64,000 bases of DNA from Promethearchaeota archaeon (GCA_030599585.1 JAUVNS010000006.1:32001-96000), one strand, 5' to 3'. Positions 1 to 64,000 are shown, counted from the stretch's first letter. The notes: generated by a model not told the origin, from the letters alone. Translations and numbers: made by a program.

Positions 1-1101
1 GGTGAAATAACCAGGTATAGACTTCAAGAGGAAATCAAAAAGAAGGAAGAAGATCGCATCGGAGAGCTGAAAGATGTTGTTTTGGAAGTTGAAAATCTTA
101 AAACATATTTCTACACGGAAGAAGGAGTTGTGAGAGCTTTAGAGGAAATATCTTTAGAGATAAAGAAAGGTGAAGTATTAGGGCTAGTAGGGGAAACAGG
201 TTGTGGAAAAACGGTCACAGCATTATCTATTCTTCAGATAATAAGAGATCCAGGGGTAATTGAAGCCGGACGGATTATTTATAAAGGAGAAGATTTACTG
301 AAAAAAAATGAGGAAGAAATGTTAAATTATCGTGGAAAAGAAATAACGATGATTTTTCAGGATCCTTTACTTTCCTTAAATCCTGTTTTTAAAGTAGGAA
401 AACAGATATCTGAAGTTTATCTTCTGAATATGGAAAAAGAATTGACTTTGGAAGCTTTAAAAAACCCCAAAACAAGTATATATGGAATTGCTCGTGATTG
501 GAGTGTAAAAATGTTAGAAGATTTAAATATTCCTAATGCTGAAAGCATCTATGACCTATATCCTCACGAATTAAGTGGTGGTATGAGACAAAGAGTCCAA
601 ATTGCTATGGCTCTTGCATGTAATCCAAGTTTATTGATAGCAGATGAACCAACGACTGCTTTGGATGTGACTGTTCAGAATCAAATACTAAAACTTATGA
701 AAGATTTATTGAAGAAATATGAAACTTCAATTTTGTTTATTACACATGATTTAGGAATTATTTCAAAGGTAAGTGACAAAGTCGCGGTGATGTATAGTGG
801 TTATATTGTGGAAAATGGCGCGCGAAAAACATTATTTAGTTCTCCATTTCATCCGTATACTAAAGCTCTCTTGAGATCGATTCCAAAAGTAAGAGAAGAA
901 AAAGAAAAATTAGAGGTCATTCGTGGATCAGTTCCTAATTTAATATATCCTCCTTCAGGTTGTCGTTTTCATCCACGTTGCCCCTATCGATTTGAAATAT
1001 GTGATTCAATAATACCAAAAAATATAGAAGTTAGCCCAGATTATTATGTGGCTTGTCATCTCTATGATCCTGAATTTAAAGATCATACAGAAAAGATATA
1101 A
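1..1101 (+). CDS. oppD: Oligopeptide/dipeptide ABC transporter ATP-binding protein (OppD/DppD-like), 5'-partial
   Basis: Walker A GETGCGKT, signature LSGGMRQR, Walker B LLIADEPT, C-terminal GCRFHPRC..C..C domain. The frame is open from base 1 (GEITRYRLQEEIKKKEEDRIGELKDVV), so the gene starts before the window rather than at TTG 82. Confidence 0.9.
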   Translation, partial: GEITRYRLQEEIKKKEEDRIGELKDVVLEVENLKTYFYTEEGVVRALEEISLEIKKGEVLGLVGETGCGKTVTALSILQIIRDPGVIEAGRIIYKGEDLLKKNEEEMLNYRGKEITMIFQDPLLSLNPVFKVGKQISEVYLLNMEKELTLEALKNPKTSIYGIARDWSVKMLEDLNIPNAESIYDLYPHELSGGMRQRVQIAMALACNPSLLIADEPTTALDVTVQNQILKLMKDLLKKYETSILFITHDLGIISKVSDKVAVMYSGYIVENGARKTLFSSPFHPYTKALLRSIPKVREEKEKLEVIRGSVPNLIYPPSGCRFHPRCPYRFEICDSIIPKNIEVSPDYYVACHLYDPEFKDHTEKI

Positions 1102-1124
1102 TAAAAAATAATTTGAGAATGTGA

Positions 1125-2900
1125 TTGATTTTGTTATTACAAACCTTTAGAAATGAACCTTGGATTCAAATAAGTTTATTAATTGTTGTTTTTATAATTG
1201 GAATTGCTTTACAAAAATCATATAATAAAAATATACTGAAGTTAGAAACTTATACGAACGGTTTTTCTCTAACATTGAGAAAAAACTCTCCTTTTATGAG
1301 ATTAATCTTTTTAAATCTTACTTGGTTAATAGTTAATCTTTCAGGAATTTTTATTTCCTTCTTTCTATTTAATTTTGTTTTTTTTTATTTGGTTAACATA
1401 ATTGATGTTTTATTGATTATTGCTAATATAATTATAGGTACTCTATTGTACATGAAATTGTATAATAAAGAATTAAAAAATTCTCTCATTACAATCACAC
1501 TAATTCAAATAGTTCTAAGTGGGATTGGTATCTTGCTTAACCTTTTTTTTAAGGTATTCCAAACCAGTTTGTCTCTACCTGATGATCAAGTAATGATTTA
1601 TTTCTTCGAATATATTATAAGTGTTGTAATAACGATTAGCCTTACAATATTTTTTATTAAATATGGGAGTAAAATCCAATTAGTTTATGAGACAACAGGT
1701 TTAATAGCTCTTACAGCTGTTATACCAGGGTTGATTTTTATTTCAATTAATTTTCTTTTAGACCCAGTATTTATTTTTTATAATCTCGTTCAAGTTATTA
1801 TAGTTGCCTTGGCTATTTCTATTATTTTAGCAATAATTCTTAAAAAGCTTTCATATAGAAAAATCCCTCGATATGATTTAGAAGAAATGAAAGCTCTTGA
1901 AAAAGGTCAAGCCCTATTGGACATTGAAGATTTAAAAGTCCATTATCCGCTTCTTAAAGGTGTTTTAAGAAAACAAATTGGTTCTGTCAAAGCAGTAGAT
2001 GGTGTTTCCTTTAGCATTAAAGCTGGTGAAACTGTTGGATTAGTTGGAGAAAGTGGATGTGGAAAAACAACAGTAGCTTTGGCTATTTTAGGATTAATCG
2101 AGAAAACATCAGGTAATTTGTTATTAAAAGAAGAACTCCTACCAAAAGATTATTCGCGTATAATAAGAAAAAGTATTCAAATGGTATTCCAAGATCCTGA
2201 TGCTTCATTAAACCCTCAATTGAAAGTAATAGATATCATTGCAGAGCCGCTCAAAAACATATTGGGAATCACTAATAATATTAAACTTAGAAAGCATGTG
2301 TTAAAACTTTTAGAAGAAGTCTCTCTAAAGAAAGAGCATTTAGATAGATATCCGCATGAATTCTCAGGGGGACAAAAGCAACGAATAATCATTGCCAGAG
2401 CATTAGCTTGTAATCCAGAACTAATTATACTGGACGAACCTACTTCTGCCCTTGATGTATCTGTTCAAGCTCAAATCCTTAATTTACTCAGAGATTTACA
2501 AAGAACTTATAATTACGGTTTTCTATTTATCACACATGATTTATCTGTGGTTCATCACATCGCTGATCGGATTGCTGTTATGTATCTTGGCAAAATTGTT
2601 GAAGTGGGTAATAAAAAACAGATATTCTCAAATCCCACTCACCCATACACTAAAGCCCTTCTCGCGTCCCGTTCAGAAGTCAGTGAAGAGGATCGGGAGA
2701 TTACCTTTGTTCTTTCAGGAGAGGTTCCAAGTCCAATTAATCCACCTCCAGGTTGCAGTTTTCATCCCAGGTGTTATACAGAATCGTATAACGAACTATG
2801 CAAACAAGAATCACCTCATAAGATTGAAGTAGAAGAAGGGCATTTTATTTGGTGTGTGAACGAGGAAGTACTAAGAGATACTCACGATTTTGTTTTTTAA
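1125..2900 (+). CDS. oppF: OppF/DppF-like ABC ATPase fused to an N-terminal multi-pass membrane domain
   Basis: About 240 hydrophobic N-terminal residues, then KAVDGVSF, GESGCGKT, FSGGQKQR, IILDEPT and PPPGCSFHPRC. Confidence 0.88.
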   Translation: MILLLQTFRNEPWIQISLLIVVFIIGIALQKSYNKNILKLETYTNGFSLTLRKNSPFMRLIFLNLTWLIVNLSGIFISFFLFNFVFFYLVNIIDVLLIIANIIIGTLLYMKLYNKELKNSLITITLIQIVLSGIGILLNLFFKVFQTSLSLPDDQVMIYFFEYIISVVITISLTIFFIKYGSKIQLVYETTGLIALTAVIPGLIFISINFLLDPVFIFYNLVQVIIVALAISIILAIILKKLSYRKIPRYDLEEMKALEKGQALLDIEDLKVHYPLLKGVLRKQIGSVKAVDGVSFSIKAGETVGLVGESGCGKTTVALAILGLIEKTSGNLLLKEELLPKDYSRIIRKSIQMVFQDPDASLNPQLKVIDIIAEPLKNILGITNNIKLRKHVLKLLEEVSLKKEHLDRYPHEFSGGQKQRIIIARALACNPELIILDEPTSALDVSVQAQILNLLRDLQRTYNYGFLFITHDLSVVHHIADRIAVMYLGKIVEVGNKKQIFSNPTHPYTKALLASRSEVSEEDREITFVLSGEVPSPINPPPGCSFHPRCYTESYNELCKQESPHKIEVEEGHFIWCVNEEVLRDTHDFVF

Positions 2901-2919
2901 TAATTAGCTTCTTTTTTTC

Positions 2920-2937
2920 AAATTACATTAGTAATTT
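2920..2937. promoter_or_regulatory. Palindromic candidate operator AAATTAC-ATTA-GTAATTT
   Basis: Perfect 7-4-7 inverted repeat about 80 bp upstream of the 3015 start. The same core recurs upstream of other catabolic genes. Confidence 0.55.
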
Positions 2938-3014
2938 ACAGAGTTTTTACCAGTTATATTTTATATAATGAAGTACTTTTTCTTTAGAATTTATTAAAAA
3001 AGTGCTTAAATATA

Positions 3015-5099
3015 ATGATAAAAAAAAGAAGAAAACTAAAAATTATATGCATAATCTCCTTAGTTCTGATTTGTACTTCATATTCTTTATCTTTTCTAGG
3101 ATTTACCAGCGAAGGTGAGTATAATTCATCTACTTTCTCACCTATTACTGCCCAAGGAGGTGTCCATTGGCCAGGAAATTCAAGTGAATGGACAGAAATA
3201 GATCCTGCAGACCAGGGATTAGATGCTGATAAGATATCGCAAATGTTTGATGTAATTGAATCTTCTTCGTACGATATCCACAGTGTTATCATTGTAAAGA
3301 ATGGGTATCTTATAAGAGAAGAGTTCTTAAATGATTCGGTAATTCGTCCAGAGGAAACATACGCAGATGGGACTAAACTCCATTTCCAAGCTTCCACAAC
3401 CAAATCCTTAATGTCTCTTTTAATTGGGGCTGCTATAGGACAAGGTTTTTTAAATGATATAAATCAGACTCTCTACGAATTTTTTGCTGATATTTGGAGT
3501 CCTAGTTTTGCTAATAGTACGCTAAAAAAGAACATTACAATAGAACAGCTGTTAATGATGAATGCAGGGCTTATGGGCTCTTATGATTCTGCTTATCCCG
3601 AAGGTTCTACTGTTTTGATTGATTGTATTAATTGGACGCTTAATAACGTGCCTATACAATATACTCCTGGAGAACTTGGAGGTTTTGCATATAGTAATGA
3701 TGGACCTCATCTCTTATCAGGGATAATAGCTAATGTAACTGGGATGAACACATCTGCTTTTGCTCAACAGTATTTATTCGGACCAATGGGAATAACAGAA
3801 GAAGAATGGAGTTGGCGGAATGATAGCAAAGGTGTTAGTTTAGGGGGATATGGATTTGATTGTTCACCGAAAGTACAAGCAAAAATAGGAGTACTATGTT
3901 TGAATAATGGTAATTGGAATGGCACTCAACTGATACCTTCAGATTATGTAAAGGAAGCGACATCATTCAAGACATCTCATGGAAGATGGACTTATGCTCC
4001 CCCAACTGATATCTTTAATTATGGATATCTATTCTATACTAACGACTCTAATAATGGATACCATACAGCTGGTGCAGGTGGGCAAAATATCTATGTTATT
4101 CCGGACTACAATACAACTGTAGCTTTTACAGGTTGGGACATGTCTGATGCAGTGTATAAGAGTTTTATATATGATTATATTCTTTATGCTGAAAGTAATG
4201 ATACTAAATGGGAACGAACCAGTGATTGGACTGGTGCAGAAGAAAAAACATATACTTGGGAAACAACTGAAGCGGATGAAAGTACACTATTACAGATGAA
4301 TACAGAATTAAAGCTTTCTCTCGGAGCTTCTTCTCGGCAATATTCTTTTAGTTCGGGAACTGCTACTGGTTTAGCGGGATCTGGGATGATAATAGAAGCA
4401 ACTATAACGAATGTCGCCTACGACCAATTGTCTGCGTCATTCAACGGGAATGTTTCAATTTTAAGCGGAGATGTGACTACAGAAATCGGTGGAGTAACAG
4501 ACATCTACGGCCTCACATCTAGTGGAGAAATTTGCATAATTGCCAATGAATCTAACACAGATAATTTAGACGCACATTTAACTATGTATTATAAGTATTC
4601 AAGCATATTTTACACATTTCCATTAGATTACATGATGCCCTCTGGTTATGGTTGGACGAGTACTGGTTATAATCTGTATCTACTATTTACCGCGATAAAT
4701 ACTGATTGGGATTATGTACTCTCAAATTGGAACGCTACCCTTCAAGGCTCACTGACTTATGGTACAGACTATACACTGGAGAAATCTGGGAATGGGTGGA
4801 ATGTTTGGTATAATGTGGGTGCCACAAATCCATTTCTCGTTCCTATTTGGGGTGACTATGACCAGACAGAGACACTCGAAATTACATTTGAATATGATAA
4901 CAATGGTGTTTTAAACTATTCCTCGGTAAGTTATGGTGGAGTAGTTGCTCATAGATTAGAGCTAAAGGTTGAAGCACCTCCAACTCCGCCTCCCGAAATT
5001 CCGGGTTACGATCTTGTCTATTTGTTAGGTGTTAGCACATTTGCTGGAGTAAGCATAATATTACTTAAAAAACGCAGAAAATTTCAGAAAGAACTTTAA
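3015..5099 (+). CDS. Secreted serine hydrolase (beta-lactamase/AmpC-like family) with a C-terminal Loki-CTERM-like sorting signal
   Basis: N-terminal signal/TM, SxxK (STTK), YxN (YSN), LL.M.AG and GAGGQ motifs. Ends in a Pro-rich linker, IPGY, a TM helix and KKRRK. Confidence 0.85.
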   Translation: MIKKRRKLKIICIISLVLICTSYSLSFLGFTSEGEYNSSTFSPITAQGGVHWPGNSSEWTEIDPADQGLDADKISQMFDVIESSSYDIHSVIIVKNGYLIREEFLNDSVIRPEETYADGTKLHFQASTTKSLMSLLIGAAIGQGFLNDINQTLYEFFADIWSPSFANSTLKKNITIEQLLMMNAGLMGSYDSAYPEGSTVLIDCINWTLNNVPIQYTPGELGGFAYSNDGPHLLSGIIANVTGMNTSAFAQQYLFGPMGITEEEWSWRNDSKGVSLGGYGFDCSPKVQAKIGVLCLNNGNWNGTQLIPSDYVKEATSFKTSHGRWTYAPPTDIFNYGYLFYTNDSNNGYHTAGAGGQNIYVIPDYNTTVAFTGWDMSDAVYKSFIYDYILYAESNDTKWERTSDWTGAEEKTYTWETTEADESTLLQMNTELKLSLGASSRQYSFSSGTATGLAGSGMIIEATITNVAYDQLSASFNGNVSILSGDVTTEIGGVTDIYGLTSSGEICIIANESNTDNLDAHLTMYYKYSSIFYTFPLDYMMPSGYGWTSTGYNLYLLFTAINTDWDYVLSNWNATLQGSLTYGTDYTLEKSGNGWNVWYNVGATNPFLVPIWGDYDQTETLEITFEYDNNGVLNYSSVSYGGVVAHRLELKVEAPPTPPPEIPGYDLVYLLGVSTFAGVSIILLKKRRKFQKEL

Positions 5100-5120
5100 A
5101 TATTTACATTTTAAAATAAT

Positions 5121-5135
5121 TCTCTTTTTTTTTTT
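5121..5135 (+). terminator. T-tract terminator between convergent genes
   Basis: TCTC followed by a T11 run just downstream of the 5099 stop. Confidence 0.4.
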
Positions 5136-5145
5136 AAACTCTTAA

Positions 5146-5919
5146 CTATTTTAATTTTTTAAAATATTCTCTGTAGCCTTTCTTTACTATATTATGTTGG
5201 CTAATCTTCACACTTGGAGGTAGTTCGACATATTGCTTCATTTTATCTAAATAAAATTGAACCTTACCTTCGAACTCCTTTTGTAAAATAACGGGATCCG
5301 GGAGATGAAACGATCTACAAGCAATCAAGCCCATTATTGCATTTCCTATAGGATTTACATGCAAACCGTCAAGCATTAATTCGGAATATGTGTTTTTGTC
5401 ATTCTTATAAAACGCTGAGAAATACTTGTATTGATCGATAAGTGGGATTTGCCTTTCAGAACTAATCATCCTTTTAATTTCCATATAATCTGGAAACTTT
5501 TGAAATGTTTCAGACATTTCTTCAAATATCGGGCAATAATATGTTTGAAGAATTGGTAAACACTTGATTCCATATAGTTTATCAATAATTTTATCCAAGC
5601 TAGCTCTATAATCATCAAGTGGCATTCCTGCATTGGCATCATTACCACCTATGGTTATAAAGGTAATATCCGGTTTGTAGTTAATAACATCACGATCGAT
5701 TCTTTTTAATAGGTCTTCGACTGTTTCTCCATTAATCCCTTGATTTATAGTAGTTATCTGTCTTCCAACCCATTCACGGAAAGAAGCTGTTAGCCAGGAA
5801 AACCAATTAAAATGACCTAAAGAGTGCCAATGAAGTTCGGTATTACTCGATCCGAAAGCAATAATGCGAATTGCTTTACTTGGTTCTTTTTTCCAATTTC
5901 TTGTTAATTGTTTAAGCAT
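5146..5919 (-). CDS. SGNH/GDSL-family hydrolase
   Basis: Block I FGSSNT, block II NQGINGET, block III GGND, block V DGLHVN. Confidence 0.88.
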   Translation of the reverse strand: MLKQLTRNWKKEPSKAIRIIAFGSSNTELHWHSLGHFNWFSWLTASFREWVGRQITTINQGINGETVEDLLKRIDRDVINYKPDITFITIGGNDANAGMPLDDYRASLDKIIDKLYGIKCLPILQTYYCPIFEEMSETFQKFPDYMEIKRMISSERQIPLIDQYKYFSAFYKNDKNTYSELMLDGLHVNPIGNAIMGLIACRSFHLPDPVILQKEFEGKVQFYLDKMKQYVELPPSVKISQHNIVKKGYREYFKKLK

Positions 5920-5969
5920 TTTTACTTAGGCTCTTTAATTTTTCAGTTATTCTTTTTATTATCGCAAAA

Positions 5970-7844
5970 CTAAAAATTATATTTTGAGTTTAAAATCCTA
6001 TTATATATTTCTTTTGTCATAAGTTCATATCCAGATGAGTTAGGTAAAAGAATATAAAGAGAATCTTCTATTTTTTCAAGATTAAATGACTCTTTTTTTA
6101 AATTTCCTTTCTGAATTTTAAGAGTTGCTGTTGTGATTAATTTAGGAGTAAAACGAATAAATTTTGGAATAGCGTATTCTGGTAAACAATCCTGAAGCAT
6201 AGAGTAAAATTTTGAAAAATTAAAATCATTAATAGACTTTGAATTGGTGATAAGCGAAACCATTCCAGCTCGCCCTTCTGTATTAGGTATTAATACACCA
6301 TAAACACAACTCATTTCAACTTGGTCAAAATCATTAATTACAGCCTCAACTTCTTCAGTAGACACATTTTCTCCTTTCCATCTAAAAGTATCTCCAATTC
6401 TATCAACAAATTGAGCGTGTTTATAGATCTTCTTAAAAATTCTTATTTCTTTGATAAGATCTCCAGTATTAAAAAAAATATCTCCCTCCTCAAACACATT
6501 TCTGAAAATCTTTTTTTCATTCGCATTTTTATTAGTATATATGTAAAAATCATCTGTAATTATCTGTGCTATAAGAAGCCCTGCTTTACCTTCCTTTACT
6601 CTAATCATATAACCGTTTTCATCTCTGATAGGCTCATTAGTATCTAAATCATATTTCACAATTGCATATGGATTTAAGGTAAAGCCAACGGTACAATTTA
6701 AATTGAAACGGTTTGCTAAATTTGGTGAATTTTTTTCGGTAGCACCATAGAATTCAAAAATTTGTTTAATTCCAAATCTTTTTTTGAAATCCCTCCACAT
6801 TTCATTCCTGAGACCATTTCCCACGATTTTTTTTATATAATGTTTTCGATCAGTAGGTTTTTCGGGTTGGTTGTATAGGTATCGACAAATTTCACCAATA
6901 TAATTAAAACTAGTAGCTTTAAATTTAATAGCATCATCCCAAAATTTACTAGCAGAAAATTTACGCCTTAATGCAATAGTTGAGCCATATCTTAATGCTG
7001 CTGCATAAGCTACTTGTATAGCATGAGAATGAAACAGAGGAGTAGTCACATATATTACATCCTTGTGGTCAAATCCAACAACAGTATCAGCGAAGTAAAT
7101 ACTACAATCGTAAGTATGTCCGTGTGTAATGATTGCTGCTTTTGGTAACCCCGTTGTTCCACTAGTGAAGATGTAAGCGTATGGGTCTTTCGCTTGGAGT
7201 GTTTTTGATGTTGGAGGGTTGGAAATATCTTCATTTTTTACAAGATCTAATAAATTCTGAAACTCGTCGGGTTTTTTAACATCTCCGTTATCTGGAACAA
7301 AGTATAAATGATTAGATTGTTCTTCTGATAATTTAAGGTCCTGACGAATATCTTCAAACGCTTCTATTAATTCTTCACCAATAATAAAGACTTTTCCAGG
7401 ATCGATGTTAATACTATGCACTAGAGAATTGGATCTTTGTTTAGTATTAATTAGAGAAGAAATAACTCCTATTTTAGACAATCCAAATATTGTAAACATC
7501 ATCTCAGGCCTATTCGTTATAAAAACAACAGCTATATCTCCTTTGTTTAACCCGACCTTTTTTTGGAAATAATTGGCATATCGGTTGCACCATTCATTAT
7601 ATTCCTTATGTGTGTACCTTTCATCTTCAAAAAGAAGTGCGGCATCATTAGGATACTCTTTAGCATGTTTTTCTATCAAAATTGCAACATTATTATAAGA
7701 TTCTGGAGTTATAGCCAAGGCTTCATCAACAACGCTTTCCATTCGCTTAATTACATGGCGAGAAAATAACCAAGTCTTAATGTAATCCCATTTAGAGGGT
7801 AAGTAACTATTCCTTTTTTTTGATTGGGTACGATTTATACTCAT
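5970..7844 (-). CDS. Long-chain fatty acyl-CoA synthetase (FATP/SLC27-like)
   Basis: AMP-binding motif YIFTSGTTGLPKA, YGATE, and the FATP signature DRIGDTFRWKGENVST. Confidence 0.92.
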   Translation of the reverse strand: MSINRTQSKKRNSYLPSKWDYIKTWLFSRHVIKRMESVVDEALAITPESYNNVAILIEKHAKEYPNDAALLFEDERYTHKEYNEWCNRYANYFQKKVGLNKGDIAVVFITNRPEMMFTIFGLSKIGVISSLINTKQRSNSLVHSINIDPGKVFIIGEELIEAFEDIRQDLKLSEEQSNHLYFVPDNGDVKKPDEFQNLLDLVKNEDISNPPTSKTLQAKDPYAYIFTSGTTGLPKAAIITHGHTYDCSIYFADTVVGFDHKDVIYVTTPLFHSHAIQVAYAAALRYGSTIALRRKFSASKFWDDAIKFKATSFNYIGEICRYLYNQPEKPTDRKHYIKKIVGNGLRNEMWRDFKKRFGIKQIFEFYGATEKNSPNLANRFNLNCTVGFTLNPYAIVKYDLDTNEPIRDENGYMIRVKEGKAGLLIAQIITDDFYIYTNKNANEKKIFRNVFEEGDIFFNTGDLIKEIRIFKKIYKHAQFVDRIGDTFRWKGENVSTEEVEAVINDFDQVEMSCVYGVLIPNTEGRAGMVSLITNSKSINDFNFSKFYSMLQDCLPEYAIPKFIRFTPKLITTATLKIQKGNLKKESFNLEKIEDSLYILLPNSSGYELMTKEIYNRILNSKYNF

Positions 7845-7896
7845 AATATAGGCACTTCTTAATTTTAACTAAGTCTTTCATTTAAAAAGTACTTAC

Positions 7897-7929
7897 TATG
7901 TAATTTCTATCAAATTACATAAGTAAAAA
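7897..7929. promoter_or_regulatory. Candidate operator AAATTAC-ATAA-GTAAAAA (7912-7929) within a larger inverted repeat
   Basis: TATGTAATTT-ctatc-AAATTACATA inverted repeat in the divergent ligase/esterase spacer. Confidence 0.5.
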
Positions 7930-8007
7930 AGGATAACTTATAAAAAAAATAAATAAACTTAGTTAGATAAATATTTTTAAAGAGTAAGAAACAGATGAAA
8001 TAAGCTA

Positions 8008-9519
8008 ATGAAAAATTCTGATATTGTTGAAACTACGACGGGAAAACTAAGGGGTTGTATAGAAAAGGGTTTGCCCATTTTTAAAGGGATACCATATGCA
8101 GAACCTCCAATTGGTGATTTGCGTTTCAGGAACACTGTTGAAAAGGAACCTTGGGAAGGCATCCTTGAAGCTGTAGAATTTGGTTTTATCGCCCCTCAAC
8201 CTGATATAGTTGGATCATCGATAAGATATCATCCTCAGAGCGAGGATTGTTTAACATTAAATATTTGGACTCCCGCATGTGATAATGAAAAACGCCCTGT
8301 AATGTTCTGGATTCATGGAGGAGGATTTCACTACGGAGGAGCTCCATCACCACGTTATAATGGTGAATTTTTAAGTCAAAGGGGTGATGTTTGTGTAATT
8401 ACGATAAATTATCGTTTGGGAGCATTAGGGAATCTCTATGTACCTGATGAAGTTTCAAACCTTGGTTTTATGGACCAGATCGCTGCTTTAAAATGGGTTT
8501 ATGATAACATAGCAAATTTTGGTGGAGATCCTCATAATATCACGATTTTTGGTGAGTCTGCAGGAAGTACAGCTGTTTGCACATTACTTTCAATGCCCGC
8601 TGCAAAGTCGTTCGTTCGTCGAGCAATTTGTCAAAGTGGAGCTCTGGATTCTCAAGGTCATCACACAGAAGGTGGTATTCTAGCTTCTAAGACTTTATTT
8701 TCGAGACTCGGAATAAAAATAGGTGACATTGATGCTATTCGCAAAATCTCAGTTGAAAAATTGATTAAAAAAGAAAACGAGATAAGATTAGAAAAATGGG
8801 ATAAACAAGACTGGACGGGTTATCCTCCTACTATTGATGAAAATAAGGTACCGGATCACCCTCTACTAGCCATTGGTAAGGGATCGTCAAAGAATGTAGA
8901 TTTATTAATTGGAACTAACCTTAATGAGTGGACATTCTTTTCAATGTTGACTCCAAAATTACAACTTATTGATTGGAATGGTTTAACTGAACTGATAAAT
9001 ATAAATTTAAATAAATTAGATTTAGATAAAACCCAAGTTGAAAAACTTATCGATTCATTTAAACACTCTAGAAATAACCCCTTTGAGGTATTGAATGCCA
9101 TATCCACGGATGTAACTTTTCGATATCCCTCTATAAGAGTAGCAGAAGCTCAATCAACACACAATAATAATACATATATGTATCTATTTACTTATAGAAC
9201 CCCTGTAATGGGGGGCGTTTTTGGAGCCACTCACGCGCTCGAAATTCCTTTCGTATTTGGATCTTTAGATAATACTGAATTTGGGGTTTATCCTAAGAGG
9301 GATGAAATTAATTCAAAAATTTCTGAGCTAATGATGGATACTTGGATTTCTTTCGCAAGATCAGGTAACCCAAATCACAATGAAATCCCTCCGTGGCCTA
9401 CGTATGATACAGACAATAGATACACATTATTATTTGGTGAGACTATTAAAATAGAGAAAGATCCATTGCGAGCTGAAAGGTTAGCAATGGAAAAACTTCC
9501 TTTTAAGTATAGACATTGA
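8008..9519 (+). CDS. Type-B carboxylesterase (para-nitrobenzyl esterase-like)
   Basis: FKGIPYAEPP, SEDCLTLNIW, HGGG, GESAG nucleophile, and catalytic His in ATHALE. Confidence 0.93.
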   Translation: MKNSDIVETTTGKLRGCIEKGLPIFKGIPYAEPPIGDLRFRNTVEKEPWEGILEAVEFGFIAPQPDIVGSSIRYHPQSEDCLTLNIWTPACDNEKRPVMFWIHGGGFHYGGAPSPRYNGEFLSQRGDVCVITINYRLGALGNLYVPDEVSNLGFMDQIAALKWVYDNIANFGGDPHNITIFGESAGSTAVCTLLSMPAAKSFVRRAICQSGALDSQGHHTEGGILASKTLFSRLGIKIGDIDAIRKISVEKLIKKENEIRLEKWDKQDWTGYPPTIDENKVPDHPLLAIGKGSSKNVDLLIGTNLNEWTFFSMLTPKLQLIDWNGLTELININLNKLDLDKTQVEKLIDSFKHSRNNPFEVLNAISTDVTFRYPSIRVAEAQSTHNNNTYMYLFTYRTPVMGGVFGATHALEIPFVFGSLDNTEFGVYPKRDEINSKISELMMDTWISFARSGNPNHNEIPPWPTYDTDNRYTLLFGETIKIEKDPLRAERLAMEKLPFKYRH

Positions 9520-9583
9520 TCTTTTTCTTAAGAATTTCTTATCTAGTTTGTGATATATTAAGAATTTAAACAAGATTAGCTAT

Positions 9584-9601
9584 TTTTTACGATAGTAAAT
9601 A
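9584..9601. promoter_or_regulatory. Candidate operator TTTTTAC-GATA-GTAAATA
   Basis: Exact TTAC-N4-GTAA core at 9587-9598, about 100 bp upstream of the Fe-ADH start. Confidence 0.45.
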
Positions 9602-9699
9602 TTAATTCTATAAAGAAAATAATTAATATCAATTTCATATAATCATTATTAATTTATGACAGAGTTCAATAATAGTAAAGATAATTATGAGGAGATGTT

Positions 9700-10866
9700 A
9701 TGAAAAATTTCAATTATTATTTACCAACGAGTATTAGATACGGTTGGGGCCGTGTGAACGAAATTGGAAAAGTTACTTCGCGTTTAGGAAAAAAATGTCT
9801 TTTAGTTACAGTCAAACCCTTTCCCGCAATGAAACCTTTGTTTGAAAAAGTTATAACGCTATGTAATGAAGCAGGAGTTGAAGTAATTCATTTTGACGGT
9901 GTTATTCCCAATACAACCACCGATTCTATAAATCTAGCATCTGAAATGGCAATCAAAAACAACATTGATGTTGTATTAGGTGTTGGTGGTGGATCGAGCA
10001 TTGACACTGCCAAGAGTATTGCAGTAGGTGCTACTCATGAAGGAGATATATGGGATTATCGATTAAAACAAAAACGTATTAACAGTAAAAAGTTATTACC
10101 AATTGTTACCATTCCCACTACTTCAGGAACTGGAGCTGAAATCACAAGCGTAGCAGTTATAAAAAATCCTAAAGAAAAACTAAAGTCTGTGCTTGCAGAT
10201 TGGTCTTTATGTCCAAAAGTTAGTATCGTTGATCCTGAAACCACAATGACGGTTCCTTCATATATAACAGCTTCAACTGGCTTCGATGTTTTCTGCCATT
10301 TATTTGAAAGTTATTTGAATAAATTCTCGACATACATAGTTGATTTGATTGCTTTGGATTCTATAAAAATGGTAATTAAGCATCTACCAATCGCTATTGA
10401 AGATAGTTCAAATAAAGAAGCAAGAGAAGCTCTTTCTATGACTAGTACATTTGGAGGAATTTGCATAACAAATGTTGGAACCACACTTTTTCATGCAATA
10501 GGCATGTCTATAGGTGGAAATACCTCAAATATTATGCATGGAGAAGCCCTTGCGATAATGTATCCTGAAATAAATCGTTGGACTTGGAAGCATGCTGCAC
10601 AAAAATATGCAACCGTTGGTAGACTATTTAATCCAAATTTAATAAATGAATCTGATGTTGTCGCCGCAGAACAAGCGTGTATTGAAATAGAGAAGTTCAT
10701 AAAGAAAATTGGATTGTGGATAAGCTTAGAGGATAAAAATGTTTCTGAAGGTGATCTAAAAAAAATAGGTGATGATGCACTTGAAATCCCTAATTATAAG
10801 TTTCATCCTAAAGTTCCCAATCTTGAAGAAATAAATAACCTTATTAGAAGAAGTTATAAAAATTAA
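9700..10866 (+). CDS. Iron-containing alcohol dehydrogenase
   Basis: GGGSSID, PTTSGTGAE, metal ligands D.FCH, H (LFHA) and H (MHG). SD GAGGAG upstream. Confidence 0.92.
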   Translation: MKNFNYYLPTSIRYGWGRVNEIGKVTSRLGKKCLLVTVKPFPAMKPLFEKVITLCNEAGVEVIHFDGVIPNTTTDSINLASEMAIKNNIDVVLGVGGGSSIDTAKSIAVGATHEGDIWDYRLKQKRINSKKLLPIVTIPTTSGTGAEITSVAVIKNPKEKLKSVLADWSLCPKVSIVDPETTMTVPSYITASTGFDVFCHLFESYLNKFSTYIVDLIALDSIKMVIKHLPIAIEDSSNKEAREALSMTSTFGGICITNVGTTLFHAIGMSIGGNTSNIMHGEALAIMYPEINRWTWKHAAQKYATVGRLFNPNLINESDVVAAEQACIEIEKFIKKIGLWISLEDKNVSEGDLKKIGDDALEIPNYKFHPKVPNLEEINNLIRRSYKN

Positions 10867-10933
10867 ATATCTAAGCATTTTTTATTACTATTTATTTAAA
10901 TTATGAGGTGAAAAAATAATTTCTAATAAAATA

Positions 10934-11845
10934 ATGACTATGGAAGAGGCAATAAAGAAATCTGTTCTTAACAATGATTTAGTTTTTTTAGGTGGATTTT
11001 CTAATGGTATTCCATTTTCCGCTGCTCATGAGATTATAAGACAAAATAAAAGGAATCTTAAGATATGTAAATGTAGTGGGGGAATGCTGTTTGATCAATT
11101 AATAGGAGCAGGAGTTACAGATCAAATAATTACATCACATTGCTGGAACCCCCATGGTCCACAACCAGCTTGGAATCTTAAGAGAGCGATAGAGGAAGGA
11201 ATACCTCAAAAAATAGTCTATAATGAGCAATCACTCTTTATGATCAACATGTCTTTTTTTGCTGGTTATATGGGTGTGCCTTTTATGCCGATTCGTTCAA
11301 TTATTGGGACCGATATTTACGATCATCCCAAAGAAGTTGGATTAAAAGCAGCGGTAATGGAATGTCCTTTTACTGGAGAAGAACTTTGTGTTGTTCCTGC
11401 TATAAATCCCGATGTTGGAGTTATCCAGGTACAACGGTCAGATAGTGAAGGTAATGCACAAATGTGGGGATTAATTGGTGATACAAAGTTTGGTATTAAT
11501 TCATGTAAAAAAATAATTGTAGCTGCAGAAGAAATTGTAGATAAAAAAGTAATTATGGAATCTCCCGAACGTACAATCGTGTCTGCAAATAAGGTTGATG
11601 CGGTTGTGCATGAACCTTGGGGAGGTCATCCTAGCTACATACAAGGCTTTTATTACATCGATTTAGAATATAGATTTAATTATGCTAAAGAAACTAAAAC
11701 AGTAGAAGATTGGGAGAATTGGCTTGAAAAATGGGTCACTGGGGTAGATGATCGAGAAGAATATCTGAAAGTATTGGGAACTGAAAAAATAACGAAATTA
11801 AAAGCAAAAAGTCTTATACAAGGAGCTGTCGATTATGGATATTGA
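10934..11845 (+). CDS. gctA: CoA-transferase subunit A (glutaconate CoA-transferase-like)
   Basis: HEIIRQ, D.LIGAG, CPFTGE.L..VPA.NPD, D.EGN, AEEIV and P.GGHPS motifs. The true start may be ATT at 10919. Confidence 0.85.
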   Translation: MTMEEAIKKSVLNNDLVFLGGFSNGIPFSAAHEIIRQNKRNLKICKCSGGMLFDQLIGAGVTDQIITSHCWNPHGPQPAWNLKRAIEEGIPQKIVYNEQSLFMINMSFFAGYMGVPFMPIRSIIGTDIYDHPKEVGLKAAVMECPFTGEELCVVPAINPDVGVIQVQRSDSEGNAQMWGLIGDTKFGINSCKKIIVAAEEIVDKKVIMESPERTIVSANKVDAVVHEPWGGHPSYIQGFYYIDLEYRFNYAKETKTVEDWENWLEKWVTGVDDREEYLKVLGTEKITKLKAKSLIQGAVDYGY

Positions 11846-12671
11846 TGAAAATATATATTGTAAGGAATATACCGGCTTTGAGATGATGCTAGTCTCAGCA
11901 TGTAGACAGATTAAAGATGAAGATATTGTATTTAATGCTTTTCATTGGCCGTTTCTTGCGGTTCATATGGCAAAATTACTTCATGCCCCAAATCTTTTCA
12001 CAGTATTAGAAGTTGGTTTGTTTCAGGACGAGCTTCCTAAACCCGATAAACTTCCGTATTCGATTAGTGATCCAGTTTTAATCCCAAATTCATTGTTTAT
12101 CGGAGATTCTATTGATGCATTATCAGTTCTTCAACGTGGTGAAGTCACTCTGGCACTATTAAGTACATCTAGTATTGATAAGTATGGAAACTGTAATACC
12201 ACTGTAATTGGCCCTTATCAAAAGCCGATTTATCGATTACCAGGGGGCGGAGGAGCTACAGAAATAGCAGGTTTATCAAAAAGAGTGATTTATCTTGTAG
12301 ACGACCATTCAAAACGTAGATTTATTAAAAAATTGGATTTTATCACCGATCCGGGATATTTAAAAGGCTATGATAGTCGAATTAAAGCGGGATATCCTCC
12401 TGATACTGGTCCTGAGGCTATAATTTCACCTCTTTGTATTATGCGATTTGATTCCGTGACTAAAGAAGCGTATCTGGACGCTTTAAATCCAAATGTTACT
12501 ATAGACCAAGTAAAAGAAGTCACTGATTGGGACCTAAATGTTGCAAAAGAAGTGAAAGAAGTCGAACCACCTACAATCAGAGAAATCGAAATATGTCGAA
12601 AAACTATGAAAGACGCAATCGACCAATATTATATATTAAAGCCAGAATGGACCAAGTATCTGGATAAGTAA
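11835..12671 (+). CDS. gctB: CoA-transferase subunit B (glutaconate CoA-transferase-like)
   Basis: HAPNL...LEVG (catalytic Glu region), IDKYGNCNTT and RLPGGGGA. Overlaps subunit A. Confidence 0.85.
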   Translation: MDIDENIYCKEYTGFEMMLVSACRQIKDEDIVFNAFHWPFLAVHMAKLLHAPNLFTVLEVGLFQDELPKPDKLPYSISDPVLIPNSLFIGDSIDALSVLQRGEVTLALLSTSSIDKYGNCNTTVIGPYQKPIYRLPGGGGATEIAGLSKRVIYLVDDHSKRRFIKKLDFITDPGYLKGYDSRIKAGYPPDTGPEAIISPLCIMRFDSVTKEAYLDALNPNVTIDQVKEVTDWDLNVAKEVKEVEPPTIREIEICRKTMKDAIDQYYILKPEWTKYLDK

Positions 12672-12679
12672 AAAATTTA

Positions 12680-13729
12680 TTACAGTAAATTTTCTATAAA
12701 TTTTTTAATTTTTTCCATAGCTCCATTTGATTCAGGTAAATCAGTATTATGAAATACATGTATAGTATCATCCCACGTTTGCATTGATATCTTAACCCCC
12801 GCTTTTTTCGCACGTTCATAAAATCTTTTAGAATCATCATATAACATTTCACTTGTACTTACTTGAAGCAAAATAGGAGGTAAGTTTTTTAAATCAGCAT
12901 ATAGAGGAGAAACAGTAGGATCATAAGGGTTTTTGCCTGCTAAATGAGATTCCACCCACCAGATGTAGCCTAAATCCCCTAAAATAATATCAGTGGAAGA
13001 ATTTTTTTTTATTGAATCACCTGTTATCGTCATATCTGTTGATGGTGAAAGCCCTATTGCTCCTGCGGGTAATAAAATTCCATTATCTCGTAGTTTAAGT
13101 AAAGTCATAAAGGTGTAATACCCTCCCGCAGAAGATCCAGCAATTATTATACTTTTAGATTGAAATCCAGAGGAAAGAAGCCATTTGTAAACAGAAACAC
13201 AATCTTCCAATGCTGCAGGATGAGGTTCCTCTGGAGCAAGACGATAATTTATGCTTAAAACCTTCAAGTTAGTCGATTTTGCTAATTTCAAGGTGAAGAA
13301 CTTATGACTGTTTGAAGACCCCATAATATGACCCCCTCCATGAATGTATAAAATGATGCGATCTTCTCTTGCTCCACGATAGTAAAACCATTCGCAAGGA
13401 ACATTATTGGCATTAACTGGTTTTCTTATTATTTCATCTGTAAATGGAAATAATTGTTCCATATAGTCTGCGCTATATTCCATATAAAACCTAAGATGTT
13501 CTGCTAAAAGTAACTTCTCCTTCATAGTTAGCATATTTTTCACATCTTCTCCATTAAGCCAACGACTATTCAAATCTCCTACTTTTTTCCAAATCGGGTT
13601 GTAATCATCCTCTGTATAAGTTACGCTTTTAAAAAAGGCTTTGTTAACTTGAGTCAAGAAATTTTGGCGGATTTCAAAAATTTCAAGGATTTCAGGTCGA
13701 ATAATTTTCGACTTATCAACTATAGGCAC
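12680..13729 (-). CDS. HSL-family alpha/beta hydrolase (esterase/lactone hydrolase-like)
   Basis: HGGG, YRLAPE, GSSAGG nucleophile, E.LYDD and HVF. GTG start with an SD-like GAGTG. Confidence 0.88.
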   Translation of the reverse strand: MPIVDKSKIIRPEILEIFEIRQNFLTQVNKAFFKSVTYTEDDYNPIWKKVGDLNSRWLNGEDVKNMLTMKEKLLLAEHLRFYMEYSADYMEQLFPFTDEIIRKPVNANNVPCEWFYYRGAREDRIILYIHGGGHIMGSSNSHKFFTLKLAKSTNLKVLSINYRLAPEEPHPAALEDCVSVYKWLLSSGFQSKSIIIAGSSAGGYYTFMTLLKLRDNGILLPAGAIGLSPSTDMTITGDSIKKNSSTDIILGDLGYIWWVESHLAGKNPYDPTVSPLYADLKNLPPILLQVSTSEMLYDDSKRFYERAKKAGVKISMQTWDDTIHVFHNTDLPESNGAMEKIKKFIENLL

Positions 13730-13812
13730 TAATCAACACTCTTTTCATAAACTTAATGTCTACTAGAATTCTAGAATAGTAACTATTTTAATCAATTCCT
13801 ACTTAGTAACGG

Positions 13813-13830
13813 ATTCTACGTAAGTAATTT
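13813..13830. promoter_or_regulatory. Candidate operator, one mismatch (ATTCTAC-GTAA-GTAATTT)
   Basis: Near match to TTAC-N4-GTAA upstream of the minus-strand esterase. Confidence 0.4.
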
Positions 13831-13954
13831 CATAATCTCACATACTATTTTCATAGCTTAATATCTTCTAAGATCGATGTATTAAAACTTTGAGTGAATG
13901 CAAAAATTGAAATTGCTGTATTTGTATAAAGATGTGATTTTAATATGATTAAAA

Positions 13955-13972
13955 ATTTTACTGAAGTAATTT
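13955..13972. promoter_or_regulatory. Candidate operator ATTTTAC-TGAA-GTAATTT
   Basis: Exact core at 13958-13969, about 60 bp upstream of the acyl-CoA dehydrogenase. Confidence 0.5.
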
Positions 13973-14027
13973 TAATTCGAGAGAAACAGAAATTAAAAAG
14001 TTAAGAAAAATAGATAAATATTGAATC

Positions 14028-15245
14028 ATGTTGGGACACATAAATTTTGAAGATTTGGAACTAAAGTTTGGATATTCCTGTATGCCGAATAGGTTACATT
14101 ATTATTCGAAAGAAGAAAACGATTTTAGAATGGAAGTTCGCGAATGGTGTGAAATAAATGTTGTACCAGTCGCAGAACAGATAGATAGAAATAGAGATAA
14201 GGAATTAGCTGTAAAGACTTTAAAGAAAATGCCATATCTTGATATGACCATCCCAAAAGAAGCCGGAGGTCAAGGTAAAGCGATTCTATATCGCACTATT
14301 TTAGGAGAGGAATTAACTGCTTTTAGTTATGCCTTAGCGGGTGTTTATGGAGCGTCATCTTGCCTGTTTGCTGGTCCGATTATTGAATTTGGTACTTCTG
14401 GTCAGAAAAAGAAATACTTATCTGGTATCGGAAATGGATCAAAACTCGGTGCAATTGCTATTACAGAGCCAACAGGTGGTTCTGATGCAATTGGTGGTAT
14501 GAGATTGAGAGCAATCCGAGATGGTGATCATTATATCTTAAATGGTGAGAAATGTTTCATTACTAATGGAAGCGTAGCTGATTATCTATGTTTGTATACA
14601 ATAACCAATGATCAGGTTAGATCACACAAAGGAATGACTGCCTTTATTTTTGAGACAGATACACCAGGGTTCGAAGTGGTCAAAGATTATAAGCATATGG
14701 GGAGAAGAGGTATGCCAAACTCGCATTTAAGATTTACCAATTGTAGAGTTTCCGTTGAAAATATGCTTCACAAGGAAAATGAAGGTCTTGATGTACTACT
14801 TTATGGATTAGATGGTGAACGTACTTTTACTGCATCTCAATACGTCGGTTTAGCAAGAAGCGCGTTTGAAATTGCTTACAGATATGCTCATAAACGAGAA
14901 CAATTCGGAAAAACATTATATAAGATGGAAGGAATTAGCTTTAAACTTGCTGAAATGTTCATGGATATAGAATTAAATCGAATTGCAATGGTGCAAATTG
15001 CGCGAATGCTTGATAATGGTCATTACTTAAGAGCAACAGTTGCAGCATTGAAAGCTAAAATAGCTGATGCCACTGTACGAATTACACAAGAAGCGATTCA
15101 AGTTGTTGGTGGTTTGGGATATACTGAAGAATACCCATTAGAACGATATTATAGAGATGCTAAAATCGGGCAAATATCAGCAGGTACATCAGAAATTATG
15201 AGATATCTTATCACAAGAGAAATGGTCCGAATGTGGGGAAAGTAA
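14028..15245 (+). CDS. Acyl-CoA dehydrogenase (IVD/LCAD-type catalytic Glu placement)
   Basis: AITEPTGGSDA, LNGEKCFITNG, REQFG, ERYYRDAK. Has GLDGER and ISAGT instead of IYEGT. Confidence 0.92.
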   Translation: MLGHINFEDLELKFGYSCMPNRLHYYSKEENDFRMEVREWCEINVVPVAEQIDRNRDKELAVKTLKKMPYLDMTIPKEAGGQGKAILYRTILGEELTAFSYALAGVYGASSCLFAGPIIEFGTSGQKKKYLSGIGNGSKLGAIAITEPTGGSDAIGGMRLRAIRDGDHYILNGEKCFITNGSVADYLCLYTITNDQVRSHKGMTAFIFETDTPGFEVVKDYKHMGRRGMPNSHLRFTNCRVSVENMLHKENEGLDVLLYGLDGERTFTASQYVGLARSAFEIAYRYAHKREQFGKTLYKMEGISFKLAEMFMDIELNRIAMVQIARMLDNGHYLRATVAALKAKIADATVRITQEAIQVVGGLGYTEEYPLERYYRDAKIGQISAGTSEIMRYLITREMVRMWGK

Positions 15246-15251
15246 GGGTGA

Positions 15252-16049
15252 ATGAATATGGAAGGAAAAGTTAAACTTGATATCGAGGACAAAGTTGCTA
15301 AAATAGTTCTCAACGATGCAGAAAATTATAACCCATTGAACAAAGAGATGGGAAAAGAGTTACTCGGAGTTTTAGAAAAACTTAGAGACAACAAAAATGT
15401 GAGATGTTTAATGATCACTGGTTCTGGCAAAGCCTTCTCTGCAGGTGGCGATATTAAAGCTTTTAAGGACAGTATTGAAAAGGGGAGACCAGGGGAAGCT
15501 ATGGATGAACTATTGAAAAGTCTCTATAAGATTGCCCTAGTATTGCGTCAATATCCAAAACCAGTAATAGCTGCTGTAAATGGTTGGGCAGTTGGGGCGG
15601 GAATGAATCTTGCACTCTCCTGTGATCTAATCATTGCATCGAGTAAAGCCAAATTTAGACAGTCGTTTAGTAAGCTTGCATTAATTCCCGGATTTGCGGG
15701 AACCATGCTTCTTAGCCGCCAATTAACCTGGCAACAAGCAACTGAAATGGCGTTTTTTGGAGATACGTACACAGCGGAGGATATGCTTAAATTAGGGTTT
15801 GTTAATGAAGTTGTTGACTCCGAAAAATTAATGGTAAGAGCTAATGAGATGGCATCGAAACTCGCTAGTGGTCCAACGCTGACTTTCGCGCGTACGAAGA
15901 AGTTATTTTTTGATGCTTTAAGTGATCCTCTAATAGATCATCTTGAAAACGAAAGGCAAATGCAGATAAAATCAGCAGAAACACAAGATTTTAAAATTGG
16001 TGTTTTTGCTATTAATGATAAAAAAGAACCAGAATTTATTGGTAGATAA
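15252..16049 (+). CDS. Enoyl-CoA hydratase/isomerase (crotonase) family protein, PaaG-like
   Basis: AFSAGGDI and PKPVIAAVNGWAVGAG. Six bp downstream of the ACAD. Confidence 0.9.
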   Translation: MNMEGKVKLDIEDKVAKIVLNDAENYNPLNKEMGKELLGVLEKLRDNKNVRCLMITGSGKAFSAGGDIKAFKDSIEKGRPGEAMDELLKSLYKIALVLRQYPKPVIAAVNGWAVGAGMNLALSCDLIIASSKAKFRQSFSKLALIPGFAGTMLLSRQLTWQQATEMAFFGDTYTAEDMLKLGFVNEVVDSEKLMVRANEMASKLASGPTLTFARTKKLFFDALSDPLIDHLENERQMQIKSAETQDFKIGVFAINDKKEPEFIGR

Positions 16050-16219
16050 ATTAACATAGTAGAATTGTTAACTCATTATGAGGGAATCGGCTAATTTCAA
16101 TAAAGAACTTGCTTTACCATGAGAAGAATTCAATTGATCTAATAATAATAGATAAATAAAGATTTAACTTATGCAATTTTAAACAGAAATTGGCGTAAAT
16201 AAAAAAAAATAATTAGTAG

Positions 16220-17512
16220 CTACCACAATGTCATTGATTCAGTGAAAAGCTGTCTTAGATCTTCAGCACTGGCTGGTCTAGGACTCAATTTAGTTACACG
16301 ATGCTGAGGCAAAGTTCCTTGAACTAATTCCTCTATATCGTTTGAACCATACCCAACAGCTCTTAAACCATTAGGCATCCCTGTGGCTCGCATTAGTTTA
16401 ATAATTTCATTTGCAAGAATTTCACCAGCATCTTTTTTGTCTGAGTCAGATATATCAACACCCATAAGTTGGGCAGTGTACAAGTGTAACTCTGGATTAG
16501 TACTAGCGGTGAAACGAAATACAGCAGGTGAAACAAGTACTACACACATACCGTGTGGAATAATTGGATACTCTGATTTTATTCCTTCAGGTTTGTATTC
16601 TCTTACCATCCCTGACACCGGATAGGACATCCCATGGGCTAAATGAACCCCTGCATTGCCAAAACCTATACCTGCAAAGGTAGATGCTAGGATCATTTCA
16701 GCTCGCGCTTGATCATCGGACGGGTTTTGAACAACACGAACAATGTTTTTCGAAACCATTTCGACCGCCTTGGACGCCCAAAGATGGCTAATCGGATTGG
16801 CACCTTGGTAAGCAGGACGCATCTCAAGGCTTTCAGGAGCAGGTCGTTGATGGTAAGGGAGGGCAGTTATTGATTCCAACGCGTGACAAATAACATCGAA
16901 ACCACAGGAGGCAGCGACTATCTTTGGTACAGTTCGAGTGTTATTTGGATCGATGATTCCTATTAAAGGCCGTAATGCCCGATGTGCAATACCAGTTTTC
17001 GCATGCATTGCTTCTAAATCGAAAATCGCAACTCCAGTTGTTTCACTTCCAGTACCCGCGGTTGTTGGAATTGCTATCATTGGTTTTAAAGGTCCTGGAA
17101 TGGGTTGACCCTTCCCGATTGGAGCGTTGACATAATATAAAAAGTCGGCGGGGTATGTCGAGAATAAATTGGCGATCTTTGCAGTATCCATGCTCGAACC
17201 CCCCCCAATGCCTAGAAAACCATCGAAGTTACCATCAATTGCGAATTTGATCACCTCCTTAAAGGAAGTATCCGTAGGTTCTACTCGTGATCGATCATAC
17301 AAAACAGTTTCTATGTTTACATCTTGTAAAGCTTCAAGTGCAACTGAAACGGGTTCACTATCACTCAAGTTAGGATCTGTAACTACCATAACTCGACTGG
17401 AACCAAGCTTTTTCATGTCATAACCCACCTCACGAGTAACACCAGGACCATATTTGATACTGGATGTAGCCATCGTGAAAGCTGTTTCAAATTTATGTTC
17501 TCGGTTTGTCAT
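16220..17512 (-). CDS. Hydroxyacid-oxoacid transhydrogenase (ADHFE1/HOT family)
   Basis: GVTREVGYD, YVNAPIGKG, PTTAGTGSETTG, KTGIAHRALRP, RPAYQGANP, FGNAGVHLAHGMSYP and LPQHRVTKLSP, all HOT-family motifs. Confidence 0.92.
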   Translation of the reverse strand: MTNREHKFETAFTMATSSIKYGPGVTREVGYDMKKLGSSRVMVVTDPNLSDSEPVSVALEALQDVNIETVLYDRSRVEPTDTSFKEVIKFAIDGNFDGFLGIGGGSSMDTAKIANLFSTYPADFLYYVNAPIGKGQPIPGPLKPMIAIPTTAGTGSETTGVAIFDLEAMHAKTGIAHRALRPLIGIIDPNNTRTVPKIVAASCGFDVICHALESITALPYHQRPAPESLEMRPAYQGANPISHLWASKAVEMVSKNIVRVVQNPSDDQARAEMILASTFAGIGFGNAGVHLAHGMSYPVSGMVREYKPEGIKSEYPIIPHGMCVVLVSPAVFRFTASTNPELHLYTAQLMGVDISDSDKKDAGEILANEIIKLMRATGMPNGLRAVGYGSNDIEELVQGTLPQHRVTKLSPRPASAEDLRQLFTESMTLW

Positions 17513-17569
17513 TTCTACAAAACCTTTTTTTTAGTTTTACTTTTATTATTGGTTTTTTTGTTTAACACA

Positions 17570-19048
17570 TTAATCCCACGGAATTTCGGTAGTTCCATGG
17601 AATTTTTCGATCACAACTACTTCTTTGGTATAGAACTTTATTACTTCAGGTCCTTGTGCCCGAAGTGACCCAAAGAAGGAATCTTTTGCTCCAGCAAATG
17701 GAAACCATGCAATAGGTGCCACAATACCAATATTGATACCGATTTGTCCCGCGTTTGAATTATAGCGGAATTCCCGTGCTTCTAACCCATTTTCTGTATA
17801 GATTGTGATTGCATTACCCATAGGATGTGCATTGCTAATTTCAATTGCTTCAGGTAATGTATCTACTCGATCAAGACACACAACAGGACCAAAGATCTCA
17901 TCGTCATATACTTTCATCCCTGGCTTAGCTTTCTCATACACGCAAGGACCTAACCAATAACCTTTAGGATATCCTTCAATTTTTAAATCTCTTCCATCTA
18001 AGATTAATTCTGCTCCTTCATCAACTCCGTCTTGAATTTGCTGAAGTAATGTTGCCAAAGCTTTCTTAGATACGATAGGTCCCATAGCATTTTCCTTATC
18101 CATTCCGTATCCAATTTTTAGCGCATTTGTAGCTTCAAGAAATTTTTTTTTGAAATGGACATAATATTCTTGACTACCCACAACCATTATGACAGATCCT
18201 GCCAAACATCGCTGTCCTGTATTACCAAAACAAGAATTCATCATATTTGGCATGATCGAATCAAGATTGGCTTGTTCAGTAACCACTAAAAAATTATTGG
18301 CACCACCATGACATTGTGCGCGTTTACCTGCATTGGATGCGGTTTTATAAATATGAGAAGCAATAGGGGTTGATCCTACACTTGATACAGCTTTAATTAA
18401 GGGATGTTTAATTAAATAGTCACCTTTAGCTGCATTACAATGGAGGTAGTTGATAACACCTTTTGGAAATCCTGCTTGATCAATATATTCGGTCATTAAT
18501 TGCATAGGAAGGGGTGTTTGTGAGTTGGATTTAATGATAACTGTATTTCCTGTTGCCACAGCAAAGGGTAAAAACCAGAATGGGATCATTGCGGGGAAAT
18601 TGAAAGGTACAATGATTAAAACAACACCTAAAGGTTCAAGAACGGAATATTCGTCAATGCCAGTGCCAATGTTTGACATAAATTGTCCTTTTTGGATTTC
18701 TGGAACAGATAATGCGGCTTCTACCATTTGATATCCTCGAATTACTTCTCCACGGGCAGCAGCCCATTCTTTTCCGTGATTTACAACGACTGCTTCTGTG
18801 ATTTTATCCAGATTTTCAATTAAAAGTTGGTGCAATTTAATTAACGGATGAATTCTTGTTATTCCAGGGGTATCTCGCCAGCCAGGAAATGCTGCTTGAG
18901 CCATAGCTATAGTTTCATCAATTTCTTCATGGGTAGAATTCGGCTTTAAAGCAATTACTTCATCCTTCGCAGGATTCATAATATCGATAAATTGGGTGCT
19001 TTTTGAAGCAACAAATTTCCCATTTATATAATTTTTTAAGATATTCAT
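17570..19048 (-). CDS. mmsA: CoA-acylating methylmalonate/malonate-semialdehyde dehydrogenase
   Basis: PFNFPAMIP.WF.P, VGSTPIA, KRAQC.GGANN, GNTGQRCLA (catalytic Cys), EIFGPV and F.GAKDSFFG. Confidence 0.9.
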   Translation of the reverse strand: MNILKNYINGKFVASKSTQFIDIMNPAKDEVIALKPNSTHEEIDETIAMAQAAFPGWRDTPGITRIHPLIKLHQLLIENLDKITEAVVVNHGKEWAAARGEVIRGYQMVEAALSVPEIQKGQFMSNIGTGIDEYSVLEPLGVVLIIVPFNFPAMIPFWFLPFAVATGNTVIIKSNSQTPLPMQLMTEYIDQAGFPKGVINYLHCNAAKGDYLIKHPLIKAVSSVGSTPIASHIYKTASNAGKRAQCHGGANNFLVVTEQANLDSIMPNMMNSCFGNTGQRCLAGSVIMVVGSQEYYVHFKKKFLEATNALKIGYGMDKENAMGPIVSKKALATLLQQIQDGVDEGAELILDGRDLKIEGYPKGYWLGPCVYEKAKPGMKVYDDEIFGPVVCLDRVDTLPEAIEISNAHPMGNAITIYTENGLEAREFRYNSNAGQIGINIGIVAPIAWFPFAGAKDSFFGSLRAQGPEVIKFYTKEVVVIEKFHGTTEIPWD

Positions 19049-19107
19049 GGTTCACATCTAAATTTTAAATTATTTTAAGTTATAAAAGTTTTTATCCATT
19101 TTTTTTT

Positions 19108-19125
19108 TAATTACTTATGTAAATT
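19108..19125. promoter_or_regulatory. Candidate operator TAATTAC-TTAT-GTAAATT
   Basis: Exact core at 19111-19122, about 60 bp upstream of the mmsA start. Confidence 0.5.
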
Positions 19126-19467
19126 TGTGGTGATATACATTCAACTGAAAAATGCTTAAAACCGAGTTTTAAAAAAAGATTATATACCTATTTGATATTT
19201 CTTTATTAGAAGATTATAAAATTGATACAATGCGAATTAAAATAGGTTATTAAAATTGGTTGGATTTAACCACCAAAAAAATTATTCTATGCCGTAACAA
19301 TGTGGTTTGTATCCACCACCTCCAATAGAATACAAAAAAGCAAGAGGAATTAGTTACATCTATACGAATTTCATACAGTTGATAAAAGAGTTAATTAATA
19401 TTAGACCTATTTTTAATAACAAAGAGAAATTAATCTAATTATAATTTTAATATGAGAAATAGTAATA

Positions 19468-20919
19468 ATGACATTAAAAACTCCAGAAGAGTATTTAAAA
19501 AGTATCCAACGCCCTGTTAATCTCTACATGTTTGGTGAAAAAGTAGAGGAATTTTGGAACCATCCAATAATTAAACCATCGATAAATACCGTTATGAAAA
19601 TCTATGAAATAGCCCAAATGGACGAGTATAAAGATTTAATGACAACAATGTCTCATTTAACTGGTGAGACCATTAATAGATTTACTCATATTCACCAATC
19701 TGTTGACGATTTAATTAAAAAGGTAAAAATGCAGAGGTTATTGGGCCAACAGACAGCGTGTTGTTTCCAAAGGTGCGTAGGTTTTGACACTGCTAACGCT
19801 TTATATAGCATAACCTATGAAATGGATAAAAAAAATGGAACTGATTATCATAACCGCTTCAAAAAGTATTGGACTGAAGTGCAGTCTCAAGATTTAATGG
19901 TGGGCGGTGCTATGACAGATACTAAAGGAGATAGAAGCAAAAGACCTAAAGACCAACCTGACCCAGACGCTTTTTTACATATTATCGAGGAAAATGATGA
20001 CGGAATAATTGTTCGCGGTGCAAAAATCCACCAAACAGGATATTTAAACTCACATAGAGCAATTATTATGCCCACTCTTTCTTTACGATCCGGTGAAGAA
20101 CAGTACGCTGTAAGTTTTGGCGTTAATACGAATGAAAAGGGAATAACACTAATCTATGGAAGACAGTCGTGTGATACTAGAAAAATGGAACCCGGTAAAT
20201 TAGACGTTGGAAACTTCAAGTATGGCGGCCAAGAAATATTTGTAATATTTGATAATGTGTATATACCAAATGATCGAATATTTATGAAGGGAGAAATAGA
20301 GTTTACTGGTAAATTAGTTAATAGGTTTGCTGGTTTCCATCGACAGTCCTATGGGGGATGTAAAGTTGGTGTGGGTGATGTACTTATCGGTGCGTCATCG
20401 TTGATTACTGAATACAATGGAACCGAAAAGGCATCCCATATACGAGATAAACTTGTGGAAATGGTTCATTTAAACGAAACATTATATAGTTGTGGTATTG
20501 CTTGCAGCTCGTTAGGGTTCCAACGGGAAGCAGGAAATTTTGAAATGGATATGCTTTTGGCAAATGTGTGCAAACTAAATGTTACTCGTTTTCCATATGA
20601 AATTGGGCGCCTTGCTGAAGATTTAGCAGGTGGGCTAATCTGTACAATGCCTTCTGAAGCAGATTTTAAATCAGAGGAAATTGGACAGTTGATTGAGAAA
20701 TATCTTAATACAAGTGAAGAAACATGCGCTGAGGATAGATATAAAGTTCTAAGATTTATTGAAAATTTAACGATGGGCTTGGCTTCGGTTAGCTATAGGA
20801 CGGAATCATTACATGGAGCAGGAAGTCCACAAGCGCAAAGAATTATGATTTCTCGTCAAGCAAATCTAGAAGAAAAGAAGAAATTAATAAAAAAAATTCT
20901 CGATATAGATTCAGAATAG
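19468..20919 (+). CDS. abfD: 4-hydroxybutyryl-CoA dehydratase / vinylacetyl-CoA delta-isomerase
   Basis: CFQRCVG (two cluster Cys), MTDTKGDRS, HRQSYGGCK (His/Cys ligands) and ESLHGAGSPQAQ. Confidence 0.95.
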   Translation: MTLKTPEEYLKSIQRPVNLYMFGEKVEEFWNHPIIKPSINTVMKIYEIAQMDEYKDLMTTMSHLTGETINRFTHIHQSVDDLIKKVKMQRLLGQQTACCFQRCVGFDTANALYSITYEMDKKNGTDYHNRFKKYWTEVQSQDLMVGGAMTDTKGDRSKRPKDQPDPDAFLHIIEENDDGIIVRGAKIHQTGYLNSHRAIIMPTLSLRSGEEQYAVSFGVNTNEKGITLIYGRQSCDTRKMEPGKLDVGNFKYGGQEIFVIFDNVYIPNDRIFMKGEIEFTGKLVNRFAGFHRQSYGGCKVGVGDVLIGASSLITEYNGTEKASHIRDKLVEMVHLNETLYSCGIACSSLGFQREAGNFEMDMLLANVCKLNVTRFPYEIGRLAEDLAGGLICTMPSEADFKSEEIGQLIEKYLNTSEETCAEDRYKVLRFIENLTMGLASVSYRTESLHGAGSPQAQRIMISRQANLEEKKKLIKKILDIDSE

Positions 20920-20934
20920 TATTTCCTTACTTTT

Positions 20935-20950
20935 TTATACTAATGTAATT
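20935..20950. promoter_or_regulatory. Candidate operator, one mismatch (TTATAC-TAAT-GTAATT)
   Basis: The reverse complement AATTACATTAGTA matches the 2920 site. Lies upstream of the cupin gene. Confidence 0.35.
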
Positions 20951-21081
20951 GTTGCTAAATCAAAACCCTATTTAATAGAACTGTACTCGTGTTTCTATCT
21001 ATATCCTATAATTCTGAATAAAAAGTTTTAAAACCACGAATACATTAAAAAAAAAATAAGTATCAACACTAAACTTAAAAG

Positions 21082-21390
21082 GTGAGTATTTTAGAGCCAA
21101 AAAACGTATTTGATAATCAGAAATTTAAGACAGATGGACCCGCAAAAGATAAAATCTACATTTCAGAAAAGTTTAAGGTGATGCGAGTTTCTTTAAAAAA
21201 AGGTTTAGAAATCGAACCTCATGAAGGATCGCATCCAGCTGTTTTCTTAGTAATGAAAGGAAAGGCAATTTTTCCTACTGCTTCTGGAGAAGTAGAATTG
21301 GGTGAAAACGATTATATTGCATATAGCGAAACTGAACCAAGAGGTATAAAAAGTTTAGAAGACCTGACTGTGTTAGTTATTCGCGACTAA
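21082..21390 (+). CDS. Small cupin-domain protein
   Basis: Cupin beta-barrel pattern (IEPH...AVFLVMKGKA...GEVELGENDYI). Overlaps the pyrG 3' end convergently by 18 bp. Confidence 0.75.
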   Translation: MSILEPKNVFDNQKFKTDGPAKDKIYISEKFKVMRVSLKKGLEIEPHEGSHPAVFLVMKGKAIFPTASGEVELGENDYIAYSETEPRGIKSLEDLTVLVIRD

Positions 21391-23085
21391 TTTACCTTTT
21401 TTTTTTTTATATGTCGTACAAGCTTTGATAAAATCGTAGTAAACCTTAGAAGGTGCGTAGGGTCTGGATTTGAATTCGGGATGAAATTGTGTTCCAATCA
21501 TCCAATGATCTGCTCTGTCTAATTCGATACTATTTATAATTTTTCCAGTTTCGTCCCTGCTTGATACAATCAATCCTTTCTCTTTAGCTTTTTCGTCAAT
21601 GTATCGCTCTTGGATATGATACCTGTGTCTAAACCTCTCGTATATTTCCTTTTGTTGATAAGCATCGTGGAGCTTTGTTTTTTCATTAACAATAATTTTT
21701 TCAGCTCCTAAGCGCATTGTCCCCCCCTTTTCCGTAACATCCTTTTGGCTGGATAAAAGATCCACTACAGGATAAGGAGTATTAGGATCAATTTCCGATG
21801 AATTAGCTCCTTTTAGTCCAAGATATTTTCTACAGAATGCCGCAAAGAATAATTGCGCTCCAAAACAGATTCCCAGAAATGGAACTTTGTTTTCCATTGC
21901 GTATTCCGCAGATTTTATCATACCTTCGATTGCGCGTCCTCCAAAACCAGGTGTCAATAAAATACCGTCACAATCTTTCAACTCTTCGAAAATATTAGTT
22001 TCTTCCGTTATATTAATCATCTTTAATTCAGCTTTATAACCTTGATGAGCCGCAGCGTGATCTATAGCATCATTTATCGATATATATGAATCTGAGATGT
22101 TGAAATATTTACCGGGCATTGCAATCTTCACCCGTTTTTCAGCATTTTTATACATTTCAACCATTTTCAACCATTCGGAATAGTTATTAACCTCACTGTA
22201 TGACACCAGCTTAGCTTTTAAATCAATTAACTCACAAAGAAAATCACCTAGACCTTGTTCCTCAAATAGTAGAGGTAATTCATACACAATTTGTAAATCA
22301 GGATTAGAAATAACTGCGGCTTCTGGAACATTCGAATAAAGGGAAATTTTTGATTTTATATCGTCAGCAAGCGGTTTTTCACTCCTCCCGATTATTATGT
22401 CAGGTTGCAATCCCACACTCTGAAGCATTCTGACAGAATGTTGTGTTGGTTTTGATTTTTGCTGACCAACTGCACGAGAATAAGGGACAAGAGTCACATG
22501 AACTAAGGCAGTATGTTTAGGAAATTCTAATTTAATTTGCCTAAAAGCTTCTAGAAAGATACCTGATTCTAAATCACCAACAGTTCCTCCACATTCGATT
22601 AGTAAGACGTCTAAATTTTCGTTTTTAGATATCTCCATTAACCTTTCTTTAATAATGTTAGTTACATGAGGAATTAATTGTACTGTTTTCCCTAAAAATT
22701 TACCTTTTCTCTCCCTTAAAATTGTAGAAAGATATATTTGGCCAGAAGTAATATTATGTGAAGGATGCATCTCAATACCAAGGAATCTAGAATATGTTCC
22801 GAAATCCTGGTCTATTTCAGAGATTCTATATGTTCTTTCATCTGAACCAGGTACAGGAGTAAAGTCCCATACATCTTCTGTAATAAAACATTCTCCATGT
22901 TCTATTGGATTAAGCGTTCCAGGATCGACATTAAGGTAAGGATCAATCTTCACCACAGAGATATTGAATCCCCGAAATTGGAGTATTTTTCCTATACTTG
23001 CTGTAGCTACACCTTTTCCTACAGCAGACATTACACCTCCAGTAATGAATATAAATCGCGTATTTTCATTATTAGTTTCTGTCAA
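21373..23085 (-). CDS. pyrG: CTP synthase
   Basis: FIFITGGVMSAVGKG, KIDPYLNVDPGT, GGTVGDLES, KSKPTQHSV, GATase GICFG, RHRY and QFHPEF. Confidence 0.97.
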   Translation of the reverse strand: MTETNNENTRFIFITGGVMSAVGKGVATASIGKILQFRGFNISVVKIDPYLNVDPGTLNPIEHGECFITEDVWDFTPVPGSDERTYRISEIDQDFGTYSRFLGIEMHPSHNITSGQIYLSTILRERKGKFLGKTVQLIPHVTNIIKERLMEISKNENLDVLLIECGGTVGDLESGIFLEAFRQIKLEFPKHTALVHVTLVPYSRAVGQQKSKPTQHSVRMLQSVGLQPDIIIGRSEKPLADDIKSKISLYSNVPEAAVISNPDLQIVYELPLLFEEQGLGDFLCELIDLKAKLVSYSEVNNYSEWLKMVEMYKNAEKRVKIAMPGKYFNISDSYISINDAIDHAAAHQGYKAELKMINITEETNIFEELKDCDGILLTPGFGGRAIEGMIKSAEYAMENKVPFLGICFGAQLFFAAFCRKYLGLKGANSSEIDPNTPYPVVDLLSSQKDVTEKGGTMRLGAEKIIVNEKTKLHDAYQQKEIYERFRHRYHIQERYIDEKAKEKGLIVSSRDETGKIINSIELDRADHWMIGTQFHPEFKSRPYAPSKVYYDFIKACTTYKKKKGKLVANN

Positions 23086-23293
23086 TTTTATATTACACTT
23101 CTCTGATAGAATAAAAAATAATTATATTTTAATTATAAAAATAGTAAATATCAAACACATTTAATAAGAATTTCGAGAGTACCTCAAAAGTAGATGTTAA
23201 AATAAATATATTAGGTTATCAACAGACTTTTGACGACCTTTATACAATTTCTCAATATAGATATTAATTTGGTTATAAATATTAGAATTAAAC

Positions 23294-24037
23294 ATGTATG
23301 CAACTTTTGAAATAGATCCCAAGAAACATAAATCAGAATTAAAAAGTATAAAAAAACTATATAAAAACAGTTTTCCTCTAGAAGAAAGGGAACCGTGGTA
23401 TTTATTAAAACATGGGCTTAAAATAGTTGGTATAAGTAAAATACCTTATAACAAAACCTATACAACAATGTTAGGAATAAAGAATGTCGGGGATCCTTCA
23501 AAAGTCTTAGGTTTTGCTATTATTGTTTATATTATACCATCTAATTTCTGTTTTGGAAACTATATCGCAATTGAACCAGAATATAGGAATAAAGGTTTAG
23601 GGTCGATATTTGTGAATGAAATTAAAAAATATTTTATAGAATTGGCTAAAAAATTTGATGCTGAAAAACCAATTGGCTTTTTCTACGAAATTGATAAGCA
23701 TGATTTATGTAGATATGGTATTAAGGACAGAGAACAAATATTTGCTAGATATCGTTTTTATAATAGACTTAACCAAAAAAAGATAGATGTACCTTATTTC
23801 CAGCCTGCTTTGAGGTCATGGCTTCCAAAAGTACCAATGTATTTGATGTTTGGTCCCATTGAAGAGAGGAAATTCTTTTCAAAAGAAGAAATATTAAGGA
23901 TTTATGCGAATATTTACGCGGTAATTTATCATAAAAGCGAAAGGAGTTTAAAAAAATTGTTTAGAAGATTAAATGTAGTTGATTTACCAAACAGAATAGA
24001 TTTGCTTTCATTAGATTCAATTGTTCAATTAAAATAA
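23294..24037 (+). CDS. GNAT-family N-acetyltransferase
   Basis: FP.EERE, acetyl-CoA motif A YIAIEPEYRNKGLGS, R.RFY and PYFQP. Confidence 0.8.
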   Translation: MYATFEIDPKKHKSELKSIKKLYKNSFPLEEREPWYLLKHGLKIVGISKIPYNKTYTTMLGIKNVGDPSKVLGFAIIVYIIPSNFCFGNYIAIEPEYRNKGLGSIFVNEIKKYFIELAKKFDAEKPIGFFYEIDKHDLCRYGIKDREQIFARYRFYNRLNQKKIDVPYFQPALRSWLPKVPMYLMFGPIEERKFFSKEEILRIYANIYAVIYHKSERSLKKLFRRLNVVDLPNRIDLLSLDSIVQLK

Positions 24038-24066
24038 TATACCATAGATATATTCAGGATTCCTGC

Positions 24067-25587
24067 TTAGGTTATAAATAGACTTTTTGATGAAAAGTTT
24101 GGATCAGAGGTTATATTAAGACCTAAGCGTCTCAAACCAGCTTCATCTCCTGGAGTAGGTATGTGAGTTGAGTGCATTTCACATCCACTTAATTCTTTAA
24201 GTTTATCTATGGCTACCTTAGCAGAATGGTTGAAATCAGCACTAATGCTTAAAGTTATTAGAGTTTCTTCAAGATTTAGACTCAATCGTTTGTTATTGAA
24301 AATTTCCGATTTTAAATAACTAATAGATTCCAAAATATTGGGAGATAGAAGATGAATATTTTTAGGAATTCCTGCCAATATTTTAATCGTATTTAGAATC
24401 AAACTTGAAGCTGCATGCAGTAAAGGAGAATTACTACCAGTAATAATTTTTCCATCAGCCAATTGTAAAGCAGCTCCAGCAAATACACCCTCGTTCCCCT
24501 TCCCTTTATTTTCAGCGGCTATGGAAGCTTGTCGAGCCTCGTGAACAACTTTTCGATCGAGCACAGTAAGATTCAGTTCTTTCATTAACAACTCCGCTCT
24601 TTGTACAGTCTTCCTATCTGAAACTCCCATCACATATTCACAACTATATCTTAAATATCTTCGGATGAGTTCTTGTTTTGCGGCTTGTTGCACTATATCA
24701 TCATTGATTATAGCAAAACCTGCTCTGTTAACGCCCATATCTGTAGGTGATTTATAGACTAATCTGCTATCCATAATTCTTTGCATTATTTTCTTAACCA
24801 CTGGAAAAACCTCTACATCTCTATTATAGTTAACTGCCTTTATATTATAGGCTTCAAGATGAAAAGGATCTACTTGATTAAAATCACCAAGGTCAGCAGT
24901 TGCAGATTCATACGCCATATTTACGGGATGTTTTAACGGTAAATTCCAAATTGGAAACGTTTCAAATTTAGCATAACCCGCATCGATCCCCTTTGTATGG
25001 TCGTGATATATTTGGGAAAGACAAGTTGCGAGTTTTCCACTACCGGGACCGGGAGCCGCAACGATTATTATAGGTTTGGAAGTCTCGATGTAAGGATTAA
25101 TACCATACCCTTCTTCACTTATGATTCTCTCGATGTTAGTTGGATATCCCCTAATCAACTTATGTGTGTAAACCTGAATATCACGGCGCTCTAGTTTATT
25201 CATGAATTGTTTTACTACTTGTTGTCCATTGTAGCGTGTAACTACCACCCCACTTACATTAATTTCTCCATCTCGAAGATCATCGATTAATTTCATTGCA
25301 TTTATGTCATAAGTTATGCCAAAATCTGCTCGGATCTTTCTTCTTTCTATATCTCCGGAGTATATACAAATAATAACCTCAATTTTATCCTTAAGCACCT
25401 TTAGAAGCTTCATTTTCACATTTGGATCGAATCCCGGGAGAACTCGCGAAGCGTGATAATCATATACAAGCTTTCCGCCAAATTCAAGGTACAATTTATT
25501 ACCGAATTGACCTGCTCGATCTAGGATGCTCTTTGATTGTTCTTTTAAATATTTCTCGTTGTCAAATCCAATTTTTTGATCTGTCAT
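24067..25587 (-). CDS. DUF1846 (UPF0371) family protein
   Basis: GFDNEKYL.EQS, KLYLEFGGKL..DYHASRVLPGF, APGPGSGKLATCLSQ and YAKFETFP.WNLPL.HPVN.AYE. Confidence 0.92.
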   Translation of the reverse strand: MTDQKIGFDNEKYLKEQSKSILDRAGQFGNKLYLEFGGKLVYDYHASRVLPGFDPNVKMKLLKVLKDKIEVIICIYSGDIERRKIRADFGITYDINAMKLIDDLRDGEINVSGVVVTRYNGQQVVKQFMNKLERRDIQVYTHKLIRGYPTNIERIISEEGYGINPYIETSKPIIIVAAPGPGSGKLATCLSQIYHDHTKGIDAGYAKFETFPIWNLPLKHPVNMAYESATADLGDFNQVDPFHLEAYNIKAVNYNRDVEVFPVVKKIMQRIMDSRLVYKSPTDMGVNRAGFAIINDDIVQQAAKQELIRRYLRYSCEYVMGVSDRKTVQRAELLMKELNLTVLDRKVVHEARQASIAAENKGKGNEGVFAGAALQLADGKIITGSNSPLLHAASSLILNTIKILAGIPKNIHLLSPNILESISYLKSEIFNNKRLSLNLEETLITLSISADFNHSAKVAIDKLKELSGCEMHSTHIPTPGDEAGLRRLGLNITSDPNFSSKSLFIT

Positions 25588-25630
25588 TTTATTTAGAATT
25601 AGCCTTGTTTTGTAGTGATATTAATTAAAT

Positions 25631-26458
25631 TTATTTTCCTTTAAAAATAGGGTCTCTTTTTTCTCTTAAAGACTTTGTCGATTCCCTAAAATCGTGTGTT
25701 TTAAAAGCTGCTTGAAGAGCTTCATTTTCTTTATCTAGCGTGTTTGATAATATATCTTTGAAGTAGGCATGCATAGTCTTCTTCATTAATTTTAAGGCAG
25801 TACTTGGTCCTTTTGGTGGTATTAATCTTTCGGCTTTTTCTCTTACAATAGCCATCAATTCCTCAGGAGGTACTGATTTATTAATCAATCCTAATTTTTC
25901 AGCCTCTTTCGCATAGATTTTTTCGCCAAAATATAATATTTCCTTAGCTTTCTGGAATCCAACATAAAACGGAAGTAAAAAAGAAAGCCCAAACTCAGGT
26001 ATTATTGCACGTTTAACAAATATTAATCCTAAATATGTTTCAGGATCATCAGCCATATAGATTAAATCAGCACCCGCCAGAGGCATTGTAAAACCTGCTC
26101 CTAAAGCTAACCCGTTTATAGCAGCAATCACAGGTTTATTAAAATTCCAAAATTTCATGCAAGTTTTTTTTTGAGCGATATCCAGCAAATCAATATCCTT
26201 CATTATTTCTTTGGGAATTTGAGTCATCATTTTCATGTTAAAATATCCTCCTGAGGAAAATGCTCTACCCTCCGGAGAGCCAGTAATAATTAAAACTCGA
26301 GCATTCTTATCTTTTTCCATGTCATCTAATGCTGCACATATTTCTAAAAAGGTCACAAATGATAGTGCGTTTCTTCTTTCAGGTCTATTAAAAGTAATAG
26401 TACAAATCCCGTTTTCTTCTTTCTCATAAAGAATATCTTCAAATTCTTCGATTTTCAT
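25631..26458 (-). CDS. Enoyl-CoA hydratase/isomerase family protein
   Basis: ITFNRPERRNAL, KPVIAAINGLALGAG and C-terminal EKRDPIFKGK. Confidence 0.9.
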   Translation of the reverse strand: MKIEEFEDILYEKEENGICTITFNRPERRNALSFVTFLEICAALDDMEKDKNARVLIITGSPEGRAFSSGGYFNMKMMTQIPKEIMKDIDLLDIAQKKTCMKFWNFNKPVIAAINGLALGAGFTMPLAGADLIYMADDPETYLGLIFVKRAIIPEFGLSFLLPFYVGFQKAKEILYFGEKIYAKEAEKLGLINKSVPPEELMAIVREKAERLIPPKGPSTALKLMKKTMHAYFKDILSNTLDKENEALQAAFKTHDFRESTKSLREKRDPIFKGK

Positions 26459-26573
26459 ATTAAAAACTCAAACACCTTAATTTGAATATATACAGAGTTT
26501 GATTTATTCATTTATAATTGTTTTCAACAAAAAAAAAGAAAAAAAAATAGACTTAATTTAGAAAACAAAACCA

Positions 26574-27863
26574 TTAAAGCAATTTAAATAATTGTCTTAG
26601 GGTTAAACTCATAATATATTGCTGCACTTGCCTTGTACCGCCGCCTATCTCTTGAATTCGAGTAATTCCCAAAAGATCATACATTAATGTATTATCACAA
26701 ACCCCAGCTCCACCCATAAGATTAGCACTTTCATAAACCACTCGTTCACATAGTTTTGTGCTAAGAAATTTCATTTGGGATGCAGTAGCAGCCAAAGCTA
26801 AGTTAAACTCTTTTGGTAATGTACCTAATTGCTCCATCTTATCATCAATCGTTTGACAAATTTTTAAACACGCTAAAGTCATGTTCATTGTTTGTGCCCA
26901 TAAGTCAGAAAGAGGAAATCCTACTCCTTGATATTTTAGAATTTCTTTATCAAACTGTTTTCTCATGTTAGTGTATATTACTGCGTGAGTGACTGCGTTC
27001 CATGCTTCAGCTAAATTTAAACAAACAATACCCAATCGTTCTAGATTAAGCCCCTCGAATAAATGTGATCTACCTTCGCCGGGTTTACCTAACACGCATT
27101 CAGATGGAACTTTTAGGTTTGACATTGTTTCTTTACCGATGTGTATTCTCGGGGTCCATGGAATGTTCACTCGCTCATGGGACCAACCATCCCAAGAAGT
27201 ATCAACTAAAAATTGAGCCATCGTGTTCCCGTTATTTTTTTCTGTAACAGCATAAACTACTGCCCAATCTGCTTTGCTACCATTGGTTTGATATATTTTT
27301 TGCCCATTTAAAATATAACTTCCATCTCCTTGTTCTTCACAGGTAGTGAGCATATGCACTGCGTCAGAACCTCTTTCTGGTTCAGTTATACATATACAAC
27401 CTATTTTTTCTCCCATTACTAATTCTTTTAAGGCTCTTAGTCGAATATCAACATTTTCATGATGAAGCATTAATGGATTGACGGCTAAAACTGTAGCTCC
27501 AGCGCCCATTGTTAGCTGTGGATCAAAGAAATCCATAGCTAAAACCCTCATAAATTCCGTAGTCATCCCGTAAGGCTCGAAGTTTAATCCAATATTATCA
27601 AATTTGTGCATTCGAGTAATATATCCGTTTTTGCCAATTTCGGGTATCCATTCGTAGAAATCTTCGTTATGGGTTATGTTTTTGTCCTTTTCAAATTTTA
27701 CGAAAAACTTTTGGGCTTGTTTAAGGAAATTGAAGTGCTTTGGTTTTAAAAAACTCATCAAATTGTAATTTAAAAACTTATTACGGGTTTTTAGGGAGAG
27801 TTTTTCGAGAATTTCATCGTTAATACATTGAACTTGTCCTTTTTTAATAACCAATTTTATCAA
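26574..27863 (-). CDS. Acyl-CoA dehydrogenase
   Basis: CITEPERGSDA, LNGQKIYQTNG, GLNLERL, RKQF and EIGGGT. Start position uncertain. Confidence 0.9.
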   Translation of the reverse strand: MIKLVIKKGQVQCINDEILEKLSLKTRNKFLNYNLMSFLKPKHFNFLKQAQKFFVKFEKDKNITHNEDFYEWIPEIGKNGYITRMHKFDNIGLNFEPYGMTTEFMRVLAMDFFDPQLTMGAGATVLAVNPLMLHHENVDIRLRALKELVMGEKIGCICITEPERGSDAVHMLTTCEEQGDGSYILNGQKIYQTNGSKADWAVVYAVTEKNNGNTMAQFLVDTSWDGWSHERVNIPWTPRIHIGKETMSNLKVPSECVLGKPGEGRSHLFEGLNLERLGIVCLNLAEAWNAVTHAVIYTNMRKQFDKEILKYQGVGFPLSDLWAQTMNMTLACLKICQTIDDKMEQLGTLPKEFNLALAATASQMKFLSTKLCERVVYESANLMGGAGVCDNTLMYDLLGITRIQEIGGGTRQVQQYIMSLTLRQLFKLL

Positions 27864-27986
27864 ATCTTTGATTTAGAAATAAATTAATAGTTATGAATAG
27901 TATTTGATGAAGTTCTTAAAATAATTTCATTAAATGTGGATTAAAAATTCTAAAAAAAATAGAAAAAATAATAATTAATTAAAAAA

Positions 27987-29006
27987 TTAATCGAACTCTA
28001 CAAGCACTTTTATTTCTTCATGTGGAGGGTTAGCTAATGTTTTAAACATTGAGGGGACTTCGTCTATTTTAATCGTTTTTGTAATTATAGGGGCTACATT
28101 TACTTTACCCTCAGAGATTAAATTTACCGAGGTTGCGAAAACTTCTTGATTAAAACTAAACACTCCTTTTATTGAAATATTTTTAAGCATTAACTGCATA
28201 AACCCTTTCATTTCGAAAGGTTCTACATGTATTCCAATAAGTGTTATTTGCCCTCCTTTTTTAACTAAATTCATTGATGTCATATAAGTTTCTGGAAGCC
28301 CCACACAATCAAAAACATGATCAGGTCCAATTTTTTTGGTGAATCTAACGATCTTATTCCAAGCATTTGGTTTTAAAGCTTTTTCTGCACCTAATTCAAG
28401 CGCTTTTTGCTGTTTTGATTCAACTGGTTCTATTACGTAAATACTACCAGCACCGGCAACTTTTAGCGCTTGAATCGTCATCAATCCTATTGTTCCCGCT
28501 CCAATAACTGCAACACTATCACCAATTTTTAAACCAGATTGTTGAATTGCGTACACACAGTTTGCTAAAGGCTCTACTGTAGCTCCTGCTTTAAACGACA
28601 TTGAATCCGGTAAGGCGTGTAACCTCTCCGCCTTCACATTTATGTATTCTGCCATTCCACCATTTTGTGTCGTACCTAAACCATTGTTAGTTAGTTTGCA
28701 CATGTTTTCTTGGTAATGGTTGCACCAATAACAATCATAGCATGGAACATTAGGGTTTACCGTTACTCGATGACCAACTTTCCATTTTCTTACATTATCG
28801 CCTACTTCCGCGATTTCTCCCGAAAACTCGTGACCAATAATGATACCAGGCAAATACATTCCCCCAGATTCGTAAGACTCAATTCCAGAACCACATACAC
28901 CGCAATATTTTACCTTTATTAATACCTCGTCAGAAAGAACCTCTGGTTTAGGTAAATCGTCTCTTATTTCAATTTGATGTTTTCCTACAAATACTGCTCC
29001 TTTCAT
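27987..29006 (-). CDS. Zn-dependent medium-chain dehydrogenase (butanediol/sorbitol dehydrogenase-like)
   Basis: CGVCGS, GHEFSG, structural Zn site CYDCYWC..C and GAGTIG. ATG at 29006, alternative GTG at 29015. Confidence 0.9.
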   Translation of the reverse strand: MKGAVFVGKHQIEIRDDLPKPEVLSDEVLIKVKYCGVCGSGIESYESGGMYLPGIIIGHEFSGEIAEVGDNVRKWKVGHRVTVNPNVPCYDCYWCNHYQENMCKLTNNGLGTTQNGGMAEYINVKAERLHALPDSMSFKAGATVEPLANCVYAIQQSGLKIGDSVAVIGAGTIGLMTIQALKVAGAGSIYVIEPVESKQQKALELGAEKALKPNAWNKIVRFTKKIGPDHVFDCVGLPETYMTSMNLVKKGGQITLIGIHVEPFEMKGFMQLMLKNISIKGVFSFNQEVFATSVNLISEGKVNVAPIITKTIKIDEVPSMFKTLANPPHEEIKVLVEFD

Positions 29007-29058
29007 ATCTTTCACACTCTATTAATTTTAATTAACCAAAATAAAGAATAAATTTTAT

Positions 29059-30774
29059 TTATAAAATTCCCATACTTCCTAGAAGTTTTGTTGCATCGGG
29101 GATTTTTGTTGAATCAATTTTAACATCTATTACAGCTGGTTTACCGGAATTTTTAGCTCTTTCTAGTGCCGGTTTAATTTCGTTTGGATCAGTCACAACC
29201 TCCCCATAACACCCAAATCCTTCAGCACATTTAGCATAATCAAAATTGGGTAATTCCACATCAATATAGTGTTTATTGGCAAATAATTTTTGACCTGATT
29301 TGAGCATTCCCCAACCGCTATTATTTCCTATCACATAGATTAGATTGCTTAAACCTAATCTTACAGCAGTTTCGAGATCTTGAATATTCATCATAAAACT
29401 ACCATCACCAGATATTGATATAACCTGTTTATCTGGTTTTGCTAGCTTCGCTCCAATACCATACCCTACAGAAGTTCCGAGATGACCCATACCAACAGCT
29501 TGCAAGTATGATAGTGGTGGTCTTGGTTTATAGAAATCTATTTGTTCTACAGTATAACAAGCGATATCCCCACCATCAGAAATGAAAATAGCATCCTCGT
29601 CCATGAATTCTAAGACATCCTTTACTAATCTTTGAGGCAATATTGGGATCTTATCTTTTGTTGCTTTTTTCATCATTCCAGCCATTTGTGTTTTTCTCAA
29701 AGCTACTAGGTCATCTAACCAAGGTCTGTTTTCAACTTCTTGTGTTTTCTTTGCTTCTTCTAATATTTGTTTTAAAAATTGTTTGCAATCGCTTACCACT
29801 CCTAAAGAAATAGGTTTTGCTCTTCCAATTATTCCTGGATCAATATCTACCTGTATCATTTTTTGAGAATCTTTCCAAAAAGGTTCATCCCCATGAGCCA
29901 TTATGTGACTAAATTTGCACCCAAGCGCTAAAACTACATCTGCTTCGGGACCTGCTTTTAAACCTGGACCATTAATACTTGTTCCAATAAAACTTTCTGA
30001 TTTACTTGATATTGTTCCAACTCCCATGAGCGTTGTCATAACGGGAATTTTTAAATATTCAGCAAATTCTTGAAGTTCTACCCATCCTCCAGACCTCGAA
30101 ACTCCACCTCCAGAGACAATTAACGGCTTTTCAGCTTTTACTAACAGTTCCAGTGATTTTTGGATAACTTCATTGCTAACTGCTGGTTTTTCAAAGCATC
30201 GATACTGAGCAGGAGACATTATGGGAATTTCACTTTCATCTTTCTCACTGAGAAATGCATCTTCGTAAATCTCTAATAACACTGGTCTTGGTCTCCCACT
30301 AGTAGCCTCTCGAAAAACTTTTTGAACTGCATCAGGAACTTCCTCTATTGTGCGAATGGATTTCTGATACTTCGTAATTGGTTTAAACATAGTAACTTGG
30401 TCAAGGTTTCCTTGGAGTGTGAACGAATCTGAAAATTTACTATTTACTTGAGGAACAATTACTATCATTGGTATATTATCACTCCACGCTGCACCTACAC
30501 CTGGAACGAGTTGGGTTGCACCAGGACCAACAGTTCCGAAACAGATACCCGGTTTATTAGTCACTCTTGCCCAAGCGTCAGCTGCTTGTGCTGCTGCTTG
30601 TTCGTGTCTAAACATAACAGTATTGATTCCTTTTTCACGACCCCACTTGTATATTGCATCAAACATATTTAAAAACTGGCCACCGATTATCCCAAACAAG
30701 TATTTGACATCTTCTTCAAGTAAGGCTTTGATAAGAACATCTCCACCATTTATAATATTCTTTTTTTCTTCCAA
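29059..30774 (-). CDS. TPP-dependent enzyme, acetolactate synthase/2-hydroxyacyl-CoA lyase (IlvB/HACL) family
   Basis: RHEQAA, GPG, DGGD and the TPP motif GDGSF...NNSGWG. Confidence 0.88.
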   Translation of the reverse strand: MEEKKNIINGGDVLIKALLEEDVKYLFGIIGGQFLNMFDAIYKWGREKGINTVMFRHEQAAAQAADAWARVTNKPGICFGTVGPGATQLVPGVGAAWSDNIPMIVIVPQVNSKFSDSFTLQGNLDQVTMFKPITKYQKSIRTIEEVPDAVQKVFREATSGRPRPVLLEIYEDAFLSEKDESEIPIMSPAQYRCFEKPAVSNEVIQKSLELLVKAEKPLIVSGGGVSRSGGWVELQEFAEYLKIPVMTTLMGVGTISSKSESFIGTSINGPGLKAGPEADVVLALGCKFSHIMAHGDEPFWKDSQKMIQVDIDPGIIGRAKPISLGVVSDCKQFLKQILEEAKKTQEVENRPWLDDLVALRKTQMAGMMKKATKDKIPILPQRLVKDVLEFMDEDAIFISDGGDIACYTVEQIDFYKPRPPLSYLQAVGMGHLGTSVGYGIGAKLAKPDKQVISISGDGSFMMNIQDLETAVRLGLSNLIYVIGNNSGWGMLKSGQKLFANKHYIDVELPNFDYAKCAEGFGCYGEVVTDPNEIKPALERAKNSGKPAVIDVKIDSTKIPDATKLLGSMGIL

Positions 30775-30865
30775 ATTTTTACACCTTCATCTTAAATTGT
30801 AATATTGATTTTAAAATTGGTTTTTATTGCTTAAATAATTACCTTTAACAAAAATGTAAAGGAGT

Positions 30866-31852
30866 TTAAATCTTATAACTGCTAAGCTTATCTAAATAAG
30901 CCTTTACGGCATTAGGAATTTTACTGATTTGGTTATTTTGAATTCTTAAAGTAGTTAAAGATTTTAAATTCGTAATGTCTTCGGGGATTTCATCCAGCAT
31001 GTTATAACTCAAATCTAAATATTTAAGATTAGTAAGCAAAAATATAGTTTTTGGTAATTCAATGATGTTATTTTTGCTTAGATTCAATTTTCTGAGTTTT
31101 CTAAGTAACGAAATTGATTCGGGTATTTTAAAATTTTCAGTATAGCCTACATGGAATTTTTTTAGCATATTTAAATATACAATAGTATCTTGTAAATTGG
31201 ATATAGAATCATACATATCAGGATTATGTTTCATGTATCTCCAATTAAAATAATTAAAGCTTAAAGACTCAATGTGCTTGTTTTTTATTGTTAACCAAAA
31301 TTCTCCAAGTTTAGAATCTTTAAGTTTTTCATAAAATTGATATGATTTTAACTCAAGGACATAATTCTCCTCGTTTTGTGCAAAAATAGCTTCTAAATCT
31401 AAGATAAACTTTGCCTCATTTGATACTATACCCACCACTAATGTAATTTTAGCTAGATATTCGTTTAACTCTTTATTTAGTGACTTTAATTGCATGTCAG
31501 TAAGTTCTAAATTCAGATCAAAAATAGCTTTTATTACTAGTGGTGAATTATCATGTTGAACTACCCATGTTAGCGTGTCTAACCCATCTTTTAAAAACTG
31601 ATTACCAATAAGGTTTACAGCAGAGCGTCTAACATACTGACTTTCATCTGATAAAAGAGAGCTTTCTACGATTTTGAAAATTTTTAGATCATGAAATTTT
31701 AGTTGATTCAAAACGGAAATTGATTCAGCGCGAATTTGTGGTTTATTACTTTCTTCAATTAAAGAAATTAATTGATCACGAGCGATATTTCGGTCAATTT
31801 CTTTATTTTTCAAGCTAGAGTATATGCTTTCTGGCGATAAGAACTTTCCCAT
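30866..31852 (-). CDS. HEAT-repeat plus leucine-rich-repeat protein
   Basis: N-terminal HEAT-like helices (LLSDESQYVRRSAV) and about 3 C-terminal LRRs (LRKLNLSKNNI, LKYLDLSYNML, LTTLRIQNNQI). Confidence 0.85.
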   Translation of the reverse strand: MGKFLSPESIYSSLKNKEIDRNIARDQLISLIEESNKPQIRAESISVLNQLKFHDLKIFKIVESSLLSDESQYVRRSAVNLIGNQFLKDGLDTLTWVVQHDNSPLVIKAIFDLNLELTDMQLKSLNKELNEYLAKITLVVGIVSNEAKFILDLEAIFAQNEENYVLELKSYQFYEKLKDSKLGEFWLTIKNKHIESLSFNYFNWRYMKHNPDMYDSISNLQDTIVYLNMLKKFHVGYTENFKIPESISLLRKLRKLNLSKNNIIELPKTIFLLTNLKYLDLSYNMLDEIPEDITNLKSLTTLRIQNNQISKIPNAVKAYLDKLSSYKI

Positions 31853-32053
31853 TTTTAACTAAAATAAAAAACCTAAATAGTTTACCCTAACTTGTCTTTA
31901 AAATTTAAATAATTTTACTTAATTAAAACTAATGAATTTTGTCAGAACTCATTAATAGATTTATAATCTCAATAAATTAAATTTATATATACGGTAAGTT
32001 ATTTTCGTACTCAACACCTAATCTTAATTAAAAATAAAAAGGTTTAGTAGAAA

Positions 32054-32509
32054 ATGAGTGAAAAAAAAGTAAAGAAGAAAGATTCGAACGAACTTTTAAA
32101 CATTTTAATGATTATACTGGGTATATTATTCTTGTTTAAAGGCGTAATGGACTTCTTGGCATGGGCAGGAATCATAGTTCCTTCTTGGTTAAGTACTTTC
32201 GCATCTGATCCTAATTTAGCGGCTGCTCTTACATTGTTCGGAAGTCAAGGTTTAATTTCAATAGCACTGGGATTCTGGTGTCTTGTAGCAGGAATTGGTA
32301 TGTTCAGAGAAGAAGAATATGCCATGGGAATAGGTTTAGTAGTTCTTTCTCTTATGGCGCTTACTGGAGTAACCTCAGTTATAGGATGGTTTACTAATCC
32401 GGCATCATTTGATGTAGCTTATTGGCCAAATTATATAATTTTGGGTGCCTTTATAATTGGAGTGCTCGGATTTATTTGGTTGCTTGTAACCTATAAAAGA
32501 TACGATTAA
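32054..32509 (+). CDS. Hypothetical membrane protein (about 4 TM helices)
   Basis: Four hydrophobic segments and a clean ORF followed by a T-tract. Confidence 0.75.
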   Translation: MSEKKVKKKDSNELLNILMIILGILFLFKGVMDFLAWAGIIVPSWLSTFASDPNLAAALTLFGSQGLISIALGFWCLVAGIGMFREEEYAMGIGLVVLSLMALTGVTSVIGWFTNPASFDVAYWPNYIILGAFIIGVLGFIWLLVTYKRYD

Positions 32510-32578
32510 AGAATTTTAAAACTATAAATATTTTTTTTTATTTTTTCTATAAGAGATTCAAAACTTCTTATTTATAAC

Positions 32579-33541
32579 TTATAGCAAGCACAAACCAAAT
32601 AACTGTGTTTTAGAATAAGATTCTTCTTTAATATCGCTCTGTTCTTTTAGAAATTGCGTTAATGGAATACCTTTTTCATATAGTTCGCTAAATTTCTCAT
32701 TGAAAATTTTATAAATGTTAGTATTTCGTGATATGTAAGCTCCTATCAATTTATTAGTAGGATCAAAACTTGGTTGAACCAATTCACTATCGGTTAAATT
32801 AAAATTACTGAAATCCTCATCTGTAACACGAACAGAGATATTTTTAAAAAGTAAATCGTATGGTTTGAGATAATTGGAAACCAGTTGGAACTCTTCACTC
32901 ATTAATAATTCCTTAATTACTTCGGTGTTAAAGATTACTTGGATATCAATATTGATTAGGTTTTCTTTAATTTTTGTTATACCCGATTGCATAGATTCAC
33001 TTAAATCTTCAGGAATACTAGAAATCCCGTATTTTTTAATAACTGAACTAAATTCGTTTTCATATCGGATTCCTAAGGCAATTTTACATTCTTTTTCGGC
33101 TAAAAATGAGTGATAAGTCTCTCCAATATTTTTTAGGTTATAATTAACGAACTCTACGAACTCTTGAGTTACTTGTTCACTCAAATTATAATTTTGAATA
33201 AAATCTGAAAGCGCATTTTCTGCCTCCTCTTTTTTTTCTTGGAATAATTGAGACAGTTCCTCAATTCTTTCGTTAATAATAGTTTGCCATATGGATATAG
33301 GGGGATTTGTTAAGTGAATTTTCATGGGGCGATCGTATATTTGAACTAATCCAAGATCGTTCAAAACCGCACAAATTTTATATCCTCTTTTTAAGGTCAA
33401 ATTGAATTGCGTGCTGACTTCATTTAAGTTGTCAATTCTCTTATGTTTAAGCAAATAGTGGTATATTTTCTCGATGCCTTTTTCAATAATTCCTATTGCA
33501 TCGAATAGAGAACTGAGAGCTAAAAATTCACGGTCAGACAT
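32579..33541 (-). CDS. TrmB-like transcriptional regulator
   Basis: N-terminal winged HTH (KIYHYLL...NEVS...GYKICAVLNDLGLV...RP), a coiled-coil helix, and a C-terminal effector-like domain (FNLTDSE...IFNEKFSELYEKG). Confidence 0.65.
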   Translation of the reverse strand: MSDREFLALSSLFDAIGIIEKGIEKIYHYLLKHKRIDNLNEVSTQFNLTLKRGYKICAVLNDLGLVQIYDRPMKIHLTNPPISIWQTIINERIEELSQLFQEKKEEAENALSDFIQNYNLSEQVTQEFVEFVNYNLKNIGETYHSFLAEKECKIALGIRYENEFSSVIKKYGISSIPEDLSESMQSGITKIKENLINIDIQVIFNTEVIKELLMSEEFQLVSNYLKPYDLLFKNISVRVTDEDFSNFNLTDSELVQPSFDPTNKLIGAYISRNTNIYKIFNEKFSELYEKGIPLTQFLKEQSDIKEESYSKTQLFGLCLL

Positions 33542-33553
33542 TCAATCACCCAT

Positions 33554-34084
33554 TTACTTATTTTCAATTTTTTCTAACGTCAGTTCTGTTAGAACCTCAA
33601 ATGTTTTATTTACATTTTGACCAGTTTTGCTGGATATTTCACCAAATGATGCCATATTATTCTTTTCGGCAATTTGTATCCCGTATTCGCGAGAAACTTC
33701 GCGTGGAGTATCGGTAAGATCGATTTTAGACCCAACAAGCATAATTGGTATAAGTCCTCCTTTCTGGTGAACAATATTTGTCCATTCACTGATATTATCA
33801 AGAGTTTGAGTCCGTGTCACATCGTAAAGTAGGAATGCAGCATTCGCACCTAAACAATATGTAGGGAGTAGGAATCTAAACCTTTCTTCTCCGCCAACGT
33901 CCCAGATTTGGAGTTTTATCTTTTTTCCCTGCAGTTCAATCGTTTTAACATGAAAATCAACTCCAATAGTTAATCGCTCGCTAGGATTAAAGACATTATA
34001 ACAATATCGTTTAGTGAAAGAAGTTTTACCAACGGATGCGTCACCGAGCAATAAAATTTTAAAAGTATAGTCATACGACGACAT
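33554..34084 (-). CDS. Rab-like small GTPase (Ras superfamily)
   Basis: YDYTFKILLLGDASVGKTS, TIGVDF, IKLQIWDVGGEERF, SKID and ISSK. ATG at 34084 follows SD AAGGTG. Confidence 0.93.
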   Translation of the reverse strand: MSSYDYTFKILLLGDASVGKTSFTKRYCYNVFNPSERLTIGVDFHVKTIELQGKKIKLQIWDVGGEERFRFLLPTYCLGANAAFLLYDVTRTQTLDNISEWTNIVHQKGGLIPIMLVGSKIDLTDTPREVSREYGIQIAEKNNMASFGEISSKTGQNVNKTFEVLTELTLEKIENK

Positions 34085-34302
34085 CTTTAACACCTTTGTA
34101 CATTTTTTTTATACCATCAACCGTATTAATTAAAATTAAGTAATGGTTAGATTTTATTAAAAATTTCATATTTTGGGTCGTAAAACCTATTTATATATAT
34201 AATTATAAATGTAGTTTTTAATTCTTTACTTTTTGTTTAAAATAAGATATCAAAGAACAAATTAAAGGGAAGATGTAGGAATCATTTAAAAAAGCGTCAA
34301 GC

Positions 34303-34857
34303 CTACTCAAAAATTTCTTTTAGATTATCGAAAATTATGGGATTTAACTCTTTATTTAAATGATTCTTTAATTCAGAATAAATTATAGGATTTTTGATGT
34401 GTTTTGATAAAAATTTAATAACGCTCCATCTTACCGAATCGTCTGGATCGTCCAATAAAGGGAGTAGGAATTTCATATATCTTACGTCGTCGTTTTCTTT
34501 AATTTTCATTATAGCTCGAGCTCTAACGATAAAATCGGGGCTATATATTTGTGGTAGCAAATGATATTCTACAGCTTCGTTGTTTATAAAATTGAGAATA
34601 AACTGAAATAATTCTTTTTTAAAATCGTGAGATTGGTCCAATTCTGCAACTATATTTTTAATCGTTGCTTCTGGGACTCTATTCCCCAATTTTAAAAGAC
34701 TTTCAAACGAAATAAAGAATTTATCCGATACATCGTATTTCAGATAATTTAAAAGCTTCATAATTATTTTGTCGTCAACTTTTGAAACTTCAATGACATC
34801 CCAATTAGGATTATCTGTGTCGTTGATATTATCCCCTAAATATTTCACAGTATACAC
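34303..34857 (-). CDS. HEAT-repeat protein
   Basis: HEAT_2-like repeats (SPDFIVRARAI, LLDDPDDSVRWSVIKFL). Confidence 0.78.
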   Translation of the reverse strand: MYTVKYLGDNINDTDNPNWDVIEVSKVDDKIIMKLLNYLKYDVSDKFFISFESLLKLGNRVPEATIKNIVAELDQSHDFKKELFQFILNFINNEAVEYHLLPQIYSPDFIVRARAIMKIKENDDVRYMKFLLPLLDDPDDSVRWSVIKFLSKHIKNPIIYSELKNHLNKELNPIIFDNLKEIFE

Positions 34858-35069
34858 TCGATATAATTTAATCTTAAGTATAGTTTTAAATTACACAATT
34901 ACCTTTAAATAATGTATTATTAAAACAAAAATAATTGACTAAATCCATTAGTAATTTTTTGACAATTAAATTCAAGTAAGTACTAATTAATTGATTAATA
35001 TAAATCGAAAATCCGAAGAAATTCTGAAAGATTACTTAAAAAAAATAAAATTAGTGAATACTCGTATCA

Positions 35070-35927
35070 TTAATTTGAAATTAAATTGTTAGTATTGTTA
35101 TAGAATATATCTTGCTTTTGGTCACTCTTAATTGGTAAACACATTATTTTTTCTATTTCAAGCTGAATAGGATTAGTGACGGGCGCATCTGATCCAAATA
35201 AAAGTCTTTTATGACCAATCATCTTCACTAAGGATAATATTGCGTATGGTATTGAACATGAGGTTTCAAAGTAGATGTTTTTATATTGTTTTAGACTCAG
35301 ACCAAAGTCTATCGCAAATTCCATGGCTAGTCCCGCATGACCCAAAATGATATGTAAGTCTGGAAAACTTTGAGCTAATTTTGCAAGATCTTTGGAGGAA
35401 ATTCCTCCAAAAGCTGAAAATTTTGGTGTAAAGTGAATATATAAAGGAAAGCTCTTGTTATATTCTTGCATGAAAGAGGCTAAAGTCATTATATCCCTCG
35501 GAATTTTTACGAGATGAATTCCTGAATGGATTTTTACACCACAAAAACCCATTTTAAAATGATTTTCTAATATCTTATAGTTTTTATCTTCTTCATCCCG
35601 ATCGATTTTAGGATTGAACCAAAAGAACTTGAAAAACCTTTCAGGATCTAATTTTGAGATATTTATAACATCCTGGTGATCCAATTGATCCTTAGGCATC
35701 AAATTTCTCAAATTTTCAAAAGCTTTTTTAACTCGATTTTCATTAGACACCTCTTCTCCAATTCCATTATCGTCTTTAGTGAAAATTTTAGAACTCGCTG
35801 CTCTATTGACTGTAGTTATTATTGCCTTTTCGACATTGTATTTGTCCAAATAACTCAGAAGATCTTCATTTTTTCCAAGAAATGTCCCGTAAGTGTGGAG
35901 ATGTGCGTCGAAAATTTTATACTGCAT
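35070..35927 (-). CDS. Amidohydrolase family protein (Amidohydro_2)
   Basis: DAHLH, GVKIH, YIH, ILGHAG, YFETS and LFGSDAP. Confidence 0.88.
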   Translation of the reverse strand: MQYKIFDAHLHTYGTFLGKNEDLLSYLDKYNVEKAIITTVNRAASSKIFTKDDNGIGEEVSNENRVKKAFENLRNLMPKDQLDHQDVINISKLDPERFFKFFWFNPKIDRDEEDKNYKILENHFKMGFCGVKIHSGIHLVKIPRDIMTLASFMQEYNKSFPLYIHFTPKFSAFGGISSKDLAKLAQSFPDLHIILGHAGLAMEFAIDFGLSLKQYKNIYFETSCSIPYAILSLVKMIGHKRLLFGSDAPVTNPIQLEIEKIMCLPIKSDQKQDIFYNNTNNLISN

Positions 35928-35971
35928 AACTCTATTGCATTGAAATTAATTATTAGGTTAAAAATCTTCTA

Positions 35972-37132
35972 TTAATAATTTCCGAACTCATTAGCTGCAT
36001 CAAACATTGCTACTATATTTTGAGGTGGGACCTCCGCTGTGATGTTATGAATGTTAGATGCGATAAAACCTCCTCCTGGCTTCAAGCATTCAAAGTTTCT
36101 TCTAACTTCTTCTCTAATCTGTTCAGGAGTTCCAAAGGGTAAAGTTTTTTGAGAGTTGCATAAGCCTCCCCAGAACGACATAATATTCCCAAATCTTTTT
36201 TTTAGAGAACAAGGTTCCATATCGTAAGCGCTTATTTGAACTGGATTAACGATATCGTATCCAATTTCAGCGAAGTGAGGGATAAATTGAGAAATTGCTC
36301 CGCACGAATGGTAGTTTATTTTGGCGTCTACTATATCTTGAATTCTTTGTGATAACTTCCATTCAATAGGTTTAATTAATTTTTCGTAAAGTTTTAAACT
36401 CATTATAGGGCCCGCTTGTTCTGCTATGTCTCCGTTAATGCACACAACATCAAGATACTCTCCAACCTCAGTAAGGAAAGTTGTAGCATAATCTGTCCAA
36501 TATTTAAGTAGTTCTTCCATAGTTGCCATTAAGATTTCTGGCTTTGTTCTCAAATATCTTAGCGTTTTGGTAAATCCAAATAAAAAGGTGCAATATTCGT
36601 AGACACAACCAACTGGAGGTGTTGATAAGGCAAAATCTGTTGTTTCATGCATTTTTCTTGCGCGATCTTTCAAGCCAATAAAAGGTGTCTTCTCTAACCC
36701 ATCTGGCCAATCGTAATTCTTTACATCACTTACCGATTTAAAATCAGCAAAGGGATGAATAACAGGATCATAGTATAAAATGTCAGTTATTTTTTTTTTT
36801 GCGTTATTTCCCCAAAACACGCCAAATTGGTCGTATTGCCCTATATATTTTTGTTCGACTTCTGGTTTCATATCTTGAACTCTAATCATTCCTCCTAAAG
36901 GTTGGATGTATCTTACATCAATTTGGAATCGCTCTAGAATTTTCTCGCAAGGTGCGACAATCTGTTGAACGAAATCTGCGTATTGTATGTTATCATCTTC
37001 AATTTCGAGGTATTTAAGCAATTTTTTGTAAGCTATGATATGAATACTTGATTGATTACCACCTAAATCGAGCGGAACTTTGTCCGGTTCTTTATGGTTT
37101 AATGTTACATTTAATCTCTCTCTCGAATTCAT
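35972..37132 (-). CDS. Uroporphyrinogen decarboxylase/MtaA methyltransferase superfamily protein
   Basis: MNSRER...HKEPDKVPLDLGG, YHSCG, NPVQISA, FGTPEQIREEV and GGGFI...HNI. ATG at 37132. Confidence 0.88.
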   Translation of the reverse strand: MNSRERLNVTLNHKEPDKVPLDLGGNQSSIHIIAYKKLLKYLEIEDDNIQYADFVQQIVAPCEKILERFQIDVRYIQPLGGMIRVQDMKPEVEQKYIGQYDQFGVFWGNNAKKKITDILYYDPVIHPFADFKSVSDVKNYDWPDGLEKTPFIGLKDRARKMHETTDFALSTPPVGCVYEYCTFLFGFTKTLRYLRTKPEILMATMEELLKYWTDYATTFLTEVGEYLDVVCINGDIAEQAGPIMSLKLYEKLIKPIEWKLSQRIQDIVDAKINYHSCGAISQFIPHFAEIGYDIVNPVQISAYDMEPCSLKKRFGNIMSFWGGLCNSQKTLPFGTPEQIREEVRRNFECLKPGGGFIASNIHNITAEVPPQNIVAMFDAANEFGNY

Positions 37133-37264
37133 GATTTCAACACCAAGCAATAGTTATTTGATTTGATTTGTAGCCACTATAAATTTGTAATAGTAATGCC
37201 TATACTAGAGTTATTTATTTCTTAATTATTAAATTTTTAAACTCTAAATGATAATGAGTTAATT

Positions 37265-38707
37265 ATGGAACGCGAGAAATCTCTTCCAAATATCATACTT
37301 TTTGTGGCTGATGAACTAAGAGGAGATTGCATCTCCCTCGGAGGTAAGAGAAATTCTATTATAAACACACCAAATATTGACAAATTTGCACAAGACGGTG
37401 TCGCTTTTACGAATTGTTTCACTGTTAACCCAGTCTGTGGGCCTTCGAGATGTTGTACTTTTACGGGACAATATGTGCATTCTAACAATCATAGAAGTCT
37501 TTATCAATTGCTACAACCTCATGAAGATAATCTATTCAAATTCTTAAAAGATAAAGGATATACCGTAATTTTAGTAGGTCGGAACGATCTTTTTACAAAA
37601 AAAGCTATTAAAGGCAGCATATCAAAAAGAATTAGAATTAAACCTAGAATGATTAAGACCAATCCTTATCCACTAGAGCATTCAATGAGAAAATCTTTCT
37701 ATTTTGGAATAAGAACGGAAGAAGAGGCAAAGGATATTGATTACAACATCACCCAAGAAGCGATTAACTATTTAAAGTCAAATCCCGGAAAACCTTTTTG
37801 CTTATTCATTGCATTAGGCTTCCCACATCCTCCTTACACAGTAGAGGAACCTTTTTTTTCTATGTACGATCGAGAAAATGTGCCCTCTCCAATACCCCCA
37901 AAATTAGAGGACAAACCAGAATTTATGCGACTAATACATGAAAGATATGGTTTAAACAATTTAGATAAAGGAGATTTTAAAGAAATTATTGCTACTTATT
38001 ACGGAATGGTTTCTCGCGTAGATCACCAATTTGGTTTGATAATCAACCAATTAAAAGAAATAGGAGTTTATGAAAATAGTGCAATAGCCTTTTTTGCAGA
38101 TCATGGAGATTTTCTTGGGGATTATGGTTTAACAGAAAAATGGCCAACCGCGTTCCAAGATTGTTTACTTAACATCCCCTTAATTCTTAAAATTCCCGGC
38201 ATTGAACGAAAAAATGTGATTTACGACCAACTCGTCCAATCTATTGATATTTTTCCAACTATAATGCACATCGCTCAAGTTAGCACTCAATACACTCATT
38301 TTGGCAAAAATTTAATTCCCCTCCTCCAGGGCCATTTAACAAAAGTTAGGAATGCTGTATTTGCAGAAGGAGGTCATAATCCTCGGGAACCGCAATGTTT
38401 TGAACCCGTTATCGCGAGTCCAGAACTACCAGGAATCGGAATTTACTACGACAAAACGAATATACCTAAAGAAGATAGCTCTACTGTGGCACGTTCTGCT
38501 ATGATAAGAACTAAATTATGGAAACTTATTATTCGTGATCAGGGTAAAGAAGAATTATATGATCTTATGTACGATCCTAACGAAGCGAACAATCTTATAG
38601 ATATTTATGCTTACGATAAAGTAAAAACAGACCTCAAAGAACAATTACTTCGGTGGTATTTAAGGACGAGCGACAATGCTGATTGGAAACGGGAGAGAAA
38701 TGTATAG
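37265..38707 (+). CDS. Cys-type sulfatase
   Basis: PNIILFVADELR, CxPxR motif (CGPSR), PHPPY, ADHG and ELYDL..DP.E. Confidence 0.92.
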   Translation: MEREKSLPNIILFVADELRGDCISLGGKRNSIINTPNIDKFAQDGVAFTNCFTVNPVCGPSRCCTFTGQYVHSNNHRSLYQLLQPHEDNLFKFLKDKGYTVILVGRNDLFTKKAIKGSISKRIRIKPRMIKTNPYPLEHSMRKSFYFGIRTEEEAKDIDYNITQEAINYLKSNPGKPFCLFIALGFPHPPYTVEEPFFSMYDRENVPSPIPPKLEDKPEFMRLIHERYGLNNLDKGDFKEIIATYYGMVSRVDHQFGLIINQLKEIGVYENSAIAFFADHGDFLGDYGLTEKWPTAFQDCLLNIPLILKIPGIERKNVIYDQLVQSIDIFPTIMHIAQVSTQYTHFGKNLIPLLQGHLTKVRNAVFAEGGHNPREPQCFEPVIASPELPGIGIYYDKTNIPKEDSSTVARSAMIRTKLWKLIIRDQGKEELYDLMYDPNEANNLIDIYAYDKVKTDLKEQLLRWYLRTSDNADWKRERNV

Positions 38708-38775
38708 AATTTAAAACCTTTTTAGTTTTCAACACAAAAATATTTATAAAATAAAAAAAGAGAGCTCCAATTTAT

Positions 38776-39846
38776 TTAAGGATCGATCTCCTTAGGCTCG
38801 TCCAGAGGTAATCGTTCTTCCATTGGGAAAAAACTTTGCTTTTTATGTGGTTCCGCTTGATACCAATATGCTGTTGAGGAAAAATCGTCGGATCGTTGAT
38901 TTGCATGACCATGTTCTATTTTAACCGATATATTTTTATGGAAATATATTGGATCTTCTATGTGATACCTATAATAAGATATTTTACCGCTCCACTTGCT
39001 TCCACCAGGAATAGTCACTCCAAAGTACGGGGAACAATAGAATTGGGAAGGGCACCATGCGCCGCAGAAATAATCTTCGGTGCCCGTGCCATATAAAATT
39101 GTCTCTTCGTCATCAATAACGATGTAATCGTCGCCTTCCCCAGGCCACCAATGATCGTTCTTTACCGTATTTTCAGGCGTCATCAGATTATGGATATTTA
39201 AATGACACCCAACAAAGTGTCCTTGTCCTTCTGCGTCAAGAATTAGATAATCACCCTCATGTGTAGGGTTTTTCTTAATAAAACGTTCTACTTTTTTTCC
39301 CGTACCGTAGGGTTTTCCATCACATGGGTTTTGCCGATTCCAGAAAGCATGAAATCTCCCAAGATCGTTTGAGATATTACTATATTCTTCGTAATCTATA
39401 TAAAAATATATAACGGTAGTAAGATCTGATTGGTTTTCTACTTCAATCTTAGCCCGAGAAGCATAAGGCATTGGAAAAAAACAGTTAAAGCCCTTACCAT
39501 CCTCTGGACCGTTAGAGAAAGGAAGACTCCAAAAATTTACGGTCTTGCCATGACCAACTCCAAAAAAGTCTCCTATCGGGACCTCAACAGAAGGGTGTTC
39601 CTCGTTATCCCACCACATCCTCAAAACCATCTTTCGTAGATAATTAGGGTCAGCAGAAGCAATAGTCATCCAGATATGTTTGATAATACCAGCACCTTTT
39701 ATGTCGCAGATTTGATAGCTTTCATTAGGATTTAATAGAACATTATCCATATTAGACCCCGTTTTATCATAACTAGAAACTCGTTTCCTTTTTACATCCT
39801 TTCTTATTTGAGCCAAATTTGCTAAAGAATTCATTCCGATTTTCAT
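38776..39846 (-). CDS. Glycoside hydrolase family 172 (DUF2961)
   Basis: SSYDKTGSN.D, HIWMT, WD.EE.PSVE.P.GDFFG, WPGEGDD, GTGTEDYF and EHGHAN. Confidence 0.9.
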   Translation of the reverse strand: MKIGMNSLANLAQIRKDVKRKRVSSYDKTGSNMDNVLLNPNESYQICDIKGAGIIKHIWMTIASADPNYLRKMVLRMWWDNEEHPSVEVPIGDFFGVGHGKTVNFWSLPFSNGPEDGKGFNCFFPMPYASRAKIEVENQSDLTTVIYFYIDYEEYSNISNDLGRFHAFWNRQNPCDGKPYGTGKKVERFIKKNPTHEGDYLILDAEGQGHFVGCHLNIHNLMTPENTVKNDHWWPGEGDDYIVIDDEETILYGTGTEDYFCGAWCPSQFYCSPYFGVTIPGGSKWSGKISYYRYHIEDPIYFHKNISVKIEHGHANQRSDDFSSTAYWYQAEPHKKQSFFPMEERLPLDEPKEIDP

Positions 39847-40035
39847 GAAAATATCCCTTACTTATTTTAATTTTTTAATTGAACGTGAGGTTCATACTCC
39901 AAAACGTTAGGAAAAATAAATTTATATTGGTTACAGAATTTCCTTATTAAATTTAGAAAATACGAGAGGAGATTTAAAATTTCATCAGGCGGAGAATTAG
40001 GCAAGCATACAAAAATTTTATTAATCGTAGTTCTA

Positions 40036-41193
40036 ATGTCAACAGCGTTCAGAAGTATGGGGTTGAGTATTATCCAAATCGGTTTGCCTTCCTTTGTTGA
40101 AAGTCTTGCTGGCTCTCTAACTTCCTATGGAATAATAATTGGTATTTTCTCCGTGACTCAAAGTATTTTACAATATCCTTATGCAGCACTCTCAGATAAA
40201 TTAGGACGGCGAAAAGTAGTCCTATTCGGAATGTTTGTATATTTATTAGGAACATTTTTATGTTTTACAGCTCAAGATGTAATCCAATTAACCATCTACA
40301 GAGCAATTCAAGGAGCAGGGGCTTACACATCAATTTTACAAGCAGTAATTGGCGATATCTACAAAAAGGATCAACATAGTAAGGGAATGGGTTATTATTC
40401 ATTATACATGAATGTGGGATTCTTTCTTGGATTCATAATAGGGGGTTTTGTTGCAAGTTTCTTTGGGTTTAGGAGCATTTTCTTGATATCAGGATTCTTA
40501 ATAATCTTTAGTATAGTGTTTATTTTTTTCACTCTGAAAGATGATAATAAAACGGAGAAGAGTGAGAATCAAGATAAAAATATGGAGTTCAACATAACAA
40601 ATATAAAAATTCTCCTTAAAGAGCGTCAATATATCTTTACGCTAATATTAAATAGTATGAGATGGTTTTTATTTGGATTTATTACTGCTTATTTGATATG
40701 GGTTTTACAAGACAACGTAAAAGGTTTTGGATTGGATGAATTCACTTCAAGTTATTTAATGCTGGTTGTTATGGCTATTTATGTTGTTTTTATTTTTATA
40801 GCCAGTAAGTTATTAAATCGATATGGACCTCGAAAATTGATGATGGTAGGACAAATAATAGTTATGTTGTTCGGAATTCCTTTCTTTTTTGGAGATTTTG
40901 TTATGAACCTACCTGTGTTTTTGATTGTAGTATCATTTTTGGCAATAGGTATAGCTTTGTTTGATCCCGCGGGCATTACTCTTTTATTAGAAGTAATTGA
41001 AGATATTCAACCTAAGTTAAAGGGTTCGGGGATCGGATTCAATAATGCGATCGGCCTTTTCTGTGGAGCAATCGCTCCAATGATCATGAGTCCTTTAGGT
41101 GAAATAGAAATCTTGTTTCCTTTTTATGTCGTTTTTGGTTTGATGATTGTATCTCTTACGATAACTAAATTTTTAGTAGATAAGAAATTTTAA
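40036..41193 (+). CDS. MFS transporter
   Basis: Motif A LSDKLGRRKV and RAIQGAG. TM1 looks truncated at this ATG, so the likely start is ATT at 39979. Confidence 0.88.
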   Translation: MSTAFRSMGLSIIQIGLPSFVESLAGSLTSYGIIIGIFSVTQSILQYPYAALSDKLGRRKVVLFGMFVYLLGTFLCFTAQDVIQLTIYRAIQGAGAYTSILQAVIGDIYKKDQHSKGMGYYSLYMNVGFFLGFIIGGFVASFFGFRSIFLISGFLIIFSIVFIFFTLKDDNKTEKSENQDKNMEFNITNIKILLKERQYIFTLILNSMRWFLFGFITAYLIWVLQDNVKGFGLDEFTSSYLMLVVMAIYVVFIFIASKLLNRYGPRKLMMVGQIIVMLFGIPFFFGDFVMNLPVFLIVVSFLAIGIALFDPAGITLLLEVIEDIQPKLKGSGIGFNNAIGLFCGAIAPMIMSPLGEIEILFPFYVVFGLMIVSLTITKFLVDKKF

Positions 41194-41197
41194 TAAT

Positions 41198-41617
41198 TCA
41201 TACCTCTCCCGTTATTTGAACGTATACCTTTCGATTTCTTGGTCCATCATATTCTGCTATCATTATGCCTTGCCATGTTCCTAGCATTAATTTACCCTCG
41301 TGAATTAGAAGACTTATTGAATTTCCCGTTAAGGAACATTTAATGTGAGCATCAGAATTCCCTTCACCGTGCTTAAAAGAGCATCCTAACCCTCCACCTT
41401 TAGGAATTAACTTATTTAGATAATTCGCGACATCCTTCATTACGGATCTATCTGCGTTTTCGTTTATAGTTATTCCCGCAGTTGTGTGGGGGACGAATAC
41501 GCGACAGGTACCTTCGTTGATCTTAGAATCTTTCACGATTTTTTTAATTTCATCTGTAATTTCTAGTAATACTTCTCTTTCAGGGGTTTTTACTCTAAAT
41601 TCTTCAAATACAATCAT
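41198..41617 (-). CDS. yjbQ: YjbQ/UPF0047 family protein (secondary thiamine-phosphate synthase)
   Basis: PHTTAGITINENAD, HGEGNSDAHIK and LGTWQGI..EYDGPR.R. Confidence 0.93.
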   Translation of the reverse strand: MIVFEEFRVKTPEREVLLEITDEIKKIVKDSKINEGTCRVFVPHTTAGITINENADRSVMKDVANYLNKLIPKGGGLGCSFKHGEGNSDAHIKCSLTGNSISLLIHEGKLMLGTWQGIMIAEYDGPRNRKVYVQITGEV

Positions 41618-41647
41618 TTTATCACCATTTTAAGGACAAATTTATAG

Positions 41648-42418
41648 TCAAGTATTATTAAAATTACCATGCTTTCCTTTCCCTTTTACAAAAGTTTTGC
41701 TTCCCTCCAAGTATTCTCCACTTTCAAGCGTTTTTAAACCAAGTTCAAATTCTTTTATCATGCCTTCGTCAACACTTAATCCCATTTGACTATAAACAGA
41801 AAGACGGTCATTTCTCATGCAAGTTTGAGGAAAAGCAGCAATTTCTCGAGCTAAATTTTCGGCTTCAATTCTTGCTTCGCCAATTTCTACTACTCGATTA
41901 GCTAACCCCCAAGTTAAAGCTTCTTCAGCATCTACGGGTCGCCCCGTTAGAATCATATCTAAAGCACGACTTAGTCCAATAATTCGCGGTAACCTAACTG
42001 TACCACCATCTACTAGAGGAACTCCAAATCTACGACAAAATACGCCAAAAATTGCATTTTTCTCAACAATGCGCATGTCACACCACAATGCAAGTTCTAA
42101 GCCACCAGCAACAGCAAAGCCAGCTATGGCTGCGATAACTGGTTTGTTTAAACGCATTCTCGTTGGACCCATTGGTCCATCTCCTTCTTTTTCTATTGTA
42201 TTTCCTCGTCCTTCAGTAATCGCCTTTAAATTGGCACCAGAACAGAAAGTCCCATTAGCACCCCATAACACAGCAACTAAAGCTTTTTTATCGCCTTCGA
42301 ATGATCTAAAAGCGGAACTTAGTTCTCGAGCCGTAGTGCCATCAACAGCGTTTTTAGTTTCGAGATTATCAATGATAATAGTAAAAACAGGGTAATTCTT
42401 CTCAATTAATACTACCAT
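41648..42418 (-). CDS. Enoyl-CoA hydratase/isomerase family protein
   Basis: FCSGANLK, GPMGPTR, AGGLELALWCD and FCRRFGVPLVDGG. Confidence 0.92.
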   Translation of the reverse strand: MVVLIEKNYPVFTIIIDNLETKNAVDGTTARELSSAFRSFEGDKKALVAVLWGANGTFCSGANLKAITEGRGNTIEKEGDGPMGPTRMRLNKPVIAAIAGFAVAGGLELALWCDMRIVEKNAIFGVFCRRFGVPLVDGGTVRLPRIIGLSRALDMILTGRPVDAEEALTWGLANRVVEIGEARIEAENLAREIAAFPQTCMRNDRLSVYSQMGLSVDEGMIKEFELGLKTLESGEYLEGSKTFVKGKGKHGNFNNT

Positions 42419-42518
42419 GTAATTTATTAGAATTAGAAGATTGATAAATTTAATTTAGGGATAAACTTTTGTTCTTTCACCATTTATTTCATAGTAAATT
42501 ATTGGAGAGTTTGGAATA

Positions 42519-43652
42519 ATGAACGCTCGGAAGAGAGTAATACAAGCATTAAATCACGAAGAACCGGATCGCGTACCTATATTTTGCCAAATTATCATGC
42601 CGGGATTTCAACGAGAACTCCTGAACTATTGGGGGGATTCTTACACTCGGGAGAGGAAATATAAGCTATCTTATAGAGACTATAATTTAGAGTTTAAGCT
42701 TGGTTTTGATATGTCATGGGGTTTCGACTCATTTCCAACATTCATTCCCCAGAAACACATGCAAGAAAATCCGTTACCAAAATTACCAGATAATAATAAA
42801 TATCTTGATTATAATGGCAGAATCTTTTTAAAACAAAGAGATAGGGATATGGGGGATGCTTATTATATGGGACCTTATATGAATACTGAAGAAAAAGCAG
42901 ATTATTTTCACGACACATATTTCTCTATAGAATGGGAAGAAGCTCCGGATTTTGCTAGAAACATTAACAAACGATTAAGAAAATTCCCAACTGATGAATT
43001 TGTACCTTGTTGCCATCTTGACCCAATTTTGGAGCCTCTTTGGGAGGGTTTAGGTCTAGGACTATTAATTAAGTTGATACGGAAAAACAAAAGTAAAATT
43101 AAACATTATATCGAGTTAAGGACTAAAAAATTAATTACATCAGCAAAACTAAACGCAGAAACGGATTTTGATGTTTTTTTTATGTGCGACGATACTGCTT
43201 TGAAAAATACTACAATGATAAACCCAAAATACCATCGAGAACTCATTATTCCTGCCTATAAGCAAGCCATCCAGATTTTAAGGAAAGCGGGCAAATACGT
43301 GTGCTTTCACTCAGACGGATTCACTGAACCATATTTTGAAGGGCTGATTGAGGCAGGCTTCAGCGGTGTTGAATCTTTAGAACCCATGGCAGGCATGAAT
43401 TTGAAACATTTGAAAGAAACATATGGAGATAAGTTATGCTTAATTGGGAATATTGACGTGTCTCAATTATTACCTTATGGTACTAAGAATGACGTTGTAG
43501 ACGCCGTGAAAAAGTGCATTAGCGATGCTGGTGAAGGTGGGGGATATATGTTGAGTGCTTGTACGGATATTACAAATTCGTGTAAATTAGATAATGTTTT
43601 AGCAATGATTTCTGCAACTAAGAAATACGGGGAATATCCTTTGAAGTTGTAA
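42519..43652 (+). CDS. Uroporphyrinogen decarboxylase/MtaA superfamily protein
   Basis: MNARKRV..ALNHEEPDRVP, CDD, FHSDG, SLEPMAGM, GNID and GGGY. Confidence 0.87.
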   Translation: MNARKRVIQALNHEEPDRVPIFCQIIMPGFQRELLNYWGDSYTRERKYKLSYRDYNLEFKLGFDMSWGFDSFPTFIPQKHMQENPLPKLPDNNKYLDYNGRIFLKQRDRDMGDAYYMGPYMNTEEKADYFHDTYFSIEWEEAPDFARNINKRLRKFPTDEFVPCCHLDPILEPLWEGLGLGLLIKLIRKNKSKIKHYIELRTKKLITSAKLNAETDFDVFFMCDDTALKNTTMINPKYHRELIIPAYKQAIQILRKAGKYVCFHSDGFTEPYFEGLIEAGFSGVESLEPMAGMNLKHLKETYGDKLCLIGNIDVSQLLPYGTKNDVVDAVKKCISDAGEGGGYMLSACTDITNSCKLDNVLAMISATKKYGEYPLKL

Positions 43653-43694
43653 ATTGAGATTGTAAAAATAAAGTAAAAATAAAAAAAAATTAAA

Positions 43695-45140
43695 TTAAAA
43701 GCCAAGTTCAAGTAGCTTGGCTTTGTTTTCAAGAACTTTTTCTTGCGTAAGTGGATAAAATTTCCAAAAGATCAAAGTACCCGCTAAGATGAGCAACGCA
43801 GGGATAACTCCTAGAAGGAAACGAATTCCCCATTGGACAAGTTCTACATTTGCACCAGAACCAACTAAAGCGGCATAATCTACTAGTCCTGCATTAAATC
43901 CGGTAATAGCAAATACCAAAGTTATTAAAGCTTCGTCAATAAAGGCTGTAGCGAGTCCTATTACCGCCCAAGTACCAACCATAATACCTTTCTGGTTCTT
44001 CCCAGTACGCACAACAAAATCATCTTGTGCGTTCGAATATAATACAGGCATTCCAATAGTCCACACGCATCCATTTCCAAAACCCACCAAAAATATGATA
44101 ATCATTAAAGAAATATCGCCTTGGAAAAAGGTCATCGGCACAGTAAGTATAACTAATAAAAAACTACCGATAAGATAGGTTTTTTTATTGTTATTCATTT
44201 TCTTAAGAATTTTGAGCCAAACTGGAATAGAAATTAATGATCCCAAGAGAAAAAGTGCGAGAAATGGAATCATTGCATCCGGATCATTAGATTGAAAAAT
44301 AAATGTTACTAAATACGCTACCATTCCAGTCATTAGCGAGGCAGTAGCCGCGAGCCATAGAACATAATGAATAAAGAGAGCCATAAAACTTTTTTGCTTA
44401 ATTACTTGCCATACACCTTTAAATACATGCAGTCGTTCATAATCTCTAGAATAATATCGATCAATAATGATCTTATCCTCCCGAGCACCCTTCAAAACGA
44501 ATAATATACCAAAGATTATCGCTATTAAAGCAATAATTGCTGCCATCACGGCGTAGGATAAAATCGTTGCTCCAAAAAACAAAAGAAGTGGTGGAATCAT
44601 CATTCCAAGGACTTGCGCGATCATGTCAAAGAAACCCCAGGATCCTGCACCTTTCCTCCTTTCTGCTTCTGTTCGAAATTTATCTGTACGAAGGATGGCT
44701 GTATGAACATCAACAAGCGTAGCAAATAAATCGAACACGAACAGAGAGAGCAAGAGCCAAAGCATCACAGGTAAAGGATTTATCAGCACACCATCGATAT
44801 TCTTTGGAAAATCTGGAGGAGAAAATATCATGATTAGAGATAACGCTTCCGGAATAAAAGCGATTGCTATCCACGGAAAGCGTCGACCCCATTTTCTTGT
44901 CCACTTAAAATTTCGATCAGTTAACCACCCTATTAAAGGGTCGTTAAGACCTGCCCATATTGTGTTTATAGCAACGACAGTCAATATCCATCCTGCTTCA
45001 AGACCCACAACTGTATGATAGAAAAAAAACATGAAAAGACTCATTGTTGCTGTTGGAATTGTCCATAGGATATTGTACGTACCGAAAGATAGATAAGTTA
45101 AGAAAGAATGTCGTGAAGAAGATTCTTCATTTTCAGTCAT
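43695..45140 (-). CDS. GPH-family (MelB-like) MFS sugar/glycoside transporter
   Basis: NDPLIGWLTDR..TRKWGRRFPW, 12-TM pattern and a C-terminal YPL motif. Confidence 0.88.
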   Translation of the reverse strand: MTENEESSSRHSFLTYLSFGTYNILWTIPTATMSLFMFFFYHTVVGLEAGWILTVVAINTIWAGLNDPLIGWLTDRNFKWTRKWGRRFPWIAIAFIPEALSLIMIFSPPDFPKNIDGVLINPLPVMLWLLLSLFVFDLFATLVDVHTAILRTDKFRTEAERRKGAGSWGFFDMIAQVLGMMIPPLLLFFGATILSYAVMAAIIALIAIIFGILFVLKGAREDKIIIDRYYSRDYERLHVFKGVWQVIKQKSFMALFIHYVLWLAATASLMTGMVAYLVTFIFQSNDPDAMIPFLALFLLGSLISIPVWLKILKKMNNNKKTYLIGSFLLVILTVPMTFFQGDISLMIIIFLVGFGNGCVWTIGMPVLYSNAQDDFVVRTGKNQKGIMVGTWAVIGLATAFIDEALITLVFAITGFNAGLVDYAALVGSGANVELVQWGIRFLLGVIPALLILAGTLIFWKFYPLTQEKVLENKAKLLELGF

Positions 45141-45354
45141 AAAAACACCATTTTCAGATTTTAAAATGCTTTTAATTTATGTTTTATTTATAAAAAATTT
45201 TAATTAATACTAATCAACTTTTCTTATTTTAAATATTTCTCTTTTTGTTTTGCATATTTATGTTTAAAATGACACGAAGTATAACTTTGACAGATTAGGC
45301 ATAAAATTTAGGTCTAAACTATATCTAAATACATCTTTGAATCGAAACAAAATT

Positions 45355-45370
45355 AAAAAAAAAAAAAAAA
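45355..45370 (-). terminator. Long T-tract (A-run on + strand) after the 45377 gene
   Basis: A 16-nt A-run just past the stop codon of the minus-strand transporter. Confidence 0.4.
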
Positions 45371-45376
45371 GATTAT

Positions 45377-46804
45377 TTAAAAGCCAATTTCCTCGAGTTT
45401 TGCTTTATTTTCTGCTACTTTTTCTGGATCAAGAGGATATGCTTTCCAAAAAACTAATACTCCTAATAAAAGAATGCACATTGGTATAATCCCTATTAAA
45501 AATCGAAGCCCCCATTGTATTAGCGCAACATTTGCTCCGCTGTCTATTAATCCTTGTAGCGTTGAAATTCCCGCGGGAAACATCGTTATAGCAAATACAA
45601 TTGTAATTAATAATTCGTCAAAGAAACTCGTGAATCTGCCAATCAGTGCCCATGTTCCTAATATCATGCCTTTCTGATTTTTTCCTGTTCGTACGACGTA
45701 ATCGTCTTGTACATCAGATAATACCACCGGTACACCTAATGTCCAAATGCATCCCATTGCTAAACCTGCAATAAAAAAGAAAATAAGAAAATCGACTAAA
45801 GTAACGAAGAAAGACAAGGGTATTAAAGCTGCGCATAATACGAACCCCCCAATTGTATATACCTTTTTGGTATTATTAATTTTCTTAAGGTATTTATGCC
45901 ATAGTACAACAGAAATCATGGCTCCTATTAGAAAAGTTGCCATTAGCATTATAAATACATCTTCTCCAGCGTTTAAAATGAAAGTTACCATATATAAACC
46001 CATTGCCGTCATTAGAGTTGTTGCAATGCCAAAGGTAGTGTATGAAGCGTAAAATACCATAAAGCTTTTCTGTTTAACTACTTCTTTCATTCCTTTAAAA
46101 AAGCTCATCCTTTCGTATTCTTTTGAATAATAGCGATCGATAATGTTTTTATCCTCTCGAACACCAGGTAAAAACAAAATTGCAAATATTATTGTTAAAA
46201 AAGCTATAATTGCCGCCATAAGAGCATATGAGGCTCGAGTATTACCCAGAAAGAGAAAAAGCGGAGGAATCATCGTACCAAGAGCTACAGCAATCATGTC
46301 TACAGGTCCAAAGAATTTAGAGTATCTTTTGCGTTGAGCATCAGAGCGAAATTTATCCGCACGAAGAGTACCAACATTTACATCCAGTAAAGTAACACAA
46401 GTGTCAAATATGAAAAAGGACATTATTAACCAACCAAAAACGGGCCATGGATTTATTGCAGGATCGATATTAGGTGGTGTGTAAATAAGGTAAAAAGAAA
46501 GGCACCATGGGATAATACTCACTACTACCCATGGAAAACGTCTCCCCCATTTTCTAGTCCATTTAAAGTTCCTGTCAACTAAGAAGCCAATTAAAGGTTC
46601 GTTGATTGAATCCCATACCATAAAAATAGCCATAGCAAGAAAGATTAGAATTGGTTCGAGTCCGACAACTGTGTGATAGAAGAAAAAGTAGGTCAAGTTT
46701 AAAGCAGAAACTATAATTGACCACACTATCTGGTACATGCTAAATGAGAGGATATTTAGATTAGAGTATATTGTTTCTTTTACTTCCACTTCTGTTTGAT
46801 TCAT
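45377..46804 (-). CDS. GPH-family (MelB-like) MFS sugar/glycoside transporter, paralogue of 43695
   Basis: NEPLIGFLVDRNFKWTRKWGRRFPW and QDDYVVRTGKNQKG, both shared with the neighbouring gene. Confidence 0.88.
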   Translation of the reverse strand: MNQTEVEVKETIYSNLNILSFSMYQIVWSIIVSALNLTYFFFYHTVVGLEPILIFLAMAIFMVWDSINEPLIGFLVDRNFKWTRKWGRRFPWVVVSIIPWCLSFYLIYTPPNIDPAINPWPVFGWLIMSFFIFDTCVTLLDVNVGTLRADKFRSDAQRKRYSKFFGPVDMIAVALGTMIPPLFLFLGNTRASYALMAAIIAFLTIIFAILFLPGVREDKNIIDRYYSKEYERMSFFKGMKEVVKQKSFMVFYASYTTFGIATTLMTAMGLYMVTFILNAGEDVFIMLMATFLIGAMISVVLWHKYLKKINNTKKVYTIGGFVLCAALIPLSFFVTLVDFLIFFFIAGLAMGCIWTLGVPVVLSDVQDDYVVRTGKNQKGMILGTWALIGRFTSFFDELLITIVFAITMFPAGISTLQGLIDSGANVALIQWGLRFLIGIIPMCILLLGVLVFWKAYPLDPEKVAENKAKLEEIGF

Positions 46805-46930
46805 TTTTCATTCATCTGTTTAATTTTTTTAGTAAAGTTAATTAATTCTAGTCTAAGGTATATTTATAGGTTTAACTTTTTACTCAACACCCGTTCAAAA
46901 TAGTAATATTAACAAGAATGTCGATTAATA

Positions 46931-49069
46931 ATGAACGCAACTCGTTATAATATATCTAATCAATATTGGAAGTTGGAAATTCAAAAGAATAGAAATTGGT
47001 TTATTTATAAATTAACCAGTAAAATCAATGACGAAATCTATGCAGATCAGGATTATCATTATAGGATTTTAACATCTAGTAAAAGAGTATCTCGTTTTGT
47101 TTATTTAACTCACTTAAATTCAGAAACTAAAGCCAAAAAGTTGTCATCAAGAAGTATTCGCATGGAAGGAAATGACACTATAATTATAGAAGGAAAATTC
47201 GAGGATACAGAGATTCTAATTACTCATGAATTTAAACTTGTGGAAAATAGTAAATGGTTAGATGAAAAAATCACATTATCTAATCAAGGTAAGAAAAGAT
47301 TTAGGTTTAGTTTGATTAATCTAGGTTTTAGGAAATTTTTATTTAAACAATATTCTGGCTGGAATGTGCATTTAGACGAATATACGTTAACATCCATTCC
47401 AACTCGAAGATATTTTGGATATGGAGACGATCGTAGAAAAGAGAACTTTAGTGCTAATGACATTCTTTTCGGGGCTTGGATCGCTAAAGAAGCAGAAATG
47501 CCGGGTTTTTGTGCCGAGGGATGGTTGTGGGGTAATGAACAGGGGGGATTACTGACGTGCAAATATAATCCCTCTCAAATGGAATATTCTCGATTTCAAA
47601 GAATTCCAACCACATTACCGGGAAGAGGTGTTGAGGATGTTGATCTTGTTTTTGGAGGTGTTTCCTTATATGAGGGCAATCCGGAGCTAGCTACAACCTT
47701 AAAACCAGATCAGAGCTATTCATTTGGAGTTACGAGATATGCTACATACCAAGGAGATTATAAAGAGGGATATTATCTTTACAGGAGTCATTTAGAGGGG
47801 CATGGACATATTTTTAAACCCAACTACGATCCTCCCGTTCATTGGAATGAATTGTACAACTTAGGATGGGTTTCCGAAAAGACGGGATTTTTTGTAGAAG
47901 GTATAGAATTCAAAGTTTACACTTTAGAACAATTGTATGAAGAGGCAGAATTAGCTCGAGATATTGGTGCTGAATGCTTATATTTAGATCCAGGGTGGAA
48001 TATAGCTTTAGGCTCTTCCATTTGGAACGAAGAGAGATTTGGTCCTTTAAAAGAATTCTCAAAAAATATCCATGAGAAATATGGATTGAAGTTAGCGCTG
48101 CATCTTATGATGAATTTTGAAGGAGAAGACGAACCCGAGGAGTTCTACTTAATAAGCAAAACGGGAGTAAAAGTCGTAGCAGATCCCTATATCAACCTCT
48201 TTAGTTTGTGTGCTAATGATCATTGGGTTGATGAAAAAACGCGTAGAATATTAGAATTAGCAAAAGAAGGAATAGATTTTTTCATGTTTGATTTCACTGA
48301 TTTTTCAACATTTATGGTTAACGAAATTGGTTGTTATAGCAAGGAGCACGGACATGAAGTGCCAATGCTCAGAAACACTCACGCTGAAAACATATTTAAA
48401 GTCATTCAAAATGTAAAGAAGAAATTCCCCCATATTCTTATAGAAGCACACGACAGAGGTGTAAAACCTCGAAATCCATTATATTACCAGCACAATCTTC
48501 CTCACAGTTTTGACGAAAATTGGGGTTTTGAATGTATGTGGAATCCGATGCAAGATTTATTGTCTGGGAGGGCAACGCAACTTTTTGAATACAATTTAGC
48601 TTATTCTATACCCTTATACTTGCATATAAATGAAAATAGCGATAATGAGAACATGCTACAATTCTGGTGGTACGCTTCCCTTGCGAGACATTTGGGAATT
48701 GGAGGATTGAGTGATAGACAAAGTGTAAAATATATGGCATTAAAAGAAGCTATGACCCTTTATAAAAAAATTAAGCCTTTCTTCACGCGGGGAATATTTT
48801 ACGGTATTAACCAAAACATTCACCTTCACGTGGATGAAACTGAGAAGTTAGGAGTTATTACTACCTATAATTTGAGTAGTCGGGTTCAAATAATAGATGT
48901 TCAATTTGATCCCATAAAATATGGTCTGGATGTTAGTACTGTAGAAATTTATAATGGAACAAATAAAATAATTTCTACAATAAAATTAACTCAGAATTCA
49001 AACAACGTTCGTCATTTTAAGGTTGAAATCTCTCCTTTATCACCGATAATCGCAATTCTCAAAAAATAG
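46931..49069 (+). CDS. Divergent clan GH-D (GH36/alpha-galactosidase-like) glycoside hydrolase
   Basis: N-terminal beta-rich domain, then a TIM barrel with HWNE, A..IGAECLYLDPGW, GLKLALH and GIDFFMFDF, then a C-terminal beta domain. Confidence 0.65.
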   Translation: MNATRYNISNQYWKLEIQKNRNWFIYKLTSKINDEIYADQDYHYRILTSSKRVSRFVYLTHLNSETKAKKLSSRSIRMEGNDTIIIEGKFEDTEILITHEFKLVENSKWLDEKITLSNQGKKRFRFSLINLGFRKFLFKQYSGWNVHLDEYTLTSIPTRRYFGYGDDRRKENFSANDILFGAWIAKEAEMPGFCAEGWLWGNEQGGLLTCKYNPSQMEYSRFQRIPTTLPGRGVEDVDLVFGGVSLYEGNPELATTLKPDQSYSFGVTRYATYQGDYKEGYYLYRSHLEGHGHIFKPNYDPPVHWNELYNLGWVSEKTGFFVEGIEFKVYTLEQLYEEAELARDIGAECLYLDPGWNIALGSSIWNEERFGPLKEFSKNIHEKYGLKLALHLMMNFEGEDEPEEFYLISKTGVKVVADPYINLFSLCANDHWVDEKTRRILELAKEGIDFFMFDFTDFSTFMVNEIGCYSKEHGHEVPMLRNTHAENIFKVIQNVKKKFPHILIEAHDRGVKPRNPLYYQHNLPHSFDENWGFECMWNPMQDLLSGRATQLFEYNLAYSIPLYLHINENSDNENMLQFWWYASLARHLGIGGLSDRQSVKYMALKEAMTLYKKIKPFFTRGIFYGINQNIHLHVDETEKLGVITTYNLSSRVQIIDVQFDPIKYGLDVSTVEIYNGTNKIISTIKLTQNSNNVRHFKVEISPLSPIIAILKK

Positions 49070-49098
49070 GGAAAATTATTCTGGTTTTCTGATGTCTT

Positions 49099-50274
49099 TT
49101 AATTCAAATTTAACGGATATTTTCGATATTTTTCAATTGCATCTCGTAATACTACAATATTTTCCCAAGATGTATTTAAAATATTATGGCTGGGACCGAC
49201 AAAATAACCACCATTAAATCCTGCGGATTTCACGCAACGTTTGACTTCCTGTACAATATCGTTTGGTGTTCCAAAATTAAGAATTCGACTTGAATCTATT
49301 CCTCCCATAAAACTTAATTTATCTCCGAGAGTTTGCTTTAAGTAAGCTAAATCTACACCGGCAGGAGGTTCAAGTGCTTGAATACAATTAAGGCCTGCTT
49401 CTGCCATATATGGCAAGTTTTCATCAATATACCCACAAGAATGTTGAACGATAAACATACCTCGTTGCTTACAAGCGCTATAAAACTTTTTATAATAAGG
49501 TAAAATAAATTTCTTAAATTGTTCAATTGATAAAATTGAGCGCCCTTTAAACCCTAAATCGTCTGAATAAAAAACGACATCTACTCCAGCTTCATGAAAC
49601 CGTTTGATAACTTCGATATTTAATTTAGTATACTCACTAAGAAGCTCATGGATAAACTGGGGGTTTTTTCGCATATAATAGGCTACACGGCCCATTGTCA
49701 TCCCTTCAAATAGAGCTTCATGAATAGCTACCGGTACGAACGCCATCGGATATAAATACTTTTTTAGAGAATCTACATATCCATCCCAAACTTTGGGTGT
49801 ATAATTAAGCTTGTCATTGACCTGTTCTGAAGGCTTTCCATATTTATCCCAGTAATGATGTACAATCTCCGGAGTTCGAAAATGTCCATCTACATACCAC
49901 AGATAAGCCAAACCCGTATCAACTTGTTTAACCAGTTTCCACACACATCCGTTAAGCGCACTGATCATGCAATCAGGATATTCAGGGGGAGCACGCTTTA
50001 CACGTTCTTTATATTTTTTGGGTCCCCAAGGATCCATTGAATGGCAATCAACATTCCAGAATCGTAGCTCAGTAATATCGCCTGCCCAGCAGTATTTAAC
50101 TTTAGAAAAATCGTTTTCTACGATTGTTTTATATTTGGTATATTCCTCAGTTTTTAGAAATCTCTGATAGGCACTAGCAGTAAATTCAAAACCTAAATAG
50201 TGAACAGGTAGCTTGTCAATATTGTCATTTAATTCTAATGTCCTAATCACTCTTTCTCTTTTTGATAATTTCAT
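49099..50274 (-). CDS. Uroporphyrinogen decarboxylase/MtaA superfamily protein
   Basis: SKRERV, SDDLG, QHSCG, LEPPAGVDL, MGGID and GPSHNI. Confidence 0.87.
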   Translation of the reverse strand: MKLSKRERVIRTLELNDNIDKLPVHYLGFEFTASAYQRFLKTEEYTKYKTIVENDFSKVKYCWAGDITELRFWNVDCHSMDPWGPKKYKERVKRAPPEYPDCMISALNGCVWKLVKQVDTGLAYLWYVDGHFRTPEIVHHYWDKYGKPSEQVNDKLNYTPKVWDGYVDSLKKYLYPMAFVPVAIHEALFEGMTMGRVAYYMRKNPQFIHELLSEYTKLNIEVIKRFHEAGVDVVFYSDDLGFKGRSILSIEQFKKFILPYYKKFYSACKQRGMFIVQHSCGYIDENLPYMAEAGLNCIQALEPPAGVDLAYLKQTLGDKLSFMGGIDSSRILNFGTPNDIVQEVKRCVKSAGFNGGYFVGPSHNILNTSWENIVVLRDAIEKYRKYPLNLN

Positions 50275-50382
50275 GACAAAAGCTCGTATTATTGTAGTAA
50301 TGTAAAAAAGAAATTAAACTTTAAAAATTAAGCCCCTTTTAACAACTTATATAAAATTGTATAAAATTGTTGACTTTATAGT

Positions 50383-51297
50383 ATGAGATTTGGAATTTCA
50401 CCCTTGACTTACGATCTGTTAATTGATGGAATTCTTGCTAAAAAAGGTTTGAAAGGCTTATCAGATTTCCAATTTTCTGATATTGTTAAAAACGCAGCAA
50501 CAGCAGGATATCAACATTTTGAGATCCAGTTGGATTTGTTTCAGATTTTTCCAATTACAATGGATAGTAATCAAATTAAAATATTACAAGAAATCAAAAA
50601 TGAATATGACATCACGTATTCGGCTCATCTGCCTTTTTTAAGCTTAGATCTTGGGGGTCCCAATAGATTCATATGCGAAGGAAGTGTTAATTCTTTAATA
50701 GATGCTTACAATTCTATTATAGAATTAGAGGACGATATTGATGTCTTTGTCTTGCATCCCACTGGGGAAACGGTTGCAAGCGTTATGGGATTTATCGAAA
50801 GTCCTCAGATTAAACAAATAACATCTGAATTATTCAGCGTTAATGCTATACAGAGCATTGAGAAATTCATAGAAGAGACTGGTGTAAAAAGTGACAAAAT
50901 CGCTATAGAAAATATAGTATTTCCTTTTGAAGCTACAATTAAAATCATTAAGAAATTGAAGACAAGGCTATGTATAGATACCGCACATGTTCTTGGTGGT
51001 TTTTCAGGAAATCACGATCTCCTTGAAATTACAGAAAAATATTTGAATATAACAGCCGAAATTCATCTCCAAGACTACGACGAAGAGAATTTATTTTCCG
51101 ATCATGCCGCTTTAGGGGCTGGAAAGAATTTTCCGCCCGAATTTCTAAATTTGATCCATCAGAAGAATTTTGATGGTCCTGTTGTCTTTGAATTACCTCA
51201 AAATGATACAATAAAATCGATTAAATATATAAGAGAAAACGCGCCTCAAGTAAAAATTCCAGAGATCAAGGATCAACCCTTTTATAAGAGAAATTAG
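50383..51297 (+). CDS. AP-endonuclease-2/xylose-isomerase-like TIM barrel protein (possibly CbiR-like phosphodiesterase)
   Basis: Metal-ligand motifs SAHLP, VLHP, AIEN, CIDTAH, IHLQD, DH.ALG and VFEL. Confidence 0.75.
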   Translation: MRFGISPLTYDLLIDGILAKKGLKGLSDFQFSDIVKNAATAGYQHFEIQLDLFQIFPITMDSNQIKILQEIKNEYDITYSAHLPFLSLDLGGPNRFICEGSVNSLIDAYNSIIELEDDIDVFVLHPTGETVASVMGFIESPQIKQITSELFSVNAIQSIEKFIEETGVKSDKIAIENIVFPFEATIKIIKKLKTRLCIDTAHVLGGFSGNHDLLEITEKYLNITAEIHLQDYDEENLFSDHAALGAGKNFPPEFLNLIHQKNFDGPVVFELPQNDTIKSIKYIRENAPQVKIPEIKDQPFYKRN

Positions 51298-54047
51298 AAC
51301 TTTTTTAATTGATCTTCAAGTTGTTCAATTTTAAACTTTAATTCTTCAAGTTTTTTTCTTTCCTTTTCAACTAAATCTTTTGGAGCTCGTTCTGAAAATT
51401 GACTCTGCAGCTTCTTTTCGATTTTAACAGCCTCATTTTTGGCTTTTTCTAACGAGGTGTGGATTCTTGCTTTATGCTTTTCAATATCAGATTCAGACAA
51501 GGGAACAAATGCAGGTATTCCCCTAAGCACGATTTGGGCTGCTTGAGGAGGTGGAACGATTTTTTTATCGATAATAAATTTATTTTCGTCTATAAATGCC
51601 ATTTTAACTAATTCGTTCCTACATAATTCAAACAATTCTTGTTGAGCTTTAGTTTCAATTGAAATTTGTAATGGGACAAGAGTCTTTAAGGGAATTCCAA
51701 AATCATGTTTTACCCATCTTATCTCCCGAACAAAATCTGCCATCAAGAGAAAACTTTCTTCTATGGTTGGATCGATAAATGATTCTTGTGCTGTTGGCCA
51801 AGGAGCATACATTATTGTGGGTGTAGTTTTAAGGTTGTCTGGAAGAGATTGCCATAGTTTTTCAGTAATGAACGGCATAACAGGATGGAGTAATTTATAG
51901 AATGTTTCTAATACATGGAGGAGTATCGCCTTTTGAATGTGTTTATCGGAATAAGTTTCATCGTATAGAAAAATTTTGCTCATCTCAATGTACCAATCGC
52001 AAAATTCACTCCAAAAAAATGATTTTATTTCCCTTGTCATCCGCAAGTAATCGTAATTATCCATGCACGATTGTACTTCTTTAATCAGTGAGTTCAGGCG
52101 AGAAAGAATCCATTTATCTGGGAATTTTAGCTTATCCAACTCGATTTCGTCGATTTTAGGAATTTCCTCATCTGAAGTAATGTTGGTTAAAACATAGCGA
52201 GAAGCTTGCCAGATTTTATTACAATATTTATGAGCAACCTCAATATTTTTGGGATCATAACTAGTGTCTAATCCTGGAACACTATTTGATATCATTACAT
52301 AACGGAGAGAGTCTGCTCCAAAATCTTTTATAATTACTAAAGGATCATATTGAGCGATATTTTCCATAGATTTGCTTATCTTTCTTCCTTTTTCGTCTCG
52401 AATCATACCGTGTAGATAAACTGTGTGGTATGGAGTTTGTCCTGTTAGCTCGATTCCCATCATAAGTTCTCTCGCAACCCAAAAAAAGAGAATATCATAA
52501 CCTGTTTCTCTAGTATCGGTTGGATAGAAGCGTTTGTAATCCGGATGATCGGTATTCGGCCACCCCAATGTTGAATAAGGCCATAAACCACTTGAGAACC
52601 AAGTATCTAATACGTCCTCATCTTGATGAACTCTGGAACTCTTACATTTAGGACATGTTAATACAGATTCCACATCAGGTTCGGGGCAAATTTCTTCACC
52701 ACATTCATCACAGTACCAAACTGGAATCCTGTGACCCCACCAAAGCTGGCGTGATATACACCAATCGTGTATATTTTCCATCCATTGGAAAAAACGACGC
52801 TGCTCCCTTTCAGGAATTATATTTGTCTCACCACTCCGAACTTTCTCCATAGCAGGCCCAGCAAGTGGCTTTGTTTTCACAAACCACTGAATTGAAACGC
52901 GGGGTTCTATGATTGCATGACATCGTTGACAGTGTGGTTCAGCATGAACATAAGGTTCGATATCAGTTATTAATCCTTCTTTTTCAAGATCTTTTAGGAT
53001 TGCTTTCCGACACTCAAATCGATCCAAACCGGTATAAGCTTCAACAAACCCAGAGAGAATTTGAGCGTTCTCATTAAAGATATTTATGAATTCTAAATCG
53101 TGCTTTTTACCAATTTCAAAATCATTAGGATCATGAGCAGGAGTTATTTTTAAAGCTCCTGTACCAAATTCGGGATCCACAAATTGATCTGCAATTATTG
53201 GAACGGAACGACCGACAGCTGGGATAACTGCTTGTTTACCAATATATTTAGCATATTTAGGATGGGATTTAATTGTAGCCACAGCGGTGTCACCTAATAG
53301 CGTTTCAGGTCTAGTTGTAGCAACAACAATAAAATCTGTAGCACCTTCTGCCCATTTACCACTTGCCCACGCATATTGGGGGCTTTTCCAGGCTTTAGTA
53401 ATAATTGGATACTTGATATACCATAGATGACCGTGTTCATCAATAGCTTCAGTCTCTAAGTCGGATATTGCGGAAACACACCGTCCTGGGCACCAATTAA
53501 CCATGTATTCTCCTCGATATATTAATCCTTTATGATACAATCTGTAGAATGCTTCCCGTACGGCTCGTGATAAGTTTGGGTCCAATGTGAAATATTCCCG
53601 ACTCCAATCGCAGCTAATACCCATGCTTTTCGATTGTTCGGTAATTCGGGCGTGATACTTATGTTTCCATTCCCAAACTTTTTGTACGAATTTTTCACGC
53701 CCTAAATCTTTATGATTTATGCCTTGTTTTAATAGTTCCCTAACAACAACATTTTGAGTTGCAATTCCGGCGTGGTCGGTACCCGGGATATAAAGAGTTT
53801 CTTTCTGCCGCATACGCTCGTAACGCGTCATTAAATCCTCAAGTGAAATCACAAGGGCATGACCTGAATGGAGTTGGCCTGTTACATTAGGTAAGGGAAT
53901 CGTAATACAAAACCGTTCAGATTTTTCATTAGTAATTCCCAATTCTTTGGACTTTTCAGGAGCAAAGAAACCCTCTTTCTCCCACCACTCATACAATTCC
54001 TTTTCAATTGTTCGATGATCGTAAATTTTAGTTAATTCGCTAGTCAT
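51294..54047 (-). CDS. valS: Valine--tRNA ligase (bacterial-type, with C-terminal coiled coil)
   Basis: PNVTGQLHSGHA, GTDHAGIATQ, ATTRPET, DWCISRQLWWGHRIP, DVLDTWFSS and KISKS. Confidence 0.96.
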   Translation of the reverse strand: MTSELTKIYDHRTIEKELYEWWEKEGFFAPEKSKELGITNEKSERFCITIPLPNVTGQLHSGHALVISLEDLMTRYERMRQKETLYIPGTDHAGIATQNVVVRELLKQGINHKDLGREKFVQKVWEWKHKYHARITEQSKSMGISCDWSREYFTLDPNLSRAVREAFYRLYHKGLIYRGEYMVNWCPGRCVSAISDLETEAIDEHGHLWYIKYPIITKAWKSPQYAWASGKWAEGATDFIVVATTRPETLLGDTAVATIKSHPKYAKYIGKQAVIPAVGRSVPIIADQFVDPEFGTGALKITPAHDPNDFEIGKKHDLEFINIFNENAQILSGFVEAYTGLDRFECRKAILKDLEKEGLITDIEPYVHAEPHCQRCHAIIEPRVSIQWFVKTKPLAGPAMEKVRSGETNIIPEREQRRFFQWMENIHDWCISRQLWWGHRIPVWYCDECGEEICPEPDVESVLTCPKCKSSRVHQDEDVLDTWFSSGLWPYSTLGWPNTDHPDYKRFYPTDTRETGYDILFFWVARELMMGIELTGQTPYHTVYLHGMIRDEKGRKISKSMENIAQYDPLVIIKDFGADSLRYVMISNSVPGLDTSYDPKNIEVAHKYCNKIWQASRYVLTNITSDEEIPKIDEIELDKLKFPDKWILSRLNSLIKEVQSCMDNYDYLRMTREIKSFFWSEFCDWYIEMSKIFLYDETYSDKHIQKAILLHVLETFYKLLHPVMPFITEKLWQSLPDNLKTTPTIMYAPWPTAQESFIDPTIEESFLLMADFVREIRWVKHDFGIPLKTLVPLQISIETKAQQELFELCRNELVKMAFIDENKFIIDKKIVPPPQAAQIVLRGIPAFVPLSESDIEKHKARIHTSLEKAKNEAVKIEKKLQSQFSERAPKDLVEKERKKLEELKFKIEQLEDQLKKF

Positions 54048-54163
54048 TTTAATTCCTCAAATAATGTTATATAGTTCCAGAAATATCTTAAAAATTTCGG
54101 ATCAACCTAACAAGAATCAATTGAAATGTAAAAATTAATTTGTTTTGTTTTAATCTTTTTTTT

Positions 54164-55420
54164 ATGGAATATAAAGAGGATATTGATAAAGCAAAGGAAC
54201 GAATGAATGCATGGTGGGATCACGAAATCATCGATCGACCAGTTCTAAGCTACTATTACCCAAAAAAAAGAGGAAAACTTGGAGTATTTTTAGATACCGT
54301 AGGTGAAGATTGGACTTTAGCTAAAAATTATGAAGATATTGATAATGCATTGGATGGATACGAAAAACGAGCCGGGGAAACCTATTTTGGAGGGGAATCG
54401 TTTCCTTTTTTCTTTCCCAACTATGGTCCAGGAATAATGGCGGCAGTATTTGGAGTAATCCCCACTTTTAAATCTAGCACAGTTTGGTTTAGTCTTCCAA
54501 CAAAACCAGAAGATATCATAGAACACTTGGAAAGTATTAAGCTAAACCAAAATAACGAATGGTATTCAAGACTACTCAGAATAACTGAAACTGCGGCAAA
54601 GAGAGCCGGAAAGAACTACCTAATATCAATGACCGATATTGGTGGCGTTTTAGATATACTTTCATCGTTCTTAGGACCAACCAACATAATTCTAACCATG
54701 AAAAGAAAACCTGAAGTTATAGATACATGCCGGTCTATTATTCTAGAGAAATTATTAAGGGTGTACGATGATTTACAGAAAATTGTTGATCAATATTGCG
54801 ACGGGTGTACTTGTTGGTTAGGTGTTTGGGGCAAAAAGCGATGGTATGCGTTACAGAGCGATTTTTGTGCGATGCTGAATCCTAAATGGTTTAAAAAATT
54901 TGTCTTACAAGATCTCGTAGAGCAAGCCAACCACATGAATTACGCCATTTATCATCTAGACGGGCCAAACGCATTACCACATTTAGATTATCTTTTAAAG
55001 GAACCCAGTATATCAGGAATTCAATGGGTTCCAGGAGCAGGAAATGCATCTATGGGTTCGAACGATTGGATACCTCTTTATAAAAGAATTCAAGAAGCAG
55101 GTAAAAATTTAGTAATTGATTCTGCGCCGGAAAATGTTTCACATCTTTATAAAAACCTGGACCCTAAAGGGTTATATGTGCGAACCTTTTATCGATCGGA
55201 ATATATTGCAAACCAATATTTACCTAAATTTGCAGGAGGTCATGAGGGTGAACTCATATTAGAAGCAACTAATTGGTTAAAAGAACAAGGAAAGGATAAA
55301 ATTACCAAGGAGGCGTTAAATAATTTTTTGCTTTTTAAAAAATCAGAATTAGAAAACAAGTATCGAAAGGATTTGCTTAAAGAGATCAATAATATATTTT
55401 CAAGTAATTGGCATTACTAA
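54164..55420 (+). CDS. UroD/MetE-like superfamily protein (HLDG subgroup)
   Basis: AKERMNAWW..E..DRP, NYGPG..AA, LQSDF..M, YHLDG and IQWVPGAG. ATG at 54164 preferred over TTG at 54140. Confidence 0.75.
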   Translation: MEYKEDIDKAKERMNAWWDHEIIDRPVLSYYYPKKRGKLGVFLDTVGEDWTLAKNYEDIDNALDGYEKRAGETYFGGESFPFFFPNYGPGIMAAVFGVIPTFKSSTVWFSLPTKPEDIIEHLESIKLNQNNEWYSRLLRITETAAKRAGKNYLISMTDIGGVLDILSSFLGPTNIILTMKRKPEVIDTCRSIILEKLLRVYDDLQKIVDQYCDGCTCWLGVWGKKRWYALQSDFCAMLNPKWFKKFVLQDLVEQANHMNYAIYHLDGPNALPHLDYLLKEPSISGIQWVPGAGNASMGSNDWIPLYKRIQEAGKNLVIDSAPENVSHLYKNLDPKGLYVRTFYRSEYIANQYLPKFAGGHEGELILEATNWLKEQGKDKITKEALNNFLLFKKSELENKYRKDLLKEINNIFSSNWHY

Positions 55421-55446
55421 ATACAATACAATTATATACTCACTTT

Positions 55447-56607
55447 TTACAGTTTTAAAGGGTATTTACGATACTTCTCAATTGCAGCTCTCATTGCTAA
55501 AACATTCTCCCACGGCATATTTAAAATGTCGTGACTAGGTCCTACAAAAAAACCGCCGCCTTTTCCAGCCTTCTTTATTGTGCTCCTTACATTTTCGTAC
55601 GTATCTTCGGGAGTTCCATGAGTTAAAACCCCTGAGGAGTCCAATCCACCCATAAAGCACAAACGGTCCCCTAGCGATTCTTTTAATCCAGCCAAGTCAA
55701 CTCCTGCTGTTGCTTCTAAAGATTGAATGCAATTAAGCCCAGCATCAACTAAATCAGGTAAATATTGATCACATTTCCCACAAGAATGGAGTACAACTAT
55801 CACACCCCTTTTTTTACATGTATTGTAAATTCTTTTGTGATATGGAAGGATAAATTCTCGAAAAACTTTCATAGAAAAGAATCCATTGTCTTTATAACCC
55901 AAATCATCGCCGAACATTACTATATCAACGCCTACTTCAGCTAACCGTTTAACTATTTCAATATTAACCTTCGTGTACTCGTCCATAATTTCGTGAATGA
56001 ATTTTGGATTTTTGCGTATATAATAAGCAAAACGAGTAAAAGAAAGACCCCCAATTAAAACTTCAGATGGGTTAATGGGTAAATTTGCCATTGGATAGAA
56101 ATAGGGCGCAAGGGCTTCAACAAATCCGTCCCATTTTTGAGTCGAGTATTTAACCCTATCGTTAATTAATTCGGTAGGTTTGCCATACTGATCCCAATAC
56201 GAGTGCAAGATCTCCGGATTTGTAAAATAACCTCCAACATACCAAGCATATTCCAAACCTGTATTAATTTGCTTCACAGTTCTGTATAATCTTCCGTCCA
56301 TCCTATTAAGACGACAGCCAGCGTATTCAGGAGGTGCGTTTTCGTATCGCACTTTTATTTTATTTTCCCCAAATGGGTCCATTCCATAAAGATCGGCGTT
56401 CCAAAAGCGTTGTTCTGTAATATAGTATTTAATATTAGCTTTCGTATTTTTTACGGAACTATGATATCTTTTCCGTTCTTCTGATTCTTTAAAAGCTTGG
56501 AAAGAAAGCCCTGTTTGTTCAAAACCAAATAAATGTATAGGAACAATATCGGGTTCGCCATCAAGCTCGAGAGTTTTGAATACACGCTCCCGCTTTGATA
56601 AGCCCAT
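55447..56607 (-). CDS. Uroporphyrinogen decarboxylase/MtaA superfamily protein, paralogue of 49099
   Basis: SKRERV, GDDLG, LHSCG, LEATAGVDL and GPSHDI. Confidence 0.87.
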   Translation of the reverse strand: MGLSKRERVFKTLELDGEPDIVPIHLFGFEQTGLSFQAFKESEERKRYHSSVKNTKANIKYYITEQRFWNADLYGMDPFGENKIKVRYENAPPEYAGCRLNRMDGRLYRTVKQINTGLEYAWYVGGYFTNPEILHSYWDQYGKPTELINDRVKYSTQKWDGFVEALAPYFYPMANLPINPSEVLIGGLSFTRFAYYIRKNPKFIHEIMDEYTKVNIEIVKRLAEVGVDIVMFGDDLGYKDNGFFSMKVFREFILPYHKRIYNTCKKRGVIVVLHSCGKCDQYLPDLVDAGLNCIQSLEATAGVDLAGLKESLGDRLCFMGGLDSSGVLTHGTPEDTYENVRSTIKKAGKGGGFFVGPSHDILNMPWENVLAMRAAIEKYRKYPLKL

Positions 56608-56778
56608 AATTTCTGTGAAATTTACTCAATATAATTTTAAATTAGATTAATAGAGGGTAGAATTATATTAAACTAAAAAACATTTCTTAATTGAAGGTTT
56701 ATATAGACTTAAAAGTAAGATTTCTTTTAGCAAGAGCTATAGCCATTCGGTTATAGATATGGTTTAGTAAGCATTAAC

Positions 56779-57426
56779 TCAAACATATATTTCTTTGCGG
56801 AAACTATCGAAAATAAGCATCGTTCCTATTATTAATATTATAGGTGAAGTAATATTCATAAGGTTTATTAAAAAGATTTCTGGTCTTAAAATACTTCCCA
56901 ATCCAATAAAAATTACGCCTGAAATCACTTTCAGAGATTTCTGTTTTGCTATTCCTGTATTTTTTAAAAATTTAAGGAATAATAAATAAGGAATGAATGA
57001 AGTGATAGTTAAAATACATAGTAATATTATATTTGGCAGACCCGTGAAACTTAAAATAAGTATTATAATTAATGGGATTATTCCCGCAAAATAATGTCTT
57101 TCATAAGTAATCTTATTCATTACTTTCTCCAAATGTATGATTTTGTTCCAAAATGGAAAGAACAACAGTAAAATTCTGGCTCTAAGTAGAAAATCGTAAG
57201 TAATAATATCTATTGGTAAAGAGACTGAGAAAATTTTCATAAGATTTTCAATGGCTATAATAAAAAAGAAGATTTCCCATGAAAATAAGTCGTTATAAAA
57301 GTGAAAGTCTTTTTCTTTAGAGAATTTCTTTGAGATATAAAGCTTATTAATTATAATTAAAGCAATAGATATTGATAAAACTACATTAACTAAAAATAAT
57401 ATTACACCGATAAATACAAAATCCAA
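56779..57426 (-). CDS. Hypothetical multi-pass membrane protein
   Basis: About 7 hydrophobic segments. TTG start 2 bp after the upstream stop. Confidence 0.72.
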   Translation of the reverse strand: MDFVFIGVILFLVNVVLSISIALIIINKLYISKKFSKEKDFHFYNDLFSWEIFFFIIAIENLMKIFSVSLPIDIITYDFLLRARILLLFFPFWNKIIHLEKVMNKITYERHYFAGIIPLIIILILSFTGLPNIILLCILTITSFIPYLLFLKFLKNTGIAKQKSLKVISGVIFIGLGSILRPEIFLINLMNITSPIILIIGTMLIFDSFRKEIYV

Positions 57427-57428
57427 TT

Positions 57429-58718
57429 TTATCCCTCTAATAAATGAAATACTACAATTGGTATTAAATTTCCTTCAAGGGATACTCGCTCATTATTGGC
57501 ACGATTTACCAAATTATTTGCCATACTATTAATCGACTGTTCAGCAGAATCGAGATCGAACAATTTTCTATATTTTGGATCATCTGGATTTGATAATATT
57601 TTCCTTTGCCATTTCAAACCTAATGCATTTGCCTGTAATTGTAGCCCTGCTAACGCCATTCCAGCCTCAACTTCGGCCCAATACTTAAGATTCATAACTC
57701 TGTGCATTAATCCCGTACAAGGCTTTTTTCGATCAATACATAATAATATGGCATAATTAGAGAAACTAATATCAAACTCCTTTTCAATCTCAGTTCTAAA
57801 AGTCTCAGAGCTAAATTTTTGTATAAAATGGTCGTATGTTATGGCTCCATTAACCTTAATCCATCTATTCAACGCAGAATACCCGACTGGATTATAATGG
57901 TATGATCCATTTGGGACATTAGCAAGATCCCGTACATAAACTAGTGGATATACTGCATATCCCGCACATCCTGATGCATGCACACGACCGTAACCATTTT
58001 TCTCTAAAACATCACGGTTTCCATGAGTCGCATGATCTGTTTCTCCTTGACAAGCCCAGAGTAGTTGAGAGATTTGATGTAAATTTGTATAGTTTGGTGC
58101 TTTTTCATCAACCAGATTAAAAATAACATCGTCTAGTGGAATACCTTTATACTTATTCTCATAGATTGCACGGTTCTTGTAACAAGCTGGAGTGTCAAGT
58201 AAGATAGTACCCACCTCTACTTTTTTTTGAAGAGGTTCTGCAGTATCTTCTACTAATGCTGCCCTATCTCTCTCTCGAACTGCTACCGAATATAAAAAGG
58301 TATAATTTTGGTTCATTAAATTGTTAACGAGTTTATTATATTTTTTAGGTGCTCTTGCTCGTTGTGATACACCAAGCCCAATACTATCCATTTTTAATGA
58401 GAGATACTGCCATGTAATCCCTACCCGAATTAAATCCTCAAATTCAATAGATTCCTTCCAAACTAATTCGGGATATAGCTCCATAGTAAATTTTGTTTTT
58501 TCTTTATCAGTTAATCGATCCAAACCATCACTATTATATTTATATATCCCTCCGGTATAATCGTCCCCCTCAGGTAATACAATAAATAGAGAATTTGAAG
58601 GTGCTGCTTGAAATGTAGAATTACATACTTCCTTAATAACAGATAATTGCAACACACGCCCTTCACCTGAGCAATCTTTACGCCTTGCCAAACTCTCTTG
58701 AAGACTCACTTTAAGCAC
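57429..58718 (-). CDS. Nitroreductase-superfamily (SagB/ThcOx-like) protein with two tandem domains
   Basis: SLQESLARRK, GIYKY and QYLSL...GLG, then ISQLLWACQG, RVHAS...Y, GSYHYNP and EAG....LQLQANALGL. Confidence 0.7.
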   Translation of the reverse strand: MLKVSLQESLARRKDCSGEGRVLQLSVIKEVCNSTFQAAPSNSLFIVLPEGDDYTGGIYKYNSDGLDRLTDKEKTKFTMELYPELVWKESIEFEDLIRVGITWQYLSLKMDSIGLGVSQRARAPKKYNKLVNNLMNQNYTFLYSVAVRERDRAALVEDTAEPLQKKVEVGTILLDTPACYKNRAIYENKYKGIPLDDVIFNLVDEKAPNYTNLHQISQLLWACQGETDHATHGNRDVLEKNGYGRVHASGCAGYAVYPLVYVRDLANVPNGSYHYNPVGYSALNRWIKVNGAITYDHFIQKFSSETFRTEIEKEFDISFSNYAILLCIDRKKPCTGLMHRVMNLKYWAEVEAGMALAGLQLQANALGLKWQRKILSNPDDPKYRKLFDLDSAEQSINSMANNLVNRANNERVSLEGNLIPIVVFHLLEG

Positions 58719-58818
58719 TAAACTAATTTTAATAAAGTAATTATAATAAGAAGATTAGTATATTAGTTCAAAACTTTTTTGACTTTTAAAAAAAATAAGA
58801 ATAAAAAATAAGATTAAA

Positions 58819-59907
58819 TTATTTTTGGTTTACCAAGTATTCGTTCATTTCAACGAAAGAGCTTGTTCGGATGATGGCTGCTTTGAGAAATTGAAACCCT
58901 ATGTCGTAGGTTGACCCGTCTCCACCGATGTGGATAACATATGGCACATCACCTTTGTATAATCCCTTGGCTTTTAAGATTTTATAGGTTGTGCTTATCC
59001 CGTCTGCAACAGTCGCACCTGATTCAAATAAATGGTGAATCCAAGGAACTTTCCACGAGCCTACAAAATCTTTGGAAGTAGAGACCTCAGCACAACTGGT
59101 ATTATTTACGTATATAATATTGTTTCCAGCGATAGCAGAGGCTACAGTTGCCATCTGATTCAATACCATTCCTGCTCCACATCCAGGACAAAGTCCATGT
59201 CCGGGGTGCAGATGAGTTTGTGGTTTTAATGTCCTTCTATTAACCTTATAAAAGTCTACAGGTTTTTCAGCTCCAAATTGTTCAATAAGTCCTTTTAATT
59301 TGAGATTTCGTTGTTCTGTAAAATATATTATCTGGTCAATTTCTTTTTCCATAAATCTTGGTTTAAACAAGTGCTTGAATTTACCCATTGACTTAAGGTA
59401 TTCTACGAACTTTTCTTTATCAATATCTAAACCGCGATAGTAAGAAAATGTTGGTATTCCGTCTTTAACTCTTATGGTATAAAGAGGCCAATATCCACAA
59501 TCAGTAGCTAATTTTGAGATACTTGCCGCATCACCAGCATCGTGACGCCATCCTCGCATGCAATCTGAATAGGATTGAATGAAAGCAGACCCATTTGATT
59601 TTAGAGCATCAGCAACTTTTCCCATGAAATCTGCGGGGTAAGCAGGATTAGCCGTAGCTAAAAATAGAGATTTTGTACCAAAGAAAGCAAAAGGAGTTAC
59701 CAGATCTTGCTTAACACCGATTTTTCCGGGTATTTTTTCACCCCCCGGACCAGTCGTTGTTGAAGCGTACGGTGGAGTTGCTCCTGATTCCTGAATACCT
59801 GTATTCATAAAAGCTTCGTTATCATAGTTAAGAAACAATACATTAGTCTTAGAAGTTCTTGCGAGAATGTCTTCAAATACGATCACATTTCTTTCTGGTT
59901 TTGACAT
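58819..59907 (-). CDS. porB: Pyruvate/2-oxoacid:ferredoxin oxidoreductase beta subunit, circularly permuted
   Basis: YDNEAFMNTGIQ.S.ATP lies near the N-terminus, while PGHGLCPGCG, TSC and GGDGSTYDIGFQ lie in the C-terminal part. ATG at 59907 follows SD GAGGTGG. Confidence 0.9.
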   Translation of the reverse strand: MSKPERNVIVFEDILARTSKTNVLFLNYDNEAFMNTGIQESGATPPYASTTTGPGGEKIPGKIGVKQDLVTPFAFFGTKSLFLATANPAYPADFMGKVADALKSNGSAFIQSYSDCMRGWRHDAGDAASISKLATDCGYWPLYTIRVKDGIPTFSYYRGLDIDKEKFVEYLKSMGKFKHLFKPRFMEKEIDQIIYFTEQRNLKLKGLIEQFGAEKPVDFYKVNRRTLKPQTHLHPGHGLCPGCGAGMVLNQMATVASAIAGNNIIYVNNTSCAEVSTSKDFVGSWKVPWIHHLFESGATVADGISTTYKILKAKGLYKGDVPYVIHIGGDGSTYDIGFQFLKAAIIRTSSFVEMNEYLVNQK

Positions 59908-59908
59908 T

Positions 59909-61132
59909 TTACATATCCACCTCATGAATTTTATCTTTGCTTTCTCTAACACCTAGATATGTGTAGAGTTGTCCTTTCATGTCGTTCACTGATTTCATCT
60001 TCCTTTTAGTGACATCGAATTCGTCTCGCGTGACATCTCTACCACCTAATCCGACAATAAAGCTTCTAAATATAGTATTAAGTGGATATAATGCTGTTGC
60101 GATTGAGGTTGAAAATGGTGGTAGAAGATTGTTCAACGAATCAGATTTCTCTAAAATGATTAATTTTTCAATGTTGTGTTCTTGTACAATTTTTTGTAAC
60201 TCTTCATAAGGGAATGGTCTGTAAGCTCTGATTTTGATTAATCCTATATCTTTATTTTTAGTCATCCAACTAATAATGTTTCCACACATCGAACCCATGG
60301 TAATAAATGCAGTTTTTGAGGAATTATCTAAATTATAGGTTTCAATTAAGTTATAATGGCGACCAGTTGCTTTTCCGAAATCATCAAAAGATTGTTTCAT
60401 TACATCTAACACGGATTTTTTGGCGATATCAAGGCCCATTCTTCCCTCCATAAAAAAGCCTGGCGTGACAAGTCCACCCCAGACTCCTGGACGTTCAGGT
60501 GTGATTGTATGACGAGGTTTTTTTGGTGTTAAATTACGTACGATTTCATCGGGAGTTAACCATAATTTCTGAACTGAATGAGAAATTATAAAGCCATCGT
60601 GAACAAACATAGTTGGGAATAATGAATTGTCAGATATCATTACAGATAAAATTGAGGCATCATATGTTTCTTGGACATTTTCTGACACAATGCAGTTCCA
60701 CCCATAATCGGTTATTACATACTCCCAGCTATTCCAGATAGATATATTTGGGGAGTTGAAAGCACGGGCGGAGATCATCATCGTTAATGGGACTCGCCAG
60801 CCTACAGGCATAGGTAAAGCTTCCGACATCAATAAGTAGCCTTGAGACGCAGTTGCTGTAAATGTTCTAGCACCTGCTGCACAAGCAGCAGTTGAATAAC
60901 TCATAGCTGCTAATTCCGATTCGACATTAACGAATGCTGCTTTCAACCTTCCTTGATGAACCACATCGGATAATCCCTCAACAGACTGCGTTTGAGGCGT
61001 AATCGGGAAAGCACATACAACATCGGGATCCGTTTGAGTGACCCCTCCTGCTACGGCGTAATTACCAATCATTGCAGTTTCAATTGGTTCTTTAATCTCC
61101 TTAAAAAATAATTTCATTGGTTCTACTGACAT
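59909..61132 (-). CDS. porA: Pyruvate/2-oxoacid:ferredoxin oxidoreductase alpha subunit
   Basis: GNYAVA, AFPITPQT, VESE, RTFTATASQG, DGFIISH and GLGGRDV. ATG at 61132 follows GGAGGT. Confidence 0.93.
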   Translation of the reverse strand: MSVEPMKLFFKEIKEPIETAMIGNYAVAGGVTQTDPDVVCAFPITPQTQSVEGLSDVVHQGRLKAAFVNVESELAAMSYSTAACAAGARTFTATASQGYLLMSEALPMPVGWRVPLTMMISARAFNSPNISIWNSWEYVITDYGWNCIVSENVQETYDASILSVMISDNSLFPTMFVHDGFIISHSVQKLWLTPDEIVRNLTPKKPRHTITPERPGVWGGLVTPGFFMEGRMGLDIAKKSVLDVMKQSFDDFGKATGRHYNLIETYNLDNSSKTAFITMGSMCGNIISWMTKNKDIGLIKIRAYRPFPYEELQKIVQEHNIEKLIILEKSDSLNNLLPPFSTSIATALYPLNTIFRSFIVGLGGRDVTRDEFDVTKRKMKSVNDMKGQLYTYLGVRESKDKIHEVDM

Positions 61133-61133
61133 T

Positions 61134-62129
61134 TTAATTACCTCCTTCTTCTGGTGATGCACAAGCGGCAGGACCTTGTTTCGGTCGTTTACTTATGGCT
61201 TGAACGGGACAAATATTTAAACAGTTTTGACAAGCTTTACAGTGAAAGACATCGATTCCAGACATATGGTATTTCCCGTCATCGCCTAATTTTCTTAAAG
61301 TAGCAAAATCGGGGCATATAAACCAACATTGCGCACAATTAGTGCATGTTTCTTCATCCCATATTATTTCCCATTCACCCCACGACCCGGTATTTACTTG
61401 GTCGCTTCCAACAGGGATAATCTCTTCATCGCAATACCAAACACCGGCTTTATCTAAGTCTTTATATCCTGGCAACCCTAGAGATACTTGTTGCCATGGT
61501 ATTTTACTGTCCACTGTGAAATCTGGCTCGATTCCCATATCATAAATACATGTTTCTTCAATTGCTTGTTTAATCGCATGAATATTTTTTCCAGCAATTT
61601 CTCCTTTAAATCGCTTCATTATCGCATCAGATAATTCTTCAAGCGTAAATAGATTTGACACACGAATTAAAGCTCCCAATATAATAGTATTGGTAATATT
61701 TCTTCCTAAAATATCGAGAGCGATTCGAGTTGCATCTATAGTCGCAATATTTATATCCTTACGTTTAACTGCATCTTGAATCGTTAATTGATCCATCTCT
61801 GTATTGACAATTAACCAACCTCCTTTTGGGATACCTGCAGTCACATCAACTTCTGTTAGCAACGATGGATCTAAAACTGAAACAAAATGAGGTCCATATA
61901 CTTGTTCGTTTGATCTAACTAGATCAGAGTTCGCAGAGAGTCTTACATAACTTTCAGTGGGGCTTCCCATACGTTCTGCGCCAAATTTTGGTTGACAAAC
62001 ACCGTAACCATAGAAAGCTTCCACGCAGAGATTTGAAGCAGTTACACCTCCTTGCCCCCCACGGGCATGGAATCTAAGATTTATCGTATAATCATTTAAG
62101 ATTTCTTTAATGTGTTCTGTAGTTAACAT
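61134..62129 (-). CDS. Pyruvate/2-oxoacid:ferredoxin oxidoreductase gamma-delta fusion subunit
   Basis: Gamma part: RFHARGGQGGVTAS, FGAERMGSP, IDATRIA. Delta part: NTGSW plus CTNCAQCWFICP and CKACQNCLNICP (2x[4Fe-4S]). Confidence 0.92.
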   Translation of the reverse strand: MLTTEHIKEILNDYTINLRFHARGGQGGVTASNLCVEAFYGYGVCQPKFGAERMGSPTESYVRLSANSDLVRSNEQVYGPHFVSVLDPSLLTEVDVTAGIPKGGWLIVNTEMDQLTIQDAVKRKDINIATIDATRIALDILGRNITNTIILGALIRVSNLFTLEELSDAIMKRFKGEIAGKNIHAIKQAIEETCIYDMGIEPDFTVDSKIPWQQVSLGLPGYKDLDKAGVWYCDEEIIPVGSDQVNTGSWGEWEIIWDEETCTNCAQCWFICPDFATLRKLGDDGKYHMSGIDVFHCKACQNCLNICPVQAISKRPKQGPAACASPEEGGN

Positions 62130-62410
62130 TTGAATTTTCACTTTTTTTTTTCAAAAAATCGAATTGTAATAAGACTATTATTTCTCCATAATAAAGTTTA
62201 TTCCATTTGAATCATAAGCTACTAATTTGTGCTGAAATGATGAACTATTTAGGATATGAGTCTTTTTCTAATATAATTGTGCAAAAGGTGTTTTATTAAC
62301 TGTCAAAAAATACTGATGGTAAAAATCGTTCTGATGCGATTAACACCCCCAACGAGCAAAAATTAGATAGTTTTGGGATAAATGCACAAGATGTTGAAAA
62401 TAACATTAAG

Positions 62411-63688
62411 TTGACTCCTGATTTTGTTCCAATGATTCGAATAATCTTCTGGAACAGCGTTGGATTCTTTTTCTTTTCTTTTTTAATTCCATTTGTTACA
62501 GTTCAATTATTAGGCGCCACTGGAATCGAATTGGGAATGACATTTGCAGTACAAACAATCGGAGGGTTAATCAGTGCTCCAATTGTTGGTTATCTCACTG
62601 ATAGAGTCTCAAGGAAATTGCTCATTCTAATAGGAAGTTTTGGACGAGCAGTTTGTTATATTCTTATGTATCTTGGTATAATTTTTTCTTCTCTAGTTAT
62701 ATTTGCAATCGGTATGTTTGTACTAGGTTTATTTGCTGGTTTTTTCTGGACACCATTAGATACATTGATATCCGAGAAATCAAATAAAGCAAATCGTTCC
62801 TTCGCTTTTGGAAAGCGAGGAGGAATGATAGGAAAAGGAAATTTACTTGGTTCAGTAATAAGTTTTATCGTTTTTGGTTTGGCTAACTTCTTTGTTCCGG
62901 AAAACCTGTTATTGGTTTACTCTCCACTATTATTATTCGCAGGATCCAATGTTTTTGGAGGAATTACGTTTCATTTAAAGGTAGATGAACATCTTACCTT
63001 AGATAAACATGTCTTTAATTTATTTCCATCTGCTGTTGAACAGTCTCTTATTTCTAAAGAACCTGTTATTCAGGATACAGTAATTAGGTCTAAGAAAAAC
63101 TTAGCCATTGGGTTTTTTATAGGGTTTAGCGTTTTAACCTTATCATTTATGATGAGCAGTATGAATCAATCTCTGGCATATCCATTTTTTCAGGTTTACT
63201 TAATTGAAGAATTAAAAGTAGAAGATCCTATTATGGTAATGGCCATCTATTTTCCGAGTCAAATCCTATCTTTGTTGTTTGCCCCTAAGTTAGGGAAGAT
63301 TGCTGATAAAATTAACCCAATAATAGGCATTGTTTTTGTAAGCGGTCTGGGTGCTTTAGTTACTGGGCTAATTATAAATTCCACTTCAGGGCTTATGTTT
63401 GGGATAATCTTACTTTTTGACTCGACTTTTGCGTGGGGAGGTAATTTAATTCTACAAAACGTCCTCAGCCGAATATCAAAAATCCATCGTGGAAAAATTT
63501 TTGGACTTGCACAATGGTTAAGTCTACTTGGTGCAGTTTTAGGCCCAGTTTTAGGAGGTTTTGCATGGGATGCTCTTGGTCCAAGTGCTCCTTTCGTTAT
63601 TTCGATTTTTATCGAACTCTCCGTGATTCCACTTTATGCTATTGCAATTAAAGCGTTAAAACCTTACATGGCAGAAAAAGTAGAGTAA
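62411..63688 (+). CDS. MFS transporter
   Basis: GYLTDRVSRK motif A and a 12-TM pattern. Possible upstream CTG start at 62300. Confidence 0.88.
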   Translation: MTPDFVPMIRIIFWNSVGFFFFSFLIPFVTVQLLGATGIELGMTFAVQTIGGLISAPIVGYLTDRVSRKLLILIGSFGRAVCYILMYLGIIFSSLVIFAIGMFVLGLFAGFFWTPLDTLISEKSNKANRSFAFGKRGGMIGKGNLLGSVISFIVFGLANFFVPENLLLVYSPLLLFAGSNVFGGITFHLKVDEHLTLDKHVFNLFPSAVEQSLISKEPVIQDTVIRSKKNLAIGFFIGFSVLTLSFMMSSMNQSLAYPFFQVYLIEELKVEDPIMVMAIYFPSQILSLLFAPKLGKIADKINPIIGIVFVSGLGALVTGLIINSTSGLMFGIILLFDSTFAWGGNLILQNVLSRISKIHRGKIFGLAQWLSLLGAVLGPVLGGFAWDALGPSAPFVISIFIELSVIPLYAIAIKALKPYMAEKVE

Positions 63689-63825
63689 ATCAACACGATT
63701 CTACAAAAACATCTAATAATGTTTTAAGTGAATTTTTCATCCTTCGAATCAAGGAATTGTGTAAGGAGTTTCAAAAATTAATACAATTATAAACTTTTAA
63801 ATTCATGACATATTTTCTAATTTGA

Positions 63826-64000
63826 ATGACAGCTCAAGAGAAAGATTACCGTAATAAAAAAGATTTATCGTTCATTAACGACATTAAATCCATGGCTGTA
63901 ATTGGAACCTCAAAAAAAAGAAATTTCTTCTTTTTAAGAAATCATTTTGCTACGTTTAAAGGTCCGATATACGCCGTAAATCCCTCAATCAGTGAAATCT
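63826..64000 (+). CDS. CoA-binding domain protein, probable ADP-forming acyl-CoA synthetase alpha subunit, 3'-partial
   Basis: Not in the ORF track. Translation MTAQEKDYRNKKDLSFINDIKSMAVIGTSKK...FKGPIYAVNP matches the S.AVIGAS...G.IY.VNP pattern. Confidence 0.75.
   Translation, partial: MTAQEKDYRNKKDLSFINDIKSMAVIGTSKKRNFFFLRNHFATFKGPIYAVNPSISEI

What the first reader, a model, noticed from the sequence alone, without database searches (positions are those of the whole stretch)
58819..59907. Circularly permuted 2-oxoacid:ferredoxin oxidoreductase beta subunit, cut inside the TPP-binding motif
Established: PorB runs PGH.xCPGCG -> T.C -> GGDG..DIGFQ.L..A..R -> V.Y..YDNE.YMNTG.Q -> PC..GW, with GDG...N forming one contiguous TPP/Mg motif. 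Seen: the order is swapped within one uninterrupted ORF. YDNEAFMNTGIQ (59826-59815) is near the N-terminus, followed by SDCMRGW and the usual C-terminal helices. A linker (about EQFGAEKPVDFYKVNRRTLKPQ) then leads to HPGHGLCPGCG (about 59209-59177), TSC, and GGDGSTYDIGFQ (GGDG at 58926-58915) at the C-terminus. All four predicted proximal-cluster cysteines and both halves of the TPP motif are kept. The gene has its own SD and sits 1 bp from porA. The tripeptide RTS occurs at both new ends (ILARTSKTNVLF and AIIRTSSF), where the ancestral chain would be continuous. Inference: this is a functional natural permutant made by tandem duplication and trimming, and possibly a lineage marker. I know of no description of it but could not search.
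Basis: partly seen in the sequence, partly recalled or inferred. Interest (0 to 1): 0.9.

Follow-up and report, generated by a model that had tools for sequence, protein, structure and literature searches.

The report
Circularly permuted oxoacid-oxidoreductase beta subunit
This Loki-type Asgard archaeon makes the thiamine- and iron-sulfur-binding subunit of a pyruvate-type 2-oxoacid:ferredoxin oxidoreductase with its two halves in swapped order. The swap is real, confined to one archaeal class that includes both cultured Asgard archaea, kept by selection, transcribed in culture, and described in no paper I could find.

Summary
ORF 58819-59907 (-) encodes 362 aa. Residues 20-190 match PorB profile positions 118-289, and residues 223-352 match positions 4-122. 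The GDG...N thiamine-diphosphate motif is therefore split between the two chain ends.

It is not a mis-assembly. The same order occurs in at least 130 of 160 genomes of the window's class, including the closed genomes of Promethearchaeum syntrophicum MK-D1 and Lokiarchaeum ossiferum. Outside the class it occurs in 1 of 239 genomes, on a 2.8-kb contig that is probably mis-binned.

- The family forms one clade on a long stem.
- YDNE, GDG and all four cluster cysteines are invariant.
- dN/dS is about 0.06-0.08.
- The fused gamma-delta, alpha, beta operon is conserved.
- The alpha-beta complex model passes (0.80 against 0.00 for the best control).
- In MK-D1 the operon appears to be DSAG12_00808-00810, transcribed at RPKM 286-372 and used as that organism's PFOR in its published metabolic map, with no mention of the permutation.

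Origin by duplication and trimming is only weakly supported. The 'RTS' repeat is peculiar to this genome.

This scan has already found and followed up the same permutant on other Loki genomes. I re-tested those claims here.

In passing, four related genomes carry a 30-31-nt hairpin insert with a stop codon inside this gene. It looks like a mini-intron.

The parts
61134..62141 (-). Fused gamma-delta subunit (335 aa): POR domain followed by a 2x[4Fe-4S] ferredoxin domain. It is the first gene of the operon.
   Evidence: Pfam PF01558 at residues 28-195 and Fer4 families at 259-316. The fusion is conserved in relatives.
59909..61132 (-). Alpha subunit (407 aa from ATG 61132): POR_N (pyrimidine-binding domain) plus PFOR_II.
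   Evidence: Pfam PF01855 and PF17147. The start MS[VI]EPM is conserved in 21 relatives. One base separates it from the gamma-delta stop. It is 64-94% identical across the class but only 32-36% identical to canonical alpha subunits.
58819..59907 (-). Circularly permuted PorB-type beta subunit (362 aa plus stop).
59851..59907 (-). N-terminal head, residues 1-19 (consensus M...E.NII..EDLL.R). It has no counterpart at this place in canonical PorB. Its end overlaps the canonical helix that follows GDG.
   Evidence: Conserved, with I9 in at least 90% of sequences. Omega is 0.15. The model gives a strand at 6-10 and a helix at 11-15, with pLDDT 78-96. HMM alignment.
59323..59850 (-). Ancestral C-terminal half, residues 20-195. 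It holds the strand plus YDNE (N30 is the Mg/diphosphate ligand of the GDG...N motif), MNTGIQ, and the fourth cluster cysteine C116 (59560-59562).
   Evidence: Matches PorB profile 118-289 and 9bt4_C 119-284. N27-E31 and C116 are invariant. Omega is 0.05.
59227..59322 (-). Linker, residues 196-227. It joins the ancestral C-terminus to the ancestral N-terminus and carries the conserved GAEKP.D.Y element.
   Evidence: L207 and Y220 are invariant and F211 is in at least 90% of sequences. The model gives a helix at 187-211 and a strand at 212-221, with pLDDT 86-92. Omega is 0.11.
58864..59226 (-). Ancestral N-terminal half, residues 228-348. It holds CPGC (C240, C243), TSC (C272), and GGDG (58915-58926; D330 is the Mg ligand) with the helix that follows it.
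   Evidence: Matches PorB profile 4-122 and 9bt4_C 5-115. C240, C243, C272, G329-D330-G331 and R347 are invariant. Residues 262-316 and 339-347 lie in the predicted alpha interface.
58822..58863 (-). C-terminal tail, residues 349-362 (SSF.EMNEYL...), which lies beyond the canonical break point.
   Evidence: Conserved within the family. Omega is 0.12. Residues 351, 355 and 357-358 touch alpha in the complex model.
59917..59923 (-). GAGGTGG Shine-Dalgarno-like site, 9 nt upstream of the beta ATG and inside the end of the alpha gene.
   Evidence: Read directly from the sequence.

Best explanation
The gene encodes the ThDP- and proximal-[4Fe-4S]-binding beta subunit of a three-gene (fused gamma-delta, alpha, beta) pyruvate/2-oxoacid:ferredoxin oxidoreductase. 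The PP (pyrophosphate-binding) domain of this subunit is circularly permuted.

The chain starts at the strand that carries the Asn of the GDG...N motif and runs through the ancestral C-terminal half. It then crosses a structured 32-residue linker into the ancestral N-terminal half. It ends just after the GDG and its helix.

In the folded protein, strand 23-29 and strand 323-329 would lie in one sheet. D330 and N30 would then again bind Mg-ThDP together, and C240, C243, C272 and C116 would hold the cluster. This step is inferred, not measured.

The subunit pairs with its own divergent alpha subunit. The enzyme oxidatively decarboxylates a 2-oxoacid (most likely pyruvate or a close analogue) to acyl-CoA and reduces ferredoxin.

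It is a third, class-specific OFOR beside two canonical Por/Vor-type operons in the same genome. The permutation arose once, before the class diversified.
For: **Shown by tools**
- The halves match PorB in swapped order without overlap.
- The same order occurs in more than 120 protein clusters at 53-95% identity.
- It occurs in 130 of 160 class genomes against 1 of 239 outside the class.
- It is present in the complete genomes of MK-D1, L. ossiferum and Harpocratesius repetitus.
- Among the best 150 of 1281 hits in 1.84 billion representatives at 50% identity, only one further full-length collinear cluster appears.
- After computational un-permutation the family is one clade (SH-aLRT 100, stem about 1.1 substitutions per site).
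- YDNE, GDG, the four cysteines and R347 are invariant.
- Omega is 0.074-0.105 for the closest pairs, with a median of 0.06. The head, linker and tail are also constrained, at 0.11-0.15.
- The AlphaFold2 model has pTM 0.88 and mean pLDDT 82.
- Foldseek and VIA-align hit only PFOR and oxalate-oxidoreductase beta domains, each over about half the chain, as expected for a permutant. The best hit is Z 11.5, rmsd 3.5 A, 176 residues aligned to 1b0p.
- The gamma-delta, alpha, beta order holds in 28 of 29 near loci and 12 of 15 chosen loci.
- The alpha-beta complex scores ipSAE 0.80 against 0.00 for the best of 3 controls. That mark was reached by 58 of 80 solved complexes and 2 of 110 mismatched pairs. 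The three runs share at least 97% of their contacts, and the partner's pLDDT is at least 86. Like complexes have been solved, so the pass may reflect memory of those structures.

**From a paper plus synteny tested here**
- The MK-D1 locus has a fused gamma-delta, alpha, the permuted beta, then a histone gene.
- This matches DSAG12_00810, 00809, 00808 and 00807. Their RPKM values are 314, 372 and 286, and the operon is listed as the organism's PFOR (PMC7015854, Supplementary Tables 3 and 4).
Against: - No enzyme activity, cofactor content or structure has been measured for any member.
- The substrate is not established. NCBIfam scores (207 bits) are far below the PorB equivalog cut-off of 405, partly because a linear profile cannot span the swap.
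- I could not measure the D330-N30 distance in the model, because coordinates are not exposed.
- The operon is absent from at least one 100%-complete genome of the same genus (G267), so it is dispensable.
- The link between the MK-D1 locus tags and the permuted gene rests on gene architecture and neighbours, not on a sequence look-up.
Confidence: 0.82

Rival explanations
1. The protein is the same, but the origin differs. The permutant arose by fission of porB into two genes, followed by re-fusion in reversed order, or by some other rearrangement. It did not arise by tandem duplication with trimming at both ends.
For: - No tandem-duplicate or split intermediate was seen among the best 150 hits. 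The two odd hits are alpha-beta fusions with a canonical beta.
- The overlap between the two ends is only about 4-6 canonical columns.
- The RTS repeat is not conserved.
Against: - Both ends do align to the same canonical columns (ER-GHDF). Duplication with trimming predicts this overlap; fission and fusion does not.
- Duplication with trimming is the commonly accepted route for natural permutants (general knowledge).
Confidence: 0.25
2. The enzyme is functional but is not a pyruvate oxidoreductase. The permuted OFOR acts on another 2-oxoacid (branched-chain, 2-oxobutyrate, aromatic, oxalate-like) or runs mainly in the reductive direction.
For: - The genome keeps two canonical Por/Vor-type operons and three Kor-type beta genes, so paralogues probably differ in substrate.
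- Alpha, which carries most substrate-contacting residues, is only 32-36% identical to canonical alpha subunits.
- The PorB, VorB and oxalate-oxidoreductase beta profiles all match at similar levels.
- The canonical NTGIQR is NTGIQE here, and E40 is nearly invariant.
Against: - The best profile and the best solved relative are both PorB/PFOR.
- Imachi et al. assign the operon to pyruvate, but by annotation only.
Confidence: 0.35
3. It is a decaying or non-catalytic paralogue, for example a structural or regulatory subunit that no longer binds ThDP.
For: - The operon has been lost from some complete genomes.
- A few relatives carry in-frame stops.
Against: - Every cofactor ligand is invariant over 57 sequences down to 53% identity.
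- Omega is about 0.06.
- The orthologue is transcribed in MK-D1.
- Four of the five stop-bearing copies share one conserved hairpin insert, and two of these compared with each other are still under purifying selection on both sides of it. The fifth (G123) shows no insert there, and its TAG was not located.
Confidence: 0.04
4. It is an assembly or binning artefact that joins two porB fragments.
For: None was found.
Against: - The junction is identical in independent assemblies from many studies, including three closed chromosomes.
- The linker is conserved and under selection.
Confidence: 0.01

Closest known systems
PorB, beta subunit of the four-subunit archaeal pyruvate:ferredoxin oxidoreductase (Methanosarcina acetivorans, PDB 9bt4 chain C; NCBIfam NF008819)
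   Same: - It has the same PP-domain fold elements, the GDG and (Y)DNE ThDP/Mg ligands, and four cysteines for the proximal [4Fe-4S].
- It sits in an operon with alpha, gamma and delta.
- The E-value to 9bt4_C is 3.5e-47.
   Different: - The chain order is swapped at the helix-strand junction inside the GDG...N motif.
- It has a 32-residue structured linker, a new 19-residue N-terminal head and a 14-residue C-terminal tail.
- Gamma and delta are fused.
- It scores below the family cut-off (207 against 405 bits).
Oxalate oxidoreductase beta subunit (Moorella thermoacetica, PDB 5c4i/5exd/5exe)
   Same: It is the second-best solved relative. Both halves match (query 230-347 to chain 14-127, and query 22-187 to chain 130-290), with E 5.5e-43.
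   Different: It has the canonical order. It acts on oxalate without CoA. Nothing here points to oxalate.
Domain-order permutation in the ThDP enzyme superfamily (PP-PYR against PYR-PP arrangements; split-gene transketolases)
   Same: These are rearranged orders of ThDP-binding modules in natural enzymes. They are described as a 'circular permutation' of whole domains (bioRxiv 10.1101/2021.03.21.436335; split transketolase PMC7661550).
   Different: Those cases move or split whole domains and leave the GDG...N motif contiguous. Here the cut lies inside one PP domain and inside the motif itself.
Intein-containing PorB of Altiarchaeales (P0127, RLI86919.1-like)
   Same: It is the nearest canonical relative in my tree (sister, SH-aLRT 93; 48% identity). 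It shares GGDGSTYDIG.QF. The chain is also interrupted next to YDNE.
   Different: - It has the canonical order.
- The interruption is a LAGLIDADG intein between ...FTYV and CYDNE. This lies 1 residue before YDNE, about 10-25 residues from the permutation break.
- Its gamma and delta genes are separate.
- I see no mechanistic link.

Membership tests
PorB/VorB-type OFOR beta subunit (NCBIfam NF008819/NF008818; Pfam PF02775 TPP_enzyme_C) | Sequence homology over the whole PP domain | tested here: met
   Profile positions 4-122 and 118-289 of 300 are both matched, in swapped order. PDB 9bt4_C residues 5-115 and 119-284 are both matched.
PorB/VorB-type OFOR beta subunit (NCBIfam NF008819/NF008818; Pfam PF02775 TPP_enzyme_C) | Collinear N-to-C order, and a score above the curated equivalog cut-off | tested here: not met
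   The order is swapped. The score is 207.6 bits against a cut-off of 405. Pfam sees only residues 18-111, at 24 bits against 21.9. NCBI names these proteins 'hypothetical protein'.
PorB/VorB-type OFOR beta subunit (NCBIfam NF008819/NF008818; Pfam PF02775 TPP_enzyme_C) | ThDP/Mg motif GDG-x(~25)-N | tested here: met
   Both halves are present and invariant in 57 sequences (G329-D330-G331; N27-Y28-D29-N30-E31). They are not contiguous in the chain. Their closeness in space is inferred, not measured.
PorB/VorB-type OFOR beta subunit (NCBIfam NF008819/NF008818; Pfam PF02775 TPP_enzyme_C) | Four cysteines for the proximal [4Fe-4S] cluster | tested here: met
   C240, C243, C272 and C116 are invariant.
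PorB/VorB-type OFOR beta subunit (NCBIfam NF008819/NF008818; Pfam PF02775 TPP_enzyme_C) | Encoded with, and binding to, alpha (PYR domain), gamma and delta partners | tested here: met
   The operon is conserved. The alpha-beta model scores ipSAE 0.80 against 0.00 for the best control. This is a prediction only, and it may reflect memory of solved PFOR and OOR complexes.
PorB/VorB-type OFOR beta subunit (NCBIfam NF008819/NF008818; Pfam PF02775 TPP_enzyme_C) | 2-oxoacid-dependent, CoA-dependent reduction of ferredoxin | not testable with these tools
   This needs anaerobic expression and an enzyme assay.
Natural circular permutants formed by tandem duplication and terminal trimming | Vestigial duplicated segment at both termini, or surviving tandem intermediates | tested here: inconclusive
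   Both ends align to the same 4-6 canonical columns. The RTS identity is not conserved. No tandem form appears among the best 150 hits.
Archaeal bulge-helix-bulge introns (side observation in relatives, not in the window) | Two 3-nt bulges separated by a 4-bp helix, with cleavage that restores the mature sequence | tested here: inconclusive
   - A 9-bp hairpin with compensatory changes is present.
- A 3-nt AAN bulge, a 3-4-bp CUGG helix and an NN|U bulge can be drawn.
- Cutting after the second bulge base restores G-I-Q in all four genomes.
- The outer helix is weak, the minimum-energy folds differ in register, and there is no RNA evidence.

The most novel reading that the evidence does not exclude
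The permuted enzyme is the main pyruvate/2-oxoacid:ferredoxin oxidoreductase of Lokiarchaeia. Placing both chain termini at the ThDP-Mg site gives it a property that canonical OFORs lack, for example gated cofactor loading or exchange, altered oxygen sensitivity, or assembly control. That property is why the form has been kept class-wide for so long. In some lineages the same gene is further interrupted by a spliced mini-intron at the active-site loop.
Probability: 0.12. Interest if true: 0.8.

Novelty: new variant of a known kind. Interest (0 to 1): 0.62.

Why it matters
- 2-Oxoacid:ferredoxin oxidoreductases sit at the centre of the amino-acid-fermenting, hydrogen-producing metabolism proposed for the archaeal ancestor of eukaryotes. 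One of the three Por-type enzymes of the cultured Asgard archaea, the one used as 'the PFOR' in the MK-D1 metabolic map, turns out to have a rearranged cofactor-binding subunit that nobody has described.
- It is a rare natural test of how much the ThDP fold tolerates a cut inside its signature motif.
- It gives a clean single-origin molecular marker for the class.
- It explains why NCBI pipelines call these proteins 'hypothetical', so automated metabolic reconstructions under-count OFORs in these genomes.

Tried and rejected
- **Mis-assembly.** Rejected on cross-genome conservation.
- **Pseudogene.** Rejected.
- **RTS repeat as evidence of duplication.** Rejected as family-wide evidence.
- **Intermediates.** I looked for tandem or split forms. 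The two hits with unusual alignment ranges (P0202, P0237) are alpha-beta fusions or fragments with a canonical beta.
- **The downstream 429-aa gene (57432-58718).** I tested whether it belongs to the system. It has no Pfam hit and is kept only in the nearest relatives, so it is not part of it.
- **Absences in genomes at least 98% complete.** G207 has the alpha gene at the very start of a contig, which points to an assembly gap. G270 also has the alpha gene, but I did not check its contig end. G267 lacks alpha as well, which is a true loss.
- **A recent copy of the Loki canonical PorB.** Rejected. The genome's own canonical PorBs group elsewhere, and the permuted clade sits beside Altiarchaeales- and Bathyarchaeia-type PorB on a long stem. 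Alpha is equally distant (32-36%) from both, so no donor can be named.
- **Full-length structural superposition.** Foldseek and VIA-align keep sequence order and align only half the chain.
- **The 30-nt insert as a repeated mobile element.** Rejected, because there is one copy per genome. A pattern scan of JGI metagenome contigs found no further copies.

Full report
**Observation.** The minus-strand ORF 58819-59907 encodes 362 residues. Its ATG lies 9 nt after a GAGGTGG site and one base after the TAA of the upstream alpha gene.

Scanned whole or in halves, the protein matches PorB-type profiles in swapped order. Residues 20-190 match positions 118-289 of NF008819, and residues 223-352 match positions 4-122. 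Against the solved Methanosarcina acetivorans PFOR beta chain (9bt4_C), query 23-195 aligns to 119-284 and query 228-347 aligns to 5-115.

The GDG (329-331) therefore sits 32 residues from the C-terminus. The Asn-bearing YDNE (28-31) sits 27 residues from the N-terminus.

**Not an artefact.**
- A word-indexed search of 5.8 billion proteins returned more than 120 clusters of 356-375 residues that align collinearly at 53-95% identity. All come from Loki-type Asgard sources.
- In 400 genomes of the phylum, a full-length collinear match (E below 1e-100) occurs in 130 of the 160 genomes of the window's class. It occurs in one of 239 genomes outside the class. That outlier is a 2.8-kb contig 86% identical to the window's family, so it is probably mis-binned.
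- Named records include the complete chromosomes of Promethearchaeum syntrophicum MK-D1, Candidatus Lokiarchaeum ossiferum B35 and Candidatus Harpocratesius repetitus.
- An exhaustive HMMER pass over 1.84 billion representatives at 50% identity found only one other full-length collinear representative among its best 150 hits. It is a MAG labelled Helarchaeota, at 54% identity. The rest were fragments or canonical betas matched in two stretches.

**One origin, a distinct enzyme.** I re-joined the halves in canonical order in a script and aligned them with 64 canonical beta subunits.
- The permuted proteins form one clade (SH-aLRT 100) on a stem of about 1.1 substitutions per site. This holds with and without a site-mixture model.
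- The genome's own two canonical PorB genes (contigs C4 and C9) group elsewhere.
- The nearest canonical sequences are Altiarchaeales and Bathyarchaeia PorB at 39-48% identity.
- The partner alpha is 64-94% identical within the class but only 32-36% identical to canonical alpha subunits.
- The whole operon is thus an old, separate OFOR lineage. No donor can be named.

**Function.**
- In 57 aligned members the residues N27-E31, C116, C240, C243, C272, G329-D330-G331 and R347 are invariant.
- Across 21 ungapped orthologous coding sequences, omega is 0.074-0.105 for the closest pairs, with a median of 0.06.
- The parts with no canonical counterpart are also constrained: head 1-19 at 0.15, linker 196-227 at 0.11, and tail 349-362 at 0.12.
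- AlphaFold2 on the family alignment gives pTM 0.88 and mean pLDDT 82. The linker is a confident helix (187-211) plus strand (212-221). Strands lie at 23-29 and 323-329, where the motif halves should meet.
- Order-dependent structure searches hit only PFOR and oxalate-oxidoreductase beta domains, over about half the chain each. Foldseek gives TM 0.39-0.48. VIA-align gives Z 11.5, rmsd 3.5 A and 176 residues aligned to 1b0p. That is the expected signature of a permutant.
- The fused gamma-delta, alpha, beta gene order holds in 28 of 29 near loci and 12 of 15 chosen loci across the class. Beta is unlinked from alpha in G279 and G231.
- A complex model of alpha with the permuted beta scored ipSAE 0.80 against 0.00 for the best of three controls. 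That mark was reached by 58 of 80 solved complexes and 2 of 110 mismatched pairs. The three runs share at least 97% of their contacts, and the partner's pLDDT is at least 86.
- The interface uses beta residues 262-316 and 339-358, that is the helix after GDG and the new tail. Like complexes are solved, so this shows likeness rather than proven binding.

**Expression.** The MK-D1 locus reads fused gamma-delta (336 aa), alpha (408 aa), permuted beta (362 aa), then a histone-fold gene. In Imachi et al. 2020 (PMC7015854, Supplementary Table 3) only DSAG12_00810, 00809 and 00808 have a gamma gene carrying both COG1014 and COG1144. DSAG12_00807 is 'DNA-binding protein HMf-1'.

Their RPKM values are 314, 372 and 286. 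Table 4 uses this operon as the organism's pyruvate:ferredoxin oxidoreductase. The identification rests on architecture and neighbours, not on a sequence look-up. The paper does not mention a permutation.

**Origin.** HMM alignment to the canonical GDG...NTG region shows the C-terminus aligned through ...IRTSSFV and the N-terminus aligned from SKTNVLF... Both ends therefore cover the same 4-6 canonical columns (ER-GHDF) (also profile positions 118-122). Duplication with trimming predicts this, but the overlap is short.

The 'RTS' identity is peculiar to this genome. Relatives read R-E/D-G-K at the N-end. No tandem intermediate was found. I rate duplication with trimming as likely but unproven.

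**Distribution caveats.** Thirty class genomes lack a hit. I checked three of the six in family f1 that are at least 98% complete. G207 has the alpha gene at the very start of a contig, which points to an assembly gap. G270 also has the alpha gene, but I did not check its contig end. G267, which is 100% complete and in the same genus, lacks alpha as well. The operon is therefore common but dispensable.

NCBI labels such as Hermod-, Hod-, Thor- or Odinarchaeota, and one 'Nanopelagicaceae bacterium', appear on contigs 79-93% identical to the window. I take these as submitter labels or mis-binning, not as real spread.

**Known or new.** Full-text searches combining circular permutation with ferredoxin oxidoreductase, oxoacid, PFOR, thiamine or Asgard found nothing on this. 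The only 'circular permutation' discussed for ThDP enzymes is the order of whole PP and PYR domains.

NCBI annotates the proteins as hypothetical. JGI calls them OFOR beta subunits. Earlier first-stage notes and several follow-up reports of this scan describe the same permutant in other Loki genomes. I re-tested their claims here and they hold: real, class-wide, both cultured species, purifying selection, single origin, no paper.

New in this report are:
- the MK-D1 locus-tag and expression link;
- the evidence for assembly gaps and for true loss;
- the failure of the RTS argument;
- the constraint on head, linker and tail;
- the side observation below.

**Side observation.** Exactly 4 of 161 class genomes carry a 30- or 31-nt insert in this gene, between MNTG and (I)QESG. 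They are G159, G163, G273 and G274, in three genera of the window's family.
- The insert begins with an in-frame TGA in three genomes and shifts the frame in the fourth.
- It is single-copy in the two genomes searched with its sequence.
- It contains a 9-bp hairpin with at least three double-sided compensatory changes.
- Between G163 and G274, synonymous sites are saturated (pS 0.76-0.81) while pN is 0.13-0.16 on both sides of the insert. The insert itself differs at only 4 of 30 bases.
- I drew it as a bulge-helix-bulge: CUGG helix, AA|N bulge, hairpin, 3-4-bp return strand, NN|U bulge. Cleavage after the second bulge base then removes exactly the insert and restores Gly-Ile-Gln in all four.
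- The outer helix is weak and the minimum-energy folds differ in register.
- I read it as a candidate splicing-endonuclease intron in an mRNA. A recent preprint on Asgard tRNA introns does not mention mRNA introns.
- It is not in the window's own gene.

Noticed in passing
L047:4113-4142 (G163), L048:3032-3061 (G274), L055 about 181-210 (G273), L056:169-199 (G159); also L215-L218:1501-1557: - Exactly 4 of 161 class genomes carry a 30/31-nt insert inside the permuted porB, between MNTG and (I)QESG.
- Three inserts hold an in-frame TGA, and the fourth shifts the frame.
- The insert has a conserved 9-bp hairpin with compensatory changes and is single-copy in the two genomes searched with its sequence.
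- In the one pair compared (G163, G274) the host gene is still under purifying selection on both sides of it.
- Drawn as a bulge-helix-bulge motif, cleavage restores Gly-Ile-Gln exactly.
- It is a candidate mini-intron in a protein-coding gene of Lokiarchaeia, or else recoding or a pseudogene. There is no RNA evidence.
   Followed up: partly
P0127; L219:4136-6694: The nearest canonical relative of the permuted family is an Altiarchaeales PorB. It is interrupted by a LAGLIDADG intein of about 547 aa between ...DFTYV and CYDNEAY, one residue before the motif Asn region and about 10-25 residues from the permutation break. Its operon has separate gamma and delta genes.
   Followed up: partly
L027:424-2523 (G258:C34); same as L080 (JBHLLM010000034.1): Alpha residues 2-327 and permuted beta residues 20-358 lie in one 715-aa open frame. 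The end of alpha and the head of beta are replaced by a short joint. This is either a natural alpha-beta fusion by deletion or an assembly error.
   Followed up: no
L044 (G279:C1:1502548-1503600) and G279:C1:2045967-2047169; G231 contigs C94 and C275: In these two genomes the permuted beta is not next to its alpha and gamma-delta genes. In the single-contig G279 they lie about 540 kb apart.
   Followed up: partly
window 57432-58718 (-): A 429-aa ORF lies directly downstream of the operon and has no Pfam match. It is kept at this place only in the nearest relatives (83-91% identical), so it is not part of the oxidoreductase.
   Followed up: partly
L049 (G075:C23, 2801 bp); L059 (DATKTW010000155.1): Contigs carrying this Loki-type operon at 86-93% identity sit in a MAG of another Asgard class and in a MAG labelled 'Nanopelagicaceae bacterium'. 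Both are probably mis-binned.
   Followed up: no
G000 contigs C4:51467-52351, C9:30425-31291, C24, C45, C26 (L001-L007): Beside the permuted beta, the same genome encodes two canonical PorB/VorB-type beta subunits and three weaker (Kor-type) OFOR beta genes.
   Followed up: partly
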